This document shows, piece after piece, positions 1 through 64,000 of a stretch of 64,000 bases of DNA. The notes under the pieces were generated by a model. The model did not search any database, was not told where the DNA came from, and saw only the letters and a list, made by a program, of their open reading frames with translations. Source of the stretch: a bacterium (GTDB lineage: Bacteria; Zhuqueibacterota; Zhuqueibacteria; Residuimicrobiales; Krinioviventaceae); the NCBI GenBank assembly GCA_963693055.1, contig OY843751.1, forward strand, positions 448,001-512,000. The letters are read 5' to 3'. Both the position numbers and the translations under genes were made by a program. The first letter of the stretch is position 1. Each line of letters begins with the position of its first letter.

Positions 1-1824
1 TCGCTGGATTGTATGTATCATCAGGATGGTATTTATTTGAATAGTACATCGACAGATGTAAATAGTATGCGTAATGGTAGCAGGTGGACTGCTGTTGCAG
101 CAATTAATAATGAAGTTAAATGTTTAGGTGATACTTTAATGCAATTAATACCTCTGGCCACATATCATAATGATAGCCAACCTGACGATCAAGCTGAATT
201 AACATTGTTTGGTGAAACGAATCAGGCATTTAATATTGTAAAAGATATTGATGGTGGTAGTGCAATGATGGGATATTTTAGACACAAGGATACAGGTAAA
301 CATTATGCTATGATAGTTAACAAAAGTTTGACTAGTACTACAACTTTTAATGTTTATTATAATAAAGCCTTACGATATGGAACTAATACGCCAAGAGTAT
401 ATAAAATCAACAAGACTAATCCCGGTAGTTACACTGAAATAAATAGTAATAGTTTTCATTCGGATGGAAATAGATATTATTTCACAATAAGCATTGAAGC
501 TGCAAAAGGTGAATTGTTGAGAATTGAACCTGCTGCAGGTAGTAATAATGTTATTGAATTTATTAATAATATCAATGATATTGAAAATGATGTTAATGTT
601 AGTGTTTCTGATGATAGGTTATATATTGCTCATGATAATGGTGTGTTTTTAAAATATGAAAAAGGAACGGGTGGATATTTTTTCAAGTATTTTGACAATT
701 GGGGTGAAACTAAACCCGTTGTCGATATAGAGCTTGATGAAATAGATTCATCAAATAAGCGAGTATATATCTGTCATGATAATGGAACAACAGGCAATAT
801 GGTGACTATGGATTGGGATTTAAAGGATTGTTTGAATGTTTTTAATGATGGAGGTGCTAACACGCGTGTGACCAGTGTAGCATTTTCGAATTATACATAT
901 ACTGATAATAGCACACCTCCCAGAACAACAGTGCCATCTATATATATTGGACAAAGATCAGCTTCAAGTGGTAATGTAGTGGTGATTAATAGAAGTAGTT
1001 TTTCTTATATTGATACCTGGGCATCGGGTTATAAAGTGAATGATGTTGAGTACCAGGGAAACGGGCATAAAAGTATCGCAATCGCTCATGATGCCGGAAT
1101 AATACGAGTAAGTACTGGTAGTTATTGGTTTGCGTTAGGAGATCCTTCAGCAACAGAGTATTCTACATCAGTACCGGTAAAGGAAATAGAAGCAGATGTT
1201 GATGCAGTTTATGCCGTTTTAAATGATGGCACTTTGGCTATTCGTAGTCCTGGTTTAGGTACTGCAATCTTGACAACATGCTTTAATGAAACTTGTGATA
1301 TCTCTTTGGTTGATGAAACCAGATTTACGATTAGTACTAATTCAAGCTCAGGTAATGCACAATATAAATCATATGATACCAATAATTATAGCACCTATGA
1401 TCAAAACGAGTATGCAAATGCTGTAGCAAGAACCGCTTTGGATACTGGTAATAAATTATATGCTGCGACGACTGAGGCATTATATGTAGAAACAATTAAT
1501 CTAACAAAACCTATCAATGATAATCAATATAATGTTAAGACAGTTTATAGTTTTAAATTAAACGAAAACTATCCCAACCCCTTTAATCCTACGACTAATA
1601 TTGCTTTTGAAATACCGGAAACCGGCAATGTTGAACTAAAAGTCTATAATATACAGGGACGAGAAATTGCTTCCTTAGTAAATGGAGACCTTGAAGCAGG
1701 TGAACATAATGCTATATGGAATGCAACAGATAATTATGGCAAAACGGTTGCTTCCGGTGTATATTTTTACAAGCTGAAATGTAAAGATCATGTTGCAATA
1801 AAAAAAATGGTTCTAGTTAAATAG
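1..1824 (+). CDS. Secreted protein with C-terminal FlgD-like/T9SS-type sorting domain (probably 5'-truncated by the window edge)
   Basis: Frame is open from base 1; C-terminus reads LNENYPNPFNPTTNIAFEIP...SGVYFYKL...KKMVLVK; visibly AT-rich. Confidence 0.8.
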   Translation, partial: SLDCMYHQDGIYLNSTSTDVNSMRNGSRWTAVAAINNEVKCLGDTLMQLIPLATYHNDSQPDDQAELTLFGETNQAFNIVKDIDGGSAMMGYFRHKDTGKHYAMIVNKSLTSTTTFNVYYNKALRYGTNTPRVYKINKTNPGSYTEINSNSFHSDGNRYYFTISIEAAKGELLRIEPAAGSNNVIEFINNINDIENDVNVSVSDDRLYIAHDNGVFLKYEKGTGGYFFKYFDNWGETKPVVDIELDEIDSSNKRVYICHDNGTTGNMVTMDWDLKDCLNVFNDGGANTRVTSVAFSNYTYTDNSTPPRTTVPSIYIGQRSASSGNVVVINRSSFSYIDTWASGYKVNDVEYQGNGHKSIAIAHDAGIIRVSTGSYWFALGDPSATEYSTSVPVKEIEADVDAVYAVLNDGTLAIRSPGLGTAILTTCFNETCDISLVDETRFTISTNSSSGNAQYKSYDTNNYSTYDQNEYANAVARTALDTGNKLYAATTEALYVETINLTKPINDNQYNVKTVYSFKLNENYPNPFNPTTNIAFEIPETGNVELKVYNIQGREIASLVNGDLEAGEHNAIWNATDNYGKTVASGVYFYKLKCKDHVAIKKMVLVK

Positions 1825-1834
1825 GTAAATACAT

Positions 1835-1862
1835 AAAGCCCGGTGATATCACTGGGCTTTTA
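1835..1862 (+). terminator. Intrinsic terminator, likely bidirectional
   Basis: aaagcccggtga-ta-tcactgggctttt between convergent genes. Confidence 0.75.
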
Positions 1863-1947
1863 TATTCATCTAGAATGAGAATAATAGAATTAACCGATTT
1901 ATCGAATTTAAAAGTTTCAGAGTAACATGATGTATCTCTGTTTTGCA

Positions 1948-2823
1948 TCATTCCTGATTCTCTAATAACGCTCGGATTTCATCAAATTTGATTTTTGTCT
2001 CTTCGCTTACCTGCGGATATCGGATGCCCATGTTTTTGAGTGTATTGACAATAATCTCTGCAACGGTTACGCGCATAAAGGGTTTGTCATCAGCAGGGAT
2101 AGCATACCACGGTGCCCAGGGACGCGATGTTTCGTTCAGTGCATCCTGATAGGACTGCATATAATCCTGCCAGTATCCCCGTTCTTTAACATCTCCTGTT
2201 GAGAATTTCCAGTTTTTATCCGGTTCATTGAGTCGGTCAAGAAACCGCTGCCTTTGTTCCTCCTGAGAAACATTGAGCCAGAATTTTAGTATGACGGTTC
2301 CGTTTTCAGCCAAATGTTTTTCATGGCTCCGAATGGATTCGAACCGTTTTGGCCAGAGCTTGTCCGTGTCAATGGGGTAAGGGAGTTTCTGACCTTTCAG
2401 GTATTCGGGATGTACCCGTACCACCAATACCTCTTCATAATAACTGCGATTAAAGATCCCGATTCGCCCACGTTCCGGCAGACGTTTGGAGGTGCGCCAC
2501 AAGAAATCATGGTCCAGTTCTTCTTTTGATGGCTGCTTGAATGAAAACACCTGGCACCCGGCGGGATTCACGCCGCTCATAACTGTACGGATTGTGCTGT
2601 CTTTACCGGCGGCGTCCATTGCCTGAAAGACCAACAAAAGCGCAAATTGGTCGTGCGCGTACAGGGTGCGCTGTAACTCGTAAAGTTCTTTGACAAGGGT
2701 TTTCAATCGTTTTTTGTTGGCTTTTTTATTGTGATGCTCTTTTGTGGGATAGGTTGGTGCCTGTTCTATTGTAAATGTGTTATCAAAAGGGACAAGAAAC
2801 GGGTGTTCTGTTATATGAAACAT
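1948..2823 (-). CDS. ppk2: Polyphosphate kinase 2 family protein
   Basis: QAMDAAGKDSTI Walker A, HDFLWR, FNRSYYEEVL, KNWKFS motifs; start moved to the ATG at 2823. Confidence 0.9.
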   Translation of the reverse strand: MFHITEHPFLVPFDNTFTIEQAPTYPTKEHHNKKANKKRLKTLVKELYELQRTLYAHDQFALLLVFQAMDAAGKDSTIRTVMSGVNPAGCQVFSFKQPSKEELDHDFLWRTSKRLPERGRIGIFNRSYYEEVLVVRVHPEYLKGQKLPYPIDTDKLWPKRFESIRSHEKHLAENGTVILKFWLNVSQEEQRQRFLDRLNEPDKNWKFSTGDVKERGYWQDYMQSYQDALNETSRPWAPWYAIPADDKPFMRVTVAEIIVNTLKNMGIRYPQVSEETKIKFDEIRALLENQE

Positions 2824-2919
2824 GTGAGTATCCGTGTTTTTGTTAAACAATTATGGGTTTTTATGAATTAAATGTATTTCGATAAAAAAGCAAAGGATTT
2901 ATTTAACCTTGATTCAAGT

Positions 2920-3220
2920 AAACCCTGATTTAAGGATTATTGGATTACCCTGATGTATAGTGCCCGACTAGAGACCTGCTCGTGTCCAAACTTTTGTTTG
3001 GATATACGGAAAAGTGATGAAACTAAAAATGATCGTGACAGAGATTATCTCTGTTATGATTAGTATTGAAAACCATGATTGGAGGATTAAAGGATTACCC
3101 AGATGTACGGTGTCTGATTATTACCCTACACGCTCTTCAAAAGGAGTTGGAACACGGTAAATAAATGGAATTAAAAAACGATCGTGGCAGAGATTATCTC
3201 TGCCGCGATCAGGATTGGAA
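2920..3220. repeat. Two degenerate ~150 bp tandem units, each ending in a palindrome
   Basis: Both units contain aaacc-tgatt..aggatta..ggattaccc.gatgta and gatcgtg(a/g)cagagattatctctg. Confidence 0.7.
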
Positions 3221-3247
3221 TTTTATCCGGTACGATGTTGTATAAAT

Positions 3248-4603
3248 TTATTTCACCGTCACGACTATACGCTGGTAGCGAGTGAGTTCGGGAGTACCAT
3301 TGTCTGTTACTTCACAGATAATGTGGATGGTTTGTCCGGTTTTCGCGTCGCCAGGTACAGATATTTCTGTGCTCCACGCATCGGCGTGGGGTATGCTCAT
3401 CTCTCCCGGGTATGTACCGGGATCCCGATACTGCCACCAGTTGCAAGTCAATTCGTCATTGTCCGGATCGGTTGCGGATGCGCTCAACTTGAGGGCATCT
3501 CCCGGAGCGGCGGGCAAATCCGCATTGTGTTCCAATTTAACAACCGGGGGATGGTTGGCCTCGGCATAGCTTTTTACACACCAGTCCGCGCGCGCGGCCC
3601 AGTCGTTTTGATACGCTTTAGACCAACGCCAGATGGGTTTGTAGAGATCACCATCGTCTTTGGCGCCCTGCCATACATCATGTGTGCCTGGTTCCTTTTC
3701 AAATCGGCCGCCCCAGCCGCCATATGTAGGATCTTCCATGCTGCGCAGTCCTGTTTCAATACTGTACATGAATGATGGTGAATCACCCTCGGAGCGGAAA
3801 ACATCCATGCCCAGGTTGTGCTTGTTCCAGGTGCCGTCATAGGCCTCGTATCGGGCGCACAAGGGGCCATTACCATCGAGGATATTGGTTTTTATCCATT
3901 CTTCGCGGTAATAATATTGTATGTCCTCCGGGAATTTTTGATACCAACGATAAGCCAATGCTTCATATTGTTTAAAACTGCCCAAAACTTTGAGGTGGGG
4001 CCAGTTAGGTTGAATATAGTCACGGAAGGTGCGGTCCTGATCTAATATTATATAAAGGATTGCCTTTTTAGATACCTTTTCCATTTGATCGGGGTGCTCG
4101 TGTTGTATTTTCCACAGGGCGCGGGCAATAGTGTTGGTGCCACCCCAGGCCTGCAGATAGACCGGTCTTGGATCATCATCCAGCAATACTTTGACAATGT
4201 GGTCAGAGCCGGGGGTGTCATGTTCCATGGCGCCTACCGAGTCGATATTGCCAATATAGATTTTGCTTCTCAGGTGTTTAGGCGTTGGAAAATCAGGCGA
4301 GTTTTGTTTCAGGCTTTCATAACATTGTGCGTACAGGTCGATATAGTGATACAGCCAGGTTTCTCCGGCCCATCTGTATCCTTTCCAATGGAATTTAGAG
4401 CTGGAATAGATGATGCCTTCAATATCCCACTGGTCCGCATATAACAGAAATCGCACCATGGAACAGCGGTCATCCACTTCACCGTCGGTGGTTGCTATAA
4501 CTCGGGGTCTTGCTGTATTGTTTGACTTGGATTCTTTTGTCATATTACAAAAATACAAGGGGAGTGATAATAATATTATAATCATGAACAATGCTTTTTT
4601 CAT
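3248..4603 (-). CDS. DUF1593 / nucleoside-hydrolase-like exported protein with C-terminal Ig-like domain
   Basis: TTDGEVDDRCSMVRFLLY, WGGTNTIARAL, EGDSPSF, YGGWGGRF, VTDNGTPELTRYQR. Confidence 0.8.
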   Translation of the reverse strand: MKKALFMIIILLSLPLYFCNMTKESKSNNTARPRVIATTDGEVDDRCSMVRFLLYADQWDIEGIIYSSSKFHWKGYRWAGETWLYHYIDLYAQCYESLKQNSPDFPTPKHLRSKIYIGNIDSVGAMEHDTPGSDHIVKVLLDDDPRPVYLQAWGGTNTIARALWKIQHEHPDQMEKVSKKAILYIILDQDRTFRDYIQPNWPHLKVLGSFKQYEALAYRWYQKFPEDIQYYYREEWIKTNILDGNGPLCARYEAYDGTWNKHNLGMDVFRSEGDSPSFMYSIETGLRSMEDPTYGGWGGRFEKEPGTHDVWQGAKDDGDLYKPIWRWSKAYQNDWAARADWCVKSYAEANHPPVVKLEHNADLPAAPGDALKLSASATDPDNDELTCNWWQYRDPGTYPGEMSIPHADAWSTEISVPGDAKTGQTIHIICEVTDNGTPELTRYQRIVVTVK

Positions 4604-4747
4604 TTTTGCCTCAACGACTATTAAAACCAGACTTGGATTTTTTTAAGAATACTGTGATCAAGTATATCAATATTCGTTGGGAATTGCAATATTTTTCTGG
4701 CATCTTTTAACTTAAACGTTTACATTGGATCGAGGAGGAAAAGCGAT

Positions 4748-6910
4748 ATGAAAAGATTGTATATGGTTCTATTGTTTGTTCTGTCTTGTGTAATTAATTT
4801 ACCAGCACAGGAAAATTTGAATGTACTACAAGGTCATGAAGAGGAATTGGGGATCTCGGAATACATGATCTATGATTTTTTCATTCGTCAGGCGGATGAT
4901 TACCGTGAAGCATCCCTGCAAAAAAAATCCACATATCGCACCCCTGAACAATGGCGTGAATATCAAAACTATGTGCGGGAAAATTTTACAAAGGCCATTG
5001 GCGAGTTTCCTGAAAAAACACCGCTGAATGTTAAAAATGTGGGTACCCTTGAACGGAATGGCTATCGCATCGAAAAGATCATTTTTGAAAGCCGACCACA
5101 ATTTTATGTCACTACAAATGTATATGTACCCACCATGCTTGCTGGCATCTTGCCTGCGATTGTGTCGGTTGATGGTCACGGCGCAGCCGGTAAAGTCGGT
5201 GGCGGTCAGGAGAAATTTGTCAATCTGGTAAAAAAGGGATTTATTGTACTGGCTTATGATCCGGTAGGGCAGGGAGAGCGAAGTGAATATGTGGATCCTG
5301 AAACCGGCCAAGATCTCTATCGTCGGGGAACACAGCAGCATTGCCAGGCGGGAAATGTGTGTTTTTTAACCGGTACCAATCTGGCCCAATACCGGGCATG
5401 GGATGGTATCCGGGCTATTGATTATTTGCTAACCCGGTCGGATGTTGACCCGGAACGTATTGGGATTACCGGATGTTCCGGCGGCGGCACTATTACCACA
5501 TTTATAACCACGCTGGATGACAGATTAAAAGCATCGGTCCCTGCATGTTATATTACCCGATTACGTGACCGCATGTGCCGCGATGGTGAGATCAGCCATG
5601 ACGCGGAACAGAGTCCCGCAGGTATTCTCAAACAAGGGATCGACATTGCGGATTTGTTGATGCCCATGGCACCGAGGCCCATGATGATCTGCGCAACCCA
5701 ACAAGATTTTTTCCCTTTCAGGGGCGCGCTTGCAAACTATAATGAATTACAGCTCATGTATGCGGATTTTAACAGTATTGAGAAATTTACCCTGGCCCAG
5801 GCAGATGCCGGGCATGGTTATGCTCCGCATGGACTGCGTGCATTGTACGCGTTTATGGGCCGCTGGCTGGACGGCAATGATACAGACTGGCGTGAGGTTA
5901 AGGTTGACCGGGAACCGGATTCGCTGCTCTATTGTACTCAAACCGGTGCAGTGGCAACCAGCCTGGGCGGAGAAACCGTATGGTCTATTAATCAGAAACT
6001 GGCGCAGGAAATCAAGTATTCTCCCGCAGTTCCGAAAAATAAATCCGGATTTGAAGCGTATCGTGACAACCTGATTCAGGATATTCAAAGTATTCTGGCA
6101 TTACCGGAAATTCCAACATCACCTGTTGTTAAGAGTTTTGGAGAGTTTACCGAAAAGGGTATAGATGTTGAAAAAGTAGCCGTGCAAATTGAAAGAGATA
6201 TTTGGGTACCGGGATTGTTTTACAAGAAACAGGGTATTACCCAGGGTGATGCGTTAATGATGGTGCACGAGTACGGCAAAACCCAACTGCATGATTGGGC
6301 AATGGAAAAAGCTGCAGGGGGCAAGATTGTTTTTACCATCGATCCCCGTGGTGTTGGCGAAACCATGGATACCTATTGGGAACGCGGTATAGATACCGGC
6401 TATTATGAATGGTCACGCGATGAAACCAGCTTTACCTACAGCTCGTTTCTGTTGGGACGACCAATGCTGGGACTGCGAGTTCTGGATGTGTTGACCGCTG
6501 CAAATTATCTAAATTCCCGCCCTGAAGTCAAGAACGATATTACCTTGTATGGAAAAGGTCATGCCGGTTTGGTTGCATTGTTTGCAGGTGCTTTGGATAA
6601 ACGGTTTACAAAGGTTGTTTGCGAGAATGCATTGATCTCGTATGACTCTATTATTAACGACAAACATTATGCTGTGCATTTGAATAATTTTTTGCCGGAT
6701 GTGATCAAACATTTTGATCTGCCGGATGTGGCGGCAATTACTGCTCCGCGTGAATTGTACCTGATAAATCCGGTTGATTCGCAATTAAAGGTAATAAGCA
6801 AAAAGGATGCGGAAAAATGTTGTAAAACAAGTGCATCCGTTTACAAGCTGACCGGTAATAAAAAGAATTTTAAAATTGATAATAATGAACAAATCCAAAA
6901 AATATTATAG
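4748..6910 (+). CDS. Exported alpha/beta-hydrolase, acetylxylan-esterase-like, two hydrolase modules
   Basis: Signal peptide; GCSGGG nucleophile elbow; YDPVGQGER and IDPRGVGE motifs. Confidence 0.8.
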   Translation: MKRLYMVLLFVLSCVINLPAQENLNVLQGHEEELGISEYMIYDFFIRQADDYREASLQKKSTYRTPEQWREYQNYVRENFTKAIGEFPEKTPLNVKNVGTLERNGYRIEKIIFESRPQFYVTTNVYVPTMLAGILPAIVSVDGHGAAGKVGGGQEKFVNLVKKGFIVLAYDPVGQGERSEYVDPETGQDLYRRGTQQHCQAGNVCFLTGTNLAQYRAWDGIRAIDYLLTRSDVDPERIGITGCSGGGTITTFITTLDDRLKASVPACYITRLRDRMCRDGEISHDAEQSPAGILKQGIDIADLLMPMAPRPMMICATQQDFFPFRGALANYNELQLMYADFNSIEKFTLAQADAGHGYAPHGLRALYAFMGRWLDGNDTDWREVKVDREPDSLLYCTQTGAVATSLGGETVWSINQKLAQEIKYSPAVPKNKSGFEAYRDNLIQDIQSILALPEIPTSPVVKSFGEFTEKGIDVEKVAVQIERDIWVPGLFYKKQGITQGDALMMVHEYGKTQLHDWAMEKAAGGKIVFTIDPRGVGETMDTYWERGIDTGYYEWSRDETSFTYSSFLLGRPMLGLRVLDVLTAANYLNSRPEVKNDITLYGKGHAGLVALFAGALDKRFTKVVCENALISYDSIINDKHYAVHLNNFLPDVIKHFDLPDVAAITAPRELYLINPVDSQLKVISKKDAEKCCKTSASVYKLTGNKKNFKIDNNEQIQKIL

Positions 6911-6920
6911 AGGTTGTACT

Positions 6921-8501
6921 ATGAAGTTGAAAACTGTTTTCGTTCTATTTTTGTTGGCTGTAGTATCTTTGCCTTTAGTAGCAGAACCCTGGGTAGCCGA
7001 TTTGGGAGACGGCACCTATAAAAATCCGGTATTGTTTGCGGATTATTCGGATCCGGATGTGATCCGTGTGGGAGATGATTTTTATATGGTAGCATCCAGC
7101 TTTACCTGTATTCCCGGAGTACCTGTACTGCATTCAAAGGATCTGGTCAACTGGACTATCATTGGTCATGTGTACGATAGACTGCCCCTGGAAAAGTACA
7201 ATGAACCGGTGCATGGTGAAGGCTCATGGGCGCCGTCTATACGATATCATGACGGTATGTTTTATGTCTATTTCTGTACCCCGCATGATGGATTATTTAT
7301 GGCACAGACCAAAGATCCTGCCGGCAAGTGGGAACTGCATCATGTTGTGGATGTGGAAATGTGGGAAGATCCTTGTCCATTATGGGATGATGATGGAAAC
7401 GCCTACCTTGTGCGCAGTAAACTCCGTGCTGATATTTTATATCTGCATAAAATGAGCCGGGATGGAAAACAGATCCTGGATAACGGTGAAATTATCTATT
7501 ACAATGTGGACAAGCACCCGACCATTGAAGGACCAAAGTTTTTGAAAAAAGACGGGTATTACTATATTCTGGCACCTGCAGGTGGCGTAGGCCAGGGATG
7601 GCAGACTGCTTTGAGATCAAGGAATATTTATGGTCCTTATGAAGATCAGATTGTTTTACACACCGGCAGTACGGATATTAACGGCCCGCACCAAGGTGGG
7701 CTGGTAGAGTTGAAATCCGGCGAGTGGTGGTTCATGCATTTTCAGGAACGTCAACCCTGGGGACGTATTGTGCATCTGCAACCCGTACATTGGGAAAACG
7801 GCTGGCCCATGATGGGTAAAGACATTGATAATGACGGAATTGGTGAACCGGTAGCATCATGGAAAAAACCGGATGTTGGTAAAACCTGGCCGGTTGAAAT
7901 TCCACAGACTACAGACGAGTTTAATGAGAAAGATCTGGGAATGCAATGGCAGTGGCAGGCAAATCCCCAGGATGCATGGTATTCTTTGACTGCGAATTCC
8001 GGCAACATGCGCTTGTATTCTACCCGGAACTTGACCCAGTTTGGTAATTTGCTCTTTGTGCCCAATCTGTTATTACAAAAAATAGCTTCACCCGAGTTTA
8101 CTGCAACGACCAGGCTCGTTTTTAATCCCGAATTACCAGATGAAAAAGCAGGGCTGGTAATGATGGGTAACGAGTGGGCGCATATTGTAATGAACAATGA
8201 TAAAGACGGTTTGGAAATTGCCATGTATGTGGGCAAATATGACCGTGAAAATGATGCTACTCAGAAAATTGAGGCCGTTAAAGTTAAAGACAATACCTGT
8301 TATTTGCAGTTAACGTTTAAAGAAAATGGCGAGTGTTCATTCTATTACAGTCTGGATGGTAAGGATTTTCAATCCCTGGGCACAACCTTTGATGTTATTG
8401 AAGGGCATTGGATTGGCGCCAAAGTGGGTATATTTTGCAGCAGTCCCAACATGCAGCTCTCCAAAGGCTATGCTGATTTTGACTGGTTTAGAATGGAATG
8501 A
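6921..8501 (+). CDS. GH43 beta-xylosidase/arabinofuranosidase
   Basis: DYSDPDVIRVGDDFY, WAPSIRY, WEDP, IEGPK; C-terminal beta-sandwich; signal peptide. Confidence 0.9.
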   Translation: MKLKTVFVLFLLAVVSLPLVAEPWVADLGDGTYKNPVLFADYSDPDVIRVGDDFYMVASSFTCIPGVPVLHSKDLVNWTIIGHVYDRLPLEKYNEPVHGEGSWAPSIRYHDGMFYVYFCTPHDGLFMAQTKDPAGKWELHHVVDVEMWEDPCPLWDDDGNAYLVRSKLRADILYLHKMSRDGKQILDNGEIIYYNVDKHPTIEGPKFLKKDGYYYILAPAGGVGQGWQTALRSRNIYGPYEDQIVLHTGSTDINGPHQGGLVELKSGEWWFMHFQERQPWGRIVHLQPVHWENGWPMMGKDIDNDGIGEPVASWKKPDVGKTWPVEIPQTTDEFNEKDLGMQWQWQANPQDAWYSLTANSGNMRLYSTRNLTQFGNLLFVPNLLLQKIASPEFTATTRLVFNPELPDEKAGLVMMGNEWAHIVMNNDKDGLEIAMYVGKYDRENDATQKIEAVKVKDNTCYLQLTFKENGECSFYYSLDGKDFQSLGTTFDVIEGHWIGAKVGIFCSSPNMQLSKGYADFDWFRME

Positions 8502-8621
8502 GTGGCCCACTAAATACACTGAAATGAACTTGATTTGTCCACCCAAAGGCTTGGGATTTTTGGATGGATTAAATTCCTCTATGCTTTTTTTACCCACAGA
8601 TGACACGAATTTTGCTATGAT

Positions 8622-8655
8622 TAGCCCGGCACCTCTGAGGTGCGGGGCTATTTTT
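8622..8655 (+). terminator. Intrinsic terminator
   Basis: tagcccggcacctc-tg-aggtgcggggcta followed by ttttt. Confidence 0.7.
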
Positions 8656-8724
8656 ATAAAAGCTTGCCCACGAATGATACGAATTAACACTATTCATACT
8701 AATCAAGTTTCACACCTTGGCGTT

Positions 8725-9777
8725 TTACCTCGTAAACTGCCGATAAAAGAAATCCATTATATCTTTTTCCAGAGCATCGTTTAAAAACACTTCAAACGCC
8801 AGCCAGTAATGCCCGTTTTGAATTTGTCCACCAACATCACCGGTACCACCATCTTTCATGAGCCAGTCAAATAGATACGAAGAATACGAGCTGGGCAGTA
8901 CACGCAGATTAATGTTTGCGAGTTTTGCCCATTTGCGGAATTCATGCTCTGGTACGGATTTATCATTGACTGCAAGTATAGCGCGGATGCGTTCCGGATT
9001 TTTGATTTGAGCGGCAGTATTTAACGGTTTGAGCGGCAGTGTGCGCCAATGGCTGAAATAGGCGCTGGTATCTACATCAAACTCTTTGAACGCGTCCTGC
9101 CATGAGATTTCCACTGAGGATTTTAATACTTCCAGAATATCTCCACCGGTTACGATGTAAATTGGAATATCCTCCGGTAAATAGGGAAGGGCAGCGCTAA
9201 TCAGTATGGCGCCATTGCTATAACCTGCCAATGCAATTCGCTTATGGCGGAACAGGGGGAAATGCACCACTTCTTGCACAAAGGTGATAAAATGCTCCAA
9301 TACAAGTTCCGCATTTTGTTGGTCCTGCGCAATATATCGAATCAAGGATCTGCCGGAATCGGTTGGTGACTCTACCCAGGGCTCGGGGGGCCTGAACCAG
9401 ATGGCGGTGTTGAATCCCGCTTTCAGGAACTTTTTTACCATCATTCGGGATACCGGAGCGCTTTTTTGCAGGATTGGCAATTGGATAATCAACAGATCAT
9501 TCCCCTCATCGTGATAGAGCATGGTGCTTATATCAAAATCCCGGCTTTCGCTGAAAGAATTTTCTTTTTGCAAGGTGGGAATGGTATGGCGTGATCGAAG
9601 TTGTATTTCATACTCACCACTTTTAATTTCTCGCATTTTATACTGGGTATATTCGCGGGTATTGTGCCAGGGTTCATCCCAATCAATACGCATATATTGA
9701 TGATCTGTAATCAAACTGAATGCATGGTTAGCTGGAATGATTAAAAAGAGAACTATTATGATTGTATATTTTTTCAT
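8725..9777 (-). CDS. Exported putative alpha/beta-hydrolase
   Basis: Signal peptide; AGYSNG elbow motif; candidate Asp and His residues downstream. Confidence 0.6.
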   Translation of the reverse strand: MKKYTIIIVLFLIIPANHAFSLITDHQYMRIDWDEPWHNTREYTQYKMREIKSGEYEIQLRSRHTIPTLQKENSFSESRDFDISTMLYHDEGNDLLIIQLPILQKSAPVSRMMVKKFLKAGFNTAIWFRPPEPWVESPTDSGRSLIRYIAQDQQNAELVLEHFITFVQEVVHFPLFRHKRIALAGYSNGAILISAALPYLPEDIPIYIVTGGDILEVLKSSVEISWQDAFKEFDVDTSAYFSHWRTLPLKPLNTAAQIKNPERIRAILAVNDKSVPEHEFRKWAKLANINLRVLPSSYSSYLFDWLMKDGGTGDVGGQIQNGHYWLAFEVFLNDALEKDIMDFFYRQFTR

Positions 9778-9966
9778 TTGTCATTCTGTGTAATATCCTG
9801 TTTGAAAATAGGATTATTTTTATCAAAAGTCAATTGGCTTAATCGTTTTATGTTGTTTTTGGAATGAAATCATGTATGCGTTGTATTACAACTTGTAAAG
9901 TGGTCACATAATACAGCTTTACCTGGTTTTTATTTAATCAGTATTACATTTTTGGAATTTTTTTTG

Positions 9967-9995
9967 TTGTATTTTGTTATGATTTTTATTATAAT
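9967..9995 (+). promoter_or_regulatory. Sigma-70-type promoter of the ilv-leu operon
   Basis: TTGTAT-N17-TATAAT. Confidence 0.6.
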
Positions 9996-10024
9996 CTTTT
10001 ATATTATATAATAGAATTGGGATT

Positions 10025-10189
10025 ATGAAAAAGAATAAGTCGGACAATTTCGGTTTTAACCAGGCTGCAAAGAAAAAAGATGCAGTTTGTGCCGTACTTT
10101 ATTCAAACCTCTTCTTGTACCTCTCAAACACAATTTCTCTAGTGCTATCGATTTTGATTATTATTGTGCTACTACCTGTGGTAATTTAA
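10025..10189 (+). CDS. Putative branched-chain amino acid leader (attenuator) peptide, 54 aa
   Basis: MKKNKSDNFGFNQAAKKKDAVCAVLYSNLFLYLSNTISLVLSILIIIVLLPVVI*; terminal I/L/V run with four CTA codons, directly upstream of ilvD. Confidence 0.7.
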   Translation: MKKNKSDNFGFNQAAKKKDAVCAVLYSNLFLYLSNTISLVLSILIIIVLLPVVI

Positions 10190-10293
10190 AAATTTCTGAC
10201 CTCTTACATTTTCATGTTTTATAATAACTTGAGGTCAGTACCTTAGGTCAGGGTTTGGTACAAGTTGAACATTTATTTTAGAAAGGAAAAAAA

Positions 10294-11964
10294 ATGAGAT
10301 CAGATACCGTAAAAAAAGGATATGAACGAGCACCACATCGCAGTTTACTTAAAGCTACAGGCGTTAAAGATGAAGATTTTAACAAGCCTTTTATTGGTAT
10401 CTGTAATTCATATATAGATTTAATTCCGGGGCACGTTCACTTGCAGGAATTTGGCCGCAAAGTCAAAGAAGCTGTGCGTGCAGCGGGTGGTGTCCCTTTT
10501 GAATTTAATACCATTGGTGTTGATGATGGTATTGCCATGGGGCACAAGGGAATGAATTACAGTCTGCCATCCAGAGAGATCATTGCAGATAGCGTTGAAA
10601 CTGTTGCCACAGCGCATTGTTTAGATGCTTTGGTATGTATCCCCAATTGCGACAAGATTGTTCCCGGCATGTTGATGGGTGCTTCACGCATCAATATACC
10701 CACTATATTCATATCGGGCGGTCCTATGAAAAAGGGTATCAACTCTAAAGGTGAACCTGTGGATTTGATTTCGGTATTTGAGGGTGTAGGGCAATACTCG
10801 TCCGGTCAAATTGGTGACGCAGAACTCAAAGACCTTGAAGACAATGGGTGTCCCACTTGTGGAAGCTGTTCAGGTATGTTTACTGCAAACAGTATGAACT
10901 GTTTGTGTGAAGCCCTGGGAATGGCACTGCCCGGTAATGGAACTGTGCTCGCTGTGGATCCCAAACGTGACGAGTTGATTGCAAGTGTTGGTGAGCGCAT
11001 TATGGATTTGATAGCCAAAGACGTTAAACCCCGTGACATTTTAAATAAAGATACCTTTATGAACGCCTTTGCACTGGATTTGGCAATGGGTGGCTCAACC
11101 AATACCATTCTTCATACGTTTGCAATTGCTCACGAAGCGGGAATTGAATTGAGCCTTGAAGAATTGAGTGATTTATCTAAAAAAGTGCCATATTTGTGTA
11201 AAGTATCTCCGGCCACTAAAAATGTACATATTGAAGATGTTGACAATGCAGGCGGAATATCTGCCATATTAAAAGAGTTGTCAACTATTCCGGGTTTGCT
11301 CAAACTTGACAGACCTACAGTATCCGGTGTTTCACTGGGTGAAAATATCAAAGACGCGGATATACAAAACACTGAGGTAATACGCAAAAAAGAGAATGCT
11401 TATGCACAGACTGGTGGTTTGGCTGTACTGTTTGGCAACCTTGCACCTGAAGGCAGTGTTGTTAAAACCGGAGCGGTAGCACCCGAGATGTGGGACCATA
11501 CCGGACCGGCAAGAATTTTTGAATGTGAAGAAGATGCCTTTAAAGCAGTAAATGACGGCCAGATCAATCCTGGAGATGTAATTGTAATCCGTTTTGAAGG
11601 TCCGAAAGGAGGTCCGGGTATGCGCGAGATGCTTGCAGCCACATCCGCAGTGATGGGTCGCGGTCTTGGCAGCTCGGTTGCTCTAATCACCGATGGGCGA
11701 TTTTCAGGAGGTACCCGAGGCGCATGTATTGGGCATGTAAGTCCCGAAGCAGCAGCGCACGGCCCTATTGCCGCACTTGAAGAAGGCGATATGATCCATG
11801 TTGATTTGAATAAAGGGCTTTTAGAAGTTGATATGAGTCAAGAAGAAATGCAAAAACGTATTTCTGCTTTACCCAAGTTTGAGCCCCGAATCAAAACGGG
11901 TTGGTTGGCTAGATATACACATTTTGTAAAATCAGCCAACACAGGTGCGGTGATGGAATATTAA
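10294..11964 (+). CDS. ilvD: Dihydroxy-acid dehydratase
   Basis: [41 protein letters not shown]. Confidence 0.97.
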
Positions 11965-12003
11965 TTTGATTGATATGATATTAACCAACAGATAGGTAAT
12001 TTT

Positions 12004-13731
12004 ATGGAAGCTGCAGCAATGAAGAAAAAAATGAGCGGCGCAGATATATTTTTTGAGAGCTTGAGACGAGAAGGTGTTGACACTATTTTTGGGTATCCTG
12101 GTGGCGCTGTGTTACATATATATGACCGATTATATGATGTGGATTTTTTGCATCATGTACTGGTTCGTCATGAACAGGGTGCAACCCATATGGCCGAAGG
12201 ATATGCAAAGGCAACCGGAAAGCCAGGTGTGGTATTGGTTACATCCGGACCCGGTGCAACCAACACAGTCACCGGTATTGCAGATGCTTATATGGATTCA
12301 ATTCCTATGGTCGTCATTGCTGGACAGGTTTCCAGTCATTTGATTGGTAATGATGCATTTCAGGAAGCAGATACAACCGGTATAACCCGGTCCATAACAA
12401 AATGGAGCTATCTGGTTACACGCATTGAAGATTTGGCGCCAACCATACGTAAAGCGTTTCATATTGCAACCACAGGGCGCCCGGGTCCCGTGGTGATTGA
12501 CCTTTGCAAAGATGTTGTAATGAGTTCCGGTATTTTTAATTACCCTGAAGAACTGGAGCTGCGAGGGTATAAACCCCAGGTAAACGGACACCCGGTGATG
12601 ATTAAAAATGCGGTTGATGCAATTAAAAAGGCCAAAAAGCCTTTAATCTATGCTGGTGGCGGTGTAATACTGTCTAATGGTGGAAAACAATTGACCGAAT
12701 TTGCTCGAAAAACAGGTATACCCGTTACTTTGACTCTTCATGGTTTGGGTGGATATCCCGGAACAGATGACCAATTTTTGGGTATGCTGGGTATGCACGG
12801 AACCTTTACCGCAAATCAGGCGGTGAATGAATGTGATTGTTTGATAGCTATTGGAGCACGGTTCGATGATCGTGTAACCGGCAGAGTGGATAAATTTGCA
12901 ACCAAAGCAACAAAGATCCATATTGATATTGATCCGGCATCCATTAATAAAAATGTTCAGGTTGACTTTCCGGTTGTTGGGCAGGTGTCTAATATTCTGG
13001 CGGAAATGATCCATCATTTTGATGGCAAAATGGAACTGGACGATTGGTGGAAACAGGTCAATGGCTGGCGTGAGCAATGTCCGTTAGAAGTACCGGAAGA
13101 AGACGGTAAATTACGTCCCCAAAATATACTTAAAAAACTGTCTGATAGAACAAAAGGTGATGCAATTGTAGTATCGGATGTAGGTCAGAACCAAATGTGG
13201 GCGGCCCAACATTTTCTGTACAATCATCCCCGTACCCATATTACATCAGGTGGTTTGGGCACAATGGGATTTTCTGTACCGGCTTCCATTGGTGCGGCAT
13301 TTGGTGTTAAAGATAAGCCGGTAATCTCTATCTCAGGAGATGGCGGATTTCAAATGAATATTCAGGAATTGATTACGGCGGCTTATTACAAACTGCCTGT
13401 TAAATTTATTATTTTTAATAACAGCTATCTGGGTATGGTTCGTCAGTGGCAGGAATTGTTTCATGATTCACGTTTTTCTTTTACGGATCTGTCACACAGT
13501 AATCCGGATTTTATTAAAATTGCCGAAGGTATGGGCTGCAAGGCCCGTAAAGTTACCGAAATGTCAGAGGTGGATGATGCCATTGATTGGGCATTTTCCA
13601 TTAATGATGGACCTACCGTTCTCGAGTTTACCACTGTTAAAGAGGAAATGGTATTTCCCATGGTACCTGCAGGTGCAGCTGTTAGTGAAATGATTTTAAA
13701 ACGCTTGAATCCTGATGAATTTGACGTATAA
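12004..13731 (+). CDS. ilvB: Acetolactate synthase large subunit
   Basis: FGYPGGA, RHEQGA, GMLGMHG, GDGGFQMN TPP motif, LGMVRQWQ. Confidence 0.95.
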   Translation: MEAAAMKKKMSGADIFFESLRREGVDTIFGYPGGAVLHIYDRLYDVDFLHHVLVRHEQGATHMAEGYAKATGKPGVVLVTSGPGATNTVTGIADAYMDSIPMVVIAGQVSSHLIGNDAFQEADTTGITRSITKWSYLVTRIEDLAPTIRKAFHIATTGRPGPVVIDLCKDVVMSSGIFNYPEELELRGYKPQVNGHPVMIKNAVDAIKKAKKPLIYAGGGVILSNGGKQLTEFARKTGIPVTLTLHGLGGYPGTDDQFLGMLGMHGTFTANQAVNECDCLIAIGARFDDRVTGRVDKFATKATKIHIDIDPASINKNVQVDFPVVGQVSNILAEMIHHFDGKMELDDWWKQVNGWREQCPLEVPEEDGKLRPQNILKKLSDRTKGDAIVVSDVGQNQMWAAQHFLYNHPRTHITSGGLGTMGFSVPASIGAAFGVKDKPVISISGDGGFQMNIQELITAAYYKLPVKFIIFNNSYLGMVRQWQELFHDSRFSFTDLSHSNPDFIKIAEGMGCKARKVTEMSEVDDAIDWAFSINDGPTVLEFTTVKEEMVFPMVPAGAAVSEMILKRLNPDEFDV

Positions 13732-13769
13732 AAATTGAAAGTAATGAACATAGATTGAGGAATTAAACC

Positions 13770-15176
13770 ATGTCAACCCCCAAAACCTTGTTTGAAAAAG
13801 TATGGCAAAACCATGTTGTTTTTACAGAACCGGATTCTCCATCCATTTTGTACATCGATCTGCACCTGGTTCACGAAGTAACATCTCCCCAGGCATTTCA
13901 GGGACTTCGTGACAAGGGATTAAAAGTACGCAGACCCTCACAAACTGTGGGAACAATGGACCACTCTATTCCTACAACAGATCCATCAATTCCAATTCAG
14001 GACAAGCTTGCAGCAGCACAAATTGATAAAATGGTGCAAAACTGTAAAGAATTTGGTGTACCCCTGCACGATATGAAAAGCAGCACACGCGGTATTGTGC
14101 ATGTAATTGGACCGGAGCTTGGACTCACCCAACCGGGTATGACGATTGTTTGTGGTGACAGTCACACCGCTACACATGGTGCCTTTGGAGCGCTGGCTTT
14201 TGGTATTGGAACAAGTGAAGTTGAACACGTGCTTGCAACCCAAACGTTGTTACAAAATAAACCCAAAACCATGAAAGTACAGGTAGATGGTGAATTGCAA
14301 CCGGGTGTAACTTCAAAAGATATTATTCTTGCATTGATTGCAAAAATTGGAACCGGCGGTGGAACCGGATATGTGATTGAATATGCAGGCAGCGCTATCC
14401 GTTCGTTGAGCATGGAGGCCCGTATGACCATTTGTAATATGAGTATTGAAGGTGGTGCGCGCGCGGGTATGATTGCTCCCGATGAAATCACTTTTGAGTA
14501 TATCAAAGGTCGTAAATATGCTCCACAAGGTTCGGCATGGGATGCCGCGGTAGATTACTGGAAAAGCTTACCATCCGATGAAGGTGCAGAATATGACAAG
14601 GTCGTAACTTTGGATGCGTCTGCATTGAAACCCATGATCACTTTTGGAACAACCCCGGGTATGGGCATTATGATTGATGAAAATGTACCTGATCCGGCTG
14701 CTATTTCTGATACCAATAAAAAACATGCGCTTGAAAAAGCTTTGACCTATATGGGGCTTGCACCTGGTCAGGCTATTCAAGACCAGAAAGTGGATGTTGT
14801 ATTCATTGGTAGTTGTACAAACGGACGTATTAGTGATCTTCGTCAGGCTGCTGATATATTCAAAGGCCGTAAAGTTGCAGAGGGTACCCGTGTTATGGTT
14901 GTTCCCGGATCGCAGCAGGTAAAGAATCAAGCTGAAGCAGAAGGTCTTGATAAAATTTTTAAGGATGCTGGTGCGGAATGGCGTGAATCCGGATGCAGTA
15001 TGTGTATTGCCATGAATGGTGATCAGCTTGTACCCGGTCAATATGCTGTAAGTACCAGTAACCGAAATTTTGAAGGGCGTCAGGGTAAAGGTGGACGAAC
15101 ATTTCTTGCCAGCCCACTTACCGCTGCAGCTACAGCAGTGACCGGTAAAGTTACCGATGCACGTACATTAAGTTAA
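13770..15176 (+). CDS. leuC: 3-isopropylmalate dehydratase large subunit
   Basis: [39 protein letters not shown]. Confidence 0.97.
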
Positions 15177-15230
15177 TTGGATTCGAATACTAGCCGGAAT
15201 TTCCGGTTTGACATAAAACACGAGGTAGCT

Positions 15231-15839
15231 ATGGAAGCCTTTACAACATTGACTAGTAAATTTGTTTCAATACCAGTAAATGACATTGATACAGATCAAA
15301 TTATGCCGGCCAGATTTTTAAAAGTAACTGATAAAGCCGGTTTGGGAGAAAATGTGTTTTTTGACTGGCGTTATAATGAAGATGGCAGCAAAAAATCTGA
15401 GTTCGTTTTGAATCAACCCAAAGCACAGGGTGTTAAAATTTTAATAGCGGGTGATAACTTTGGCTGTGGATCAAGCCGTGAACATGCACCCTGGGGTTTA
15501 ACAGGATTTGGCTTTAAATCCATAATAAGTACCAGCTTTGCAGATATTTTTAAAAACAATTCATTAAAGAATGGTCTATTACCGGTTGAAGTGGAAGAAA
15601 AAGTGTTGCAGCAATTGTTTGATCTTGCTGAAGCGGGTTCTGACGCTGAATTAACCATAGATCTGGAATCTCAAACTGTAAGTTTACCTGATGGCAGCAA
15701 GGTGGGATTTCCGGTTGATCCGTTCAGTAAAACATGTCTTTTAGAAGGGATCGATCAGTTGGGGTATCTTGAGAAATTTGCAGATAAAGTTGAAGAATTT
15801 GAGACAAAAAATTCAGCAAGAGTAAATACACTCGCCTGA
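15231..15839 (+). CDS. leuD: 3-isopropylmalate dehydratase small subunit
   Basis: DIDTDQIMPARFL, NFGCGSSREHA; RBS gaggt before ATG 15231. Confidence 0.96.
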   Translation: MEAFTTLTSKFVSIPVNDIDTDQIMPARFLKVTDKAGLGENVFFDWRYNEDGSKKSEFVLNQPKAQGVKILIAGDNFGCGSSREHAPWGLTGFGFKSIISTSFADIFKNNSLKNGLLPVEVEEKVLQQLFDLAEAGSDAELTIDLESQTVSLPDGSKVGFPVDPFSKTCLLEGIDQLGYLEKFADKVEEFETKNSARVNTLA

Positions 15840-15847
15840 TAAAATTT

Positions 15848-15875
15848 ACACCCCGATTGCTATTAATCGGGGTGT
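15848..15875. terminator. Hairpin between convergent genes
   Basis: acaccccgatt-gctatt-aatcggggtgt. Confidence 0.6.
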
Positions 15876-16414
15876 TGTTCTATTAATTCAATTGTGTCTA
15901 TTTTATCAATTTGAAGAAAAACAATATCTTCTACTTTTTCAGTAGTAATCATTAATTTTTGCTTTATTAAATCATTACCGGTTTTGACATCAATTTCAGC
16001 AAATTTTTTTACTACACCGGTGCCGTTTTCAAGTGTTTTGAGAATTGAGCTGTTTATCATACAACCGGTACAGTGTTTACTCTTTCCGCAAGTTCCATTC
16101 TTTACAAAATGAACACAATCAAACACCTCTCCACCAACAAAATTTTCAATTTTTTCAAGTGGTTTTTCAACCATGTGACTTCCGGCTTTGTTGGCTGTTT
16201 TGACAATGTTTTGAGCATCAACCAGAAATACAGGTTTCTCGAATTTATTGAGAAAATTTTGTATCGATTTTCTCTTTTTATTGTGACCGTATTGCAATTT
16301 TTCTTTACAATCCAAGCATATACCATGAGTAATATTGTATCTCGGATTAGATGTTTCAAATGCAGCCGGCCCCATATCCATTTTGCACCAGGCGCAAACG
16401 CGTTGCACTATCAT
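15863..16414 (-). CDS. Cys-rich hypothetical protein with a CAWC...HGIC..C motif and a PAS-like region
   Basis: CAWC, THGICLDC and C-x6-C-x5-C-x2-C; PVFLVD..NIV..AN PAS-like segment. Confidence 0.6.
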   Translation of the reverse strand: MIVQRVCAWCKMDMGPAAFETSNPRYNITHGICLDCKEKLQYGHNKKRKSIQNFLNKFEKPVFLVDAQNIVKTANKAGSHMVEKPLEKIENFVGGEVFDCVHFVKNGTCGKSKHCTGCMINSSILKTLENGTGVVKKFAEIDVKTGNDLIKQKLMITTEKVEDIVFLQIDKIDTIELIEQHPD

Positions 16415-16558
16415 ATAAATTAAACCCCTAAATTATCAACAATGAATAATTAAGTTACTCATTATAATAATACATTCAAACATTGTTTTTGCATAAAAGA
16501 AAAAGGTGCGTTATTTCACGTATTGAAATAATATTTCTTTTTCTTTTTAACGTTGAAA

Positions 16559-16574
16559 TGGCATGTATGTTGCT
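16559..16574 (+). promoter_or_regulatory. Sigma-54 (-24/-12) promoter
   Basis: TGGCATGTATGTTGCT, canonical GG-N10-GC spacing, upstream of the MCP gene. Confidence 0.65.
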
Positions 16575-16741
16575 TTTTATTATTTACATGATATAATAAA
16601 TTTTATGATTGTTCGAGTCTTTCTTTAAGCTTTTGTAAAACATATGTTTGGGTAAGTGTGTATTTTGCCATGACTGCAGTACCTAAGTATCGTTTTGTGC
16701 TCTCGCTGAAAAATTTTCCCTTTGGATGAAAGGAGTATCTA

Positions 16742-18853
16742 ATGTCCGGTTTGAAATTGAAAACTGAATTTTATATTGCCGCTGCCAGTGTTTCAATTGT
16801 ATTATTGGTTGTTGGGATTTGGGGGATTACTAATGTAATACATTCAAAAAATTGTTTAAAATCCATTAAAGAATCTCAAGTTTTTGCATTGATTTTGTTG
16901 AGCGATTTGCGAGATGCTCAGGCTATTATCTCGGAATATGAAGCCATTGTGCTGAATCCATTTACAGTAGAAACACCAACCGCAGGCGATTACAAAAAAC
17001 AAAACGAGAATGCCTGGCCTTTAATTGAAAACACCTTAAAGAGATATGGTGCAATTGAAAAACTCCCGGATCATGAGGAAAAATGGAAATCCTTTTTAAC
17101 AGTGTTGCAAGAGTGGAAAGATGCGCATCAATCCGTTTTACAAACATCTTTAATCAATGAATCTGTAAACAATAACGCTTTTGAGGTGCAGTCTGCTTTT
17201 GCATTTTCATTGCTAAAATCTCAGGCTTTGAATGAATCGATCAAGGTGTTGCAAAATGTTCATATGACAGCAATGGACCAGATTCAAGCTAAAAACGATG
17301 TTAATGCAAATATCACCATCCTTATTTTATCTGTATTAATTATAACAGGATTAGTTATTGCATTTGTTTTTGGAACATTTTTTAACCGGGTTATTATAAA
17401 ACCAGTCAATACAATTATTGCTATGCTCAAAGAATGCAATGAGGGAAATCTTCGTCCTCGCGCCAATATAACTCATAACAATGAAGTTGGTGATCTGGCG
17501 CAAACGCTTGACAGTTTTGTAAACAAGCTTGAAACCAAAATTGTGGGTGGAATGTACAAGCTTGCTCAAGGTGAAATGATAGATGAGATTTATGTCAGCA
17601 ATAATGATGACCAGGTTGCTCCTGCCATGAATACAATGGTTCAGACTTTAAATAATGTTATGCAGGAAATTAGTATCATTACATCACATGCTATTGATGG
17701 AAATTTGGAATATAGGGGAGAAGCAAACGATTTTAGTGGTGTTTTTCAGGACATTATCCAAAAAGTTGATGAAACACTGGATGCTATTATAACTCCGTTG
17801 AATGCGGCATTAGATACTCTGACCAAACTGTCTGACAAAGATCTGACAGTACGAATTCAAAGTGATTTTCATGGTGATTATCAGCAATTAAAACAAGCAA
17901 TCAATACGGCCATGGAAAATCTGGATACCAGTCTGTCCAAAGTTGCAATGGTTGCTCAACAGGTTACCGTAGCAACAGACCAGATCAATGCTGGCAGCCA
18001 GTCGGTTGCACAGGCCGCATCTGAACAAGCCAGTTCTCTTGAAGAAGTATCGTCCTCATTGCACGAATTGGCATCACTTACAAAGCAAAATGCCGGAAAC
18101 ACCAATGAAGCCAAAGACATGGCTACAAAGATAGAGTCAAATGCCACCCACATCCGCTCAGTAATGGACTCTATGGCCAAAAAGATGGAACTGATTAAAA
18201 CTTCTTCTGATGAAACAGTAACCATTGTAAAAACTATAGATGAAATTGCATTCCAGACAAACCTGCTGGCTTTAAATGCCGCAGTAGAAGCAGCCAGAGC
18301 CGGTGAAGCGGGAAAAGGTTTCGCCGTGGTTGCGGAAGAAGTCAGGAACCTGGCTATACGTTCTGCCGATGCTGCTAAAAATACATCTGCACTGATTGAA
18401 AGTTCAAAGCAGAACACGGATGAAGGTGTAAAGATGACGGGCGATATGAATTCTGTATTGATGGATATGATAAGCGATATTACTGATATTGCTCAGATCA
18501 TTTTTGAAGTGTCAGAAGCGGGTAATGAGCAAGCCCGTGGTATTGAGCAGGTTACAACAACCATTGGAGAATTAAACTCTATAACCCAGCAATTTGCGGC
18601 TACCTCGGAACAAACAGCAAGTTCGGCCCAGGAAGTTAACAGCCAGGTTCATGAATTAGAAAAACTTGTAATTGATTTTAATATTAGCCAAAAGAATTCT
18701 TTTATGGGGTCTGAACCTGCTTTGTCTATTAGTAGTACCAGAATTGCCGAAAATGGACAAAGAGCATCCGGGTATCGTTCAGCAGATCCTGAAAAGATTA
18801 TACCCTTTGGAAATGAGCCTGTTGATAATGATTTTGTGTTAAATGATTTCTAA
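16742..18853 (+). CDS. Methyl-accepting chemotaxis protein
   Basis: Two TM segments, HAMP-like regions, [34 protein letters not shown] signalling hairpin. Confidence 0.95.
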
Positions 18854-18951
18854 GTGTTTCCATTGGGGGAAAATACTTAAATTTCTTGGTTTCATGTCTG
18901 AATTATATTATCTTTTAATATTTGAAACAAACAATTCAATGGAGACGTACA

Positions 18952-21468
18952 ATGAAACGTTTTTTATTCATCATAATTTCTATTGTTATTGTTTTAGCTT
19001 CCTGTACACAAAAGGCTAAAAAGTCATCCCCTGAAATTGCAGAGTTTAAAGCAGTTTTTGATAATTATGATCGGGTCTGGGTTGGTAGAGATTTCTGGGC
19101 CATACCTATGGAAGATTGGCAAATTCATGACGGACGCCTGGAATGCGTGGGCAATAGAAACAATATGCGTGTGAATTTGTTAACATTTGTACTGAATGAA
19201 AAAGCTGTAGGATTCAATGCCGGGGTCCGTATGGGTTTGTTGAATTCCGGAGAGACCTACAGTTCGGCAGGATTGAGTATTGGCGTGCAGGATGCTGAGG
19301 ATCCTGATGTGCGTGCCGCTTGTTATTTTGGCAAGGGAGTCAAGTTGGGTGTAACCAGCTCGGGTGAACTGTATATTCAAAAACAGAAAACAACGCTGCC
19401 GGAAGGATTTGATCTGACTGATTTTCATTTACGTGTGAATGCGCAGCCTTCAGGTGGTCAATATACAGTAATAGCGGTGGTGACGGATAAACAAAATCAT
19501 TCGAAAAGTTTGAGCCAGACTGTCAACATAACTCCGGGATTACTGGCAATGTTTAATGATTTTCCGGGAAAAGGCGATAGAGGAAAAGGAAGCCATTTCT
19601 GGTTTGATAACTTTACAGTCAAGGGTGCCAAGATTGACAGCAAGCCTGAAAATTCATTTGGGCCAATCTTGTGGTCAATGTATACCATGAGTAGAAATGT
19701 TTTAAAATTGACCGCGCAAATGCCGCCCCTGGGTGATAGGGATGATCACAATGTTCGCCTGCTGTTGAAAAAAAGAAAAGATTGGGAGATTATCAAAGAA
19801 TCTCGAATTGATCCCAATGCCAGAACGGTTACATTCAAACTGGGGAACTGGGACTCTGAACAAGAAGTACAATACAGGCTGGTATATTCTGAAAAAGATA
19901 CAAACGGAAATGTTAGAGAAAGTGAATATGATGGAACGATACGTCGGGATCCTGTAGATCAAGATTTGACTTTGGGAGGTTTGACCTGTCAGTATGGCAC
20001 CGGATTTCCATATTCACCGCTGGTTAAACATATAACAGCGCAAAATCCGGACTTGCTTTATTTCTCCGGTGATCAGATATATGAAGGGAATGGCGGGTAC
20101 AGTATAATCCGTTTCCCCGCGGATATGGCCATATTGAGTTATCTTGGCAAATGGTACATGTTTGGCTGGGCATTTGGTGATTTGATGCGCGACAGACCCA
20201 CAATTTGTACTCCGGATGATCATGATGTGTTTCAAGGTAACTTGTGGGGAGAAGGTGGTAAAAATATTCCTCAAAAGAGTTTTAATATCTATCATGGTAC
20301 CGAAGGTGGATATGTAGAGCCTGCAGAGATGATCAATGTGGTACATACAACACAATGTTCGCATTTACCTGATCCTTTTGACCCTGCATTGATGGAACAA
20401 AACATTATACCGATCTATATGGATCTGGTATATGGCAGAATCAGCTTTGCAATTGTCAGTGATCGTAATTTTAAATCCGGGCCCAATGCAATAGCATTTT
20501 GGCAGGGCAGACAAGACCATGTTAAGGAAAAGGGTGTTGATCCCGCGGTGCTGGATTCTCCCGATTTGAAAATGCTGGGTGACCGGCAGCTGGATTTTCT
20601 GGATGAATGGGTAAGAGACTGGCGGGGAGCGGATATGAAAGTACTGCTTAGCCAGACGGTTTTTGCCAATATTGCAACGCATCATGGTGGAGAACAGATG
20701 GTGCTTGCCGCAGATCTGGATTCCGGTGGCTGGCCGCGTACAGCACGTAACAAGGCACTCTCTATTATTCGCAAAGGCTATGTATTTCATATTGTTGGTG
20801 ATCAGCACATTCCTTCGCTTTCACAATATGGAATTGATGATTACCGGGACGCAGGATGGTGTTTTTGTACTCCTGCTATTTATGTAGGCTATGAAAGACG
20901 TTTTCAGCCGGAACGCCTGGGTTGGGAAATTTCTGATCCGCCAGAGCATGGTTTGCCGAATACCGGTTATTATGAGGATGGCTTTGGGAACAAGCAATAT
21001 GTTTATGCAATGGGTAACCCGGTTGATAAACCTGTAAAATACCCACGGTATAAAAAAGGACAGGAAACAGCTTCAGGCTATGGATTGGTTGAGTTTGATA
21101 AAGCAGAACGGAATATTGTTGTGCATGCCTATCATTTTCTGGCTGATCCCGATAACCCGGAACTGGATGATGAATTTGCAGGATGGCCATATACCCTGAA
21201 TCAATTTGATAATGATGGTAGAAAAGCAGTTGGGCATTTGCCCAAAATTGAGGTCAAGGGAATCAAGAATCCTGTAGTTTTTGTAGACGATGAAAAGACC
21301 TGTGAACTGGTTCATGCTGTGCGAATTTTGGGAACCAGCTATTCAGCACCGGTTTACAGTAATGATACATTTACAGTAACCGTTGGTGATCCGGACAAGG
21401 CATTATGGAAAACCATAACATCGTTAAAACCGTCAACGGATGAAAAAATAATAAAAATTAATTTCTAA
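18952..21468 (+). CDS. PhoD-like alkaline phosphatase family lipoprotein
   Basis: Lipobox LASC; FSGDQIYE, PDDHD, GDQH metallophosphoesterase motifs. Confidence 0.8.
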   Translation: MKRFLFIIISIVIVLASCTQKAKKSSPEIAEFKAVFDNYDRVWVGRDFWAIPMEDWQIHDGRLECVGNRNNMRVNLLTFVLNEKAVGFNAGVRMGLLNSGETYSSAGLSIGVQDAEDPDVRAACYFGKGVKLGVTSSGELYIQKQKTTLPEGFDLTDFHLRVNAQPSGGQYTVIAVVTDKQNHSKSLSQTVNITPGLLAMFNDFPGKGDRGKGSHFWFDNFTVKGAKIDSKPENSFGPILWSMYTMSRNVLKLTAQMPPLGDRDDHNVRLLLKKRKDWEIIKESRIDPNARTVTFKLGNWDSEQEVQYRLVYSEKDTNGNVRESEYDGTIRRDPVDQDLTLGGLTCQYGTGFPYSPLVKHITAQNPDLLYFSGDQIYEGNGGYSIIRFPADMAILSYLGKWYMFGWAFGDLMRDRPTICTPDDHDVFQGNLWGEGGKNIPQKSFNIYHGTEGGYVEPAEMINVVHTTQCSHLPDPFDPALMEQNIIPIYMDLVYGRISFAIVSDRNFKSGPNAIAFWQGRQDHVKEKGVDPAVLDSPDLKMLGDRQLDFLDEWVRDWRGADMKVLLSQTVFANIATHHGGEQMVLAADLDSGGWPRTARNKALSIIRKGYVFHIVGDQHIPSLSQYGIDDYRDAGWCFCTPAIYVGYERRFQPERLGWEISDPPEHGLPNTGYYEDGFGNKQYVYAMGNPVDKPVKYPRYKKGQETASGYGLVEFDKAERNIVVHAYHFLADPDNPELDDEFAGWPYTLNQFDNDGRKAVGHLPKIEVKGIKNPVVFVDDEKTCELVHAVRILGTSYSAPVYSNDTFTVTVGDPDKALWKTITSLKPSTDEKIIKINF

Positions 21469-21480
21469 ATATATTATTGC

Positions 21481-21505
21481 GGGGCAGTCTTGGCTGTCCC
21501 TTTTT
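21481..21505 (+). terminator. Intrinsic terminator
   Basis: ggggcag-tcttgg-ctgtccc followed by ttttt. Confidence 0.7.
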
Positions 21506-21603
21506 AACACAAATTATTTTATAGGAGAGTAACATGATCATTATTTCTGCAAACACATGGCAAAACGTAAACAGGAACATGAATTTAATTTCAGGAGACC
21601 ATA

Positions 21604-23121
21604 ATGCAGGAATATTTAATGGTAAACCAACTCTCTTTTGCTTACGAAAACAGTATTGAAACAATATTTGAAACCATTTCTTTTCAATTAAACCCCGGAT
21701 GGACCGGTTTTGTAGGTGCAAACGGGAGCGGGAAAACCACACTTTTAAAATTAATAACACGTGAAATCTCTCCGAATTCCGGATCTATAGCTTTTTCCGG
21801 AAATGCGATTTATTGTGAACAACGTACGGATCATTTACCTGACGGTTGTTTTGATTTTTTCAATTCCATGGAAAAGTATGCCTTTCGTTTAAAGGATATG
21901 CTGCAAATTGAGGATGACTGGCCGAACAGATGGAATACCCTAAGTCATGGCGAGCGTAAACGGTTGCAAATTGCTGTGGCTTTGTTTTCAAAACCCACGC
22001 TTCTTGCCATTGATGAACCTTCGAACCATCTTGATCAGAATGCTAAACAAATCTTGTTTCAGGCTTTGAAAACATTTCCCGGGATTGGTTTGTTGATTAG
22101 CCATGATCGAGAATTATTGGACAATCTATGTAACCAGACATTGTTTATAGATCCGCCCGGCATAGATATCCGGAAATGTAATTACAGTACTGCTTTTGCC
22201 GAAAGAGAACAAGAATCACGTTTTCTGATAGAAGAGCATGAAAAAGCAAAGCGAGAGGTCCGCCGGCTAAGAAAGAGAGTGGGGCAACAGCGCAATAAAG
22301 CAGATCAGGCGGATAAGCTCAAATCAAAACGAAACATTGCCAAAAAGGATTTTGATGCAAAATTAAAAATGGACCTGGCCCGTTTGACCGGTAAAGACGC
22401 TGTTGATGGGCGTATCCATAGCAGATTAAAGAGCCGGCTTGACAAGGCACAGGAACAGCAGCAGTCAACGCGTGTTAAAAAATCGTACCAGGGAGGCATT
22501 CGAATAGAGGGGAGTGGTGGTTTCCACAAATTCCCTGTGTTTGTCCCGGAAAAAGTACTGGCCCTGGGGGATGAAAGAGAGTTATATATCCCTGAACTGA
22601 AAATAGATGCTGATTCTCGTATTGGTATCTCGGGAGATAATGGATCAGGGAAAAGCTCGTTTTTGCGATATTTCCTCAGCCTTGACCTCATATCAACAGA
22701 GCAATACATTTATATTCCCCAGGAAATTGATATGGGCACGTCCAAAGAAATTCTGGCACGTACCCAAAAAATGGACAGTGCGGTCAAGGGGAGGTTGATG
22801 ACTATCATCCGGCGACTGGGATCAGCCCCCAACCGGCTGCTGGATAGTGAGATCCCTTCGCCAGGTGAAGTGAGAAAGTTGATGCTTGCGGAAGGGATGT
22901 TGAATGATCCGGTGTTGCTGATTATGGACGAACCCACCAATCACATGGACTTGTTTTCCATTCAGCATATAGAGTCTGCGTTAAAAGAGTTCCCGGGAGC
23001 AATGATGCTGGTCAGTCATGATCTGTTTTTTCTTAAATACACGGTTTCGTATTTATGGCATTTTGAACAGCGGGAGCAGAATAAATTTTCTATCATTGGA
23101 AACAATTTTGAAAATGGTTGA
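21604..23121 (+). CDS. ABC-F family ATP-binding protein
   Basis: Two NBDs (GANGSGKT...LSHGE...DEPSNHLD; GDNGSGKS...SPGE...DEPTNHMD), basic linker, no TM segments. Confidence 0.85.
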   Translation: MQEYLMVNQLSFAYENSIETIFETISFQLNPGWTGFVGANGSGKTTLLKLITREISPNSGSIAFSGNAIYCEQRTDHLPDGCFDFFNSMEKYAFRLKDMLQIEDDWPNRWNTLSHGERKRLQIAVALFSKPTLLAIDEPSNHLDQNAKQILFQALKTFPGIGLLISHDRELLDNLCNQTLFIDPPGIDIRKCNYSTAFAEREQESRFLIEEHEKAKREVRRLRKRVGQQRNKADQADKLKSKRNIAKKDFDAKLKMDLARLTGKDAVDGRIHSRLKSRLDKAQEQQQSTRVKKSYQGGIRIEGSGGFHKFPVFVPEKVLALGDERELYIPELKIDADSRIGISGDNGSGKSSFLRYFLSLDLISTEQYIYIPQEIDMGTSKEILARTQKMDSAVKGRLMTIIRRLGSAPNRLLDSEIPSPGEVRKLMLAEGMLNDPVLLIMDEPTNHMDLFSIQHIESALKEFPGAMMLVSHDLFFLKYTVSYLWHFEQREQNKFSIIGNNFENG

Positions 23122-23184
23122 GACTGATACAAGAAATCCGTATTATATTAATGATGGGATAATACATTAATTGAGGGTTAAGAA

Positions 23185-24582
23185 ATGAATAGTGTGCAGT
23201 CACGAAGATCGTTTATCAAGACTGTATCCATGTCTCTTGTTGTTTCAGGCATGGCTTGCAGTTCATTAAAGAAATCGACACCACCCAATGTTGTAATTAT
23301 TTTTCTGGATGATTCCGGATGGGGCGATTTTAAACCATTTGGCAACCCCGCGTATTCAACACCGAATGTTGAACAGCTTGCCAGTGAAGGCCGCTGTTTT
23401 CACCAGTTTTATGTGCCCCAGGCCGTGTGTTCCGCGTCTCGCGCGTCATTAATGACCGGGTGTTTCCCCGGACGTACCAAAGTATTTGGCGCACACCCTC
23501 CCAAAGCGAGAGGACTTGATCCGAAATTTGCAACAATGGGACAGGTGATGCAAAAACGCGGATACAAGACCGCGGTGTTTGGCAAATGGCATCTGGGCGA
23601 CCAGGACGAAACACGTCCACCGGTGAGAGGGTTTGACGAGTCTTGCGGATTGATGTATTCGAACGATATGTGGGAGTTCCATCCACAACATCCGGATAGC
23701 TATAAAGATGCTCCATTACATTTCTGGGAAAATGGCAAGGTCAAAGTTGAGCGTATGACACCCAAAGAACAGGAAATGCTAACCACATGGTATACCGAGC
23801 ATGCGGTAGATTTTATTAATCGCCATAAAGATGAGCCCTTTTTCCTCTATGTACCGCATTCTATGCCGCATGTGCCTATTTTTGCCAGTGAAAAATTCAA
23901 GGGTAAATCTGGCACCGGTTTGTATGGTGATGTCATGATGGAGCTTGACTGGTCGGTTGGTGAAATTGAAAAGGCGTTAAAAGAGAATGGACTGGAAGAA
24001 AATACACTGGTTATAATGACTTCTGATAATGGCCCCTGGACCAGCTATGGTAACCATGCGGGTGTAACACCGTATCGTGAAGCCAAAGGAACCAGCTTTG
24101 ATGGTGGTACCCGATCGGCATGTATTGTAAAATATCCGAAAAAGGTAGAAGCGGGAACGGTTTCGAATGAAGCCTGGTGCTCTATTGATATTATGCCGAC
24201 GGTTTGCCATGTGACAGGCGCTGAGCTTCCGGCTAACGAAATTGATGGTGAAAATGTATGGGATCTGGTTATTGGTAAACCGGGTGCAACGAATCCGCAT
24301 GAATATTATGAAATTTCAACTAGTAAAATATTTGAAGGTATTATTACTGGTGATGGCAAGTGGAAACTACATTTGCCGCATAGTTACAGGGTGTTAGAAT
24401 ATCCCGGTAATGGTGGAATGCCAGGTAAATACAATCGTGTGAACATTGAATTGTCTTTATTCGATATGAAAAATGATCCATACGAAACCACCAATGTGTT
24501 AGAGAAATATCCTGATGTTGCTGATAGACTGACAAAGCTAGCGGAAGCGCATCGGAAAAAATATTTTCCTGATCAGGTATAA
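23185..24582 (+). CDS. Arylsulfatase-family sulfatase
   Basis: CSASRASLMTG formylglycine motif, GKWHLG, SDNG; N-terminal SRRSFIK Tat-like signal. Confidence 0.92.
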   Translation: MNSVQSRRSFIKTVSMSLVVSGMACSSLKKSTPPNVVIIFLDDSGWGDFKPFGNPAYSTPNVEQLASEGRCFHQFYVPQAVCSASRASLMTGCFPGRTKVFGAHPPKARGLDPKFATMGQVMQKRGYKTAVFGKWHLGDQDETRPPVRGFDESCGLMYSNDMWEFHPQHPDSYKDAPLHFWENGKVKVERMTPKEQEMLTTWYTEHAVDFINRHKDEPFFLYVPHSMPHVPIFASEKFKGKSGTGLYGDVMMELDWSVGEIEKALKENGLEENTLVIMTSDNGPWTSYGNHAGVTPYREAKGTSFDGGTRSACIVKYPKKVEAGTVSNEAWCSIDIMPTVCHVTGAELPANEIDGENVWDLVIGKPGATNPHEYYEISTSKIFEGIITGDGKWKLHLPHSYRVLEYPGNGGMPGKYNRVNIELSLFDMKNDPYETTNVLEKYPDVADRLTKLAEAHRKKYFPDQV

Positions 24583-24588
24583 ACATTA

Positions 24589-24622
24589 GGGTGTGCTCAT
24601 ATTTTGAGTACACCTTTTTTTT
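24589..24622 (+). terminator. Intrinsic terminator
   Basis: ggtgtgctca-tattt-tgagtacacc followed by a T run. Confidence 0.75.
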
Positions 24623-24637
24623 AACAAGGAGGATTAA

Positions 24638-25171
24638 ATGGAACCCAGAATTATTGAAAATGCCGAGTATCATAGTATATTAAAAAAATATATTTTTATT
24701 TACATTTTGGGTGCTTTGATAGTTTCTATTGCGGGCCTGGTATTGTTGCCTGTTTGGTTAATTATGGGCAAATGGTATTCCAATTTGTATTTTAATAATC
24801 TCAGTTGTACACTGACGGAGAAAAATCTACAGTTGAAAAGGGGGCATTGGTTCAGAGTTGAAAAGACAATCCCTCTTGATAAAATCCAGGACCTTACCCT
24901 GCGGGAAGGTCCTCTGTTGAGAAAACTGGGGATTTGTACATTACAGGTGGAAACAGCAGGACAAAATAGCCCGGAAGGCAGCAGCGATGCCAAGATTATC
25001 GGTTTGCGAGATGCCAAGGTATTTCGGGACAAGGTGATGGCACAACGTGATATTTTGGCTGGGAACGAGTCGCTTTTTGAATATCCAAAATCTGAGGGTA
25101 TAACTGAATTATTGACAGAGATTCGGGATTTGTTGAAAAATATTGAGCGCTCTGTGAGTATAGGGCATTAG
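24638..25171 (+). CDS. Membrane protein with bacterial PH domain (YdbS-like)
   Basis: N-terminal TM segments; TIPLDKIQDL..REGPLLR..G..TLQVETAG. Confidence 0.8.
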   Translation: MEPRIIENAEYHSILKKYIFIYILGALIVSIAGLVLLPVWLIMGKWYSNLYFNNLSCTLTEKNLQLKRGHWFRVEKTIPLDKIQDLTLREGPLLRKLGICTLQVETAGQNSPEGSSDAKIIGLRDAKVFRDKVMAQRDILAGNESLFEYPKSEGITELLTEIRDLLKNIERSVSIGH

Positions 25172-25286
25172 GTACACATTTTACGGGTTTTGTAGAATTA
25201 AATACTAATTTGAGATTCGAGAAGATTTATGAAATGCCTGTTCATTCGTGTTTGTTATCTATGTAAAGCTAAATATGAGGTGTTTT

Positions 25287-26168
25287 ATGAGTATACGTAA
25301 AATGTACAAAATCTTGACTGCTCGCCCTACTGTAGAAGGAAATGGTGTACATTTAAAACGTGCCTTTGGTATACCTTTTATACCCGAGTTGGACCCGTTT
25401 TTACTTTTAGATGATTTTCATTCAAATAAACCTGAAGATTATAATAAAGGTTTCCCCTGGCACCCGCATCGGGGAATTGAGACCATTACCTATGTGCTTG
25501 AAGGCAAAGTTGAACATAGTGACAGCCTGGGACACAAGGGTGTAATCAACGGTGGCGAAGTACAGTGGATGACCGCCGGCAGTGGTATTATTCATCAGGA
25601 AATGCCGGAAGGTGAATTTGATGGTAGAATGTGGGGCATGCAATTGTGGGCCAATTTACCCTCTTCGCGTAAAATGATGGAACCCCGTTACCGTGAGATC
25701 AAAGTTAAAGAGATCCCTTTTTTCAAACTGGATTCCGGTGTTGAGGTGGGTGTGATTTGCGGGCAGATTAATGGAGCGGCGGGTCCTGTACGGGATATTG
25801 TAATTGATCCCGAGTATCTGGATATTACCATCCCTCCCGATACGTTTTTTACTCACAAGGTAAAAGAAGGTTACACTGTTTTTGCATATGTGTTGGAAGG
25901 AAGCGGCTGCTTTGGTTTGGATGCGGAAGATCCTTTGGAAATGAACCGTATCAATAACGGATTTGCGGAAAAGGAAAATCTGGTTATTTTTAAAGATGGG
26001 GATGAAGTGATTATTGGCAGTAAAGCGGGTGTTCGGTTTTTATTGATCTCTGGCAAACCTATCAAAGAACGGGTAGCCTGGTATGGTCCTATAGTTATGA
26101 ATACCGAAGAAGAACTCGACCAGGCCATAGCCGAATATCAGAACGGTACGTTTTTAAAACATAAATAG
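25287..26168 (+). CDS. Pirin family protein
   Basis: DPFLLLDDF, GFPWHPHRGIETITY, WMTAGSGIIHQE, YGPIVMN. Confidence 0.93.
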   Translation: MSIRKMYKILTARPTVEGNGVHLKRAFGIPFIPELDPFLLLDDFHSNKPEDYNKGFPWHPHRGIETITYVLEGKVEHSDSLGHKGVINGGEVQWMTAGSGIIHQEMPEGEFDGRMWGMQLWANLPSSRKMMEPRYREIKVKEIPFFKLDSGVEVGVICGQINGAAGPVRDIVIDPEYLDITIPPDTFFTHKVKEGYTVFAYVLEGSGCFGLDAEDPLEMNRINNGFAEKENLVIFKDGDEVIIGSKAGVRFLLISGKPIKERVAWYGPIVMNTEEELDQAIAEYQNGTFLKHK

Positions 26169-26218
26169 TATATGTATTGGGTGGATCATCGGGGCTGAAT
26201 CTTTTTTTTGGATAGAAT

Positions 26219-27202
26219 ATGTTTGGAATGAAATGGGTCGTAGTAATGGGACTGGGGCTGCTCTCTGTTTGTGATTTTAGTGAACCGGTTGTACCGGATG
26301 ATAATTTGGATTATCGGCAGCAAATGCGCCGTTTTGTAACGGATTTAAGCTTGCATGCAAAACTTTGCTCACCGGGTTTTATTGTTATTCCTCAAAATGG
26401 CCAGGAATTGATTACCGTAGATGGTGATACGGATGCTGAATTGGTAAAGGATTATCTGCGTTTTATTGATGGCACCGGACGTGAAGACCTTTTCTACGGA
26501 TATGATAATGACAATACAGCAACCCCTGCGGATGAGCGTGATTATATGCTGGCGCATTGTGACCGTTGTGAACAAAATGGTGTAGAGGTGCTGGTGATCG
26601 ATTACTGTTCTACCCATTCCAAAATGGACGATTCGTATCAGAAAGGCCGTGAACATGGATTCATCTCTTTTGCCGCACCCGAACGGGACCTTAATGTTAT
26701 TCCTGATTATCCGCAGCAGCCTTTTAGGGTGAATGACAACGACATCCATACCCTGGGGGATGCAAAAAATTTCCTTTATCTCATTAATCCTGAGAATTTT
26801 GCATCAAAACAGGAATTTATTGATGCGGTTTCAAAAACGGATTATGATCTGCTGGTTATGGATTGCTTTTTTAATGACGAATTGTTCACTCAAAATGAAC
26901 TGGAACAATTGAAGCAAAAAGCCAATGGCGGTGTGCGGCTGGTTGTATCTTATATGAGTATTGGTGAAGCAGAGGATTACCGATATTACTGGCAGGAGGA
27001 GTGGAGCAAAAATCCACCCGAGTGGCTGGAGCGTGAAAATCCGGACTGGGAGGGCAACTATAAGGTCAAATACTGGCAGCCGGAATGGCAGTCTGTGATC
27101 TTTGGCAGTGACTCATCCTATTTGGATATCATACTCAATTCGGGTTTTGATGGTGTTTATCTGGATATTATTGACGCGTTCGAGTATTTTGAGAATCTCT
27201 GA
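26219..27202 (+). CDS. GH114-like endo-alpha-1,4-polygalactosaminidase lipoprotein (TM1410/MJ1477-like)
   Basis: IPQNG, SYMSIGEAEDYRYYW, ENPDWEGNYKVKYW, GFDGVYLD. Confidence 0.8.
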   Translation: MFGMKWVVVMGLGLLSVCDFSEPVVPDDNLDYRQQMRRFVTDLSLHAKLCSPGFIVIPQNGQELITVDGDTDAELVKDYLRFIDGTGREDLFYGYDNDNTATPADERDYMLAHCDRCEQNGVEVLVIDYCSTHSKMDDSYQKGREHGFISFAAPERDLNVIPDYPQQPFRVNDNDIHTLGDAKNFLYLINPENFASKQEFIDAVSKTDYDLLVMDCFFNDELFTQNELEQLKQKANGGVRLVVSYMSIGEAEDYRYYWQEEWSKNPPEWLERENPDWEGNYKVKYWQPEWQSVIFGSDSSYLDIILNSGFDGVYLDIIDAFEYFENL

Positions 27203-27367
27203 TAAATATTCAGTCTTTTGGTTATGGCAATTGAAAAAAATCCACATTTCTATTGTTTTCTATTCCTGAAATTTTTTAATTAATTAACAGTAATTGTTTA
27301 TGATTCAACTCCTCCGGGTTATGTGTATAAAGATTTTTAAATTTAATTTTAAATTGCAGGAGAGAAT

Positions 27368-27527
27368 ATGAATAATCAAAACGGCTGCTGGAGTATTATG
27401 TAATTGCCAGTGCGTTAATATGGGGCGTTACCATTCTGGGCTGTGCTTACAAGCTCAAAGGTGCCGGGTATACATCTGATTATGATTTGGGGGCCACTGG
27501 CAGCATAATTGAAAAAGAAAAAGTAAG
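27368..27527 (+). pseudogene. Probable frameshifted remnant of a small membrane-protein gene
   Basis: RBS aggag and ATG; hydrophobic segments LLEYYVIASALIWGVTILGC and IHLIMIWGPLAA fall in different frames. Confidence 0.4.
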
Positions 27528-27573
27528 AGATGTCTGGTTCATGATTTTCATTTTCCAATAATTGGAGGTAGTT

Positions 27574-27900
27574 GTGAAAAAAACCGTTTTGGGATTAATT
27601 ACAGGGACGGTTCTGGGTTTACTGGACGGGGCGTCTGCAATATTTATCCCTGAAGCCAAAGAAATGTTAATGTTTATTATTGTCTTTGCCACCCTGAAAG
27701 GTACAATAACAGGATTACTGGGCGGGATAGCAAGTAGGAAATTGAATAAAACATTACTTTGCGTTTTGGCAGGAGGAGGGATTGGATTGATATTATCATT
27801 CCTGACTGCTTTGCAATCCGGTTCGTTTATGGTTATTGTGCTGCCTGGTACTGTGTTGGGATTTGTTGTTGGGTATGTAACCGCTAAATGGGGCAAGTAG
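27574..27900 (+). CDS. Small Gly-rich integral membrane protein
   Basis: RBS ggagg plus GTG; about four hydrophobic helices. Confidence 0.7.
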   Translation: MKKTVLGLITGTVLGLLDGASAIFIPEAKEMLMFIIVFATLKGTITGLLGGIASRKLNKTLLCVLAGGGIGLILSFLTALQSGSFMVIVLPGTVLGFVVGYVTAKWGK

Positions 27901-28083
27901 TTATCAAAAGAATGATTTTGGAAGAATAATAGTATTTTCATTGTAACCCACTTCCCGGAGCTGGGTCTGTAAAATAAAAAACCGGTGCTTTGATACGTCC
28001 CGAAGCAAGTTCGGGACACTCTGCAACCGGTTAATGAATGATCGTGAAGGAGATAAGCAAAGCGTTCTCCGTCACGGAGAAAT

Positions 28084-29733
28084 CTATTTCTGTTCTACAA
28101 ATTGCGCTCGTAGTGCGACCTTGTTCACTTTACCAACACTGGTTTTGGGAATTGCTTCAGCGCGTTTGACCTTTATGGTAATCGCTTCGCGCGGCACCCT
28201 ACCGGCATCCACTGCGGCTTTGACCAGTTTTACAATCTCCCTGTCGCTGAATTCCGCATCCGGTTTTGGTATTAGGATTGCCATGGGGACTTCACCCCAG
28301 CTTTCATCAGGATATCCGATAACTGCTACTTCGGCAACGCCTTCGTGTTTGGCAATCACATCTTCCAGTTCGAGCGAGCTGAGCCATTCGCCGCCAACCT
28401 TGATCACGTCCTTGGTGCGATCAGTGATACGGAAACTGTTGTTTTCATCAATGCAGGAAACATCGTTAGTATGCATCCAGCCGCCTGCCCACAACTGTTC
28501 GGAATGGGTATGGTCTTTGAGATACCCCTGGGTCAGGTACGGGGTACGCATCACGATCTCGCCCTGGGTCTTGTCGTCACGTGGTACATCGTTGCCGTTT
28601 TCATCCACAACGCGCATTTGTGCCAGACCTATGGGTTTTCCGGTACGACAGCGGATTTTAGCCTGTTCCTCAAAAGAGAGAGCCAGCTCTTTGTCTTTTA
28701 ATTGCGAGAGCGAAACCACGGGACACGTTTCAGACATGCCATAACCACCATACACATCAATGCCGCGTTTGAGTCCCTCAATACAAATGGATTTGTTGAG
28801 TGCAGCGCCGCCAATAATGCAGGTCCAGTTCGAGAGATCATATTTTGCGGCTTCCGGATCTTTTAAAAGCATGTTTAGAATAGTGGGTACACAATGGCTG
28901 AATGTGACCTTGTGTGTAAGCAGCAGCTTTAACAGCATGGACGGAACATATTTACCGGGATACACCTGTTTAACACCCAAAAAAGTGGCCATATATGGCA
29001 CACCCCAGGCATGAACATGAAACATGGGGGTGATGGGCATATAAACCGATTCCCGGTGAAACCGTCCCTGCGTAGAGGGGGTTGACAGTGAAGTCAGAGA
29101 CGCAAGTGTGTGTAAAACCAGCTGCCGGTGCGAGAAATAAACGCCTTTGGGGAACCCGGTAGTGCCGGTTGTGTAAAAAGTTGTGGCGCGCGTGTTTTCA
29201 TCAAAGTCGGGGAAATCATATGTTGGAGAAGCCTTGGCAAGCAGTTCTTCATACTCGCCTTCAAATTGAAGATGGTTTTCGGCCACCTCTCCTCCATCCT
29301 CGATGAGAACGAATTTCCGGTCTTCAATAATGCGTCCTTTGACCGCTTCCAGCAGGGGAACAAAGTCGGCATGACAGACAATCACATCGTCTTCAGCATG
29401 CTCAATAGTATAGACCAGTTGATCGGGGGACAGGCGCACATTGATCGTGTGCAAAACCGCTCCCATCATGGGCACAGCGTAATAGGCTTCCAGATAGCGA
29501 TGCGAGTCCCAATCCATAAACGCAACCGTATCTCCCGGTTTTACGCCCAGATCTGCCAGTGCGTTAGCCAACCTGTGCACCCGTTCTTTCCAGGTTTTAT
29601 AGGTCAGGGTCACCTGGTCGCGATAAACGATCTCCTGATCGGGATCATAATCGGCCGGGGCGTCAAAAAGTTGCTTGATCAACAGGGGGTACTCGTATGC
29701 CAATGGATTTTTTTCAATCATGTTCACCACCAT
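28084..29733 (-). CDS. Fatty-acid--CoA ligase (AMP-forming)
   Basis: YTTGTTGFPKG, PMFHVHAWG, GYGMSET, PKTSVGK. Confidence 0.92.
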   Translation of the reverse strand: MVVNMIEKNPLAYEYPLLIKQLFDAPADYDPDQEIVYRDQVTLTYKTWKERVHRLANALADLGVKPGDTVAFMDWDSHRYLEAYYAVPMMGAVLHTINVRLSPDQLVYTIEHAEDDVIVCHADFVPLLEAVKGRIIEDRKFVLIEDGGEVAENHLQFEGEYEELLAKASPTYDFPDFDENTRATTFYTTGTTGFPKGVYFSHRQLVLHTLASLTSLSTPSTQGRFHRESVYMPITPMFHVHAWGVPYMATFLGVKQVYPGKYVPSMLLKLLLTHKVTFSHCVPTILNMLLKDPEAAKYDLSNWTCIIGGAALNKSICIEGLKRGIDVYGGYGMSETCPVVSLSQLKDKELALSFEEQAKIRCRTGKPIGLAQMRVVDENGNDVPRDDKTQGEIVMRTPYLTQGYLKDHTHSEQLWAGGWMHTNDVSCIDENNSFRITDRTKDVIKVGGEWLSSLELEDVIAKHEGVAEVAVIGYPDESWGEVPMAILIPKPDAEFSDREIVKLVKAAVDAGRVPREAITIKVKRAEAIPKTSVGKVNKVALRAQFVEQK

Positions 29734-29914
29734 AATTTTGGGTTTTTATATTGAATGATTTGCTTTTTCATTGTCAATTTGACGGGTTTTCGATGGATTT
29801 AACATACGTAAAATAAGGGATTGATATTAAAAGCACAATGCAAAAAATGAATATTTTTCAGTTTTTCGCTGGGGATGAGAGAGGACGAGTAAAAGTTTTG
29901 ATCATGAAATTTTC

Positions 29915-29943
29915 TTGACAAAAATGGATTTTTTGAGTACTCT
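29915..29943 (+). promoter_or_regulatory. Sigma-70-type promoter
   Basis: TTGACA-N17-TACTCT. Confidence 0.5.
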
Positions 29944-30091
29944 TTGAAATATATAATACATGATTTGTAATAATATTTGCTTTACATGGGATAGTTTATT
30001 GCCTGTGGATTTTTGCTGTGAATATGAAAAGTTCTATAGATCGGATAAGACGGGCCTTGCAAGGCATGAAACGATTTGTAAAGGATCAATA

Positions 30092-30904
30092 ATGAAGATT
30101 AGATTAGTCATTTTTTTATTTTTTGTCGCCACCACATTTGCACATGCCAGCGATAGTTTATTTGGTAATTTTGAAATGATCGAATTCGAATTCAAGGGGC
30201 ATGATGCTAAAATCGTATTTCCGAATGAACCGAACAGTAATGGATACTGGATATGGCGGGCCCGTTTTTGGGGACACGAGCCGCAGCTTGATATTCAATT
30301 GCTTGAACGCGGATTCCATGTTGCTTTTGTTGATGTCGGTGGAATGTTTGGCAGTCCCGAAGCGGTAGCGTTGTGGAACGCGTTTTATGATTTTATCACT
30401 AAAAAATATAATTTGAACACCCGTGTTGTGCTTGAGGGTATGAGTAGAGGAGGTTTAATTGTTTACAATTGGGCGTCTCAAAATACGGATAAAGTGTTTT
30501 GCATTTATGCGGATGCTCCTGTGTGTGATATAAAAAGCTGGCCGGGGGGATTGTTCAAGGGGCAGGGAAGTCCTGCGGATTGGCAGCAATGTTTAGCCGC
30601 CTATAATTTGAATGAGGAATCTGTTTTAACTTTTGAGGGAAATCCTGTTTCGACGTGCGTTAATGTTGCTAAGGCTCATATTCCGGTAATCCATGTTTGC
30701 GGTGATTCAGACACGGTTGTTCTCTATAAAGAAAATACAGAGATTCTGGCCGAAAAATTTAGGGAAGCTGGTGGAACTATCGAAATTATTTTAAAGCCGG
30801 GAGTTGGCCATCATCCGCATTCGCTTGAGGACCCCAAGCCCATTGTAGATTTTATCTTGAAAAGTGTCTCAAAAATGGAAGCAGAGATTTTTGATAAAAA
30901 TTGA
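30092..30904 (+). CDS. Exported alpha/beta-hydrolase
   Basis: Signal peptide; EGMSRGG, GDSDTVV, GHHPH. Confidence 0.8.
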   Translation: MKIRLVIFLFFVATTFAHASDSLFGNFEMIEFEFKGHDAKIVFPNEPNSNGYWIWRARFWGHEPQLDIQLLERGFHVAFVDVGGMFGSPEAVALWNAFYDFITKKYNLNTRVVLEGMSRGGLIVYNWASQNTDKVFCIYADAPVCDIKSWPGGLFKGQGSPADWQQCLAAYNLNEESVLTFEGNPVSTCVNVAKAHIPVIHVCGDSDTVVLYKENTEILAEKFREAGGTIEIILKPGVGHHPHSLEDPKPIVDFILKSVSKMEAEIFDKN

Positions 30905-30973
30905 GCAGGATTAAGAACTGTAAATTTGATGGGTTTTTGATGGTTTTAACATACGTTAAGTATGGTATAAGAT

Positions 30974-31091
30974 CGCCCGGCATATTGATGCCTGGCGGAA
31001 CATTTATCAGGACATTTGTCCTGATGTATGATTCAATGTGCGGGACGGATGTCCCGGAAAAATATTCCGCGATGCAGGGAGCTGCATTGCG
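30974..31091 (+). ncRNA. Candidate structured RNA or hairpin array upstream of menG
   Basis: Four consecutive stems with 4-nt loops, preceded by TGGTATAAG; strand inferred from that motif. Confidence 0.4.
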
Positions 31092-31210
31092 ATTACGTTT
31101 AATAACGCCATTCCAGCTACCCTTTATCCCAAAATGTAAACAATTCCGGGTGAAAACCTGTTGCTTCCCAGCATAAATTTCTGTATTTTAGCATCTTGAA
31201 CGAGATTATT

Positions 31211-31942
31211 ATGCCGAAATCGACTGATCAACATATTGACAATACAGCCAAGGCCGAAAGCTGGCGTATGTTTGACCGCATATCCGGGCGGTACGACCTG
31301 CTCAACCGGCTGCTGTCCCTGCGTATTGATAAAAGCTGGCGCAAACGCATGCTCCGTCATCTGCCGCAACGAGCAGGACTCACCATTCTGGATACCGCTA
31401 CAGGTACCGGAGATGTTTTACTGACCCTGGCCCAAAGCGCATTTGTAAGGCGAGGAATTGGCATAGACCCGGCGCAGGAAATGCTTGCCGTAGGTCGTGA
31501 AAAGATTGCAAAACAGGAACTGAATGACAGCCTCACCCTGCTGCCCGCGAACGCGCTCGATCTGCCGGTCAAAGACAATGGCGTGGATGTGGTGACCATA
31601 TCTTTTGGTATCCGGAATGTTCCGGATGTGCCGCGCGCGCTGCAAGAGATGCATCGGGTGCTGAATGAAAAGGGCAGGTTGATGGTGCTCGAGTTTTCGC
31701 TGCCCGGCAATAAAATTATACGGAATATGTATCTGCTCTATTTTCGTTATATATTACCGAAAATTGGTGCGTGGATTTCCGGTGATGCCGGCGCGTATGG
31801 CTATTTGAACAAATCGGTTGAAGATTTTCCATATGGCAATGCATTTGCAAAACTGCTGTTTGAGGCAGGATTTTACAAGGTCTCTGTTAATCCCCTGACC
31901 CTGGGCATTGCAACTTTATATATTGCTGATAAAAAGAAATAA
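31211..31942 (+). CDS. menG: Demethylmenaquinone methyltransferase (MenG/UbiE)
   Basis: MFDRISGRYDLLNRLLS, LDTATGTGD, ISFGIRNV, LEFS. Confidence 0.92.
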   Translation: MPKSTDQHIDNTAKAESWRMFDRISGRYDLLNRLLSLRIDKSWRKRMLRHLPQRAGLTILDTATGTGDVLLTLAQSAFVRRGIGIDPAQEMLAVGREKIAKQELNDSLTLLPANALDLPVKDNGVDVVTISFGIRNVPDVPRALQEMHRVLNEKGRLMVLEFSLPGNKIIRNMYLLYFRYILPKIGAWISGDAGAYGYLNKSVEDFPYGNAFAKLLFEAGFYKVSVNPLTLGIATLYIADKKK

Positions 31943-31954
31943 GCAGAGGATTTT

Positions 31955-33313
31955 TTGACTACCTTTGATGCCCTGAAACAGAACATTTCAGATGAATTAA
32001 AAAAGCGGTGCAATGCTCACCGTACAGTTCCCGGTTCCGAGAATACCCTGCAACGTTTAGAGGTGCAGGTGCAGGAAGCGGACCTGATTCTCTGGTTAAA
32101 AAATCAGAATTTCCCCCAAAAAACATACTGGTCAGAACGAGATGGTCGGCTGAAAATGGCAGGTGTGGGTGCTGCTCACATCTTTCAAGGTAATACTACC
32201 GAATATACCGAGGTTTTTGAAGAACTGGATCGCCTGCTAAAGGGTGCGGATGAAGATGTTCGTTATTATGGCGGATTAAAGTTTGATCCCGATCATGCGG
32301 TATCCGAACTGTGGCAGCACTTTAAACGTTATTATTTTATTGTGCCCCGGTTCGAGCTGTTGAAGCGTGATTTGCATTATTATTTCGCAATCAATTATGT
32401 TGTGGATATTGAAGAGCCTCAGCTTGATGAAATTCTGGCTGACCTGCAAAAACTTGATTTCTCTTTTTATAAAGATACAAAAGAACTGCCCGCATATACC
32501 GATCTGATCATGGACCCGGTCAAATCCATTTGGGACCGCAATGTGCAGCAGGCGCTGACATTGATCGAAAACGGGACTTTGCAAAAGATTGTGCTTTCCG
32601 GTCGATCAACCCTTACCTTTGATGAAACTATCAATCCATCTCTGCTTTTTGAAAAGCTGATTGGTCAAAACTCGAACTCTTTTCATTTCTGTATTCAACC
32701 CGATGCGGAAACCGCGTTTATGGGTATTACGCCTGAGCGGCTTTATCGCCGTGAAGGACGCGAGATTTGGAGCGAAGCCATTGCCGGTACACGTCCCCGT
32801 GGTCGTGACGAAGCAGAAGATGAGGCGCTGGAAAAAGACCTGCAATCCTCGGACAAGGATATTCGTGAGCACCGCTGGGTGAGTGATATGGTACGTTCAG
32901 GACTGGGGCCCTTGTGCCGATACATTAACGATGTGGACCGTGAACGTATTCTCAAACTGCGCCATGTGCAGCATCTGCAAAGCCTGTTTATTGGATTGTT
33001 GCGGGATGGGATCTGTGATGGCGAGATTATTTCTCACTTGCATCCTACCCCGGCAGTGGGTGGTTTCCCCAATACCATATCCATTCCCTATATTTCCGAG
33101 ATTGAAGGATTTGATCGCGGCTGGTACGCGGGACCGGTAGGCTGGGTGAGTCGTGATGCCGCAGGTTTTGCTGTGGGTATCCGCTCGGGCCTTGTGAATG
33201 GTAATAAACTGACAATTTTTGCGGGTTCCGGGATTGTTGAGGGAAGTGATCCGGATAAGGAATGGGAAGAAAATCAGACAAAAATTTTAAATTTTACAAA
33301 ACTCTTTCAGTGA
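31955..33313 (+). CDS. menF: Isochorismate synthase
   Basis: KIVLS, TPERL, AIAGT, LHPTPAVGG, FDRGWYAGPVG, AGSGIV; operon context. Confidence 0.9.
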   Translation: MTTFDALKQNISDELKKRCNAHRTVPGSENTLQRLEVQVQEADLILWLKNQNFPQKTYWSERDGRLKMAGVGAAHIFQGNTTEYTEVFEELDRLLKGADEDVRYYGGLKFDPDHAVSELWQHFKRYYFIVPRFELLKRDLHYYFAINYVVDIEEPQLDEILADLQKLDFSFYKDTKELPAYTDLIMDPVKSIWDRNVQQALTLIENGTLQKIVLSGRSTLTFDETINPSLLFEKLIGQNSNSFHFCIQPDAETAFMGITPERLYRREGREIWSEAIAGTRPRGRDEAEDEALEKDLQSSDKDIREHRWVSDMVRSGLGPLCRYINDVDRERILKLRHVQHLQSLFIGLLRDGICDGEIISHLHPTPAVGGFPNTISIPYISEIEGFDRGWYAGPVGWVSRDAAGFAVGIRSGLVNGNKLTIFAGSGIVEGSDPDKEWEENQTKILNFTKLFQ

Positions 33314-33314
33314 T

Positions 33315-35066
33315 ATGGGAATTGGCTTAGAAAACATAAATGCGTTGTGGGCGTCATTGATTATAGAAGAACTGGTGCGTAACGGCATTGAATATGCCTG
33401 CGTCTCACCGGGATCACGCTCTACACCCCTTACCATTGCCGCGGCACGTAACGGGAAATTAAAAAAACGTATCTGCTATGATGAACGCGGTGCCGCGTAT
33501 CATGCATTGGGGTACGCCCGTGCAACCGGCAAACCCGCTCTGCTCATCTGTACTTCCGGTACTGCGGCGGCCAATTATTATCCCGCCATTGTGGAAGCAA
33601 GCATGGACCATGTGCCCATGATCATCCTGAGCGCTGACCGTCCGCCCGAACTGCTGGATACCGGTGCGAACCAGACCATCCATCAGCAGGGTATGTACGG
33701 AAAATATGTGCGCTGGCAGTACGAACTGCCGTGCCCGGATGAAAATCTTGATCCGCGTATGGTGCTCTCTACGGTGGACCAGTTACTGCATCGTGCAACC
33801 GGTGACAATCCGGGGCCTGTGCATCTCAATAACATGTACCGCGAGCCACTTGCTCTGAAAACTGAAAAAGTAGATGATACCTGCGTGCAAAAACTCACCG
33901 ACTGGATGGTGAACGGAACGAGTGCTTATACGGATTATGCCAGATCGGTCAAACAGCTTGATTCATCTTTTGTTAAACGAATTTCAGAATTAATTAACAA
34001 TGCCAAAAGCGGAGTGATAATTGCCGGGCGTATGCAGAGCACGGATGATATTGCCGCAGTACGAAAACTGGCAAAGCATTTAAAATGGCCGGTATTTGCA
34101 GATATTTTATCCGGCAACCGCATACAACAGGAAAACACTATCTCTTTTTATGACCAGATGCTGGCAGTCGAAGAAGTAACAGAGGAATTGAACCCGGATG
34201 TGGTACTGCATTTTGGAGGTCAATTTGTTTCCAAGAGATTACTGCAGTTTATTGAAACCAAAACTCCGCAATATTATATTCATACAGCCGGGTACGCAGA
34301 GCGAATTGATCCTGTGCACAGAGTAACGCATCGTTTAAATGCGGATATTGCTTCTGTATGTGCGGCTTTGAAATCGTATACCTCCGTAGGGAACGCGGAA
34401 ATAACCACATTGGAGAAATTGAGCGCCAAAGCATTACTGGCCGTGAACGAGATTCTGGATGAAACCCATAAAATGACCGAGCCGGGAATTGCACGCGCTA
34501 CTGCGTCAGGACTGCCCGAGAACTGGGGACTTTATCTGGCGAGCAGTATGCCCATAAGGGACATGGATATGTTTGTAAAATCCCTGCCGGATAATGTGCG
34601 CATTGCCGGAAATCGTGGTGCCAGCGGAATTGACGGTACTGTTGCCTCTGCCGCGGGCTTTGCGGAAGGATTGGGAAAACCGGTGGTGTTGATGATAGGT
34701 GATCTGGCCCTGATCCACGATATGAACTCTCTGGATGTGGTGAAAAAAGGTGCTCAACCCCTGGTAATGGTGGTAATTAACAATAAAAGTGGTGGCATTT
34801 TCCACTTTTTGCCAGTATCGCAGCACAAAAAGGTGTTTGAGCCCTGGTTTACAACCCCACACAACTATGCTTTTGAACCTCTTGCGAGACAATTTAACAT
34901 ACCCTACATGAAATGCGAAACCCTTGATATATTCAAGCAAGAGCTGAGCAAAGCCACTCAGAATAAACAGACCATTATTCTGGAAATTGCAACCCGCGCG
35001 GAAGAAAACCATCGGTTTCATCAAGACATCCTGGAACGGATCCGGGAAGTTATAAAGTACCGATAG
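33315..35066 (+). CDS. menD: SEPHCHC synthase
   Basis: SPGSRSTPL, DERGA, CTSGTA, NRGASGIDG, GDLALIHD. Confidence 0.95.
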   Translation: MGIGLENINALWASLIIEELVRNGIEYACVSPGSRSTPLTIAAARNGKLKKRICYDERGAAYHALGYARATGKPALLICTSGTAAANYYPAIVEASMDHVPMIILSADRPPELLDTGANQTIHQQGMYGKYVRWQYELPCPDENLDPRMVLSTVDQLLHRATGDNPGPVHLNNMYREPLALKTEKVDDTCVQKLTDWMVNGTSAYTDYARSVKQLDSSFVKRISELINNAKSGVIIAGRMQSTDDIAAVRKLAKHLKWPVFADILSGNRIQQENTISFYDQMLAVEEVTEELNPDVVLHFGGQFVSKRLLQFIETKTPQYYIHTAGYAERIDPVHRVTHRLNADIASVCAALKSYTSVGNAEITTLEKLSAKALLAVNEILDETHKMTEPGIARATASGLPENWGLYLASSMPIRDMDMFVKSLPDNVRIAGNRGASGIDGTVASAAGFAEGLGKPVVLMIGDLALIHDMNSLDVVKKGAQPLVMVVINNKSGGIFHFLPVSQHKKVFEPWFTTPHNYAFEPLARQFNIPYMKCETLDIFKQELSKATQNKQTIILEIATRAEENHRFHQDILERIREVIKYR

Positions 35067-35077
35067 GGGGAGCCATC

Positions 35078-35869
35078 GTGTCGCTTTATGTGCATCAATG
35101 GGGAAATCCTGAAAATCCTGCATTGCTGTTTTTACATGGATTCATGGGAAACGGTCGTACATGGGTGCCATTTGTTAAAGAATTAAAATCCCATTATCAT
35201 ATTATTGCACCTGATCTTCCCGGTCATGGTGAATCCCTGTATCTCAAAGAATCGGGAGATTATGATTTTGTAGAGACTGCAGAACAGGTAATACAGGTGC
35301 TGGACAAGCTTAAAATACACACTTCTTCCATAGCAGGATATTCCATGGGAGGCAGGCTGGCAATGTACCTGGCAGTCCATTATCCGGACCGGTTTAATCG
35401 ATTAATTGTGGAATCTGCTTCACCGGGCATTGATGATGCAAAAGTACGCGAGGAACGCTACCAAAAAGACAAATCCACTGCCGATTACCTGGAAACTGCA
35501 GACCTGACCGCATTTCTGGAAGCCTGGTATGAACAGCCGATTTTTGGGGATCTGAATCGTCATCCTGATTTTTCAGAATACGTCGCTTCTCTGTTGTTCA
35601 ATGAACCTGTTGAACTGGTGAGGGCGATGCGAGGGATGAGTCAGGGGGTACAACCCCCGCTTGAAGAGCATTTAAAGGAATTGGACCTGCCTGCTCTTTT
35701 TATAGCCGGGGAGCATGACGAGAAATATAGTGCAATTCTTGAACGTTTATCACAATATCACAATCACTTTGAGTTAAAAATTATACCTGAATGCGGGCAT
35801 AGCACGCATTTTCAAGATCCGCAAACATTTTTACAATTGATCAAAGAATTTTTAAATACAGGAGGTTAA
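35078..35869 (+). CDS. menH: SHCHC synthase
   Basis: LHGFMG, GYSMGGR, ESASPG; between menD and menB. Confidence 0.88.
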
Positions 35870-35870
35870 C

Positions 35871-36692
35871 ATGTCTGTTGTAGACTGGAAATCCGCTGGA
35901 GACTATACCGATATCAAATATCATAAAGCAGAAGGCATGGCAAAAATTACTATTAATCGTCCCGAGGTACGCAATGCGTTTCGTCCATTGACGGTTTTTG
36001 AAATGTCAAAAGCTTTTGAAGACGCGCGTGAAGATCCCGAAATCGGCGTAATTATCTTGACAGGTGAAGGTGAAAAGGCTTTTTGCTCGGGTGGCGATCA
36101 AAAAATCCGTGGAGATTCCGGATACAAGGATGAAAAAGGCGTACACCGTTTGAATGTGCTCGATTTCCAACGCCAGATCCGTACGTGTCCCAAGCCTGTG
36201 GTTGCTATGGTTGCGGGATACGCCATTGGCGGCGGGCATGTGCTGCACGTCATGTGCGATCTTACCATTGCCGCGGATAATGCCATCTTTGGTCAAACCG
36301 GGCCCAAGGTGGGTTCTTTTGATGGTGGATATGGTTCCAGTTACCTTGCGCGGATTGTGGGACAGAAAAAAGCGCGCGAGATCTGGTTTCTCTGTCGTCA
36401 ATACGATGCTCAGCAGGCGCTTGAAATGGGACTGGTAAATACAGTCGTCCCCTATGAAAAACTCGAGGAAGAGACCGTGCAGTGGTGCCGCGAGATGCTG
36501 CGTAACTCGCCGACTGCGCTCCGTTGTCTCAAAGCCGCAATGAATGCCGATTGTGACGGACAAGCAGGCTTGCAAGAGCTTGCGGGATGCGCAACCATGC
36601 TCTATTACATGTCGGATGAGGCGCAAGAAGGTAAAAACGCCTTTGTGGAAAAACGTAACCCCGATTTTAGCAAATTTCCAAGACAACCGTAG
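35871..36692 (+). CDS. menB: 1,4-dihydroxy-2-naphthoyl-CoA synthase
   Basis: [27 protein letters not shown]. Confidence 0.97.
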
Positions 36693-36962
36693 AATCTTTT
36701 TAACGTAAGAAACGATCTTGTATGTTAAATTGTCAAGATTAGAACCACAGAGCCACAAAGAACACAGAGAAAAAATGATTTAGATCATGAAATCAAAATT
36801 TCTGCTGTCTTTGTGGTTCCGTAAATTTGCTTTTTTATGTGGGAATTCTAGGATTTATTCTTGAATTTTAACTGATTGTTATATATTTTATTTATCATAG
36901 GGGAACAGGACAGCTTTGGCGGGAGTGTAATAAATCAATGTACTATTAAAAAGAGGTGACGT

Positions 36963-37484
36963 ATGAAATCATATAAATTGATTTTTATTATACTGTTGTC
37001 ATTGTTTGCATGCAATACAGAAAAGAGCCCGGTAACACCGGAAGTGGGTCCGGGGGATGATTATAAAATTTATCAGTTGGCTCTTGATGCTTATTTTAAT
37101 GAAAATGTGCCCGCAATTATTCTGCAAGATTCAACCTGGGGGGATGATATTGGCACTCACCATATATCTACACTCGAAGAAAATGGTGTAAATGTAAAAG
37201 AAGAAACGCTGCTGAACTATGAAACAATCAACCAGACTAAAGTTGCGCTTGAATCCATTTCGGGGTATGATATTACATTTCGCAGAGATGTTCCCGATTC
37301 ACTCCGGTTTTCCAAGCCCAACGTGAGCTTGTCCCGTGTGGGATATGATGACGCAAATACAGAAGCCATTGTAACGGTGGGTGTAGTCTTTGCTCCGCTT
37401 GCAGGCAGCGGTATTCTGTATTATTTGAAATATGTTAATGGTGAGTGGGGTGTTAAAGGTTCGCACATGATCTGGATTTCGTGA
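36963..37484 (+). CDS. Hypothetical lipoprotein
   Basis: Lipobox LFAC; RBS gaggtg. Confidence 0.7.
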   Translation: MKSYKLIFIILLSLFACNTEKSPVTPEVGPGDDYKIYQLALDAYFNENVPAIILQDSTWGDDIGTHHISTLEENGVNVKEETLLNYETINQTKVALESISGYDITFRRDVPDSLRFSKPNVSLSRVGYDDANTEAIVTVGVVFAPLAGSGILYYLKYVNGEWGVKGSHMIWIS

Positions 37485-37510
37485 GGGATTTGAAAAAGGG
37501 GAAGTGATAA

Positions 37511-38731
37511 GTGTGTAATATGTTATTAAATTTTGATGTTAAAATTTTTATTATAGTATTTTTTTTGAATTCACATTTCGTATTTTCTCAAGTACAGTAT
37601 GATGAAATTGAAAATGAAATTCAAAGTTATCAGGATACAGATATAGCAGTTATTTCAAAATCCAGAAAAATGATTAAAGAAAAAATTGAATTAAATGATA
37701 ATGAAAAAATTAGCGCAATTTATACTTTTGTAAATAATAAATTTGATTCAACACAATATATCGCTTTTGAGGATGAAGAGCAGTGGTTGATTTTGATGTG
37801 GCTAAAAGATTTTGCACAAGTACTTGATGTAATTAAGATATATAATCCAAAAACTGATGATTTTTTGTCAAAAAAGATTTTACCTCCAATTGATTTCTTA
37901 AATGAAAAATTGAAATTTGAGGTTGATGATAAAAAAGATGAAATTTGTGATGCAATAAAATTGTCCGAACTTGAATTATTTGAAAAACAGTTTTTACTCA
38001 TTTTCCTTGAATATATAATATTGAGTGATGATGAAAAAAAATCTTTTCAAGAAAATATTAATGTAATGGCAACAAATTATTTGAATAATTTCCCAAATTC
38101 GTATCTGGAAAATTATGTTAGGAAATATATTAGATTTATATACAAACTTTCAAACTTTGCTGGGAGTTTTAATTTTAATTTTGGTTATCACCAGTATCAG
38201 GGAAATCTTGGTGAATTTTTTAGCGATATATTATTTTTTGGTATTGTATATGAGTTACAATATAAAAAGTTTATGATTGGTATCCGAGGGGCAATGGGGT
38301 ATAGTAGTAATGTTAAAAAAGAATTTGATTATAATGGACATTGGGAAAGAGATCTTCCATTAATAGTATTTGAACCTGAAATGATGGTAGGATTTGAAAT
38401 TATTGATTTGAGTAAATTTAAAATCTTACCCTATTGTGGGGTTGGATTTATGGATATCGCTTCTCCGGAAAAAATTGCTGAAGAACCTGGCAACGATGTT
38501 GAAATGACTTATGTTATGACATATAATGTTGGTTTAAATATTGATTTAAAATTTAAACCTATTACATTTTACTCACAATATCGGAGGGAAACTGGTTATA
38601 CAAATATCCGTATTAGAATGGGTGTGAGCTATCCTCAATATGAAAATAAACTTCCGGAATTAACCGGGAAAAAGTATTTTATAGAATTAGGATTTGGTCT
38701 ATCTATAAGGAGGTTGGTTAGAGATTTATAA
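37511..38731 (+). CDS. AT-rich exported hypothetical protein, possibly with a C-terminal beta-barrel
   Basis: Signal-like N-terminus; helical N-half and alternating aromatic beta-strands in the C-half. Confidence 0.6.
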   Translation: MCNMLLNFDVKIFIIVFFLNSHFVFSQVQYDEIENEIQSYQDTDIAVISKSRKMIKEKIELNDNEKISAIYTFVNNKFDSTQYIAFEDEEQWLILMWLKDFAQVLDVIKIYNPKTDDFLSKKILPPIDFLNEKLKFEVDDKKDEICDAIKLSELELFEKQFLLIFLEYIILSDDEKKSFQENINVMATNYLNNFPNSYLENYVRKYIRFIYKLSNFAGSFNFNFGYHQYQGNLGEFFSDILFFGIVYELQYKKFMIGIRGAMGYSSNVKKEFDYNGHWERDLPLIVFEPEMMVGFEIIDLSKFKILPYCGVGFMDIASPEKIAEEPGNDVEMTYVMTYNVGLNIDLKFKPITFYSQYRRETGYTNIRIRMGVSYPQYENKLPELTGKKYFIELGFGLSIRRLVRDL

Positions 38732-38812
38732 ATAAGGTTTGTACGTTATTATCGAATCAATAATTGTTTTAAAAAAATCCTCTGTGTCCCCTGTGTCACT
38801 GTTGTTTTTATA

Positions 38813-38842
38813 GAGTTCCGGGGCCTAATAGACCCCGGAATT
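38813..38842. terminator. Hairpin between convergent genes
   Basis: agttccggggccta-a-tagaccccggaatt. Confidence 0.6.
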
Positions 38843-38850
38843 ATCAAATC

Positions 38851-40491
38851 TTATCTACTTCCCGTATGTTCTTCAACCACGCGTCGCAGCCATTTTACCA
38901 TTAAAAAGATTGCAATAGCGGCCAGCATAGCGCCAATAAAGTTGATTGTGAAAAAGACGGCCTTGTTATCATAAGTGTCCCACAAGCTTGAAAGCACACC
39001 GGAAAGCTTGTTACCAATGGCGGTAGAGAGAAACCAGCCGCCCATCATTAACGCGGTTAAGCGCGGGGGACTCAGTTTTGATACCAGCGAGAGTCCCATA
39101 GGACTTAGGAACAATTCACCGATGGTAATCACACCGTAAACCCCAAACAGCCACACGGGCGAGCTTTTTACCAGTCCGTTTTGTGACGCGAATACAGCCG
39201 CAATCATAACCAGTGTAGACATTGCGGTGATAAACAGTCCCCAGCCAATCTTGCCGGGTGTGGAGGGTTCTTTATCTCTTTTACGTAGAAATCCGAAAAA
39301 CATCACGACAACCGGTGTAAGCACAACAACAAAAAACGGATTCACAGATTGGAAAATTTCAGTAGATACAAGTTTAAGGCTCTTGCCTTCAGCAGGCCAT
39401 TTGCTTTTTCCCAGATTGTTGAAATAAGGATGCGGTCCCATTTCAGTGATTGCATGACCATTGCCGTCAACCAGGGGAGCGCCATGCATATCCAGTTTGG
39501 GTACTTCTCGGGGTGCAGTATCCACTTCCTGAACCATACCAAAAGTGCCGGCAACAGATTCTACAGCAGCTGGCATGCTGCGATCGGTATAATTTTCAGC
39601 CCAGATTGTAAGAGCTGATCCGTTCTGATGGAAAATTGCCCAGAAAATGATCACAACTGCAAAAATGGACAAAAGGGCAGCAATGGGAGCTTTATCTTCT
39701 TTGGTAGCACGGAGCCACAAGGAAAGATAAAACAGTGCTACAGGGATGCTTGCAAACAGAAACGCATCAGTAGAATCTGAACCGAAAATGTTGTTGGGGA
39801 TGAACCAACCCAAAACACCTGCAACAATGGCAGGCAGAAATACGTTTGATCCAATCTTCCACAGGGGCATATCTTCTTTGGTTGCGGGTTTTAAAATATC
39901 TGCATCGCGTACGTGTTTTTGTCCGCTCATGAACCAGATCACACCCAGGTACATACCAATTCCGGCTGCGGCAAAAGCGTATCCCCAGCCAAAGTGGTTG
40001 CGCAAATATGCAGCAACAAAGTTACAGACAAACGCGCCAATGTTGATGCCCATATAAAAAATGTTGAATCCTGAATCTTTGAGGGATTTGTATTTTTCAT
40101 CATCATAGAGATTGCCAACAAGTGTAGAAATGTTGGGTTTAAAGAATCCGTTACCAATGATGATCAAAAACAAAGCGATCCAAAAAGCGGTCATGCCGGG
40201 CATTGCCAGACCTATATAACCGGTACCCATTAACAATCCACCAATGACGATAGAGCGTCGATATCCCAGTACACGGTCAGCCAAAAGACCCCCAATAAAG
40301 GGAGAAAGATAAACCAGTGCCAGATAAGTGCCATAAATATCTGAAGCACCTGCTCGTGACAATCCCAATCCACCGGTTGCTGTGTCACTCATGTACAGAA
40401 AGAATATACCAAGCATCAGGTAAAATCCGAAACGTTCCCACATTTCGGTAAAAAACAAGACTACCAGTCCTTTAGGGTGATTCTTGAACAT
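38851..40491 (-). CDS. Proton-dependent oligopeptide transporter (POT/PTR, MFS)
   Basis: TEMWERFGFY, GNGFFKPNIS, FYMGINIGA, GELFLSPMGLS. Confidence 0.93.
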   Translation of the reverse strand: MFKNHPKGLVVLFFTEMWERFGFYLMLGIFFLYMSDTATGGLGLSRAGASDIYGTYLALVYLSPFIGGLLADRVLGYRRSIVIGGLLMGTGYIGLAMPGMTAFWIALFLIIIGNGFFKPNISTLVGNLYDDEKYKSLKDSGFNIFYMGINIGAFVCNFVAAYLRNHFGWGYAFAAAGIGMYLGVIWFMSGQKHVRDADILKPATKEDMPLWKIGSNVFLPAIVAGVLGWFIPNNIFGSDSTDAFLFASIPVALFYLSLWLRATKEDKAPIAALLSIFAVVIIFWAIFHQNGSALTIWAENYTDRSMPAAVESVAGTFGMVQEVDTAPREVPKLDMHGAPLVDGNGHAITEMGPHPYFNNLGKSKWPAEGKSLKLVSTEIFQSVNPFFVVVLTPVVVMFFGFLRKRDKEPSTPGKIGWGLFITAMSTLVMIAAVFASQNGLVKSSPVWLFGVYGVITIGELFLSPMGLSLVSKLSPPRLTALMMGGWFLSTAIGNKLSGVLSSLWDTYDNKAVFFTINFIGAMLAAIAIFLMVKWLRRVVEEHTGSR

Positions 40492-40668
40492 AAAAAAAAT
40501 CTCCTGCTAAATTCGTTCGTTAACAATCTTTTAATTTAATAAATTAATACAAGAATTCCAGATAATTCTTGGCGGATTGCGGTTGTTTTTGCAATTCTGT
40601 TGAAATTTCTTGCTTTCCTGCAAAAATCTTGGTTTATTATGTGCTTAACCAATGAAACGGAGGAAACA

Positions 40669-42966
40669 ATGCGTCATCTTAAGCAGGTTGTTTATTTAAT
40701 ACTTGTTTTGGTTCTGGGAACCGGACTGATTTCAACAGTATTTTCGAAATCAGAGATTAATGTAATTCCCAAACCCAATAAAATTGTGCAAAAGAGCGGC
40801 AGTTTTTCCTTGTCTGCAGATACCCGGATTGTTGCGGATAAAGACCCGCAGGTACAGTACTGTGTGAGTTATCTGCTGGAAGGATTAAAACCTTTTCAAA
40901 TACAACCCGGTGTAGATGCAAAACGTTCCGAAAAAAAGAAACAGATTGTTTTGTCAATAAGCGCGAAAAATGATAATAAAGAAGCATATAGCCTTTCTGT
41001 TAGTGAAAATGGAGTGGAAATCAATGCTTCCGAGCCATCCGGATTGTTTTACGGAGTGGTTACACTGCTCCAGTTGTTACCACCGGATGTAAAACCCGCA
41101 ACCACGTTAGAAATTCCAGCGGTAACCATTGAAGACTCGCCGCGCTTTGAGTGGCGTGGTATGCATTTGGATGTGTGCCGCCATTTTTATCCTGTTGAAT
41201 TTGTAAAACGTTATATTGATCTGCTGGCAATGCACAAGATGAATGTTTTCCATTGGCATTTGACAGAAGATCAGGGCTGGCGTATTGAGATTAAAAAATA
41301 TCCCAAACTCACCGAGGTTGGGGCATGGCGTGTTGATCGCGAACACCAGCATTGGAACGATCGCACTCCGCCCGATCCTGGCGAAGAGGCAACCTATGGT
41401 GGTTATTACACCCAGGAACAGATCAAAGACGTGATTCAATACGCGCAAGAGCGGTTTATTACAATTGTTCCGGAGATTGAAATGCCAGGACATGCTGTGG
41501 CGGCTTTGGCATCGTATCCTGAACTTTCCTGCACCGGCGGCCCCTTTTACGTCATGCCGGGTGGATATTGGCCTATTACTGATATTTTTTGCGCGGGTAA
41601 AGAAGAGACTTTTGAATTTTTGGAAAATGTTCTGGATGAAGTGATTGCCCTGTTCCCCGGTACCTATATTCATATTGGCGGCGATGAGGCTAAAAAAGCC
41701 AATTGGGAAAAATGTCCCGATTGTCAGGCACGTATCAAGTCAGAAGGCCTTCAAGATGAAGCCGAATTGCAAAGTTATTTCATTAAACGCATTGAAAAAT
41801 ATTTGATCTCTAAAAACAAGAGATTGATCGGTTGGGATGAGATCCTTGAGGGTGGGCTCGCTCCCGAGGCAACGGTTATGTCATGGCGCGGTATTGAAGG
41901 CGGTATTGAAGCTGCAAGTCAGGGACATGATGTTGTAATGACCCCAACATCGTGGTGTTATTTTGATTATTATCAATCAAAAGATAATGAACCTTTGGCC
42001 ATTGGCGGATTTTTACCTTTGCGTAAAGTTTATAATTATGATCCTGTACCAAGAGAACTTGAAAGAGCTAAACGTAAACATGTTTTGGGTGCGCAGGGGA
42101 ATGTGTGGACCGAATATATGCCCAACGGTCGTCATGTAGAGTATATGGCTGTGCCTCGTATGAGCGCCATGTCTGAAGTTGTCTGGACCGCTAAAAAGTT
42201 TAAAGATTGGGAGGATTTCCAATCCCGTATGCTTGCCCAATATGATCGTTTGGATGCAATGGGTGTGAATTACCGCCAACCGGACATTCATGGATATAAA
42301 GTACGAAATGTTTTTCCGGATTCTCTGATTGTCGAATTGTCATTTGTTCGTCCGAATGCAGTTATTCGCTATACCCTGGATGGATCTCAACCCGGTTTGC
42401 ATTCTCCGGTTTATGAAAAGCCTATTTTGATTGATAAAGATGTGGAACTCAAATCTGCGGCATTTATCAATGATCGCTATGTCAGCAGGATCAAATGCGG
42501 ATCATTTATGAAACGTGAACCTGCCCAAGCGGTTAAAGTATCAAATCCCCAAAATGGTGTGGCTTATACCTATATCCCCGGTAGTATGAAAACCGTCAGG
42601 AATCTTGAATCGGTTAATTTTGTTGAATCGGGTACTCAAAAAAAGGTAGCGTTGCCAGAGAATACCCGGGATGAAGCATATGGATTGATCTATAAAGGCT
42701 ATATTGATGTACCCAAAACCGGGTTGTATACCTTTTATTTGACATCGAATGACGGAAGCGCCATGTACCTGAATGACGAGTTGATTATCGATAATGATGG
42801 TGAACACAGTGCGATAGATAAAGACGGATTTGCTCTTTTAGGAGCCGGAAAACACCCGTTCAAGATTTATTATTTTCAGGCGGGTGGCGGTAAAGAATTG
42901 ATACTGGAATATGAAGGGCCCGGTACGAAACGACAGGTGGTGCCGGCTTCTGTATTGAGTCATTAA
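40669..42966 (+). CDS. GH20 beta-N-acetylhexosaminidase with Fn3-associated and PA14 domains
   Basis: WRGMHLDVCRHF, HWHLTEDQGWR, PEIEMPGH, HIGGDEA; IRYTLDGS; SNDGS. Confidence 0.93.
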   Translation: MRHLKQVVYLILVLVLGTGLISTVFSKSEINVIPKPNKIVQKSGSFSLSADTRIVADKDPQVQYCVSYLLEGLKPFQIQPGVDAKRSEKKKQIVLSISAKNDNKEAYSLSVSENGVEINASEPSGLFYGVVTLLQLLPPDVKPATTLEIPAVTIEDSPRFEWRGMHLDVCRHFYPVEFVKRYIDLLAMHKMNVFHWHLTEDQGWRIEIKKYPKLTEVGAWRVDREHQHWNDRTPPDPGEEATYGGYYTQEQIKDVIQYAQERFITIVPEIEMPGHAVAALASYPELSCTGGPFYVMPGGYWPITDIFCAGKEETFEFLENVLDEVIALFPGTYIHIGGDEAKKANWEKCPDCQARIKSEGLQDEAELQSYFIKRIEKYLISKNKRLIGWDEILEGGLAPEATVMSWRGIEGGIEAASQGHDVVMTPTSWCYFDYYQSKDNEPLAIGGFLPLRKVYNYDPVPRELERAKRKHVLGAQGNVWTEYMPNGRHVEYMAVPRMSAMSEVVWTAKKFKDWEDFQSRMLAQYDRLDAMGVNYRQPDIHGYKVRNVFPDSLIVELSFVRPNAVIRYTLDGSQPGLHSPVYEKPILIDKDVELKSAAFINDRYVSRIKCGSFMKREPAQAVKVSNPQNGVAYTYIPGSMKTVRNLESVNFVESGTQKKVALPENTRDEAYGLIYKGYIDVPKTGLYTFYLTSNDGSAMYLNDELIIDNDGEHSAIDKDGFALLGAGKHPFKIYYFQAGGGKELILEYEGPGTKRQVVPASVLSH

Positions 42967-42974
42967 CAGTAAAT

Positions 42975-43002
42975 AAATGCCCCGACTTTTTCGGGGCATT
43001 TT
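42975..43002 (+). terminator. Intrinsic terminator
   Basis: aaatgccccga-ctttt-tcggggcatttt. Confidence 0.75.
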
Positions 43003-43021
43003 TAATTCAAGGATTGGTAAA

Positions 43022-43705
43022 ATGCAAAAACAAAGCAGAGTAGATATATTTTCATTCAAAGCTGTAATATTTGATATGGACGGTGTGATTGTAGATTCCG
43101 AAGGAATGCATTTTAAAACCATGCAGGATGTATTTGCAAAAGAAGGTGTGAATCTTGAATATGATCATTTTATGGATATTGTGGGGCACACAACCACCCG
43201 CAACATTCAGGATATTAACAAGTGGTTTGGCCGGGATTTTGATCCGCCCGAGATGGTGAAAAAACTGCATGATGCTTTTGCAAAAGAACTGGATGATAAC
43301 GGAATGGATGCCCAACCCGGATTTTTTGATTTGGTTGAGCAGTTGAAATCCAAAGACATGCCTATCGCTTTATGTACTTCTTCATCCCGTGAAGAAGCTG
43401 AATATATGTTTAAATTTATTTTGAAAAAACATCCGGAATATATCACATTGTATGATATTTTTGATACCAGTGTTACGGGGCAGGATATAAAAAACCGCAA
43501 ACCGCATCCCGATCCGTATCTGAAAGCCATGGCTGGGGTTGAGGAAAATCCCGGGGACTGTCTGGTGTTTGAGGATTCGTCATTGGGTATCGCATCCGCC
43601 AAAGACGCGGGCTGCGGAATGTGCATTGCCCTGCGGCATCCCTATAATGTCAATGGCATTGGTCGTGCGGATTTTGTGATTGATTCGCTAGTGGAGGTGT
43701 TGTAA
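43022..43705 (+). CDS. HAD-family phosphatase (beta-PGM-like), copy 1
   Basis: FDMDGVIVDSE, CTSS, KPHPDPY, FEDS. Confidence 0.9.
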   Translation: MQKQSRVDIFSFKAVIFDMDGVIVDSEGMHFKTMQDVFAKEGVNLEYDHFMDIVGHTTTRNIQDINKWFGRDFDPPEMVKKLHDAFAKELDDNGMDAQPGFFDLVEQLKSKDMPIALCTSSSREEAEYMFKFILKKHPEYITLYDIFDTSVTGQDIKNRKPHPDPYLKAMAGVEENPGDCLVFEDSSLGIASAKDAGCGMCIALRHPYNVNGIGRADFVIDSLVEVL

Positions 43706-43888
43706 ATTTTTTTGCTTGCCGGGGGGAACATTTCATATCTTTTTCCGTAATATAACAATATTTTTATAAACCCAAAGATGGGTTTTATTGATTGCTTTTC
43801 CGGTTGTTACAGAACCACCAGCACCGAGGAGAACATTTTTTATTATATGTATTGTTTAGACTGTATAAGCGGATGGAATGGAGACGAT

Positions 43889-44578
43889 ATGGAAAATACA
43901 AGCAGTGTTACAGTAGATTTGTTGTCTTTTCAGTCAGTTATTTTTGACATGGATGGGGTTGTTGTTGATACTGAACGTGTACATTTTGACACGACACGAA
44001 ATGTATTCAAGGAACTGGGCATAAATCTTACTGATGAGCATTATGCCAACTTTGTGGGGCATACTACCAATATTAAAATTCAAAATATTATTGACGAATT
44101 TGGATGTGAGCTGGATATTCCCTTTTATGTAAAGAGATTACGTAAAGCATTTGAAGATCGGTTGGAGAATTATGGCGCAGATGCCCGGCCCGGCTTTTTT
44201 GAAATTGTAAAGTATTTAAAGGAAAATCGAGTCAGTATCGCTTTATGCACTTCATCTACCCGTGATGAAGCACAATATATGTTTGAACGGATATTAGTAA
44301 ACCATCCGGAATATGCTTCAATGGATGAAATTTTCAATGTCGTTATTACGGCAGATGATGTGAATCATCGCAAACCGCACCCGGAGCCCTATTTAAAAGC
44401 CATTAAAGGTACGGGCGCAATTGCATCTGATTGCCTGGTATTTGAGGATACCGCAACGGGGATCACTGCTGCCAAAGACGCGGGCTGCGGTGTGTGCATT
44501 GCCTTGAACCATCCCTATAATGTGAACAAGCTGGCACAAGCTGACTTGACAATTGATTCGCTTGAAGAGGTGTTGTAA
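43889..44578 (+). CDS. HAD-family phosphatase (beta-PGM-like), copy 2
   Basis: FDMDGVVVDTE, CTSS, KPHPEPY, FEDT. Confidence 0.9.
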   Translation: MENTSSVTVDLLSFQSVIFDMDGVVVDTERVHFDTTRNVFKELGINLTDEHYANFVGHTTNIKIQNIIDEFGCELDIPFYVKRLRKAFEDRLENYGADARPGFFEIVKYLKENRVSIALCTSSTRDEAQYMFERILVNHPEYASMDEIFNVVITADDVNHRKPHPEPYLKAIKGTGAIASDCLVFEDTATGITAAKDAGCGVCIALNHPYNVNKLAQADLTIDSLEEVL

Positions 44579-44579
44579 A

Positions 44580-47435
44580 CTAGATCACCGTCCATCTGAT
44601 GAGGAACAGTTCTTTGGATTCGAATTCATGGTGCATGCGCTGATGGATCTTTTCGATCAACTTGTCGCGTTTGGCCATAATTTCATCTTCCACATCAAAC
44701 AGATGCTGTCTTTTCACCCGTTTTTCAATTTCCTGACTTTTGATCTCTACCTGTAATTGGTGTTGGCGCAGTGTGTCCTGGGTCATACGCGATTCGCGAC
44801 TCAGGGATTTGATTTTCGCCTTTATATCTTTGAGTGCACGTTCTGCACCAATGACCATATCATCGGCCCAGGAATCAAGCTTGTCGCATTCCTGCGCGAA
44901 AAAGCTGTTGTTGAGATTGACAGATTCTCTGACTTTTTTCTGAATAGAGTCACGCGCGCTTATATCAATGTGGCGCTTAACCTCGGGCGGGATCTCTTTT
45001 AATCGTGATGATGCGGCCCTTAATTGAAAGAATTTTTCACAAATATCAGGATCAATGGTTTTGCCCGCTTCGGTCAAACCCGTCCAGATGAGGTATTCCT
45101 CCGGTTCAAAGGATTGTACCTGCAACAGGTGCAGTGCTATCCAGCCGGATTTGCCTCTGAGTCGCTCAATTACCGAGATTTTTTTCGGATGGTTGGTAAT
45201 GTCAAAGTATAATTGTGAAGGGGGAGTCTCGCCGTTTTTACCCGCGGCCAGGACAAATTCACCCAACGGATGTGACAAACGATACAAAAACTCGCCGCTG
45301 GTATTGCTGCGGGTTTTGGAGATCATTTGGTAGTTGCCTGGTTTAACCGATTCCAATGGGGATTTGGACAGGTTAAATTTTAAAGAGTCATCAAAAAAAC
45401 GGGCGTTCTGGTTTAAAATGAATTTGCTCAAATCCCAGAAATATGAGCCATATCTGTCCAATTGTTCCCGTGCGTTTTCCAATTGCATTTTAAAACGGGC
45501 ATGGACCTCTTCGTCAAAATGCTCCAGCAGGGTGCGACGGGTATCGGCCATCTTGTCCTGGATCAGTTCGTCCAGTTCCAGTCGCAACTGGGAAAAGGCC
45601 TCTTCAATCTCTTCGGTACTGCGGCAGGATTCATATATTTTGTGTATGCGTCTTTCAAAGTCAACCCCCGAATCTATGTTACCTAAAACTTCATCTGACG
45701 CACCAAAAACACCTTCAAACAAGCTGAATTTTTTATCCAGTAATTCGTATACCCGGCAATCGGTTTCGTTACGTTTGTTGAGAAAATTTACTACAACGAC
45801 ATCAAATTTTTGACCGTAACGGTGACAGCGACCAATACGCTGTTCTATACGCTGGGGATTCCAGGGCAGATCGTAATTAATGAGCAGTGAGCAGAATTGC
45901 AGGTTAATACCTTCAGCAGCCGCTTCAGTAGCGATCATGATCTCCCCGTGATCGCGAAAATATTCTACAATGGCGGTGCGCATATCCACAGCCCGTGAAC
46001 CGGCTACACGACCTGAATCTTTGTTTTTTTCCAGCCATTCTTTATAGACTTTGTTAGAGATTTCGTCATTGTTGGTCCCGTTGAAGAGAATGATCTTGTC
46101 TTTAAATCCGTTTTCAGACAGAAACTGTACCAGGTATTCCTGCGTGCGTCGGGATTCTGTAAAGATAATGGCTTTACGCAATGCTTTCATTTTGGCAAGT
46201 TCTTTGAATCCGGTATCCAGCGCTTGCAGTAAGGTTTTGGCCTTGGTGTCGGTAGCGAGACTGTTGGCGTAAATAATTAGAGAGTCGAGCTCTTTGATCT
46301 CGTCCGCAATTTTAACAGGATCAAATTCCAGTTTTTTGCCGCCATTGCGTTTTGCGCCGGCTTCGTCCAGAATGTCTTCTTCCAGATCGTCGTTTACAAA
46401 CATCTGGTCAAGCCATTCCGAGTCTTTGATGGTTTCGCCGGCCAGCAATGCTTTCAGGCGGTTCCTCATTAATCCCAGAGTACCCGAGATTGCATAGATG
46501 GAAGACGCCAAGATTTTGCGCAAAACCAGGGTCATTAAATGCCGCTGGGCATGAGGGATCGAGTAGGTGTCTTCACGCGCGATAAATTCAGATATATGGT
46601 CATAGAGCTGGTGCTCATTGTCCGTGGGTTCGTACGGCAGGGTGAGCGTTCTGCGCTTGGTATAGCGGATGTACTCTGTTACCTGGTTACGCAGGGTACG
46701 TTTGCAGAACCGTTCCAGACGAACAGCAAGTTCTTCGCTGCCGCCGGCCTTGTTAATAAACTGGGCACGAAAAGCTTCGGGATCGCCAAAAATATGCTCG
46801 TCAATAAATGTTGAAAGTCCATACAGTTCCATGAGTGAATTCTGTAATGGAGTTGCTGTTAGTAGTACCTTGTTTTTACCATCAAGTGCCCAGCGCAGTT
46901 CATGCGCCATTTTGTTTTTGGGTTTATAGACATTGCGAAGCTTGTGGGCCTCGTCAATAACCACCATGTCCCAGTCGATTGTACGCAGTTTTACACCATA
47001 TCGGCTGGCAAAGTGCACGGATGCGATTACGATTACATCGTTATCAAAGGGATTGGGGTTACCTTTGGCCTTGATCTGTTTGTAGGAGCGGGCATCGAGA
47101 ACCATATTGGGAAGATGGAACTTTTCCATCAGTTCGATGCTCCATTGTTTACGCAGGGCAGCGGGACTAATGATCAATAGTTTGCGTTTTCGTTCCGCCC
47201 AGAGTTGGCATAATAAAAGTCCGGCCTCGATGGTTTTACCCAGCCCCACCTCATCCGCCAGAATAGCACCTTTGGCCAGGGGAGAGCGCATACCAAACAG
47301 CGCCGCTTCAATCTGGTGCGGGTTCAAGTCGATGCAGGCATCGAAAAGCGAGTGGGTAAGTTTCTGGATGCTGCCCGCGTTGTGTTGTAGTGATAATTCG
47401 TGCGCGAAAAATTTCGCATGGAATGGTGTTGACAT
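44580..47435 (-). CDS. SNF2-family helicase/ATPase
   Basis: LADEVGLGKT, DEAH, LTATP, EGINLQ, YDLPWNPQRIEQRIGRCHRYGQ; coiled-coil C-terminus. Confidence 0.9.
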   Translation of the reverse strand: MSTPFHAKFFAHELSLQHNAGSIQKLTHSLFDACIDLNPHQIEAALFGMRSPLAKGAILADEVGLGKTIEAGLLLCQLWAERKRKLLIISPAALRKQWSIELMEKFHLPNMVLDARSYKQIKAKGNPNPFDNDVIVIASVHFASRYGVKLRTIDWDMVVIDEAHKLRNVYKPKNKMAHELRWALDGKNKVLLTATPLQNSLMELYGLSTFIDEHIFGDPEAFRAQFINKAGGSEELAVRLERFCKRTLRNQVTEYIRYTKRRTLTLPYEPTDNEHQLYDHISEFIAREDTYSIPHAQRHLMTLVLRKILASSIYAISGTLGLMRNRLKALLAGETIKDSEWLDQMFVNDDLEEDILDEAGAKRNGGKKLEFDPVKIADEIKELDSLIIYANSLATDTKAKTLLQALDTGFKELAKMKALRKAIIFTESRRTQEYLVQFLSENGFKDKIILFNGTNNDEISNKVYKEWLEKNKDSGRVAGSRAVDMRTAIVEYFRDHGEIMIATEAAAEGINLQFCSLLINYDLPWNPQRIEQRIGRCHRYGQKFDVVVVNFLNKRNETDCRVYELLDKKFSLFEGVFGASDEVLGNIDSGVDFERRIHKIYESCRSTEEIEEAFSQLRLELDELIQDKMADTRRTLLEHFDEEVHARFKMQLENAREQLDRYGSYFWDLSKFILNQNARFFDDSLKFNLSKSPLESVKPGNYQMISKTRSNTSGEFLYRLSHPLGEFVLAAGKNGETPPSQLYFDITNHPKKISVIERLRGKSGWIALHLLQVQSFEPEEYLIWTGLTEAGKTIDPDICEKFFQLRAASSRLKEIPPEVKRHIDISARDSIQKKVRESVNLNNSFFAQECDKLDSWADDMVIGAERALKDIKAKIKSLSRESRMTQDTLRQHQLQVEIKSQEIEKRVKRQHLFDVEDEIMAKRDKLIEKIHQRMHHEFESKELFLIRWTVI

Positions 47436-47704
47436 GTAACTCCTTATTTCTCCTGAAAACGCAAAGATAATAATATACGGAAATTTTCGTCGATTGCAAA
47501 GATTGAATTGTAAAAAATAGATTAGCCCATGGGCTTTCCCTGAGTTTATCCAAGGGTATAACGTTGGTAGGCGGAGAACGTATCGAAGGGACGAGGGTTT
47601 TTTGTCCCTCGGGAGGATTGGATGAGGATGAACAATTCAAAATCATTTCATTTTGTAGAGAAAACAATTATATTCAAAAAATAATTCAAATCCGGGAAAA
47701 TGAA

Positions 47705-48439
47705 ATGAAAAATCATATCGCAATCGTTTGTGCGTTGCTGGTTTTATCCGTGTCCTATTACTGCCTTGCTGAAGAGAGTCAAATCGGCGGCGTTGCGGAA
47801 AAGTCCGTTTATTTTGCAGAGATGGATTCTTTAATGCAGGTCAAATGGCCGGATAACCGTACCATAACGATTGTTTGTCATGGTCACAGTGTGCCTGCCG
47901 GTTATTTTGAAACTCCCTTTGTAGATACGTTTGACGCCTATCCGCATCTTTGGCATAGGGCGTTAAAGGAAATCTATCCCTTTGCGGTAATCAATGTTAT
48001 AGTAACCGGCATAGGCGGTGAAACATCTGAAAGCGGGGCCAACCGTTTTGAACAGGATGTGCTGACACATCATCCGGATATTATTACAATTGATTATGCT
48101 TTGAATGACAGGGGTATGGGGCTGGAAAAAGCCAGGGTAGCCTGGCAGACTATGATTACCAACGCGCAAGCACAGAACATCAAGGTGATTTTGTTGACAC
48201 CCACAGCAGACAAAGGTTCAGATATGGATGATGCATACGATCCATTGAATCAGCATGCTGAGCAGGTGCGGGGATTGGCGGAGAAATACCATGTTGGGCT
48301 GGTAGATAGTTATGCTGCGTTTAAAGAGTATGTTCAAAATGGCGGGCAACTGGACGATCTCATGTCTCAGGTAAACCATCCCAATCGCAATGGACACGAT
48401 CTGGTGGTCAAGGCGTTGATGGAGTGGTTTCCGGAATAG
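47705..48439 (+). CDS. SGNH/GDSL hydrolase
   Basis: HGHS block I, GIGGETS, YALND, NHPN; signal peptide. Confidence 0.85.
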   Translation: MKNHIAIVCALLVLSVSYYCLAEESQIGGVAEKSVYFAEMDSLMQVKWPDNRTITIVCHGHSVPAGYFETPFVDTFDAYPHLWHRALKEIYPFAVINVIVTGIGGETSESGANRFEQDVLTHHPDIITIDYALNDRGMGLEKARVAWQTMITNAQAQNIKVILLTPTADKGSDMDDAYDPLNQHAEQVRGLAEKYHVGLVDSYAAFKEYVQNGGQLDDLMSQVNHPNRNGHDLVVKALMEWFPE

Positions 48440-48574
48440 CCTTACTGAGGAAATATTGGTTTGGGTTAAGTACCTCCCAGAGGTTAAAGAAACAAAAAAT
48501 TACTTGATTGTTTGTTCGGTATTGGCTTAATTATAGATATATCAACTGTAATCAATGGGGATTCAGGGGATCGC

Positions 48575-49384
48575 ATGGATCTGGAACAGGATTATCTTGA
48601 AAACGAGTATGACGACAATGAGTTGAGTTTGGATGTTGAACCCGAACCTTTTGAACCGTATCTGGGGATTTTTAAATCTATTCTGGTTCTGGTTTTGTTG
48701 CAGGGTGTTACCTTTGTCATTGGCATTATTATGAGTGTGCTTGCTATTATGAATAGCAACATCGAAATTTCAGACATTGATGCCAAAGCATTTGAGCAGC
48801 AGCTCAACACAAATGGGTATTTTCTTGCCGAAAGTACGTTTTACAATGCCATTCTCTCACTGACACTTTTATATATTATTATTCAATATAGACGGGGCGT
48901 GGATTTCAAGACGTACATTGGATTCAACAAGGTCAGTCTAAAAGTAATTTTTGAGACGGTACTGATAATCTTGGCTTTGAAGGTAGTCATGGTTGTTCCG
49001 GTTTCAAGCCGATTGACGCACCTCAAAGTTGATGATTTTATGCTGATATTTGTACAATCTGATGGCCCAAAATTGTTTTTCTGGTTCACAATTGTTGTGG
49101 CAGCGCCCGTGTTTGAGGAAATACTGTTTAGAGGATTCTTTTTAGAAAGCCTGGTCCATTCCAAATTGAGTGTGCACTGGGCGATTGTTTTATCGTCTCT
49201 AATCTGGGCGTTGATTCATACACAGTATGGTCTGGAGGCCAAATTCTTTTTGTTTTTTATCGGATTGTTTTTTGGGTATTACAAGATCCGGTACAATTCT
49301 ATCTGGCCGCCCATTGCGGGACATGTGTTTATGAATTTGACATCTTTTGTTCTGGTATCAGCTATTCATTATTTCAATGGTTAA
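48575..49384 (+). CDS. CPBP (CAAX/Abi) intramembrane metalloprotease, copy 1
   Basis: APVFEEILFRG, WALIH, H..MN. Confidence 0.88.
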   Translation: MDLEQDYLENEYDDNELSLDVEPEPFEPYLGIFKSILVLVLLQGVTFVIGIIMSVLAIMNSNIEISDIDAKAFEQQLNTNGYFLAESTFYNAILSLTLLYIIIQYRRGVDFKTYIGFNKVSLKVIFETVLIILALKVVMVVPVSSRLTHLKVDDFMLIFVQSDGPKLFFWFTIVVAAPVFEEILFRGFFLESLVHSKLSVHWAIVLSSLIWALIHTQYGLEAKFFLFFIGLFFGYYKIRYNSIWPPIAGHVFMNLTSFVLVSAIHYFNG

Positions 49385-49534
49385 TTGGTTATTGGATTTA
49401 ATATTATGTTACCAGGGTCATAAAAAAGGACCACGAAACACACAAAAAAGCATGAAAAGAACTTGAATTCATGGTTGGAACTGAATGGTTTAATTTGCAT
49501 ATCAATTCTATATAGTTATGGGGATTCCGGGTAA

Positions 49535-50287
49535 ATGAGAACAAACGCTGCAGTACGCAATCCCAAACCCTATTTGGGGGTTTTTAAAACAATAGCGGTA
49601 TTGGTTTTGTTTCAGATTGTTTCTGTGATTGTAACCGTAGTTTTGGGGATAATTTCCGTTGTCAAAAGTTCATATGAATTGACAGATCTAAACATTGGAA
49701 CGTTTTTTCTACAACTGGTATCCGATGGATATTTTATTGCCCAAATTACGTTTTACAGTGCAATATTGGTACTGGTAGCCCTGTACCTCATTATTGATTT
49801 GCGTAAGGGTGTGGATTTTAAAACCTATATTGGTTTGAAATGGCCCGGTATGCAAGCTATTGGTGAGACGCTTTTAATCATTATTGCCTTAATAACCTTT
49901 GTGAGTGTTGCTGGCCCGGATATAATGGGTGGGCAGAACGCGGAATTTATGAAAGACGTTGTACAGTCTAACGGCTCTGTTGTGTTTATCTGGTTTGGGT
50001 TTGCCATTGTGGCGCCGTTTCTGGAAGAGGTATTGTTTAGAGGATTTTTTCAATCCGGGCTTGCGCATTCCAGGCTGGGCACCCATTGGGCGGTTATTCT
50101 GGTATCGCTGGTTTGGGCATTGTCGCATTCTCAATATACTCTGGGCGTTAAGGTGTATTTGCTCTGTTTTGGACTGGTTTTGGGGTATTCACGGGTACGG
50201 TATCATTCTATCTGGCCCGCCATTGCAGGACATGTATTTAACAATTTAATATCGATGATTGTAACCACGTTGTCAGTTTATTCTTGA
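49535..50287 (+). CDS. CPBP (CAAX/Abi) intramembrane metalloprotease, copy 2
   Basis: APFLEEVLFRG, WALSH, H..NN. Confidence 0.88.
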   Translation: MRTNAAVRNPKPYLGVFKTIAVLVLFQIVSVIVTVVLGIISVVKSSYELTDLNIGTFFLQLVSDGYFIAQITFYSAILVLVALYLIIDLRKGVDFKTYIGLKWPGMQAIGETLLIIIALITFVSVAGPDIMGGQNAEFMKDVVQSNGSVVFIWFGFAIVAPFLEEVLFRGFFQSGLAHSRLGTHWAVILVSLVWALSHSQYTLGVKVYLLCFGLVLGYSRVRYHSIWPAIAGHVFNNLISMIVTTLSVYS

Positions 50288-50318
50288 GTAAAACAAATAA
50301 TTTATAAGGGAATTGAAT

Positions 50319-50783
50319 ATGAACATGACTCAAAAGGCCGGACTGTTACTACCACTGCTGATGGTTATTCTGTTGACACTGCTGTGGGGATGTGATTTGG
50401 AAAATACCAAAACCGCAAAATCGGATGGGGTGTGGGTGTTTTTGACGCTTCGTTACGAGAGTAATGATGGGTTCCAGTTTAATTATTATTATGGTGAAAT
50501 GAACAAAAAGCTGTATAACAAAATAGCCAATAACCTGATTACAAAAGGATTTTTTAAACTCAACAAGGTCCGGTACTGGAACAATGACGACAAGCTTGAG
50601 CTATACGCGGATGATGTTTATTCCGGTAATATGGTGTTCCGTATTGAGGATATACGCAAGTTGAACGAGCTCAAGGACGATCCCGTGCTTACCAATATAT
50701 ATGAAGAACTCTCGGAAACCGCCAAGTCCCTGCGAGACAGTACGCAGGTAGAGGAGAATTTGAATTTTAATGATACGGAATGA
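50319..50783 (+). CDS. Hypothetical lipoprotein
   Basis: Hydrophobic signal with LWGC lipobox. Confidence 0.65.
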   Translation: MNMTQKAGLLLPLLMVILLTLLWGCDLENTKTAKSDGVWVFLTLRYESNDGFQFNYYYGEMNKKLYNKIANNLITKGFFKLNKVRYWNNDDKLELYADDVYSGNMVFRIEDIRKLNELKDDPVLTNIYEELSETAKSLRDSTQVEENLNFNDTE

Positions 50784-51037
50784 TCTTTATGTATGTTGGT
50801 TAAGTTATTAATCGCAGTCCAAAAGTTAATAACCACGGAGGATACAGAGATTAGAACAACAAAAATTGTCCGCAGGTGGGCGGATAGGCTTAGTATAAGG
50901 ATGGTTAATAGGGAAAAGAATGGAATTTCATGTTTATGGGAAAGTTTAATGACTCTATTAATGATAAAGATTCTTTTGAGAGATGAAACCAATACCATAA
51001 ATAGAATTTAATAAACTAATGAAGAAAAAGGTGCAGA

Positions 51038-52150
51038 ATGATTCGGAAAATATTTATTGGAGTAATTTTAATGGTAACAAATATATTCCCAAGTGATTTT
51101 AATCATTTATACCCAATTATAGTGAATGATAAATGGGGATTTATTGATAAATTTGGAACAGTACAGATTGAACCGGTATTTGATTGGGTTTCCCCTGTTG
51201 TTGAGGAAGTGGAACAAAAATTAATCCCTGTTGTTTTGGATAAAAAGTTTGGTTATATAAATAGAAATGGAGATATGGTAATTGAGCCACAATACCAAGA
51301 TGCAAGTGAATTTAATGACCAAATAGCAATTGTTAAAATTAATAAAAAGTATGGTGCGATTAACTTTAATGGAGAATTTGTTATTCAACCAATATATGAT
51401 GAAATAAGTAGTTTTGTAAAATTCAATATTACTACTTTCAGAAAAGATGGAAAATGGGGATATATTGATACAAAAGGAAATATTTTGATTGATGCTCTAT
51501 TTGATGATGCGTATGAGTTATCTGAATGTGGTTGTGCACCATTTATGATAAAAGAGAAAAGGTTTTTATTTTCTAAAACTAAGTGGGGATTTATTTGTTT
51601 GGATAGAATTATTATGGAACCACAGTTTGAAATGATTTGGGATTTTAATGAAGGAATTTCTGCTTTTGAAAATGACGGAAAATGCGGTTTTATTAAATCT
51701 ACAGGGGAATTATTAACTGAAGCAATGTATGAAAATAATCTAAGTTTTTCAGATAGTTTGGCTGCTATAAAGTTAAATGAAAAATGGGGTTTTATTAATC
51801 ATGCCGGAAAGATTGTTATTCCATGTAAATATGATGCAGCTTGGAGTTTTCAGGAAGGTTTAGCCCCAGTAAGTCTTGATGATAAATGGGGGTTTATTGA
51901 TAAATCCGATAATATGATAATACAGCCCCAATTTGAATCTGCTTGGGAATTTCAGGATGGAGCGGCAACTGTGAAAATTAATGATATGTGGGGTTTTATT
52001 GATAGAAATGGTAATATTATTGTTGAACCTCAGTTCTATTTATTTGGAGACTGTGGAAATTTTATTGATGGAATTGCAAGTGTCAGAATTAATAATAAAA
52101 GAGGTTATATTGATAAACAGGGAAAGTATATTTGGAAATTGCAAAAATAG
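51038..52150 (+). CDS. WG-repeat (KWG) protein
   Basis: Repeated KWGFID..G...I.P.F...F.EG.A units; AT-rich. Confidence 0.88.
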   Translation: MIRKIFIGVILMVTNIFPSDFNHLYPIIVNDKWGFIDKFGTVQIEPVFDWVSPVVEEVEQKLIPVVLDKKFGYINRNGDMVIEPQYQDASEFNDQIAIVKINKKYGAINFNGEFVIQPIYDEISSFVKFNITTFRKDGKWGYIDTKGNILIDALFDDAYELSECGCAPFMIKEKRFLFSKTKWGFICLDRIIMEPQFEMIWDFNEGISAFENDGKCGFIKSTGELLTEAMYENNLSFSDSLAAIKLNEKWGFINHAGKIVIPCKYDAAWSFQEGLAPVSLDDKWGFIDKSDNMIIQPQFESAWEFQDGAATVKINDMWGFIDRNGNIIVEPQFYLFGDCGNFIDGIASVRINNKRGYIDKQGKYIWKLQK

Positions 52151-52214
52151 TCGTTGAATATTAAGTGAAAAGATTAATAAAAATTGAATCAAATTAAAAA
52201 TGGGAGATATAAAA

Positions 52215-52252
52215 TCCACCCAAGGTTCATAACCTTAGGGTGGGTGGTTTTT
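52215..52252 (+). terminator. Hairpin, probable terminator
   Basis: ccacccaaggtt-cat-aaccttagggtgg followed by gtggttttt. Confidence 0.55.
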
Positions 52253-52368
52253 AACTCTGGCTGCATATTATGCCTATTTGCAATTCAAATGGATTTTGAA
52301 TAATCCCTCTGTCTCAGTGGTTAATTTTTTTTGTTTGCAAATATCCCCGCAAAACCGTACATATATTC

Positions 52369-54312
52369 ATGAGATTCCGAATTACAATTCTACTCCTGCT
52401 GCTGATCACCCTTGCACATGCCAACCCGCGCAAAGTTGAGGTAAAACCGTACAACGGTGCGCCCGCACTGTATGTGGATGGGGAACCGTATCCGCCGTTC
52501 GCGTACATGTCTTATTTTGGCGAGACAGAGTATTACAAACAGGCCGCGGAAGCGGGTATTCATCTCTACTGCTTTCCGGCGTACCTGGGTGACCGGGGTA
52601 TCAATACCAAATCCGGGATTGGTCCTTTTCGTCCGGCGATATGGCAGGCTGCATATACAATGGATTATTCCAGCATTATTACTGATTTTAAAAAGGTGCT
52701 AGAGGCAGATCCCAAGGCTATGGTGATCATTCGCTTACATCTCGATCCACCAGCGTGGTGGGAGACTGCGCATCCCGAGGCGTGCAGGCAGTTACCGGAT
52801 GGCAGTACCTTCCGGCAGTGCTTTGCCTCTGATCAATGGCGAAATGCTACCGGCAAAGTCCTGCGGGAGATTGTTCACTGGCTGTTGGCATCGGATTATT
52901 GGGATAATCTTGTGGGTATTCATCTCGCCGCGGGCGGCACCGAAGAGTGGTTTTATCATATTAACGACTATTATGAGGATGTAAATCCTTCGGTTGCAGT
53001 AATGTTCCGGTTGTGGCTGCGGGAGAAATACGGCAGTCCGGACTCGCTGCAAAAATCCTGGAAAAATGATACAGTTGATTTTAGGTCCGCAATCCCTGCG
53101 GATATCAGTGGTCGGGTGCGCGAGGAGCGTTGGCGCAATCCAGAGACTGAACAGCGCGTGCTGGATACGTTTCGGTTTCACACCCAGACCCTGGTTGACA
53201 ATATCATTTATTTTTGTCAGCTTGTCAAAGAATTCAGCAATGGAGAGCTGCTTACCGGTGCGTTTTACGGCTATCAGTATTTTGTAACAGACGCGCGACG
53301 CGGTCATGGTCCCATGAGCAAATTACTGGACTGTGAGGACCTGGATTTTCTCTCGAGTCCCAATGTCTATGACCGGGTCATGGGAGAAGACTGGCCGCCC
53401 ATGAGCGCGGTACAATCCGTCCAGTTGCACGGCAAACTGTGGCTGGCAGAAAATGATACGCGCACATTCAAAACCGGATTGCTAAAAGATCGTAAACCCG
53501 AGGTCGCTCCGGCAGGACAATATGAGAGCGGTGTGTGGATCGGTCCCGCGGGTGTTGACGAATCCGTTGCGCTGCTTAGAAAAAACAGCACCCGCATGCT
53601 GGCATACAATTACGGCGGATGGTGGTTCGACATGTGGGGCGGCTGGTTCGACAGTCCAGAATTATTGCAGGTATTAAAAGATACGCAAACGCTGTGGCAA
53701 ATGACCGCCGCGGAGCCGGATACCCACCTGCAATCTCAGATTTGTGTGCTGGTGGATGAAGAGTTGGCGTTCTATGATGCCAGTTACGGCAAGCTGGCGG
53801 GAGAGATTTTGGCTAATCGATCTGCATTGGGCAAAACCGGGGCGCCTTATGATCTGTATTTAATATCCGATTGGGACCGCCTGCCGAAATCCCAATATCG
53901 GCTTATTTGGCTGCTGGGTGTTCCGGAGCTTTCAGCGCAGGAAAGGATATCGTTTTCGGAACGGGATGCCATGGTCATCTGGACAAATACAACCACCACT
54001 CGTGTATTGGCACCGGAGCCAGGGCCGGTAATGGAAAGGGTGCGTTTTACTCCGGAGACGCTCAGGCAATGGATAAAGCAAGCCGGGGTGCATAGTTATC
54101 TGTATAGTGAGGATGTGCTGTACGCCGGTAATGGCTGGCTGAGTGTGCATACCATTGCGGGAGGTGAGCGGGAAATTCGGTTGCCGTTTACCGCCAGTGT
54201 TAAGGCCCCCCTGCAAAACAAAGTGATATCAGATAGCTGTGAGCAATTCAGCATTGACCTGCCGGCAAATTCTTCTACCATTCTCAGGGTTAATGCAGTA
54301 GAAAGTAATTAA
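52369..54312 (+). CDS. Exported glycoside hydrolase (GH42/beta-galactosidase-like TIM barrel)
   Basis: Signal peptide; GGTEEW, FRLWLREKYGS...W, WLAENDTRT. Confidence 0.65.
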   Translation: MRFRITILLLLLITLAHANPRKVEVKPYNGAPALYVDGEPYPPFAYMSYFGETEYYKQAAEAGIHLYCFPAYLGDRGINTKSGIGPFRPAIWQAAYTMDYSSIITDFKKVLEADPKAMVIIRLHLDPPAWWETAHPEACRQLPDGSTFRQCFASDQWRNATGKVLREIVHWLLASDYWDNLVGIHLAAGGTEEWFYHINDYYEDVNPSVAVMFRLWLREKYGSPDSLQKSWKNDTVDFRSAIPADISGRVREERWRNPETEQRVLDTFRFHTQTLVDNIIYFCQLVKEFSNGELLTGAFYGYQYFVTDARRGHGPMSKLLDCEDLDFLSSPNVYDRVMGEDWPPMSAVQSVQLHGKLWLAENDTRTFKTGLLKDRKPEVAPAGQYESGVWIGPAGVDESVALLRKNSTRMLAYNYGGWWFDMWGGWFDSPELLQVLKDTQTLWQMTAAEPDTHLQSQICVLVDEELAFYDASYGKLAGEILANRSALGKTGAPYDLYLISDWDRLPKSQYRLIWLLGVPELSAQERISFSERDAMVIWTNTTTTRVLAPEPGPVMERVRFTPETLRQWIKQAGVHSYLYSEDVLYAGNGWLSVHTIAGGEREIRLPFTASVKAPLQNKVISDSCEQFSIDLPANSSTILRVNAVESN

Positions 54313-54397
54313 CCAATTTTTTTCGTGTGTTTCGTGGGCAATTGCAATTCAGCAGTACCAATTCATCCACAAACTTTTGACACCAGAGCAATTTTTA

Positions 54398-55117
54398 TTA
54401 ATACCCAATCCATAACAGATTGCGAAAACGCTGCAAGATGATCTTGCCGATAGGGGTTTCCGCACAACTGTTTTTCAATATTTCGGGATCCTGACCCTCT
54501 TTTGAAAGGTAACGTCTAACCAGATCAATATAGGCGTGCGTAATTTCCACATCAAACTCGGGATGGAATTGTAAGCCCCACATGTGATTGTTGTACCTGA
54601 AAGCCTGATTCGGGTCCATATCGCTATTGGCAAGATGTACCGCTCCGTCAGCAAGCTTTAACGCGCACTGGGTATGGGTCATTTGTCCCAATATGGATTC
54701 ACCCAATCCGCCCAACAGGGGGTCGGTCTGCGCTTCTTCATTCAGGCTAACGCTAAAAGTGCCAAACTCTCGTCCGTTGGGGTTGTCACCGGATTTTCCT
54801 CCCAGTGCCATGTTTAGTAGCTGGTGTCCCCAGCAGATACCCAGCACCGGCAGCATCAGATTTGCCGATGCCCTTAACCAGATAGCGGCTTCGTGCAACC
54901 AGGGATAATCATCGGTAACCATGTAATGAGATCCGCAGATCACCACTCCTGATACATTGCTATGGTCAGGCAGTTTTTGGCCCTGACTGATATCAATGAC
55001 TTTGGCGCTGTCATGAGGGAGTTCCATTGCCGAGAGGATATGCTCTTCAAAATCCCCCCGGTTTGCCACAATTTTAGCTATGGTGCTGCCTGCTTTGATG
55101 ATCAATAGAGGTTTCAT
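54398..55117 (-). CDS. Class I glutamine amidotransferase
   Basis: LGICWGHQ and QFHPE catalytic motifs. Confidence 0.9.
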   Translation of the reverse strand: MKPLLIIKAGSTIAKIVANRGDFEEHILSAMELPHDSAKVIDISQGQKLPDHSNVSGVVICGSHYMVTDDYPWLHEAAIWLRASANLMLPVLGICWGHQLLNMALGGKSGDNPNGREFGTFSVSLNEEAQTDPLLGGLGESILGQMTHTQCALKLADGAVHLANSDMDPNQAFRYNNHMWGLQFHPEFDVEITHAYIDLVRRYLSKEGQDPEILKNSCAETPIGKIILQRFRNLLWIGY

Positions 55118-55145
55118 GAGATAAATCCGGTTTTGTACTACTGGC

Positions 55146-55622
55146 CTATTTTGTTAAAAATGTGATTCTGGTGAATCCTGAATCTTTAATAACAGATAAA
55201 AGTGCATTGACATGAACCATACCAAGCTGACTGTCTATGGATAAATATACACGTTCCGTTTTTTCGGTATAGGGGGCCAAATGTTCTCCTAGTGATTCGT
55301 ATGTTTCAAATCTCGAGTTTAAAACAATATTTCCACTCCTGTCGTAAAATATATGCGGACAAGTCTTGGGTATTTTATAAGCTCTGGCCGTTTTCGCTTT
55401 TGGTAGATTAACATATATCGGTTCCCTGGGAACCAAAACAAGATACGAATGGCCTAAAACAAGAACAAACGATAAAAATACAAGCACCTGCATATTGTGC
55501 TGCATTCTGTAAATGTATTTTAGAGAACGTTTACGAGCATGCCATTTTTCCAGAATAGAGCGACTGGCAAAATATTCCTGTACATTATAAAGCTGTCGTG
55601 GTTTTATTTGATGAAACAGCAT
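55146..55622 (-). CDS. ExbD/TolR-like protein, copy 1
   Basis: Single TM; VNLPKA; VYLSIDSQL...V..L....G..RI C-terminal pattern. Confidence 0.65.
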   Translation of the reverse strand: MLFHQIKPRQLYNVQEYFASRSILEKWHARKRSLKYIYRMQHNMQVLVFLSFVLVLGHSYLVLVPREPIYVNLPKAKTARAYKIPKTCPHIFYDRSGNIVLNSRFETYESLGEHLAPYTEKTERVYLSIDSQLGMVHVNALLSVIKDSGFTRITFLTK

Positions 55623-55645
55623 AACCCTGCCCTCATATTCCTTTT

Positions 55646-56155
55646 TTATCTGGCTGTTGAACTGTTCGGATTGGTTATATAAACAATATCATTAAATCCT
55701 GTCTGGTTCAGAATGGCAATCACCTGATAGACCTGCTCCATCCTTACATTGCGATCAATGGTTAAAAACGCCCGGTCGCTTTTACCGGCATACTCTTGCA
55801 AGCCGTCTCCAAGTGTGTCAAATGTATGAAAACTGGCGTCAAGCGTCATGTTGCCAGCCCGATCCATCCAGATTTTGGGATTATTGTCAGTTATTGTATG
55901 CCATTGCGCGCTTGATGCTTTTGGCAGGATACACATGAGGCCTGGTGTCTCTGCTGTGGGTTGTATACCGAAAAAGGCAATACTGCCCAACCGACAGGCA
56001 AATGATAAAAAGAAAAAGATCCAGAGATTGTGCCTGATCCGGTTCAGATAGCGATATTTCTTTTTACGAACAGCCCACCTTTCGATGAATGAATCTACCG
56101 AGCCATAATCTCTGATATTATACGGCTGTCCCGGTTTGGGTTGATGTACCAGCAT
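55646..56155 (-). CDS. ExbD/TolR-like protein, copy 2
   Basis: Single TM; ILPKAS; AFLTIDRNV...V..V...L...G...I. Confidence 0.65.
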   Translation of the reverse strand: MLVHQPKPGQPYNIRDYGSVDSFIERWAVRKKKYRYLNRIRHNLWIFFFLSFACRLGSIAFFGIQPTAETPGLMCILPKASSAQWHTITDNNPKIWMDRAGNMTLDASFHTFDTLGDGLQEYAGKSDRAFLTIDRNVRMEQVYQVIAILNQTGFNDIVYITNPNSSTAR

Positions 56156-56182
56156 GCGTTTCCCCTCCAGTGTGAATTTAGA

Positions 56183-56701
56183 TCATGCGTTTCGAATCCA
56201 TTTTAATGCAGCGGCATCTCCCAACCCTATTCCAAACCCAAGTATGGCACCCAACGGTACATTGACCAGAATCCCTTTCCAGGTAAATAAATCCATATAG
56301 AAAAGATGATGCACCAGGCTGGAGATGAAAAATAATAGCGATGCAAGAACAGTCAATGTCAATATGCTCAATATCGTGTTTTGGATGGTGATTTTATTAT
56401 AAATAATAATAGAAATGAAAAGGGCAATGAAATATCCCCATAATACAAAATAGGCAACAGGATTGTGCATTTGTGTCAGTAATCCCAGTGTGATCAGAAT
56501 AAATAGATTCAAATAGGTTGCATTGCGTAACTGGTTTTGTTTGATCAAAGCCAGCGAAGCCGAACCGGAAAATCCCAGCAGCAACAAATAAAATAAAGGA
56601 TGCTGAGGATTGTTGAATCCTGTCCCTAAAATCAGGATAGCAAACAATCCGCAAAAAACTGTTCCCAGCAACGTAGATATAATTATAGCTTTGTATTTCA
56701 C
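56183..56701 (-). CDS. Hypothetical integral membrane protein
   Basis: About six hydrophobic segments. Confidence 0.65.
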   Translation of the reverse strand: MKYKAIIISTLLGTVFCGLFAILILGTGFNNPQHPLFYLLLLGFSGSASLALIKQNQLRNATYLNLFILITLGLLTQMHNPVAYFVLWGYFIALFISIIIYNKITIQNTILSILTLTVLASLLFFISSLVHHLFYMDLFTWKGILVNVPLGAILGFGIGLGDAAALKWIRNA

Positions 56702-56926
56702 AAGCCCCCACTATTTTTTAATTATCAGGGTTAATTTAGATACACCATAGCATAGGATTTATTTAAAAATATAATCAAAAATATGAGTGATTTAAAGAAC
56801 TTTTCGATATGTAAAGCATTATAACAGTAACACCAAGTTGATTTGTATTGTATTAATTGCTATTTTGAAAGATATATTGTAGTATTTTAGGGATTTTGAT
56901 TGGATAATAAAAAATACTGCAAAATT

Positions 56927-56954
56927 GGGAATAATACCGGATTCCGGTTGTCTA
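56927..56954 (+). promoter_or_regulatory. ECF-sigma-type promoter (putative autoregulatory)
   Basis: GGGAAT-N17-GTCTA; near-copy at 58629. Confidence 0.65.
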
Positions 56955-56972
56955 AATGTTAAAGGGCGAGTT

Positions 56973-57524
56973 ATAGAAAAGACTGACGCACAATTATTGC
57001 GTGAGGCGCGCGAGGAAAGTGGTGATTCTTTTAACGAGCTGGTTAGGAGGTACGAGTCCCGTGTAGCTGCGACCGTAGTGGGAATGTTGGGACGATGCCC
57101 TGAAGCAGATGACGTAGGCCAGGAAACGTTTATCCGGTTCTACAAAGCCATGCATGATTTTCGTGGCGATGCGGAATTGGGAACGTATTTGACACGGATC
57201 GCCATTAATTTGTCATTGAATGAATTGAAAAGGAGAAAACGCCGGTTTCAGGTGTTTCCCAAATCTACAGATTCAGTGCATGACATGACAGATGACAGCA
57301 TAAATCCTGATGCAGGTGACACCAAAACAGTGATCAACAAGGCTTTACAAAAGCTGGAACCGGATTTTAGATCAGTTATTGTACTGCGGCTTGTACAGGG
57401 ATATTCCACAAAAGAGTCAGCAGCAATGCTGAATATTCCCGAGGGAACCGTACTGTCACGGTTGGCCCGTGCGCAATTAAAGTTAAAAAAAATACTCGAA
57501 CCCTTAATGGGAGAGCAAGAATGA
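56973..57524 (+). CDS. ECF sigma-70 factor (start codon uncertain)
   Basis: DAQLL, ADDVGQETF, YLTRIAIN region 2; LNIPEGTVLSRLARA region 4. Confidence 0.9.
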   Translation: MEKTDAQLLREAREESGDSFNELVRRYESRVAATVVGMLGRCPEADDVGQETFIRFYKAMHDFRGDAELGTYLTRIAINLSLNELKRRKRRFQVFPKSTDSVHDMTDDSINPDAGDTKTVINKALQKLEPDFRSVIVLRLVQGYSTKESAAMLNIPEGTVLSRLARAQLKLKKILEPLMGEQE

Positions 57525-57958
57525 AGAAAATGCAGGAACTGTTAATACGATCTTTTGATCAGATCCTGTCAGTGAAGGAACAGCAGGAACTGGACCAGGC
57601 CCTGGAACAGTCAGAAGAGCTTCGCCAGGAAAAAGAACAGCTTGAAAGCATGCGAAATCTTTTATCAGCAGGGGCAGAAGAGTCTTTTCGGCCCATGTTT
57701 GCTGAACGGGTCATGAACCGGATAACAACCAAAAGTGCGCGGCAACCCACCAGTGAAATGGAGTTTTTTGATTCTCTTTTGCATATTTTTCGCAAAGTTG
57801 CCATTGCCGGTGCTATAGCAATTGTGGTGCTTGCTTCGGCTCAGTTGATTGTAAATAATCCATCTACAACAACAACTGCAACGAAGAATGTATCTGAAAT
57901 GTCATTGGATGATGTGCTGGTTTCCGCATTTATTTCCTCAATGGAGGATATACTATGA
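57521..57958 (+). CDS. Putative anti-sigma factor
   Basis: Overlaps the sigma stop codon; helical N-terminus, FAERVM, single TM. Confidence 0.75.
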   Translation: MKKMQELLIRSFDQILSVKEQQELDQALEQSEELRQEKEQLESMRNLLSAGAEESFRPMFAERVMNRITTKSARQPTSEMEFFDSLLHIFRKVAIAGAIAIVVLASAQLIVNNPSTTTTATKNVSEMSLDDVLVSAFISSMEDIL

Positions 57959-58473
57959 CCGTACAGACCAAATCTTCATTAATACTGTTAGTGACACTGC
58001 TTTTGGGGATAATGATTGGCGCCCTGGGAATGAACTTTTATAAAAATCAGAGGATGGTGCAATTCAAAGATTTCAGAGAGCGTGAAATGTTTATGGGACT
58101 GCATGAGCGTATTATTCAGCCCCATTCCGAAGCACAACGCGATTCTATTATGCAGGTGCTGGATAAATATTTACCCCGTTTTAAAGAATTGCATGAAAAA
58201 AATAAAGACGAGATAGCAGTTATTATAGATTCGTTGCAAAATGATCTAAAACCAATTTTATCTGAGGAACAATGGCAGCGATTGATTGAGCGGCGTGAAC
58301 GTATGGACCGTTGGGGCGGTCCGGACAAGTTTGGTCCTCCCCCCGGCGACAGACCTTTTCCCGGTCCACATGAGGGAAAAGACTGGAAAGATCGCAGACC
58401 TCCGGGGCCTAATGATATGCCCCCGCATGGAGGTGATGGCATGCGTCCGCAGCCCCCTCAAGCTCCTCAATAA
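57955..58473 (+). CDS. Membrane-anchored periplasmic accessory protein (Spy/CpxP-like helices, Pro/Gly tail)
   Basis: N-terminal TM, LSEEQW motif, Pro-rich tail; coupled to the anti-sigma gene. Confidence 0.6.
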   Translation: MTVQTKSSLILLVTLLLGIMIGALGMNFYKNQRMVQFKDFREREMFMGLHERIIQPHSEAQRDSIMQVLDKYLPRFKELHEKNKDEIAVIIDSLQNDLKPILSEEQWQRLIERRERMDRWGGPDKFGPPPGDRPFPGPHEGKDWKDRRPPGPNDMPPHGGDGMRPQPPQAPQ

Positions 58474-58489
58474 GCGTATATACAAATTT

Positions 58490-58526
58490 AAAAAGGTGGT
58501 TCGATAATTCGGAACACCTTTTTTTT
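58490..58526 (+). terminator. Intrinsic terminator
   Basis: aaaaaggtggttcg-ataatt-cggaacacc followed by a T run. Confidence 0.7.
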
Positions 58527-58628
58527 ATTAAAAAAAATAGTTCCGTTTTTCTTCGTTATGGCCCTAACCTCTTGTATATCTTGATAAATAGGTATATTGA
58601 ATTAATTGCAATGCATGTAACCTCTTTT

Positions 58629-58657
58629 GGGAATGTTACCGGATTTGGGATTGTCTA
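58629..58657 (+). promoter_or_regulatory. ECF-sigma-type promoter
   Basis: GGGAAT-N18-GTCTA, sharing taccggatt in the spacer with the 56927 copy. Confidence 0.65.
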
Positions 58658-58714
58658 ATTTTCGTAACAGGTAATAAAGGAGAATAATCAAATCATTTAC
58701 CAAAGGAGAAAATC

Positions 58715-59851
58715 ATGAAGAAAAGAGCTTTTATCAACACGGCGGTTACGATAATATTTTTGTTCGGGCTTTTATTTTTTGGGGAAGAAATTCTATTGGC
58801 TCAACCCGGTAATGGAATGGGGCATCACGATGATAAAGGAATGCACGCATCATTTTTTGAATTGCTCACAAAAGATCAGTTAGCGGAAATACAATCACTT
58901 GTTGAAACCCTGCGAGAAGCGGGCAGTGACCGTGAGGCGGTTCGTAAAGCTGTGGACGCCAAATTGGACGAGTGGGGTGTTGAGCGCCCGGAACCCCCTA
59001 AAGGTGGTGGACATGGTATGCATGGTGGTCCTTTTGCGGATCTGACAGAAGAACAGCGTGCCGAACTGGAGACGCTCGTTAAAACCCTGCGCGAGGCGGG
59101 CAGTGACCGTGAGGTGGTTCGTAAAGCTGTGGACGCCAAGCTGGACGAGTGGGGTATTGAACGCCTGGAACCTCCGGAAGGGGGAAGATATGGCGGTCCC
59201 GGTAAACACGGAATGCCTTTTAAAGATTTGTTGACCGATGAACAGCAAACAGAGCTGGAGACCATGATCAGTAGCATGAGAGATGCCGGCAGTAGTCGTG
59301 ACGAGGTTCACGAGGCAGTAGAGTCTAAACTGGAAGAGTGGGGTATAGAGATCCCTGAGAAACCAGATCAGAACATTCATGAAGCTATGAAGGGCTTGAC
59401 AGCGGATCAACGCAAACAGGTACACGAGCTGGTCAAAGACATGCATGAGCAGGGAGCTGAACGTAAAGTAATTCAGGACGCAGTCAAGAGTATGTTGGAA
59501 TCGTTTGGGATAGAAATGGGTGACAGTTCCGAATCCGGTGATTCGAAAGTCGAAACTCAAAACAATTATGGAAGTACAATCCTGGCTGCAAGCAATTTCC
59601 CCAATCCTTTTAATCCTGAAACCCGGATCAGTTTTGAGCTGGGTAAAGCCGCTAGAGTAAGAGTGTCTGTTTATAATGTTAAAGGCCAGCTGGTAAATAC
59701 CTTGATGGATGAGTATCGTAATGAAGGGACCTGTCAGGTACAATGGAACGGAACGCTGGGAAATGGGGATACCGCGCCTTCGGGTATGTATTTTTTTAAA
59801 ATAAATGCCGATGATGAAACATTAACTGAAAGCATGTTATTAATGAAATAA
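58715..59851 (+). CDS. Secreted protein with four helical repeats and a C-terminal FlgD-like/T9SS-type sorting domain
   Basis: LTxxQxxE...LRxAGxxRE.V..AV..KL.EWG repeats; NFPNPFNPET...SGMYF...MLLMK. Confidence 0.85.
   Translation: MKKRAFINTAVTIIFLFGLLFFGEEILLAQPGNGMGHHDDKGMHASFFELLTKDQLAEIQSLVETLREAGSDREAVRKAVDAKLDEWGVERPEPPKGGGHGMHGGPFADLTEEQRAELETLVKTLREAGSDREVVRKAVDAKLDEWGIERLEPPEGGRYGGPGKHGMPFKDLLTDEQQTELETMISSMRDAGSSRDEVHEAVESKLEEWGIEIPEKPDQNIHEAMKGLTADQRKQVHELVKDMHEQGAERKVIQDAVKSMLESFGIEMGDSSESGDSKVETQNNYGSTILAASNFPNPFNPETRISFELGKAARVRVSVYNVKGQLVNTLMDEYRNEGTCQVQWNGTLGNGDTAPSGMYFFKINADDETLTESMLLMK
58898..59175 (+). repeat. Intragenic direct repeat, 177 bp period
   Basis: aaaccctgcg.ga.gcgggcagtgaccgtgagg.ggttcgtaaagctgtggacgccaa..tggacgagtggggt present twice. 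Confidence 0.85.
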
Positions 59852-59956
59852 GGAAAATTTTCCGGTAGGTTTTGGAAAAAAGGCGGTTATTTCATATAGT
59901 ATTTACTAGAAGTAACCGGAAGTCAAACAAAGATTTTAAAACTTACCGGAGGACAA

Positions 59957-60784
59957 ATGTACAATACTCGTAGTAGTTTGTATGACAGGATATTAGAAAA
60001 AACACCCGAGCAAGTATTCATCAATTCTTTACGAAAAGAATTTGAATTATCACCGGCAGAAAGTAAAGGGATATTGGATTTAGCCAAGCAGTGTTTATTT
60101 GGCGAGGTTCCCCAGACAGTTGGTAAAATAAAATATATCTGCGCATCCACCAAGGCAAAACATGGCAAGCCCCTGGGTGAGCAGGAATTGAAAGAAGTAG
60201 AGTTAACACTGGATGCCGGTGTAGAAGATTTAAATGTATTAAAAGAAAGCGGTCCCAAGGCACTGCGCCAGTTAAAGGTCTTACGATTGACCGAAGAAGC
60301 CTGGGATCAGGAAGGTTCTTTGACACAAGAGGATTTGGCCCGGATCCTCCAGGTTACGAGCCGCACTGTACGCCAGGATATAAAGTCTTTGCAGACTGAT
60401 GGCAACTTTATTCACACGCGCGGAACAGACCATGACATCGGTCGGAGCTTGTCACACAAAAGCCACATTATTGAACTGTATTTGCAGGGAGACACATACG
60501 ATGCAATTATTCGTAAAAGTCGTCATAGCGCGTTTTCAATAAAACGATATGTGTGCAGCTTTGGCAGGCTGTTGTTATTACTGAATCATGGTATGCAGGA
60601 TATCAAAGAGATCAGTCGGTTATTAGGCCAAAGTGAGCGTTTGACCCGTGAGTACCTGGATATTTTTGAGCATCATAAACAGGGTGACAAATGGCCGCCG
60701 ATCTATGTAGAGTTATTGGAGCAATTAAAGGTGTTATACCCCTCGAAAAAAAAACAAACCAAGGAGGGGATCGATGAAGACTAA
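59957..60784 (+). CDS. DUF1670-like protein A1
   Basis: EAWDQEGSLTQEDLARIL HTH; TRG..HDIG..LSHK; RHS..SIKRY. Confidence 0.8.
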   Translation: MYNTRSSLYDRILEKTPEQVFINSLRKEFELSPAESKGILDLAKQCLFGEVPQTVGKIKYICASTKAKHGKPLGEQELKEVELTLDAGVEDLNVLKESGPKALRQLKVLRLTEEAWDQEGSLTQEDLARILQVTSRTVRQDIKSLQTDGNFIHTRGTDHDIGRSLSHKSHIIELYLQGDTYDAIIRKSRHSAFSIKRYVCSFGRLLLLLNHGMQDIKEISRLLGQSERLTREYLDIFEHHKQGDKWPPIYVELLEQLKVLYPSKKKQTKEGIDED

Positions 60785-61589
60785 GCCTTTAAATCGTTAT
60801 GAATCAATAGCTAAGCGTAGCTTTCAAAATGCGATTATTCGATTACTGGAAGAAAATTATAAAATGCTGGGAAGCCACAAAGTCATCCGGATGATTGCGG
60901 AAGATATTGTCGCATTGCAAAATGAATTTTATCCAGAGCTGGAAAAGAAAAGTTTTGGTCAGATTATCTGGCGGACAACCAAAGCGACAAACCGAAAGCC
61001 AAGCTATGGCACAAAAGCGGAAGATTATGAGGTTCAGACAGTTGTGCTACCGTTGGTAACAGATGCGGATATTGACAATCGTATCAAAAGCCATTATTCT
61101 TATCCCCCAAAAGATGGCAGTGCTAATTATGAAAAACAAACAGAACGGGATATTAAAGTAATGGCGCGGTTATGCAAGAGTGCGGCAGAACAGGGCGGCT
61201 GGTTGACAGGTGCAGAACTCAGTGTATTGTTGAATCGCTCATTAAACACTATTGGTCGGTATATGACAATTTATCATGAAACGCATGATGATATATTGCC
61301 GACTAAAGGAATGATGCTGGATCAGGGCAGTAAGCCGACGCATAAAGCCGCAATTATAGATTTGTACGAGCAGGGATATCCCGAACCGGATATCGCCCGG
61401 ATTACAAATCACACAATTGAATCAACGAGTCGGTATTTAAAGAGTTACAAGAACGTAAAATCATTATTGGAAAAAGGTTTTAATTTAATGGAAATGGTAA
61501 GAATAACCGGATTAGGACGGAGTACAATATTACAATACCGTGATCTGGTTTATCATTATCATTCAGATTTAATACAAAAGAAAACTTGA
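60774..61589 (+). CDS. DUF1670-like protein B1
   Basis: SAAEQGGWLT..ELS.LL; PTKG...D.G..PTHK; NHT..S.SRY; RBS aaggagg. Confidence 0.8.
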   Translation: MKTKPLNRYESIAKRSFQNAIIRLLEENYKMLGSHKVIRMIAEDIVALQNEFYPELEKKSFGQIIWRTTKATNRKPSYGTKAEDYEVQTVVLPLVTDADIDNRIKSHYSYPPKDGSANYEKQTERDIKVMARLCKSAAEQGGWLTGAELSVLLNRSLNTIGRYMTIYHETHDDILPTKGMMLDQGSKPTHKAAIIDLYEQGYPEPDIARITNHTIESTSRYLKSYKNVKSLLEKGFNLMEMVRITGLGRSTILQYRDLVYHYHSDLIQKKT

Positions 61590-61620
61590 AAATTTGAAAA
61601 GGAATTAATAGGTTAGGTTG

Positions 61621-61680
61621 TCATTGTTTTTCAGCTAACTCCAGTCGCCCTACGAGCTCCTTTCGTTAGCTGAAAAAATG
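61621..61680. other. Long stem-loop downstream of B1, inside element 1
   Basis: tttttcagctaac...gttagctgaaaaa 13 bp stem enclosing tccagtcgccctacgagctcctttc. Confidence 0.7.
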
Positions 61681-61862
61681 AATAAATGTTCTAATCTTAA
61701 AAACAACCTACCGGAAATATTTCCTAAACGTAAATAGTATCATATGACCAGAGGAGAAAAAGAAATTTATAAAACCCCCTAAAAATACAACGGAGCGTCA
61801 GATCATTAATAAATTTGGTGATCTGTCATTCTGAAAGTAATAAAAGGGAAATATAAAAGCAA

Positions 61863-62687
61863 CTAATTGTTCTTTGAAAGATTCAACTGACTCCTTTGAT
61901 TTTTAATTTTATCAGGCAAAAGATCAACATATTGTTGTATGACACGTTTGGAAAGTCTTGCCAGCTGGCTGATTTGATCAAGGTTTTTAATGTCATGCTT
62001 CCAAAGTAATTCAACACGATGGTAATCTTTGATATACCTGTCAACCGCTTCGTTGCTGTGTTTGGTTTTCAAAGCGATTTCGGGAGTGAGATATCCCTCA
62101 AGATACAGAGTGATAATTTCGCGTTTATGAGTAATAGCGCCGGAAAGATCATGGATGTTGCCACGCGTTGGTAAGAGATGCCCTTCTTTTTGGATTTCAT
62201 TTACATATTTACTGACAACGGCATCACAGACACCGAGTAACATAGCCAGGTCAAGTTGAGTAAGCAGAGCACCTTGATCAAAAGCTTCATCAACCCAACG
62301 TTTGAGGCGTCTTTTCCTTAAAGTTTTGGAATCAAAACCATGCGCGATATGAGAAGTATCCTGATCAGTAATGAAAGAGAGGACAACGGGTTTCATTCGG
62401 GTAGCGGCAATACTTTTTCCGCGTTTGGGGTATTCATCGACAGGAACAGCCATCCAGACGAGTTGCCCATAGTGAATATGGTGCAAGTCATCATCAATAG
62501 AGGAGACAAGGAAATAGTCATCAATGATTTTAAGGATATCATCAATGATGGCATTGGCAGTGATGGCTCCTTTGTCATAGCCATAGCTATTCAAAAAGTT
62601 GTACAGTAGTAACTGCTTGAGATCTTTATCTTTAAGTCGTCTCATTTTTTTGAGTTGAATTTGTTCTTTAGTCAAAGGTTTACTCAT
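61863..62687 (-). CDS. DUF1670-like protein B2
   Basis: EAFDQGALLTQLDLAMLL; PTRG..HD...ITHK; KHS..AVDRY; RBS aggagg. Confidence 0.8.
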   Translation of the reverse strand: MSKPLTKEQIQLKKMRRLKDKDLKQLLLYNFLNSYGYDKGAITANAIIDDILKIIDDYFLVSSIDDDLHHIHYGQLVWMAVPVDEYPKRGKSIAATRMKPVVLSFITDQDTSHIAHGFDSKTLRKRRLKRWVDEAFDQGALLTQLDLAMLLGVCDAVVSKYVNEIQKEGHLLPTRGNIHDLSGAITHKREIITLYLEGYLTPEIALKTKHSNEAVDRYIKDYHRVELLWKHDIKNLDQISQLARLSKRVIQQYVDLLPDKIKNQRSQLNLSKNN

Positions 62688-63519
62688 TTTCTTTGCCTCC
62701 TGATAGATGTTGAGGAATGGATTTTTTTTTCGCGTCGCCACCAGGTTCCGCAGGAGATAACAGATCGTTTAATCGCGTATTGTTTTGTTGAAGATAGGTT
62801 TGGTAGAGTTGGATATACTCGCGCACCAGGCGGTCGGATTTCTTTGCAATGAGTCGAATCTGGTTCGGAGAGAAATTTTCCTTGTATAAAAGGGCGATCT
62901 GCATAAAGTCAGCGAGGTAACGTTTGATGCTGGTTTCAGAATGATTGGTTTTTTGTTCTATTTCTGAAAAGGTATAACCTTTAAGATACAGATCAATAAT
63001 GATGGTTTTATGAGACAGTCCGGGACCCATGTCATGTTTCATACCTCGTGTCATGATAAACATACCGTGATGACGGAGATGATAAATGTCACGTTTAACA
63101 GTGGCCGGACTGGTGGTTAAAAGCATTGCCAGGTCTTCATAGCTGAGTAAAGCACCCTGATCATAGGCTTGTCGAGTCAGACGGGCGATCCGGTGTCGTC
63201 TAAGTCCGGCAAGGCCATAATTAGCCAGGGCTTGCAGATCTGTATTAAAGTCAATTAGTTTGAGACGGACCGTAAGCTTTCGGGTTAATCTGATATGTTT
63301 GCCGGCTGGTTCTTCAGCGGCAACAGCTTCATAAGCGACTTCACCTCCTGATAATGAAATGTTGGAATGTTCCTGAAAGTATTGGTCAAATTGTTGATAG
63401 TAAGCTTCGGCAATAATAGGAGTCAAATTGAAATCCTGAGACAGTTTTTGGACAATAGCGTTTTTAGCTGTCTTGGATTCGAGTCTTTTTAAACCATAAT
63501 TATTTTTAACATCTGCCAT
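62680..63519 (-). CDS. DUF1670-like protein A2
   Basis: QAYDQGALLSYEDLAMLL; TRG..HDMG..LSHK; NHS..SIKRY; RBS aaggag before ATG 63519. Confidence 0.8.
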   Translation of the reverse strand: MADVKNNYGLKRLESKTAKNAIVQKLSQDFNLTPIIAEAYYQQFDQYFQEHSNISLSGGEVAYEAVAAEEPAGKHIRLTRKLTVRLKLIDFNTDLQALANYGLAGLRRHRIARLTRQAYDQGALLSYEDLAMLLTTSPATVKRDIYHLRHHGMFIMTRGMKHDMGPGLSHKTIIIDLYLKGYTFSEIEQKTNHSETSIKRYLADFMQIALLYKENFSPNQIRLIAKKSDRLVREYIQLYQTYLQQNNTRLNDLLSPAEPGGDAKKKSIPQHLSGGKENE

Positions 63520-63594
63520 AAGAATCTCCTTATTTCTGTTTTTATTAAAACAATGATTCCTATGGTCATATGCACTAAACTTTAAATAGTTTAT

Positions 63595-63620
63595 AGAGCA
63601 GAGGTGCAAACCTCTGCTTT
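63595..63620 (+). terminator. Hairpin, probably the displaced terminator of the 58715-59851 gene
   Basis: agagcagaggt-gcaa-acctctgcttt immediately after the last AAATAG core. Confidence 0.65.
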
Positions 63621-63649
63621 CCGGTTTGTAATCATACGAGGATAATAAT

Positions 63650-64000
63650 ATGAAAACAAAATGGATTATGCTCTATACTGTTTTGCTCTTTGTAATGTTT
63701 TTGGGTTGCAAGGCAAAAACGTACGAGTGTTACGAGTTGAACAGCAAAATCACGATTAATGGTAATAACGCTGATTGGGAAAAAATTCCCCAGTTATACG
63801 ATGAAGACAATGAAACCGTATTTGCGTTTGCTAAAAACGATTCATTTGTGTTTGTTATGATCAGCTTTAACAATGAGAGCATGGTCCACAAGTTTACCAT
63901 GGGCGGTGGTGGAATCTGGTGGAGTGCTGATGGGAAAAAGGAAGAAGCGTTTGGGTTGTTCTATCCTCCTGTAACTCCGGTAGCCATGGGAGAACAGGGA
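63650..64000 (+). CDS. Lipoprotein, partial (runs off the window)
   Basis: RBS gagga, ATG 63650, MKTKWIML...FLGC lipobox, ITINGNNADW; frame open to the end. Confidence 0.7.
   Translation, partial: MKTKWIMLYTVLLFVMFLGCKAKTYECYELNSKITINGNNADWEKIPQLYDEDNETVFAFAKNDSFVFVMISFNNESMVHKFTMGGGGIWWSADGKKEEAFGLFYPPVTPVAMGEQG

Follow-up and report, generated by a model that had tools for sequence, protein, structure and literature searches.

The locus: two elements in tandem at the end of a secretion-tail gene

Within the window (the whole stretch of 64,000 nucleotides that was analysed), a host gene (58715..59851, forward strand) codes for a 378 aa protein with a C-terminal FlgD-Ig/Por secretion tail, as defined by Pfam and by the empty allele of the same site. 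Two distinct 1.9-kb elements are found in tandem within the final codon of this gene, and its coding sequence stays intact: the left end of element 1 restores the last codon and stop as AAA TAA, the empty allele in G085, a genome of the same genus, terminating in AAA TAG. The insertion point is fixed by an upstream target motif (59828..59845, forward strand; consensus AAnnTnnTnnTnnTn, or K-M-x-x-x in codons), directly followed by a 2-bp core, AA, at the left junction (59846..59847, forward strand). The AA core recurs between the two elements (61732..61733, forward strand) and at the right junction (63584..63589, forward strand), where it belongs to the original codon end and stop of the host gene (AAA TAG), as identified from the G085 empty allele.

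Element 1 (59848..61731; 1884 bp plus the core) is of type 1, with CCGG repeats, and has seven copies in the genome. Its subterminal inverted repeats lie 3 bp from the core on the left (59851..59871, forward strand) and 6 bp from it on the right (61705..61725, reverse strand). Immediately inside the left repeat is a promoter-like site, TTGGAA-17-TATAGT (59872..59900, forward strand; a consensus match only), and similar sites are present in the 5' regions of related elements. The 5' non-coding region also holds two extra ACCGGA repeat cores (59909..59952, forward strand), likely to be additional binding or autoregulatory sites. The two overlapping genes, A (59957..60784; 275 aa) and B (60774..61589; 271 aa), both on the forward strand, encode DUF1670 proteins according to their open reading frames and Pfam. 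A hairpin is predicted in the 3' non-coding region (61627..61677, forward strand; region z -3.8); as it is missing from a relative present in seven copies, it is dispensable for the family.

Element 2 (61734..63583; 1850 bp plus the core; six identical copies) is of type 2, with CATATGACC repeats, and its genes are oriented opposite to the host gene. Gene B (61863..62687; 274 aa) and gene A (62680..63519; 279 aa; structure model pLDDT 88.5), both on the reverse strand, are again DUF1670 genes by open reading frame and Pfam. The left inverted repeat (61741..61755, forward strand) reaches 61736 with a one-base gap, 2 bp from the core, and the right one (63558..63572, reverse strand) reaches 63576, followed by 7 bp to the core.

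The original prediction had described two such units from their letters, and its quoted repeat and core strings are all in place. The distinct inverted repeats of each unit (19/21 positions matched in unit 1, 14/15 in unit 2) hold up, neither score being reached when the end regions were shuffled 60 times, and all four open reading frames match Pfam DUF1670 (E 1e-47 to 1e-62), in agreement with two homologous genes per unit. Five of the six protein pairs are 30-34% identical and one 38%, over partial alignments. When the ends of either unit are joined at the core, 11 bp separate the repeats, as had been proposed. The AAATA string put forward as the core does occur at 59846, 61732 and 63584, but only AA is common to both junctions: a 5-bp core or duplication is ruled out by the other copies and the empty allele.

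Copies, mobility and distribution

Both units are genuine multi-copy mobile insertion sequences. Seven copies of unit 1 and six of unit 2 occupy 12 sites in the genome; six of the unit 1 copies show 0-4 differences in 1881 nt, the remaining one being at 92%, and the six unit 2 copies show no difference across 1847 nt. In diverged copies, substitutions are mainly synonymous (30:11 and 47:16). The congener G085 has empty alleles at all six sites tested, the present one included, which together cover 7 of the 13 copies. With ends and target constant across genomes, this bears out the prediction of site-specific mobile DNA, and two units with different repeat types at one site fit the proposed sequential insertion of two diverged family members.

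Flanking repeats and a core had been expected at other DUF1670 gene pairs, and ends and target are indeed shared among 20 type-1 and 35 type-2 elements (classified from 65 gene pairs). Records sharing these ends and this target carry the titles KSB1, Ignavibacteria, Bacteroidota, Poribacteria, Marinimicrobia and Cloacimonadota. The search for ends gave no convincing repeats around the three-module element L115, no plasmid matches to the elements were found, and the draft genomes carrying the AG or CG elements (named after their core dinucleotides) yielded no second copies.

Circle junctions were found neither in the source genome, nor in 331 loci, nor in viral contigs. None was seen in Logan contigs of eight runs either, where absence is not implied as assembled contigs lose rare forms. 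Two type-1 pattern matches among the 331 loci proved to be insertions before remnants of ends, and two candidate joints in Logan contigs, with a short side of 21 letters compatible with other genomic loci, were set aside.

The DUF1670 proteins and the question of the catalyst

The B subunits fall into a single clade. Each of the eight groups defined by subunit and repeat type is monophyletic (support at least 0.994), the type of inverted repeat co-segregating with the protein clade in 8/8 groups. All 54 A and 55 B sequences have R113, Q121, D163, H170, Y201 and Y235, and H193 is present in 108 of the 109; D94 and D129 are conserved, as is D163. Position 169 is mostly serine in A and threonine in B, and there is no invariant serine. 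The conserved histidines are 23 residues apart, the loose H-22aa-H-7aa-Y spacing resembling an integrase tail. Among natural fusions, the first module lacks R158, D163 and H193 in 21 of 24 cases while keeping R113, and has mostly lost H170 (two keep it) and Y201 (three keep it), whereas D163, H170, H193 and Y201 are kept in all 28 later modules. The degenerate modules may all derive from a single loss event.

No catalytic domain is recognised in the four proteins by Pfam or NCBIfam, and the absence of DDE, HUH, serine-recombinase and integrase motifs noted in the original prediction is matched by their Pfam hits. One of the four carries an HTH_7 DNA-binding piece, with PF00239 absent; PHROGs gives weak matches only, mostly to helix-turn-helix proteins and regulators; and no extra catalytic domain was found in the long fused relatives. 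Against six tyrosine recombinases of the same genome, profile comparison gave a probability of 0.4%.

In structure comparison, the best matches are ordinary winged and tri-helical helix-turn-helix domains (Z at most 6.6). The wide fold search returned nothing with Z of at least 8 and no recombinase or transposase among the best 50 matches, though the proteins may have such a fold all the same, and Foldseek gave no match at E of 0.001 or below for either the full model or residues 1-121. Most top matches of the N-terminal model are HU/IHF, a weak lead (E 0.07-1, TM at most 0.31, rmsd about 9-14 A). A match to topoisomerase VI A (Z 5.8) was discarded, as it covers the winged helix alone. Sequence searches of solved structures produced only helix-turn-helix-like or chance matches, and the Atlas search outside DUF1670 nothing above 0.81. 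A literature search covering mostly papers free of subscription, in their main text, found no description of DUF1670 (PF07900).

The proteins are the only ones encoded between the ends, and the DUF1670 A and B pair is likely to be the catalyst itself. R158, D163, H170, H193 and Y201 would then form a candidate active site. A tyrosine, Y201 being the likeliest, is our tentative choice of nucleophile, at somewhat less than even odds. The H193-Y201 stretch is compatible with a standard helix-turn-helix, so that its residues could possibly serve DNA binding or packing instead.

The strongest competing explanation is that the pair binds only the ends and target, and that a recruited host enzyme (a topoisomerase, XerC/D, a resolvase or a transposase in trans) does the cutting. 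All recognised DUF1670 domains being of helix-turn-helix type would suit such a role, and the genome has seven tyrosine-recombinase matches and one serine resolvase that could provide the activity. On the other hand, ends and target stay constant across records from KSB1 to Cloacimonadota, an invariant set of polar residues is lost jointly in degenerate modules, and the IS110 transposase (PF01548) was not found in the complete genome. We therefore consider recruitment of a host enzyme rather unlikely, although it is the best of the alternatives.

Target choice and order of insertion

Eleven of the 12 genomic sites are last codons of secretion-tail genes. All 11 of these targets end in Lys, compared with 159 of the 239 such genes (p 0.011), and a Y-F-Y tail motif is found 19-20 codons upstream in 113 of 134 distinct left junctions. 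The specific target that had been predicted stands, but it belongs to a set of about 240 ends of secretion-tail genes and is no unique att site. In genes shorter by one codon (L205, L208, L227 and L250) the insertion is within the stop codon itself, which indicates that the upstream motif sets the position. The short motif alone reaches at least the median target score at 470 positions, only 72 of which are tail ends; further specificity must therefore come from selection or from a determinant lying farther away.

This target is probably read by protein. In the mechanism that we propose, an A-B heterodimer would bind the subterminal repeats through its helix-turn-helix domains and read as DNA the roughly 18 bp that precede the core, without a guide RNA. 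The contrary idea, that the elements are IS1111-like, with a non-coding RNA guiding DUF1670 as an RNA-guided recombinase, draws on the asymmetric subterminal repeats and dinucleotide core that they share with IS110/IS1111 as described in the available text of PMC11187229 and PMC11208160. A near-consensus promoter facing the end in 9/9 distinct Poribacteria 3' regions points the same way, as do two near-identical elements with non-standard targets, in which a base difference in the 3' region echoes the targets, in differing registers. However, the non-coding regions are unconserved, and in a seven-copy element with the same target the stretch behind gene B measures just 42 nt and that ahead of gene A 90 nt, in each case with the repeat. 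In computational tests of limited power, the longest stretch that an element had in common with its own target averaged 7.17, against 6.99 +/- 0.14 for shuffled pairs (33/300 reach it; a weak comparison, the targets being mutually similar), and target-like 10-mers were not enriched (mean z 0.34, 3/45 above 2). There is no Rfam match, nor any covariation support in the Poribacteria region. Guidance by RNA consequently appears improbable.

Position-weight scores for the target also bear on which element came first. The end of the host gene scores 9.5 and the right end of element 1 -3.0, and insertion of element 2 at the latter is therefore judged less likely. Element 2 was probably the earlier arrival, with element 1 inserted before it; element 1 would have reused the left junction of the resident element 2, where the whole upstream motif would still have been present. 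The same order is seen again in L213, and L082 and L084 are placed before older left-end remnants. This order is uncertain, as one unit 2 copy occupies an off-target site scoring -2.4.

The two-base core

The third base is always A at left junctions, while at right junctions it is G in 19 of the 63 targets that were reconstructed, and the empty allele shows that this G belongs to the target itself. The ATA following the core AA is the element's own end and restores the stop codon. Base 3 of the codon thus has its left copy from the element and its right copy from the target, and the exchange is limited to 2 bp.

In the metagenomes, both ends could be read for 16 elements. The flanking dinucleotides agree in 14 of them (AA in 11, and CG, TA and AG) and disagree in two (AA/AG and CA/AA). 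The four TA elements form one clade, as do two of the three AG elements, the third (L029) being grouped separately; the CA/AA element is 95% identical to AA elements. A dinucleotide that is inherited with the element lineage, and sometimes mismatched, favours crossover at the 2-bp core over target duplication, and crossover at an element-borne core seems a fairly probable mode of insertion. As for the two mismatched junctions, a 2-bp duplication altered afterwards by point mutation could also account for them. A cut-and-paste or copy-paste transposon duplicating 2 bp of target (as IS630/Tc1 does) with an unrecognised acidic active site, to which the equal dinucleotides of those 14 and of every type-classified element and the conserved D94, D129 and D163 might be ascribed, is nevertheless the least plausible explanation, given subterminal and asymmetric repeats (3 and 6 bp, or 2 and 7 bp, from the core), mismatched junctions that keep the usual AA on one side, a dinucleotide that tracks element lineage, and a structure model whose only two long strands do not suffice for an RNase H-like sheet.

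A proposed mechanism

Known insertion sequences rely on a small set of catalytic folds. Here, widespread and recently active elements encode as their sole proteins a pair matching no known catalytic fold by sequence. We propose that A and B act jointly as a recombinase, that the ends of the element would be joined into a circle, and that this circle would then cross over with the target at the 2-bp core. To this account as a whole (last-codon insertion sequences, the DUF1670 pair as recombinase acting via a circle, and crossover at a 2-bp core) we assign a probability of about 0.6. The broader proposition, at even odds in our judgement, is that DUF1670 constitutes a fifth prokaryotic transposase class beside DDE, DEDD, HUH and serine/tyrosine recombinases: a heterodimer of helix-turn-helix modules with its own R-D-H-H-Y active site, a circular donor, a 2-bp core and a degenerate coding-motif target, landing harmlessly in the last codons of a large gene family.

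Should the pair prove to be the enzyme, this would represent new DNA-recombination chemistry and a function for a Pfam family of unknown function, as well as a compact (about 550 aa), scar-free and oriented integrase for which a 2-bp match is sufficient. The ends are known exactly, empty alleles have been identified, the target is defined and there are candidate residues for the active site. Such elements would have been overlooked in genome surveys because annotation tools seek known transposases.

Comparison with known systems

Serine-recombinase elements (IS607, large serine integrases) cross over at a central dinucleotide, for which a match is normally required, with no duplication. The DUF1670 elements are like them in having a central 2-bp core common to donor and target, but lack a resolvase catalytic domain (PF00239) and an invariant serine. 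They differ from IS630/Tc1 (DDE) elements, as no DDE transposase domain is found by sequence and the repeats are not terminal, and from IS200/IS605/IS91 (HUH) elements, as there is neither an H-hydrophobic-H motif nor a Y1/Y2 transposase Pfam hit.

The IS1111 group of the IS110 family (ISEc11, and IS621 for the core) comprises, in the available text of PMC11187229 and PMC11208160, small insertion sequences with asymmetric subterminal inverted repeats and a short core. As in those accounts, DUF1670 elements are small, have a specific and oriented target and a core common to the junctions, and add no extra bases. The DEDD (RuvC-like) transposase is absent from all four proteins (Pfam, NCBIfam). 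Compared with what these sources describe, DUF1670 elements have a second, paralogous gene, their repeats measure 15-21 bp with a junction spacer of 11 bp as against 11-13 bp with 7+3 bp extensions, and no conserved long non-coding region or guide was found.

With SE, Tn554, GInt and RIT, going by the available text of PMC10214605, DUF1670 elements share target specificity, imperfect inverted repeats enclosing an operon for paralogous proteins, an exchange of junction bases with the target in place of a duplication, and some relatives in which one module is without its conserved residues. Unlike them, DUF1670 proteins have no match to the RHRY tyrosine-recombinase profile and no PF00589 hit; the exchanged stretch is 2 bp as opposed to the 6 bp given there, and the elements are 1.9 kb without cargo.

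Finally, the choice of conserved non-wobble positions at a coding 3' end as the mark of a harmless, oriented insertion point recalls Tn7 and TnsD at attTn7, as presented in the available text of PMC2918618. TnsA, TnsB, TnsC and TnsD are absent, only the two DUF1670 genes lying between the ends. Insertion is within the last codon as against about 25 bp downstream for Tn7, and the candidate targets are about 240 genes per genome as against one (same source).

Two adjacent mobile elements and their copies

The two adjoining units at the end of the window belong to an insertion sequence (IS) family that is real, recently active, site-specific and without a recognisable transposase. All strings, coordinates and reading frames of the original prediction were found in the window. 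Unit 1 (type 1, 59848..61731) and unit 2 (type 2, 61734..63583) each contain two DUF1670 genes, A and B, and nothing else: all four proteins fall in the family by Pfam HMM search, as had been supposed (E 1e-47 to 1e-62), and beyond DUF1670 they match HTH domains only. The subterminal inverted repeats agree at 19/21 positions in unit 1 and 14/15 in unit 2, and neither score was equalled in 60 shuffles.

The source genome, complete in one contig, carries 26 DUF1670 genes arranged as 13 pairs. Unit 1 is present in seven copies, six of them with 0-4 differences over 1881 nt and the seventh ~92% identical, and the six copies of unit 2 show 0 differences over 1847 nt; ends are identical among the copies of a unit and flanks are unrelated. 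The predicted mobility, with an empty allele in a relative, is borne out by a genome of the same genus (G085): six of the 12 sites, covering seven of the 13 copies, were compared with it and all six are empty there, including the window site, where the host gene (58715..59851, + strand) continues directly into the sequence found after 63584. A type-1 copy is also present in G085 itself, and the sequences flanking it are without close counterpart in the source genome.

In a second neighbourhood of units 1 and 2 in the source genome (G000:C1:1346328-1350145) the elements are separated by ~65 bp and each occupies the end of a different tail gene, the two genes being convergent, rather than sharing one site as a stack; both sites are empty in G085. 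The source genome has the core of the 3' hairpin of element 1 (window 61637-61667) again at G000:C1:2227121-2227146 and 2152972-2152997, and in other metagenome runs it appears as a short contig of high depth; it is a motif common to other repeated DNA.

Insertion at the ends of secretion-tail genes

Both the element and its target are established by observation: in 11 of 12 cases the site is the final codon of a gene with a terminal FlgD-Ig/Por-type secretion tail, and one unit-2 copy is intergenic. The remaining codon bases and the stop come from the element's left end, so the host protein is unchanged. Among the 239 tail-ending ORFs of the source genome 159 have a final Lys, as do all 11 hit genes (p 0.011). 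Five remnants (G000:C1:1730449(+), 5975650(+), 5684747(-), 3844073(-) and 333434(+)), four of them type-1 left ends behind what by eye are tail-type gene ends and one a right end, are traces of older insertions, still providing the host stop codon. Ahead of the window's host gene are two small genes and an ECF sigma factor (56925-59851); the host product contains helical repeats and matches Metal_resist.

Genomes and metagenomes together supplied 134 distinct left junctions, a sample biased to two subfamilies because one narrow peptide pattern and a single end pattern were used to collect it. In 113 of them the Y-F-Y tail motif lies 19 or 20 codons upstream; the other 21 do not fit the pattern and include some tails recognised by eye and some off-target sites. 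The insertion point is unmoved where this motif sits one codon further off (four cases), and in genes one codon shorter insertion falls within the stop codon (loci L205, L208, L227 and L250). The insertion position thus follows the proximal motif, not the Y-F-Y distance. The proximal motif alone is insufficient for selectivity, since only 72 of the 470 positions scoring at least as high as the median target are tail ends; widening the context to 60 bp leaves 64 such positions, 62 of them tail ends. Target selectivity must also draw on a distal contact or on purifying selection. The target logic resembles that of Tn7, whose TnsD recognises the end of glmS by its non-wobble positions (PMC2918618).

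The proximal matrix also bears on the order of insertion in the window. Since the host gene end scores 9.5 and the right end of element 1 only -3.0, element 2 most likely inserted first and element 1 then entered at its left junction. The type-1-then-type-2 order is seen again at locus L213, and at L082 and L084 elements stand before older left-end remnants. The reverse order, with element 1 first, is possible, as one unit-2 copy occupies a site scoring only -2.4.

A two-base-pair core

Only part of the predicted AAATA core stands: a 2-bp core is common to both junctions and the remaining ATA is the element's own end, because codon position 3 is element-derived on the left (A in all classified elements) and target-derived on the right (G in 19/63 reconstructed targets, this G being the target's own base in the G085 empty allele). 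A metagenome sample of at least 80 loci gave 76 distinct left junctions, with left dinucleotides among the loci listed of AA (60), TA (6), AG (4), CG (3) and TG, GA and CA (one each). Both ends are visible in 16 elements among these loci, 14 with matched dinucleotides and two mismatched (AA/AG and CA/AA); L031, ambiguous in its parse, may be a third mismatch. In a tree built from 60 of 114 elements whose B protein was usable, the TA elements, four in number, are monophyletic, two of the three AG elements also group as a clade, and the CA/AA element shares 95% identity with AA elements. If crossover took place at a dinucleotide carried by the element, most junctions would match and a few would have donor bases at one end and target bases at the opposite end; the observed pattern of lineage clades with mostly matched and some mixed junctions fits this prediction. 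A strict 2-bp target duplication is also possible, but calls for later mutations at the two of 16 junctions that are mismatched.

The DUF1670 proteins

The chemistry of insertion would fall to the DUF1670 pair. In a tree excluding one record with fused A and B frames, B subunits form a single clade and the four repeat types are each monophyletic in both A and B (8/8 groups, support at least 0.994), which links every pair of proteins with the ends of its own element. In many type-2 elements (window 63512-63530) the inner half of the terminal repeat recurs, inverted, across the gene A start codon, a likely autoregulatory site.

The structure modelled for the gene A product of element 2 (62680..63519, - strand; m294ab2b8fa28; pLDDT 88.5, pTM 0.62) comprises a pair of N-terminal helices, a ribbon of two strands and three HTH units, the first of them winged; the top structural matches are single HTH domains (Z 6.6 or lower). 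The top Foldseek rows for residues 1-121 are mostly HU/IHF proteins, 0 of them significant; were this likeness real, a dimerising, DNA-bending module would account for the obligatory pair.

In a diverse set of 105 sequences all have H170, and R113, H193 and Y201 are each present in 104; both subunits keep these residues. Modules also occur naturally fused in twos and threes: in 21 of 24 fusions the first module is without R158, D163 and H193, and mostly without H170 and Y201, and retains R113, and D163, H170, H193 and Y201 are present in 28/28 later modules. Such joint loss of polar residues from an otherwise kept module is typical of an inactivated active site, though the fusions may all go back to a single event. 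The H170-H193-Y201 spacing loosely recalls the tail of tyrosine recombinases. Profile comparison gave no relationship to these enzymes and the stretch is also compatible with an ordinary HTH, so any choice of nucleophile is a guess.

Three-module forms (loci L098, L112 and L115; proteins P0121, P0122, P0125 and P0126) are either a fused double DUF1670 with a longer third gene or a fusion of all three (930-950 aa); a search for their ends found none. Protein record P0002, named a GIY-YIG endonuclease in its source, has by Pfam only two DUF1670 modules and HTH pieces.

Possible helpers in trans and a possible guide RNA

No IS110 transposase (PF01548) was found in the complete source genome, which encodes one serine resolvase and seven integrase matches. 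In IS1111 the repeats stop 7 and 3 bp short of the ends and a non-coding region is essential (PMC11187229), and IS621 recombines at a core dinucleotide (PMC11208160). Non-coding regions of DUF1670 elements are unalignable across lineages, and a seven-copy relative with the same target has only 42 nt after gene B. Two tests for target-like segments in the elements' non-coding DNA were negative, and Rfam gave no match.

All nine Poribacteria elements (L116, L117, L121, L124-L128 and L130) have a strong promoter-like site in the 3' non-coding region (TTGACA-17-TATACT or close), facing outward 102-136 nt from the end, which could read across the predicted circle junction to drive the genes. A small RNA from this region is possible; covariation supporting RNA structure there was nil. 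The near-identical L126 and L130 lie at non-tail targets, one within a hairpin loop, and one of their two 3'-region differences (AAACCG vs AAACCC) echoes the targets in differing registers, probably by chance.

Relationships and spread of the family

DUF1670 elements share their junction geometry with IS1111 and with serine integrase elements, their overall architecture with IS1111, their target logic with Tn7 and the use of paralogous partners with RIT/SE elements (PMC10214605), but their proteins do not match those that define each of these groups. A search of openly accessible main texts found no paper on DUF1670 or PF07900 and nothing relevant on such elements. The family is present in 33/167 genomes of the same phylum, and 17 of 251 sampled genomes of another phylum exceed the family cut-off. 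A profile search returned 362 clusters at E 1e-30 or better; the threshold of 0.001 gave 2383, generic HTH proteins probably among them; the nearest titled homologues are from candidate division KSB1.

The expectation that other DUF1670 pairs would be bounded by repeats and a core was confirmed for 55 of the 65 pairs with enough flank (20 type 1, 35 type 2, 10 unclassified). Further repeat types, each with its own protein clades, occur at loci L033-L035, L040, L043 and L046 and at L157, L162, L166 and L170; the L157 group likewise targets the ends of tail genes, and the other extra types seem to have different targets.

Follow-up and report, generated by a model that had tools for sequence, protein, structure and literature searches.

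How does a gene for a secretion-type protein come to be separated from its own stop codon and terminator by 3.7 kb of foreign DNA, and still encode a complete protein? The locus that raises this question lies in a 64,000-nt stretch of GenBank assembly GCA_963693055.1 (contig OY843751.1, positions 448,001 to 512,000, forward strand; here called the window), from a bacterium that GTDB assigns to Zhuqueibacterota, Zhuqueibacteria, Residuimicrobiales, Krinioviventaceae. Two distantly related elements, A and B, lie in tandem within the last codon of one CTD gene (a gene ending in a T9SS/FlgD-type C-terminal tail domain), with A proximal, and the cargo of each is a pair of DUF1670 genes and no other gene. 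We propose that A and B are probably site-specific insertion sequences of the CTD-gene last codon, whose DUF1670 pair recombines at a 2-bp core. Neither has a recognisable gene for a DNA-cutting enzyme, and for that reason their movement is likely due to a recombinase of a type not yet described.

The host gene (58715–59851, plus strand) encodes 378 amino acids, with helical repeats followed by a T9SS type A-like C-terminal domain that scores above cut-off with FlgD_ig (39.7 bits), Por_Secre_tail (31.7 bits) and TIGR04183 (31.5 bits), and it ends in MLLMK and a stop. Element A now supplies the end of its last triplet and its stop. The original wobble base and TAG stop lie behind an AA core at 63584–63589 (the displaced ATAG itself at 63586–63589), 3738 bp downstream, and are followed by a terminator-like hairpin (63595–63620, plus strand; 11 bp, GCAA loop, z −4.5) that a simple terminator scan did not call. 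In G001, a genome of the same genus whose host-gene orthologue is 86% identical, the site is empty and reads Lys codon, TAG and, directly after the stop, the same hairpin, followed by the orthologue of the gene at 63650. The window has just one further CTD gene end (AAATAG at 1819–1824, C-terminus KKMVLVK), which runs into an 11-bp hairpin of its own (1819–1860 in all, plus strand), as an unoccupied site would. A preliminary description of this DNA had placed the insertion at the stop of a CTD gene, with the host terminator displaced by about 3.7 kb, had reconstructed the empty site, had taken the host protein to be left intact and had likened the second gene end to an unoccupied site; the tail profiles, the spacing, the G001 locus and the sequence at 1819 bear out each of these points.

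Element A (59848–61731, plus strand; 1884 bp) is present in seven full copies in the genome, six of them near-identical and one 92% identical. Comparison of the copy junctions shows that it follows a host-derived AA core (59846–59847, bases 1 and 2 of the last Lys codon), at the first base of which the assembled runs have the contig break of a collapsed repeat, and that it opens with the tip ATAA (59848–59851), a wobble base plus a new TAA stop, which is the same in 7 of 7 copies, also where the target had been AAG-TAG. The left subterminal inverted repeat (59851–59871) holds a 12-bp imperfect palindrome (59852–59863) and is 90% complementary to 61705–61725. On the right, repeat search and copy comparison define a unit at 61705–61731 that comprises the subterminal repeat, with its palindrome at 61713–61724, and a 7-nt spacer (61725–61731). 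Between the repeats lie A1 (59957–60784, plus strand; 275 aa, gene-1 type, PF07900 E 6.6e-47) and A2 (60774–61589, plus strand; 271 aa, gene-2 type, E 4.9e-48). Ahead of the A1 stop, a run of nine A (60746–60754) falls within the A2 frame, which is open over 286 codons, and is a candidate slippage site for an A1–A2 fusion.

Element B (61734–63583; 1850 bp, six near-identical copies) has its genes on the minus strand and adjoins A across a further AA core (61732–61733), identified by junction comparison. On the plus strand its tip reads ATAG (61734–61737), its left subterminal inverted repeat (61741–61755) is 93% complementary to 63558–63572, and its right subterminal repeat and 7-nt spacer (63577–63583) together span 63558–63583, again from repeat search and copy comparison. 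B1 (62680–63519, minus strand; 279 aa, gene-1 type, PF07900 E 9.8e-59), whose homologues are mostly of 279 aa, also contains a run of nine A (62722–62730) and is accompanied by B2 (61863–62687, minus strand; 274 aa, gene-2 type, E 2.1e-62).

Judged by sequence comparison, A and B are mobile elements, with 7 and 6 near-identical copies that are missing from the orthologous G001 sites. The insertion orientation of each is single. The G001 orthologue of one copy at an AAG target is empty and ends AAG TAG; because the left junction reads AAATAR even at AAG-TAG and AAG-TAA targets, ATAR must be borne by the element. These same junctions exclude a 5-bp AAATA target duplication, so that the repeated AAATA unit of the preliminary description does not hold. 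Its expectation that the target is regenerated, allowing tandem accretion, agrees with the tandems present in other genomes (loci L008/L023, L092, L094 and L195). Where only one member of a tandem is decayed, it is the distal one (L008, L195), which fits the entry of new copies into the regenerated site beside the gene. A second tandem in the present genome, at 1346–1350 kb, proved to be a pair of convergent CTD genes with a common terminator, each carrying one insertion. The assembled runs, whose contigs drop rare variants, listed neither a circle nor an empty-site joint, and no RNA run containing the sequence was among those listed.

The bases at the junctions may point to a core that is carried by the donor. 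Of 55 paired junctions, 52 preserve the last residue and have a stop after it. The two bases on the left come from the host, and on the right stands a 2-bp core that is mostly the same: the two dinucleotides are identical in 48 of the 55 pairs, CG, AG and TG among them, and have the second base in common in 53, with 7 of the 55 rows contributed by a scan for non-A right cores. Fisher's test of this pairing gives P 1e-11, an overstated value as the rows are related. All 13 copies in this genome have AA on both sides. A new transposase making a staggered cut with a 1–2 bp target duplication would account for the identical pairs, and a 1-bp duplication for all 53, if the mismatches arose by later mutation, inter-copy recombination or assembly chimera; a 33-bp flank duplication at locus L091 likewise suggests that two ends were joined independently. 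We consider this unlikely, however, because the AG/CG mismatch turns up more than once, in separate relics that are each single-copy, and because each element confines itself to targets agreeing with its right core, something that duplication does not predict. Where the right core is CG, the left is CG seven times, AG three times and AA never, and an element of genome G147 with right CA sits at CA, CA and CC ends, CA making up 5 of the 28 CTD ends sampled there. The AG/CG mismatch is found in internally deleted relics (L190/L200, L266), and as these lie on longer contigs a collapsed-repeat chimera is unlikely for them; locus L192 may be a chimera, and two junctions (L003, L082) mismatch at the second base. 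Seven of the 55 pairs differ, several of them in single-copy relics, and the descent from donor to recipient is not traceable from genomes. The B1 model, with only three short strands, also lacks the RNase H fold. On the junctions as they read, a donor-carried recombination core appears to fit better than target duplication.

What the two proteins might contribute to such a recombination is suggested by their conservation and fold. The gene-2 protein is a full-length paralogue of the gene-1 protein, and Arg113, His170, His193 and Tyr201 (B1 numbering) are 100% conserved in 31 gene-1 and 30 gene-2 sequences. In 18 natural two-domain proteins, the C halves retain the two His and the Tyr, and the N halves have mostly lost them. 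The His and Tyr at these positions could be residues with which an HTH binds DNA. The invariant His residues are 23 residues apart, which is not the HUH arrangement of IS200/IS605 and IS91. The His-to-Tyr spacing is similar to that of the tyrosine recombinases of SE, Tn554 and RIT elements, with no Pfam match to their R-K-H-R-H/W-Y catalytic domain (PF00589), and the homology that it suggested was not supported by hhalign against six host tyrosine recombinases, which returned a probability of 0.7% or less. No fold or profile link to any recombinase or transposase was found in Pfam, NCBIfam or fold searches with the B1 model; HUH and tyrosine recombinase families were not listed in the fold searches, and the four DUF1670 proteins had no IS110 match in Pfam or NCBIfam. 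Pfam gave no Resolvase-family catalytic domain, its only related matches being to HTH_7 on A2, and there is no invariant N-terminal Ser. The B1 model (pLDDT 88.7) is helical apart from its three strands. Small HTH domains are its top structural matches (Z up to 6.5), and the PDB sequence search, PHROGs and ESM Atlas (best 0.81) gave HTH-level leads only. The HU/IHF fold consists of two helices, a beta-ribbon arm with a Pro tip and a third helix, and forms an obligate dimer; residues 13–98 of the N-terminal domain align with HU 1–90 (Z 5.0, 80 aligned, rmsd 14.2), a weak likeness (Foldseek E 0.08, Z < 8, profile comparison not significant).

As all of the structure detected is DNA-binding, namely HTH modules and the weak HU/IHF likeness, the DUF1670 pair might only bind, bend and target DNA and leave strand exchange to a host enzyme such as XerC/D, the enzyme used by dif-integrating elements. 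The genome has seven Phage_integrase matches. Yet the two His, the Tyr and the Arg are invariant, with loss in one half of natural fusions, the elements carry no other gene, and the same end layout accompanies unrelated targets in members from Chloroflexota and methanogenic archaea, all of which makes a host enzyme quite unlikely. Runs of A are frequent in the gene pairs: 57 of 77 have a run of at least seven A, and in 76 of 77 the gene-2 frame is open across a run. One fixed ribosomal shift cannot explain the run, since 40 pairs have a frame offset of +1 between the genes and the other 37 an offset of −1.

Targeting by a non-coding RNA from the element end, as in IS110/IS1111, is a more doubtful proposition still. 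The end layout is close to that of IS1111 (3–4 nt versus 6–7 outside the repeats, a 2-bp core, one orientation), other clades have REP targets as IS1111 does, and the 3' non-coding end of A forms a stable hairpin (61628–61677, plus strand; z −5.4). That hairpin is likely dispensable, however, because the A-type element of another genome (G013) does without it. The non-coding ends of several CTD-targeting members measure only 38–73 bp including the repeats, leaving an RNA that overlaps the coding region as the possible form of a guide, the elements' sequence has no Rfam match, and target bases at wobble positions vary freely over 20 bp.

The choice of target is pronounced. CTD stops make up 11 of the 12 occupied loci in this genome (P 6e-7), against 149 of its 669 Lys-TAR gene ends and 151 of its 23,135 AARTAR hexamers. 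It is scarcely credible that insertion is broad and only harmless gene-end copies survive, for although one of the 13 copies is intergenic, the 520 of 669 Lys-TAR ends that are not CTD ends should be equally harmless yet have no copy, and orientation is fixed per clade in a pattern seen across phyla. The intergenic copy (genome position 6088448), which scores poorly on the target matrix, disfavours translation-coupled targeting. A short motif was rejected as too unspecific: with matrices of 8–14 bp upstream, at most 23% of high-scoring sites are CTD ends, compared with 69–84% at 20–24 bp, figures that, the matrix being trained on CTD ends, show sufficiency rather than which bases are read. B-type relatives occur at CTD stops in several other phyla as well, with a tip-formed CTD stop in 40 of 80 fetched loci and in 0 of 17 distant-clade loci. 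In a quick tree of 58 rows, with 15 near-copies omitted, the CTD clades of sense and of antisense orientation each form one side of a branch (100 and 99), and other-target rows fall between them with weak support (79). The enrichment of CTD-gene 3' ends at DUF1670 flanks anticipated by the preliminary description is thus present, and three of its broader claims stand in part. CTD ends are the target, but elsewhere the gene may end in Arg, Gln, Glu or Pro instead of Lys, or in a TGA stop; the safe harbour applies to the intact host protein, but one of the 13 copies is intergenic and one relic has removed a CTD end; and CTD targeting is a property of particular clades, others of DUF1670 residing in REP-like hairpins or other IS ends.

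Site-specific recombination by the DUF1670 pair could proceed as follows. By binding the paired 12-bp palindromes, the proteins would bring the element ends together in a circle, in the order palindrome, 7 nt, core, ATAR, palindrome. Several HTH modules may then read some 20 bp of the CTD end, with the two proteins possibly working as a dimer via the HU/IHF-like N-terminal domain; slippage on the A-run might also yield both as one chain. Recombination of the circle with the target would take place immediately 3' of the core, so that the left dinucleotide would remain the host's and the right one would come from the donor, and the base adjoining the cut would need to match between circle and target. 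We infer the chemistry of strand exchange, in which Arg113, His170, His193 and Tyr201 may constitute a phosphotyrosine-type site. The element tip would in this way rebuild the host's last codon and stop.

No paper naming DUF1670 or PF07900 was found, in a search with ISfinder and most subscription journals outside its scope; the passages covered of one article name other DUFs (PMC3711429), and the main text of another is free of the term 'DUF' (PMC13343696), although the supplements of both may still list the family. DUF1670 comprises 1,230 clusters at 50% identity and occurs in KSB1 relatives, Ignavibacteria, Chloroflexota and methanogens. We lean towards regarding DUF1670 pairs as an undescribed class of autonomous recombinase, from bacteria to archaea, that combines an HU/IHF-like dimerisation arm and HTH modules with a His-His-Tyr active site, recognises a degenerate 20-bp coding motif common to hundreds of secreted-protein genes, integrates without a scar in the protein via a donor-carried 2-bp core, and has changed its target specificity from clade to clade (CTD stops, REP hairpins, IS ends). 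Mobilisation would then be the function of a widespread family that has had none assigned, performed by a strand-exchange enzyme without a recognisable relative. The cost to the host would be avoided by using the last codons common to a 240-member gene family and carrying a stop along. A compact stop-codon-inserting recombinase with clade-specific targets could also serve 3'-end tagging or integration.

Parts of this design are familiar from other mobile elements. In Tn7, a DDE transposase with a 5-bp duplication and one attTn7 site per genome, TnsD reads a gene 3' end; the likeness lies in a protein that reads a conserved gene 3' end and spares the gene, but the elements described here have about 240 potential sites, insert within the last codon and supply the stop themselves. 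The IS607 family has two genes, a 2-bp core and no duplication, as proposed here, but its enzymes are serine recombinases, and the DUF1670 proteins have no Resolvase catalytic domain in Pfam, nor does the model contain a matching beta-sheet. For IS3, IS1 and IS630, the parts of the sources covered describe a pair of overlapping ORFs and a homopolymer run that could give a fusion (PMC1088944, PMC6211511); here both ORFs are paralogues and neither has a DDE domain. SE elements, as covered in part of one source, are 7–16 kb long and have RHRY tyrosine recombinases and a 6-bp footprint (PMC10214605). In what that source relates, SE and Tn554 resemble A and B, on the reading proposed for these, in being site-specific, without duplication and with several cooperating genes, and in placing target bases at the left border and donor-carried bases at the right ('fingerprint' and 'footprint'), but here the footprint would be 2 bp, the elements are 1.7–2 kb and there is no RHRY motif or profile match. 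IS1111, for which the excerpts give subterminal repeat extensions of 7/3 or 6/3 bp (PMC11187229, PMC11208160), differs, together with IS110 and to the extent of those excerpts, in its DEDD/RuvC domain and long non-coding end, where A and B have two HTH-rich genes instead of one recombinase, short ends, a core that varies between lineages and a degenerate coding-motif target. Within the same bounds, IS1111/IS110 share with the DUF1670 elements a compact IS, one orientation, asymmetric extensions (6–7/3–4 here) and a 2-bp core as the site of recombination (for A and B, the proposed site), and in both groups different members use different targets, REP-like hairpins among them.

The host gene, an ORF at 58715-59851 that ends in MLLMK, has a predicted C-terminal T9SS/FlgD-type tail domain (CTD; FlgD_ig / Por_Secre_tail). 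Its stop is separated from the hairpin at 63595-63620 by four DUF1670 (PF07900) genes in two oppositely directed pairs, each framed by a subterminal inverted repeat of its own: element A (59848-61731, genes A1 and A2) and element B (61734-63583, genes B1 and B2). In the same-genus genome G001, the orthologue of the host gene ends in TAG, followed immediately by the hairpin and then the next gene. The preliminary description had reconstructed such an empty site, with stop directly adjoining hairpin, and was correct; its observation is confirmed overall, and its interpretation, that the elements insert at the stop of sorting-domain genes, regenerate the target and accrete in tandem, is supported with amendments. 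The window belongs to a complete 6.5-Mb genome, and the proteins it encodes have close homologues labelled as candidate division KSB1. The ORFs at 56925-58473, which precede the host gene, are possibly an envelope-stress unit: by eye, they resemble an ECF sigma factor, an anti-sigma-like protein and a Gly/Pro-rich periplasmic protein.

That A and B are mobile elements that target CTD stops and rebuild them is nearly certain. The genome holds seven full copies of A and six of B, and the two gene-1 proteins, A1 and B1, share just 34% identity. When the two tails in the window were used to grow an HMM, it found 254 CTD ORF ends in the genome, 237 of them complete, and 11 of the 12 occupied loci fall at CTD ends (P = 6e-7 vs all Lys-TAR gene ends); the twelfth is an intergenic B copy. 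Two further occupied loci are empty in G001. Decayed A tips of 16-45 bp follow four more CTD ends (G000:C1 1730449, 3844073, 5684747 and 5975650, in whole-genome positions), and similar lone B tips occur in many KSB1 genomes, the tip pattern being matched in 37/167 genomes. At G000:C1 333049-333470 (L150), a shortened CTD ORF runs into an A right end, the join lying in a short sequence that Ser-Thr-Gly codons and the element repeat have in common; this is a deletion relic, and the host gene there was damaged. At G000:C1 1346330-1350141, a convergent CTD gene pair carries B on one gene and A on the other, with the shared bidirectional terminator remaining between both elements' right ends. A short hairpin-type repeat also recurs after several CTD gene ends (G000:C1 5333668, 5600715, 5970693 and 5975653).

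In host direction the junctions read gene, NN / ATAR, palindrome ... palindrome, 7 nt, MM / N-TAR, where ATAR is the element tip and NN and MM are the 2-bp left and right cores. Because the tip is unchanged even at AAG-TAG targets, the wobble A and the stop come from the element. The resulting AAA, AGA, CGA and CAA encode the same residues as the codons replaced, and the last residue is retained and followed by a stop in 52 of 55 paired junctions. These comprise 47 rows of the initial junction table and eight added; L091 (aberrant), L092 and L094 (tandems) and L037 (distant clade) were left out. The cores are identical in 48/55 rows, seven of the added rows coming from a scan that selected non-A right cores, and the second base agrees in 53/55. 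Two origins of the core were weighed, duplication of the target and a donor-carried core with matching next to the cut. Elements with right CG have left CG (7), AG (3) or AA (0); internally deleted relics show the AG/CG mismatch, and one metagenome element has CG at all of six different right flanks. In genome G147, an element with right core CA is located at CA, CA and CC ends, the CTD ends sampled there being AA 10, CG 9, CA 5 and AG 2 (n=28). This pattern is unexpected from duplication and is predicted by a donor-carried core. Junctions L003 and L082 fit both readings poorly, and at L091 (2400-2445, minus strand) a duplication of about 33 bp flanks the insertion, whose left junction also has two additional A.

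With a target matrix built from 55 flanks in other genomes, an upstream span of 17-24 bp was needed before CTD ends dominated the top scores in this genome, and the matrix holds zero information beyond the stop. The simplest reading is that a protein reads about two DNA turns of the target. A guide RNA is disfavoured because non-coding ends are as short as 38-73 bp and Rfam gave no match. Coupling of targeting to translation is counted against by the intergenic copy.

After insertion, the left junction is still a complete target. Stacked elements occur in the window and at L008, L092, L094 and L195; at both L008 and L195 it is the distal element that has decayed, which fits entry beside the gene. 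In the window, it is likelier that B entered before A, so far as sequence alone can tell, since B is absent from the A right ends at the other six copies. Since the A genes are codirectional with the host gene, whose hairpin has been displaced, transcription would be expected to read through into A. At L195 (2030-2070), an intact element in a Bacteroidetes-type CTD gene is followed by the remnant of what looks like an older copy, collapsed to tip, single palindrome, spacer and core as though by recombination between its two palindromes.

PF07900 matches occur in 33/167 genomes of the phylum. After CTD stops, A-type elements lie in sense and B-type in antisense orientation. A tip-formed CTD stop was found at 40 of the 80 loci fetched, which come from a B1-led alignment and are related rather than independent. 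The host labels at these 40 are KSB1, Calditrichota, Ignavibacteria, Bacteroidetes, Marinimicrobia, Cloacimonadota and Eisenbacteria. In distant clades (among them Chloroflexota, Armatimonadia and Methanoperedens), 0/17 loci have a tip-formed CTD stop, and of the loci in neither group most have flanks too short for an HMM call. The distant clades have an unchanged end layout, but their sites are REP-like hairpins or other IS ends. The insertion site is the loop of a REP-like hairpin at L007, L010, L050, L044 and L118, and lies beside other IS ends at L113, L116, L117 and L127. MITE-like, internally deleted derivatives of 130-350 bp with both ends intact are still at CTD stops at L190, L194 and L266.

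We lean toward the proposal that the two DUF1670 proteins themselves make up a new core-exchanging recombinase. The predicted B1 structure (pLDDT 88.7) is helical almost throughout, and fold searches matched only winged-helix and HTH domains. Folded alone, the N-terminal 105 residues ranked HU/IHF chains top by two methods; these matches run end to end but are weak (E 0.08; Z 5.0, rmsd 14.2, 80 aligned), and profile comparison gave this likeness no support. R113, H170, H193 and Y201 are invariant in gene-1 and gene-2 proteins; the spacing is reminiscent of tyrosine recombinases, a homology that hhalign does not support. In 18 natural two-domain proteins, three of them gene-1/gene-2 fusions, the C halves retain the His/His/Tyr set and the N halves have mostly lost it. 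In 76/77 pairs the gene-2 frame is open across a purine run that precedes the stop of gene 1; judged from the reading frames, slippage there would allow a gene-1/gene-2 fusion, besides which gene 2 has its own start. Four proteins of 930-950 aa (P0244, P0251, P0254 and P0259) each contain three DUF1670 stretches, with HTH as the only other Pfam domain.

No paper naming the DUF1670 family was found in a literature search that covered few subscription papers. By the enzyme test for each, these elements fall outside the IS110, DDE and serine families. Their 3/7 end asymmetry is similar to that of IS1111 (PMC11187229), and their borders resemble the 'fingerprint'/'footprint' border logic described for SE elements and Tn554 (PMC10214605).

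Follow-up and report, generated by a model that had tools for sequence, protein, structure and literature searches.

A conserved A9 run at the junction of paralogous DUF1670 genes is a probable programmed slippage site in two site-specific elements

Two adjacent DUF1670 elements and their target

The window, i.e. the whole 64-kb stretch of DNA analysed here, was taken from the genome of a member of the Krinioviventaceae (assembly GCA_963693055.1, contig OY843751.1, 448,001 to 512,000 of the forward strand). It carries two elements, each with two genes, A and B. Element 1 (59846..61733, plus strand) spans 1888 bp with the AA cores at its two ends; the genome has seven copies, each inserted at the final Lys codon of a gene with a secretion tail. 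Element 2 (61732..63585, minus strand; 1854 bp) has six genome copies and lies in a comparable site, oriented the other way. Gene A of element 1 (59957..60784, plus strand) encodes a DUF1670 protein of 275 aa with a winged-HTH region, and gene B (60774..61589, plus strand) a DUF1670 protein of 271 aa in the +1 frame relative to A. The corresponding genes of element 2 are A (62680..63519, minus strand; 279 aa with its ATG at 63519) and B (61863..62687, minus strand; 274 aa, also in the +1 frame), and both products again belong to DUF1670. Each B gene has its own ribosome binding site as judged from the sequence, a Shine-Dalgarno (SD)-like AAGGAGG at 60761..60767 on the plus strand in element 1 and AGGAGG at 62696..62701 on the minus strand in element 2. 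The A proteins of the two elements are 34% identical. A previous sequence-only reading of this DNA, which described the elements as diverged and B as having its own binding site, was right on both points. Annotation pipelines label such loci as two hypothetical genes.

Sub-terminal inverted repeats were located in both elements. In element 1 the left repeat (59851..59871) pairs with the right one (61705..61725) over 21 nt at 90%, both given on the plus strand, and in element 2, on the minus strand, the right repeat (61741..61755) pairs with the left (63558..63572) over 15 nt at 93%. The target host gene (58715..59851, plus strand) has a C-terminus of the FlgD-Ig / Por secretion-tail kind, and its Lys-stop is restored by the left end of element 1. 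Direct insertion in the terminal Lys codon was found for 11 of the 13 copies, and the twelfth sits in the same core, adjoining element 1. The AA core is the sole sequence common to both ends in every copy; the one at 61732..61733 belongs to the right end of both elements, which used the same crossover dinucleotide.

All four proteins matched Pfam DUF1670 (PF07900) with 160-211 bits against a curated gathering cut-off of 25, the domain covering residues 25-258 of 271 in B of element 1 and 34-256 of 274 in B of element 2. A and B are paralogs. An invariant Arg, His-Lys, His and Arg-Tyr occur in both paralogs, and one invariant acidic residue was found among 17 aligned B proteins. A likeness of motifs made a tyrosine recombinase a candidate identity for DUF1670; it was not borne out by sequence and fold searches, which exclude nothing. 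A sequence search of solved structures with DUF1670 gave no match under E 0.04 and Foldseek on the PDB none under 0.001; VIA-align returned only HTH-sized matches (Z up to 6.4 and 6.5), TM-scores in a viral library did not exceed 0.22, and NCBIfam, PHROGs and Atlas gave only HTH or regulator-type matches. The predicted A/B complex reached an ipSAE of 0.37 against 0.00 for the best of three controls, its runs sharing at least 54% of contacts with a partner pLDDT of at least 70; the ipSAE mark is reached by 116 of 157 solved pairs and 2 of 215 mismatched pairs, and at 0.60 or below by only 18 of the 157 solved pairs and by both mismatches. These models weakly suggest a contact between A and B. 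In the openly accessible literature searched, no paper on the family was found under DUF1670 or PF07900, and nothing there links it to a function, to mobility or to recoding.

The A9 run, its codons and the frame of gene B

The predicted slip site of element 1 is a run of nine A residues at 60746..60754 on the plus strand, read in the frame of gene A as AAA AAA AAA (Lys-Lys-Lys) and directly preceded by CG at 60744-60745. In element 2 the predicted site is an A9 run on the minus strand (T9 on the plus strand, 62722..62730), again adjoined by CG and encoding KKK in gene A. The +1 frame of element 1 is free of stops from upstream of the run to the ATG of B, 19 nt past the run, and that of element 2 is open to an ATG 34 nt past the run. 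The description given in the sequence-only reading, with CG and A9 near the end of gene A (A9 at 60746-60754 and 62722-62730) and an open +1 frame leading into B in both elements, is thus confirmed. No other run of at least nine A or T occurs in the window, and exactly nine A residues were found in 13 of 13 genomic copies, including an element-1 copy at only 92% identity. Assembled contigs of three sequencing runs from one sample span both A9 runs without a listed indel; since the assembly may itself derive from them, and rare variants are lost in contigs, they are evidence only against an assembly error. CG had also been taken for a conserved part of the site, and this did not hold: in relatives the bases before the run include GCT, TCT, GCG and TCG, and CG as a signal was rejected as incidental and not strictly conserved.

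The host avoids such runs. In long host ORFs outside the elements, 16 of 336 KKK triplets are written AAA AAA AAA, against 162 expected from an AAA usage of 0.785. Relatives of element 2 (19 clusters at 90% identity, GC 35-57%) all keep runs of 7-9 A, with nine in 13 of the 19, and a run of at least eight occurs elsewhere in the genes of only one of these clusters. Their tail Lys codons are AAA in 50 of 50 cases, where the codon usage of the individual elements predicts 35.1. Among 49 clusters of metagenomic relatives of element 1, 47 have runs of at least eight, and AAA accounts for 127 of 144 tail Lys codons (64.7 expected) and for 96 of the 98 codons of the first two Lys (43.6 expected). 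Homologs thus keep the run with AAA codons, as the sequence-only reading had proposed, and on this comparative evidence the A9 run looks selected. Weak runs also occur among relatives, L021 having only A5 and L087 no run. The Poribacteria group (nine clusters plus L092, placed there by threshold) has runs of 5-8 and AAA in 14 of 22 Lys codons against 13.4 expected, i.e. no clear codon signal; this clade was overlooked earlier.

The frame of B is open from the run to the ATG in 19 of 19 element-2-like clusters against 11.6 in shuffles, and in 49 of 49 element-1-like metagenomic clusters against 37.6, as anticipated; the shuffles preserved the SD and an open A frame, and the relatives are kin and non-independent, so the shuffle probabilities are overstated. 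The same test on eight element-1-like genome clusters was uninformative (8 observed, 7.0 expected). Linkers in relatives are 10 to 34 nt long. Two loci, L091 and L205, have the A-frame stop upstream of the SD of B and still keep the +1 frame open. A start codon of B itself, near the stop of A, is present in all of the 46 clusters retained (45 ATG, 1 GTG); with a universal B start, fusion is unnecessary for making B. Summed amino-acid conservation of the linker is 2.2 in the +1 frame vs 2.9 in the A frame, i.e. not higher in +1. A conserved U at linker position 9 could pair with the SD of B in 15 of 21 sequences, and the +1 residue is hydrophobic in 20 of 21 linkers, including 5 of the 6 that break SD pairing. 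At the junction, no consensus pairs were found in 21 element-2-like sequences, hairpins predicted from single sequences vary, and Rfam gave no match.

The direction of the frame is mixed among relatives. B lies in the +1 frame in 19 of 19 element-2-like clusters, and among the element-1-like metagenomic clusters 37 are in +1 and 12 in -1. In relatives of element 1, runs of at least nine were found in 35 of 43 +1 rows vs none of 16 -1 rows, and the third Lys codon is AAA in 30 of 34 KKK tails of the +1 type and AAG in 10 of 10 tails of the -1 type. The heptamer A-AAA-AAG is present in 10 of the 12 -1 clusters. The two elements of the window lack this heptamer with a downstream -1 ORF; both need +1 and read AAA AAA AAA. 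On a quick tree the direction changes eight times, three of these changes being forced by well-supported branches, and independent pairs on well-supported branches number three for the link between motif and direction, none contrary (p = 0.25). In Poribacteria, the +1 copies L103, L107 and L108 lie inside 90% clusters of -1 copies. The many relatives with a -1 arrangement and A-AAA-AAG had also been overlooked earlier; not all members of the family have B in +1. Mixed direction among orthologs serves as a criterion for transcriptional slippage in passages of Antonov et al. (PMC3711429).

Programmed fusion and rival explanations

We regard the conserved A9 run as a likely programmed slippage site, probably for RNA polymerase, that would yield an A-B fusion beside free A and free B. 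RNA polymerase would slip on A9, leaving a minority of transcripts one A short, and translation of these A8 transcripts would yield one fused A-B chain (about 545-550 residues). Transcripts without a slip would be the source of free A and, from its own start, of free B. The covalent form might then take the place of a heterodimer of A and B that works at the ends of the element, and slip frequency might set the amount of A-B made. Where the sequence-only reading predicted a programmed fusion, its comparative expectations were borne out for the run, the AAA codons, the open +1 frame and natural fusions. The Poribacteria relatives fit slippage poorly.

In-frame two-domain A-B proteins, foreseen among homologs, do exist: 66 of 81 protein hits examined are one-gene fusions with A before B, from a distant lineage and mostly without a KK linker. 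Several come from multi-member, multi-source clusters, and the conserved motifs are present in both halves. Identity between this hard-fused lineage and the element-2-like fusion is no more than 25-28%. It was not found in 401 genomes, where only split-type relatives were met (in five genomes), and the patterns applied to viral contigs brought up no relatives. Seven further database proteins (P0001-P0005, P0241 and P0273) are fused at a KK junction; each is one sequence on one contig, and slips of assembly or replication may explain them. The predicted model of the natural fusion P0002 (pLDDT 70.7, pTM 0.31) has a low-confidence linker and is uninformative on domain packing.

The fusion could instead be made by the ribosome, through a +1 slide or shift on AAA-AAA-AAA here and a -1 shift on A-AAA-AAG in the -1 relatives, which we consider rather unlikely. 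In nearly all cases the run begins in codon phase 0, which favours the ribosome, but this is also expected if the protein needs KK there, and the run is in phase 1 or 2 in L006, L054, L060, L066, L068, L146 and L148. The heptamer of the -1 relatives gives high -1 frameshifting efficiency according to passages of PMC4066793, and sliding of E. coli ribosomes over iterated AAA codons is described in PMC4363877, so that the switch of motif with direction could reflect two ribosomal modes, or one polymerase and one ribosomal mode; the tested case of A9 with a +1 frame, IS1447, is however transcriptional in the passages available, and a conserved stimulatory structure was not found in the 21 element-2-like junctions. 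That there is no functional fusion at all, the run encoding a basic tail and coupling A to B as an A-rich enhancer of translation or a site of ribosome pausing, with the frame following only from the overlap of A stop and B start, seems quite improbable to us. Such coupling accords with the universal start and SD of B, the mixed frames of the Poribacteria copies, the possible pairing of the position-9 U with the SD and a linker conserved in the A frame at least as well as in +1. A lysine tail, however, has no need of AAA codons, which the host avoids; the +1 residue remains hydrophobic when SD pairing is broken; no consensus structure is predicted; and coupling leaves unpredicted the stop-free B frames, the AAA/AAG switch with direction and the loci where A stops before the SD. 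Replication slippage at the DNA level, giving rare fused (A8) or dead (A10) copies as the source of fusion, appears very unlikely. Length changes do occur, with A10 in L088 against A9 in two copies of the same genome, A8 in a broken copy (L055), a fused copy among split ones (L127) and the seven singleton KK-junction fusions, but nine A residues are present in every copy of the present genome, only 1 of 43 element-2-like junction rows (which include loci fetched twice) is out of the +1 frame, and no fused case occurs among 62 element-1-like metagenomic junctions.

Significance and comparison with known systems

Poly-A slippage in insertion elements is already known; its use in joining two paralogous subunits, each with a start of its own, would be a new aspect. 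More broadly, and only tentatively, DUF1670 elements might represent an undescribed site-specific mobile class, with an A/B paralog enzyme of no known catalytic fold, a covalent A-B form that is active or regulating, and lineages that change repeatedly between losing one A at A9, shifting -1 at A-AAA-AAG and using a single gene. If true, the A-B protein would be a natural single-chain form of a new recombinase that inserts harmlessly at the last codon of secretion-tagged genes, and the one-gene lineage a ready single-chain construct. Slippage at the A9 run would also name the protein forms (A, B and A-B) needed to reconstitute movement of a family without a recognised transposase. The synonymous make-up of the run varies with slip direction within one clade, which would provide a natural test set for polymerase versus ribosome.

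In the IS3 family, OrfB is the DDE (integrase-like) catalytic domain, unrelated to OrfA, and insertion produces target-site duplications of 3-4 bp at varied sites. Here, in contrast, B is a DUF1670 protein and a paralog of A, and only the AA core is common to both ends. In IS1 and IS3, OrfAB is made beside OrfA by -1 ribosomal frameshifting at motifs of the A-AAA-AAG type. The -1 relatives of element 1 likewise have A-AAA-AAG at the junction (compare passages of PMC4066793), whereas in both elements of the window the run lacks an AAG codon and a +1 shift is required. A closer parallel is IS1447, an IS3-family element of Clostridium thermocellum; according to passages of PMC6211511 it has two overlapping ORFs, an A9 run and a downstream ORF in +1, OrfAB arises by loss of one A from the run, seven A's suffice, and relatives keep runs of 7-9 A. 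The DUF1670 elements share the overlapping ORFs, the A9 run and the +1 frame, and probably the loss of one A; they differ in their paralogous A and B, in site-specific insertion at the AA core and in having no conserved stem-loop found at the run. Passages of Baranov et al. 2005 (PMC1088944) describe IS elements with runs of 8-10 A in Deinococcus, Nostoc and others, and passages of Antonov et al. 2013 (PMC3711429) IS630-type clusters with +1 and -1 members; DUF1670 is not named in those passages or in the two supplement files searched. These systems share with the DUF1670 elements a conserved poly-A run at the ORF overlap, host selection against runs and a mixed direction of the frame, whereas in the DUF1670 elements each half has its own start and a fully fused lineage exists.

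The two elements and their A9 runs

The sequence-only reading had predicted that nine A residues near the end of gene A program an A-B fusion in the plus-strand element 1 and the minus-strand element 2, and the sequence feature it described is present in both. Gene A carries CG followed by A9 at 60746-60754 in element 1 (59957-60784, + strand) and at 62730-62722 in element 2 (63519-62680, - strand), coding for Lys-Lys-Lys in each, and no further nine-base runs occur in the window. Gene B starts 19 nt (element 1) or 34 nt (element 2) past the run, in the +1 frame relative to gene A, with a Shine-Dalgarno-like (SD) sequence ahead of its start, and the +1 frame is stop-free from the run onward. 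Deletion of one A in a script gave open frames of 543 and 551 residues; insertion of one A led to a stop within a few codons.

All four A and B proteins belong to Pfam DUF1670, with pairwise identities of 29-34% in 5 of 6 pairings. Element 1 (1888 bp) is present seven times in the host genome and element 2 (1854 bp) six times; the copies are nearly identical except for one at 92%, and they explain all 26 genomic DUF1670 matches. Sub-terminal inverted repeats are present in each element, and an AA dinucleotide is the sole sequence common to both ends in every copy. Empty-site reconstruction placed 7/7 element-1 copies and 4/6 element-2 copies in the last Lys codon of FlgD-Ig / Por secretion-tail genes, the Lys and stop of which are restored by the element end; one element-2 copy (C1:6090299 of the host genome) lies outside such a site. 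The window elements stand back to back and share the AA core at 61732-61733, and near G000:C1:1348200 there is another tandem pair, separated by about 70 bp. The pattern of copies and insertions suggests that the elements were recently mobile. A rough secretion-tail Lys-stop pattern fits about 121 ORF ends in the whole genome, so that only about a tenth of the candidate target ends is occupied.

Orphan element-1-like left ends, likely scars of older insertions, were observed at G000:C1:1730447 (+), 3844075 (-) and 5975648 (+), each at the Lys-stop of a secretion-tail-like gene, and more weakly at 5684749 (-), with no DUF1670 genes behind them. At G000:C1:333440, an orphan element-1 right end, possibly left by an adjacent deletion, meets a secretion-tail-like gene at the Ser/Thr-Gly motif of the latter. 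The DNA of this motif resembles the element inverted repeat, a hint that one helix-turn-helix may read the upstream motif of a target as well as the repeat. The non-coding 3' part of element 1 contains a hairpin (61625-61678; arms of about 12 bp), for which an Rfam search gave no match. The target gene encodes three 59-63-residue repeats (Metal_resist / LTXXQ-like Pfam hits) and likely belongs to a stress-response unit at 56925-59851, whose other genes we take, by sequence appearance, to encode an ECF-sigma-like protein, an anti-sigma-like protein and a small membrane or periplasmic protein.

Conservation of the run among relatives

Within the host's phylum, 33 of 167 genomes contain relatives, and the best 80 of 253 matches include records named KSB1, Calditrichota, Ignavibacteria, Bacteroidetes, Cloacimonadota, Neomarinimicrobiota and Poribacteria, among others. 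A total of 114 A-B junctions came from the window and L001-L130; the 9 that were broken, partial, fused or without a B start near the A stop (L027, L053, L087, L089, L090, L091, L094, L098 and L127) were dropped, and the 105 kept (some fetched twice) formed 46 clusters at 90% identity. A metagenome scan added at least 73 element-1-like loci, 62 of them usable, in 49 clusters.

Homologs keep the poly-A run with an excess of AAA codons in the element-1-like and element-2-like clusters, not in the Poribacteria group. All 19 element-2-like clusters (GC 35-57%) are +1, with runs of 7 (2), 8 (4) or 9 (13), and AAA makes up 50/50 of their tail Lys codons against 35.1 expected. The element-1-like genome clusters comprise six in +1 and two in -1, with runs of 8-9. 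Among the 49 metagenome clusters listed, 37 are +1 (A9 30, A10 2, A8 5), 12 are -1 (A8 10, A6 2) and none has a fused junction, AAA accounting for 127 of 144 Lys codons (64.7 expected); 3 of 11 dropped metagenome loci match these patterns (L156, -1, A8; L168 and L195, +1, A9). In host ORFs outside the elements, all-AAA KKK triplets number 16 of 336 against 162 expected, so this host avoids A9; such avoidance of slippage-prone runs has been described by Baranov et al. (PMC1088944).

The B frame is open from the run in 19/19 element-2-like clusters, against 11.6 when the linkers between run and B start are shuffled with the SD and A frame retained, and in 49/49 of the metagenome clusters listed, against 37.6; the test lacks power for the 8 element-1-like genome clusters. 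In L091 and L205, A terminates before the SD of B and the +1 frame is still open. One element-2-like linker position, a wobble position for A, is U in 20/21 sequences and makes the +1 residue hydrophobic; this U could pair with the SD in 15/21, and summed linker conservation did not favour the +1 frame.

Several findings stand against a programmed fusion. B has its own start in 46/46 clusters, and no conserved RNA structure was found at the junction among 21 element-2-like sequences. Runs in the Poribacteria group (5-8) merge into the SD, its Lys codons show no AAA excess (14/22 against 13.4 expected), and +1, -1 and fused copies occur inside close clusters. The run of L021 has five A, and L087 has none.

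Natural fusions and possible pairing of A and B

Natural in-frame two-domain proteins, which the earlier reading had suggested looking for, exist among the homologs in three forms. A profile search found A-then-B order in one gene in 66 of 81 proteins examined; 64 of these form a set of 512-566 residues, mostly without the KK linker, and some clusters are many-membered and from several sources (e.g., 11 members of 544-545 residues). Family motifs are kept in both halves, and 61/64 have Lys in the second half against Arg in the first, B likewise having Lys at that position in 8/8 element-1-like clusters. Seven singletons are fused via a KK junction (five near element 2, one near element 1, one of another lineage); each comes from one contig, and they may be errors. 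In the third form, a degenerate domain precedes an A-like domain, with triple forms of 930-952 residues. On the three-domain branch (proteins P0056, P0057 and P0007-P0010), a degenerate DUF1670-like domain stands ahead of A in about 520 aa, and the sequences inspected at this size end in a lysine-rich tail. Use of the domain extends beyond these elements: P0274 and P0275, proteins of 1200 aa that also have TPR and AAA-type domains, contain DUF1670 matches.

Because the element has no genes other than A and B, and both keep invariant residues (Arg, His-Lys, His, Arg-Tyr), the two are probably subunits of its recombination machinery, and their fusion would presumably act in recombination. Structure models yielded only winged-helix and helix-turn-helix pieces and no catalytic family. 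The predicted A/B complex of element 2 had an ipSAE of 0.37 against 0.00 for the best control (shared contacts at least 54%, partner pLDDT at least 70). Of 157 solved pairs 116 reached the mark for a complex, as did 2 of 215 mismatched pairs; at 0.60 or under, only 18 of the solved pairs did so, together with both mismatches, so the model argues weakly for contact between A and B.

Proposed slippage route and known systems

Judged from these sequences, a programmed A-B fusion by either polymerase or ribosome is quite probable, and slippage of RNA polymerase on the run is the somewhat favoured route: the polymerase would drop one A in a fraction of transcripts, and the locus would produce A, B and A-B. 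The main alternative is that the ribosome slides on AAA codons, for which there is precedent (PMC4363877). Direction bears on both. In the element-1 clade, runs of at least nine occur in 35/43 +1 rows and 0/16 -1 rows, of which two are distant; AAA is the third Lys codon in 30/34 +1 tails, AAG in 10/10 -1 tails. A quick maximum-likelihood tree shows 8 changes of direction, well-supported branches forcing 3 of these; none of the three independent pairs is discordant (p = 0.25, significance being out of reach with three). Mixed direction among orthologs is given as a sign of transcriptional slippage by Antonov et al. (PMC3711429). A-AAA-AAG is reported as an efficient -1 ribosomal motif (PMC4066793), and the -1 relatives of element 1 may therefore rely on the ribosome.

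No paper on DUF1670 / PF07900 or its targeting was found in the literature searched, subscription journals and ISfinder being outside the scope. Poly-A slippage is already known as a way in which insertion elements fuse two ORFs. The proposed loss of one A at A9 resembles IS1447, where it has been shown: its A9 run is reported to slip in both directions, about 16% each, with the full transposase from the +1 product only and seven A enough (PMC6211511). What varies here is that the halves are paralogous and each has its own start, that the motif changes with direction inside a single clade, that a sister lineage is hard-fused, and that the host element lacks a recognised transposase.
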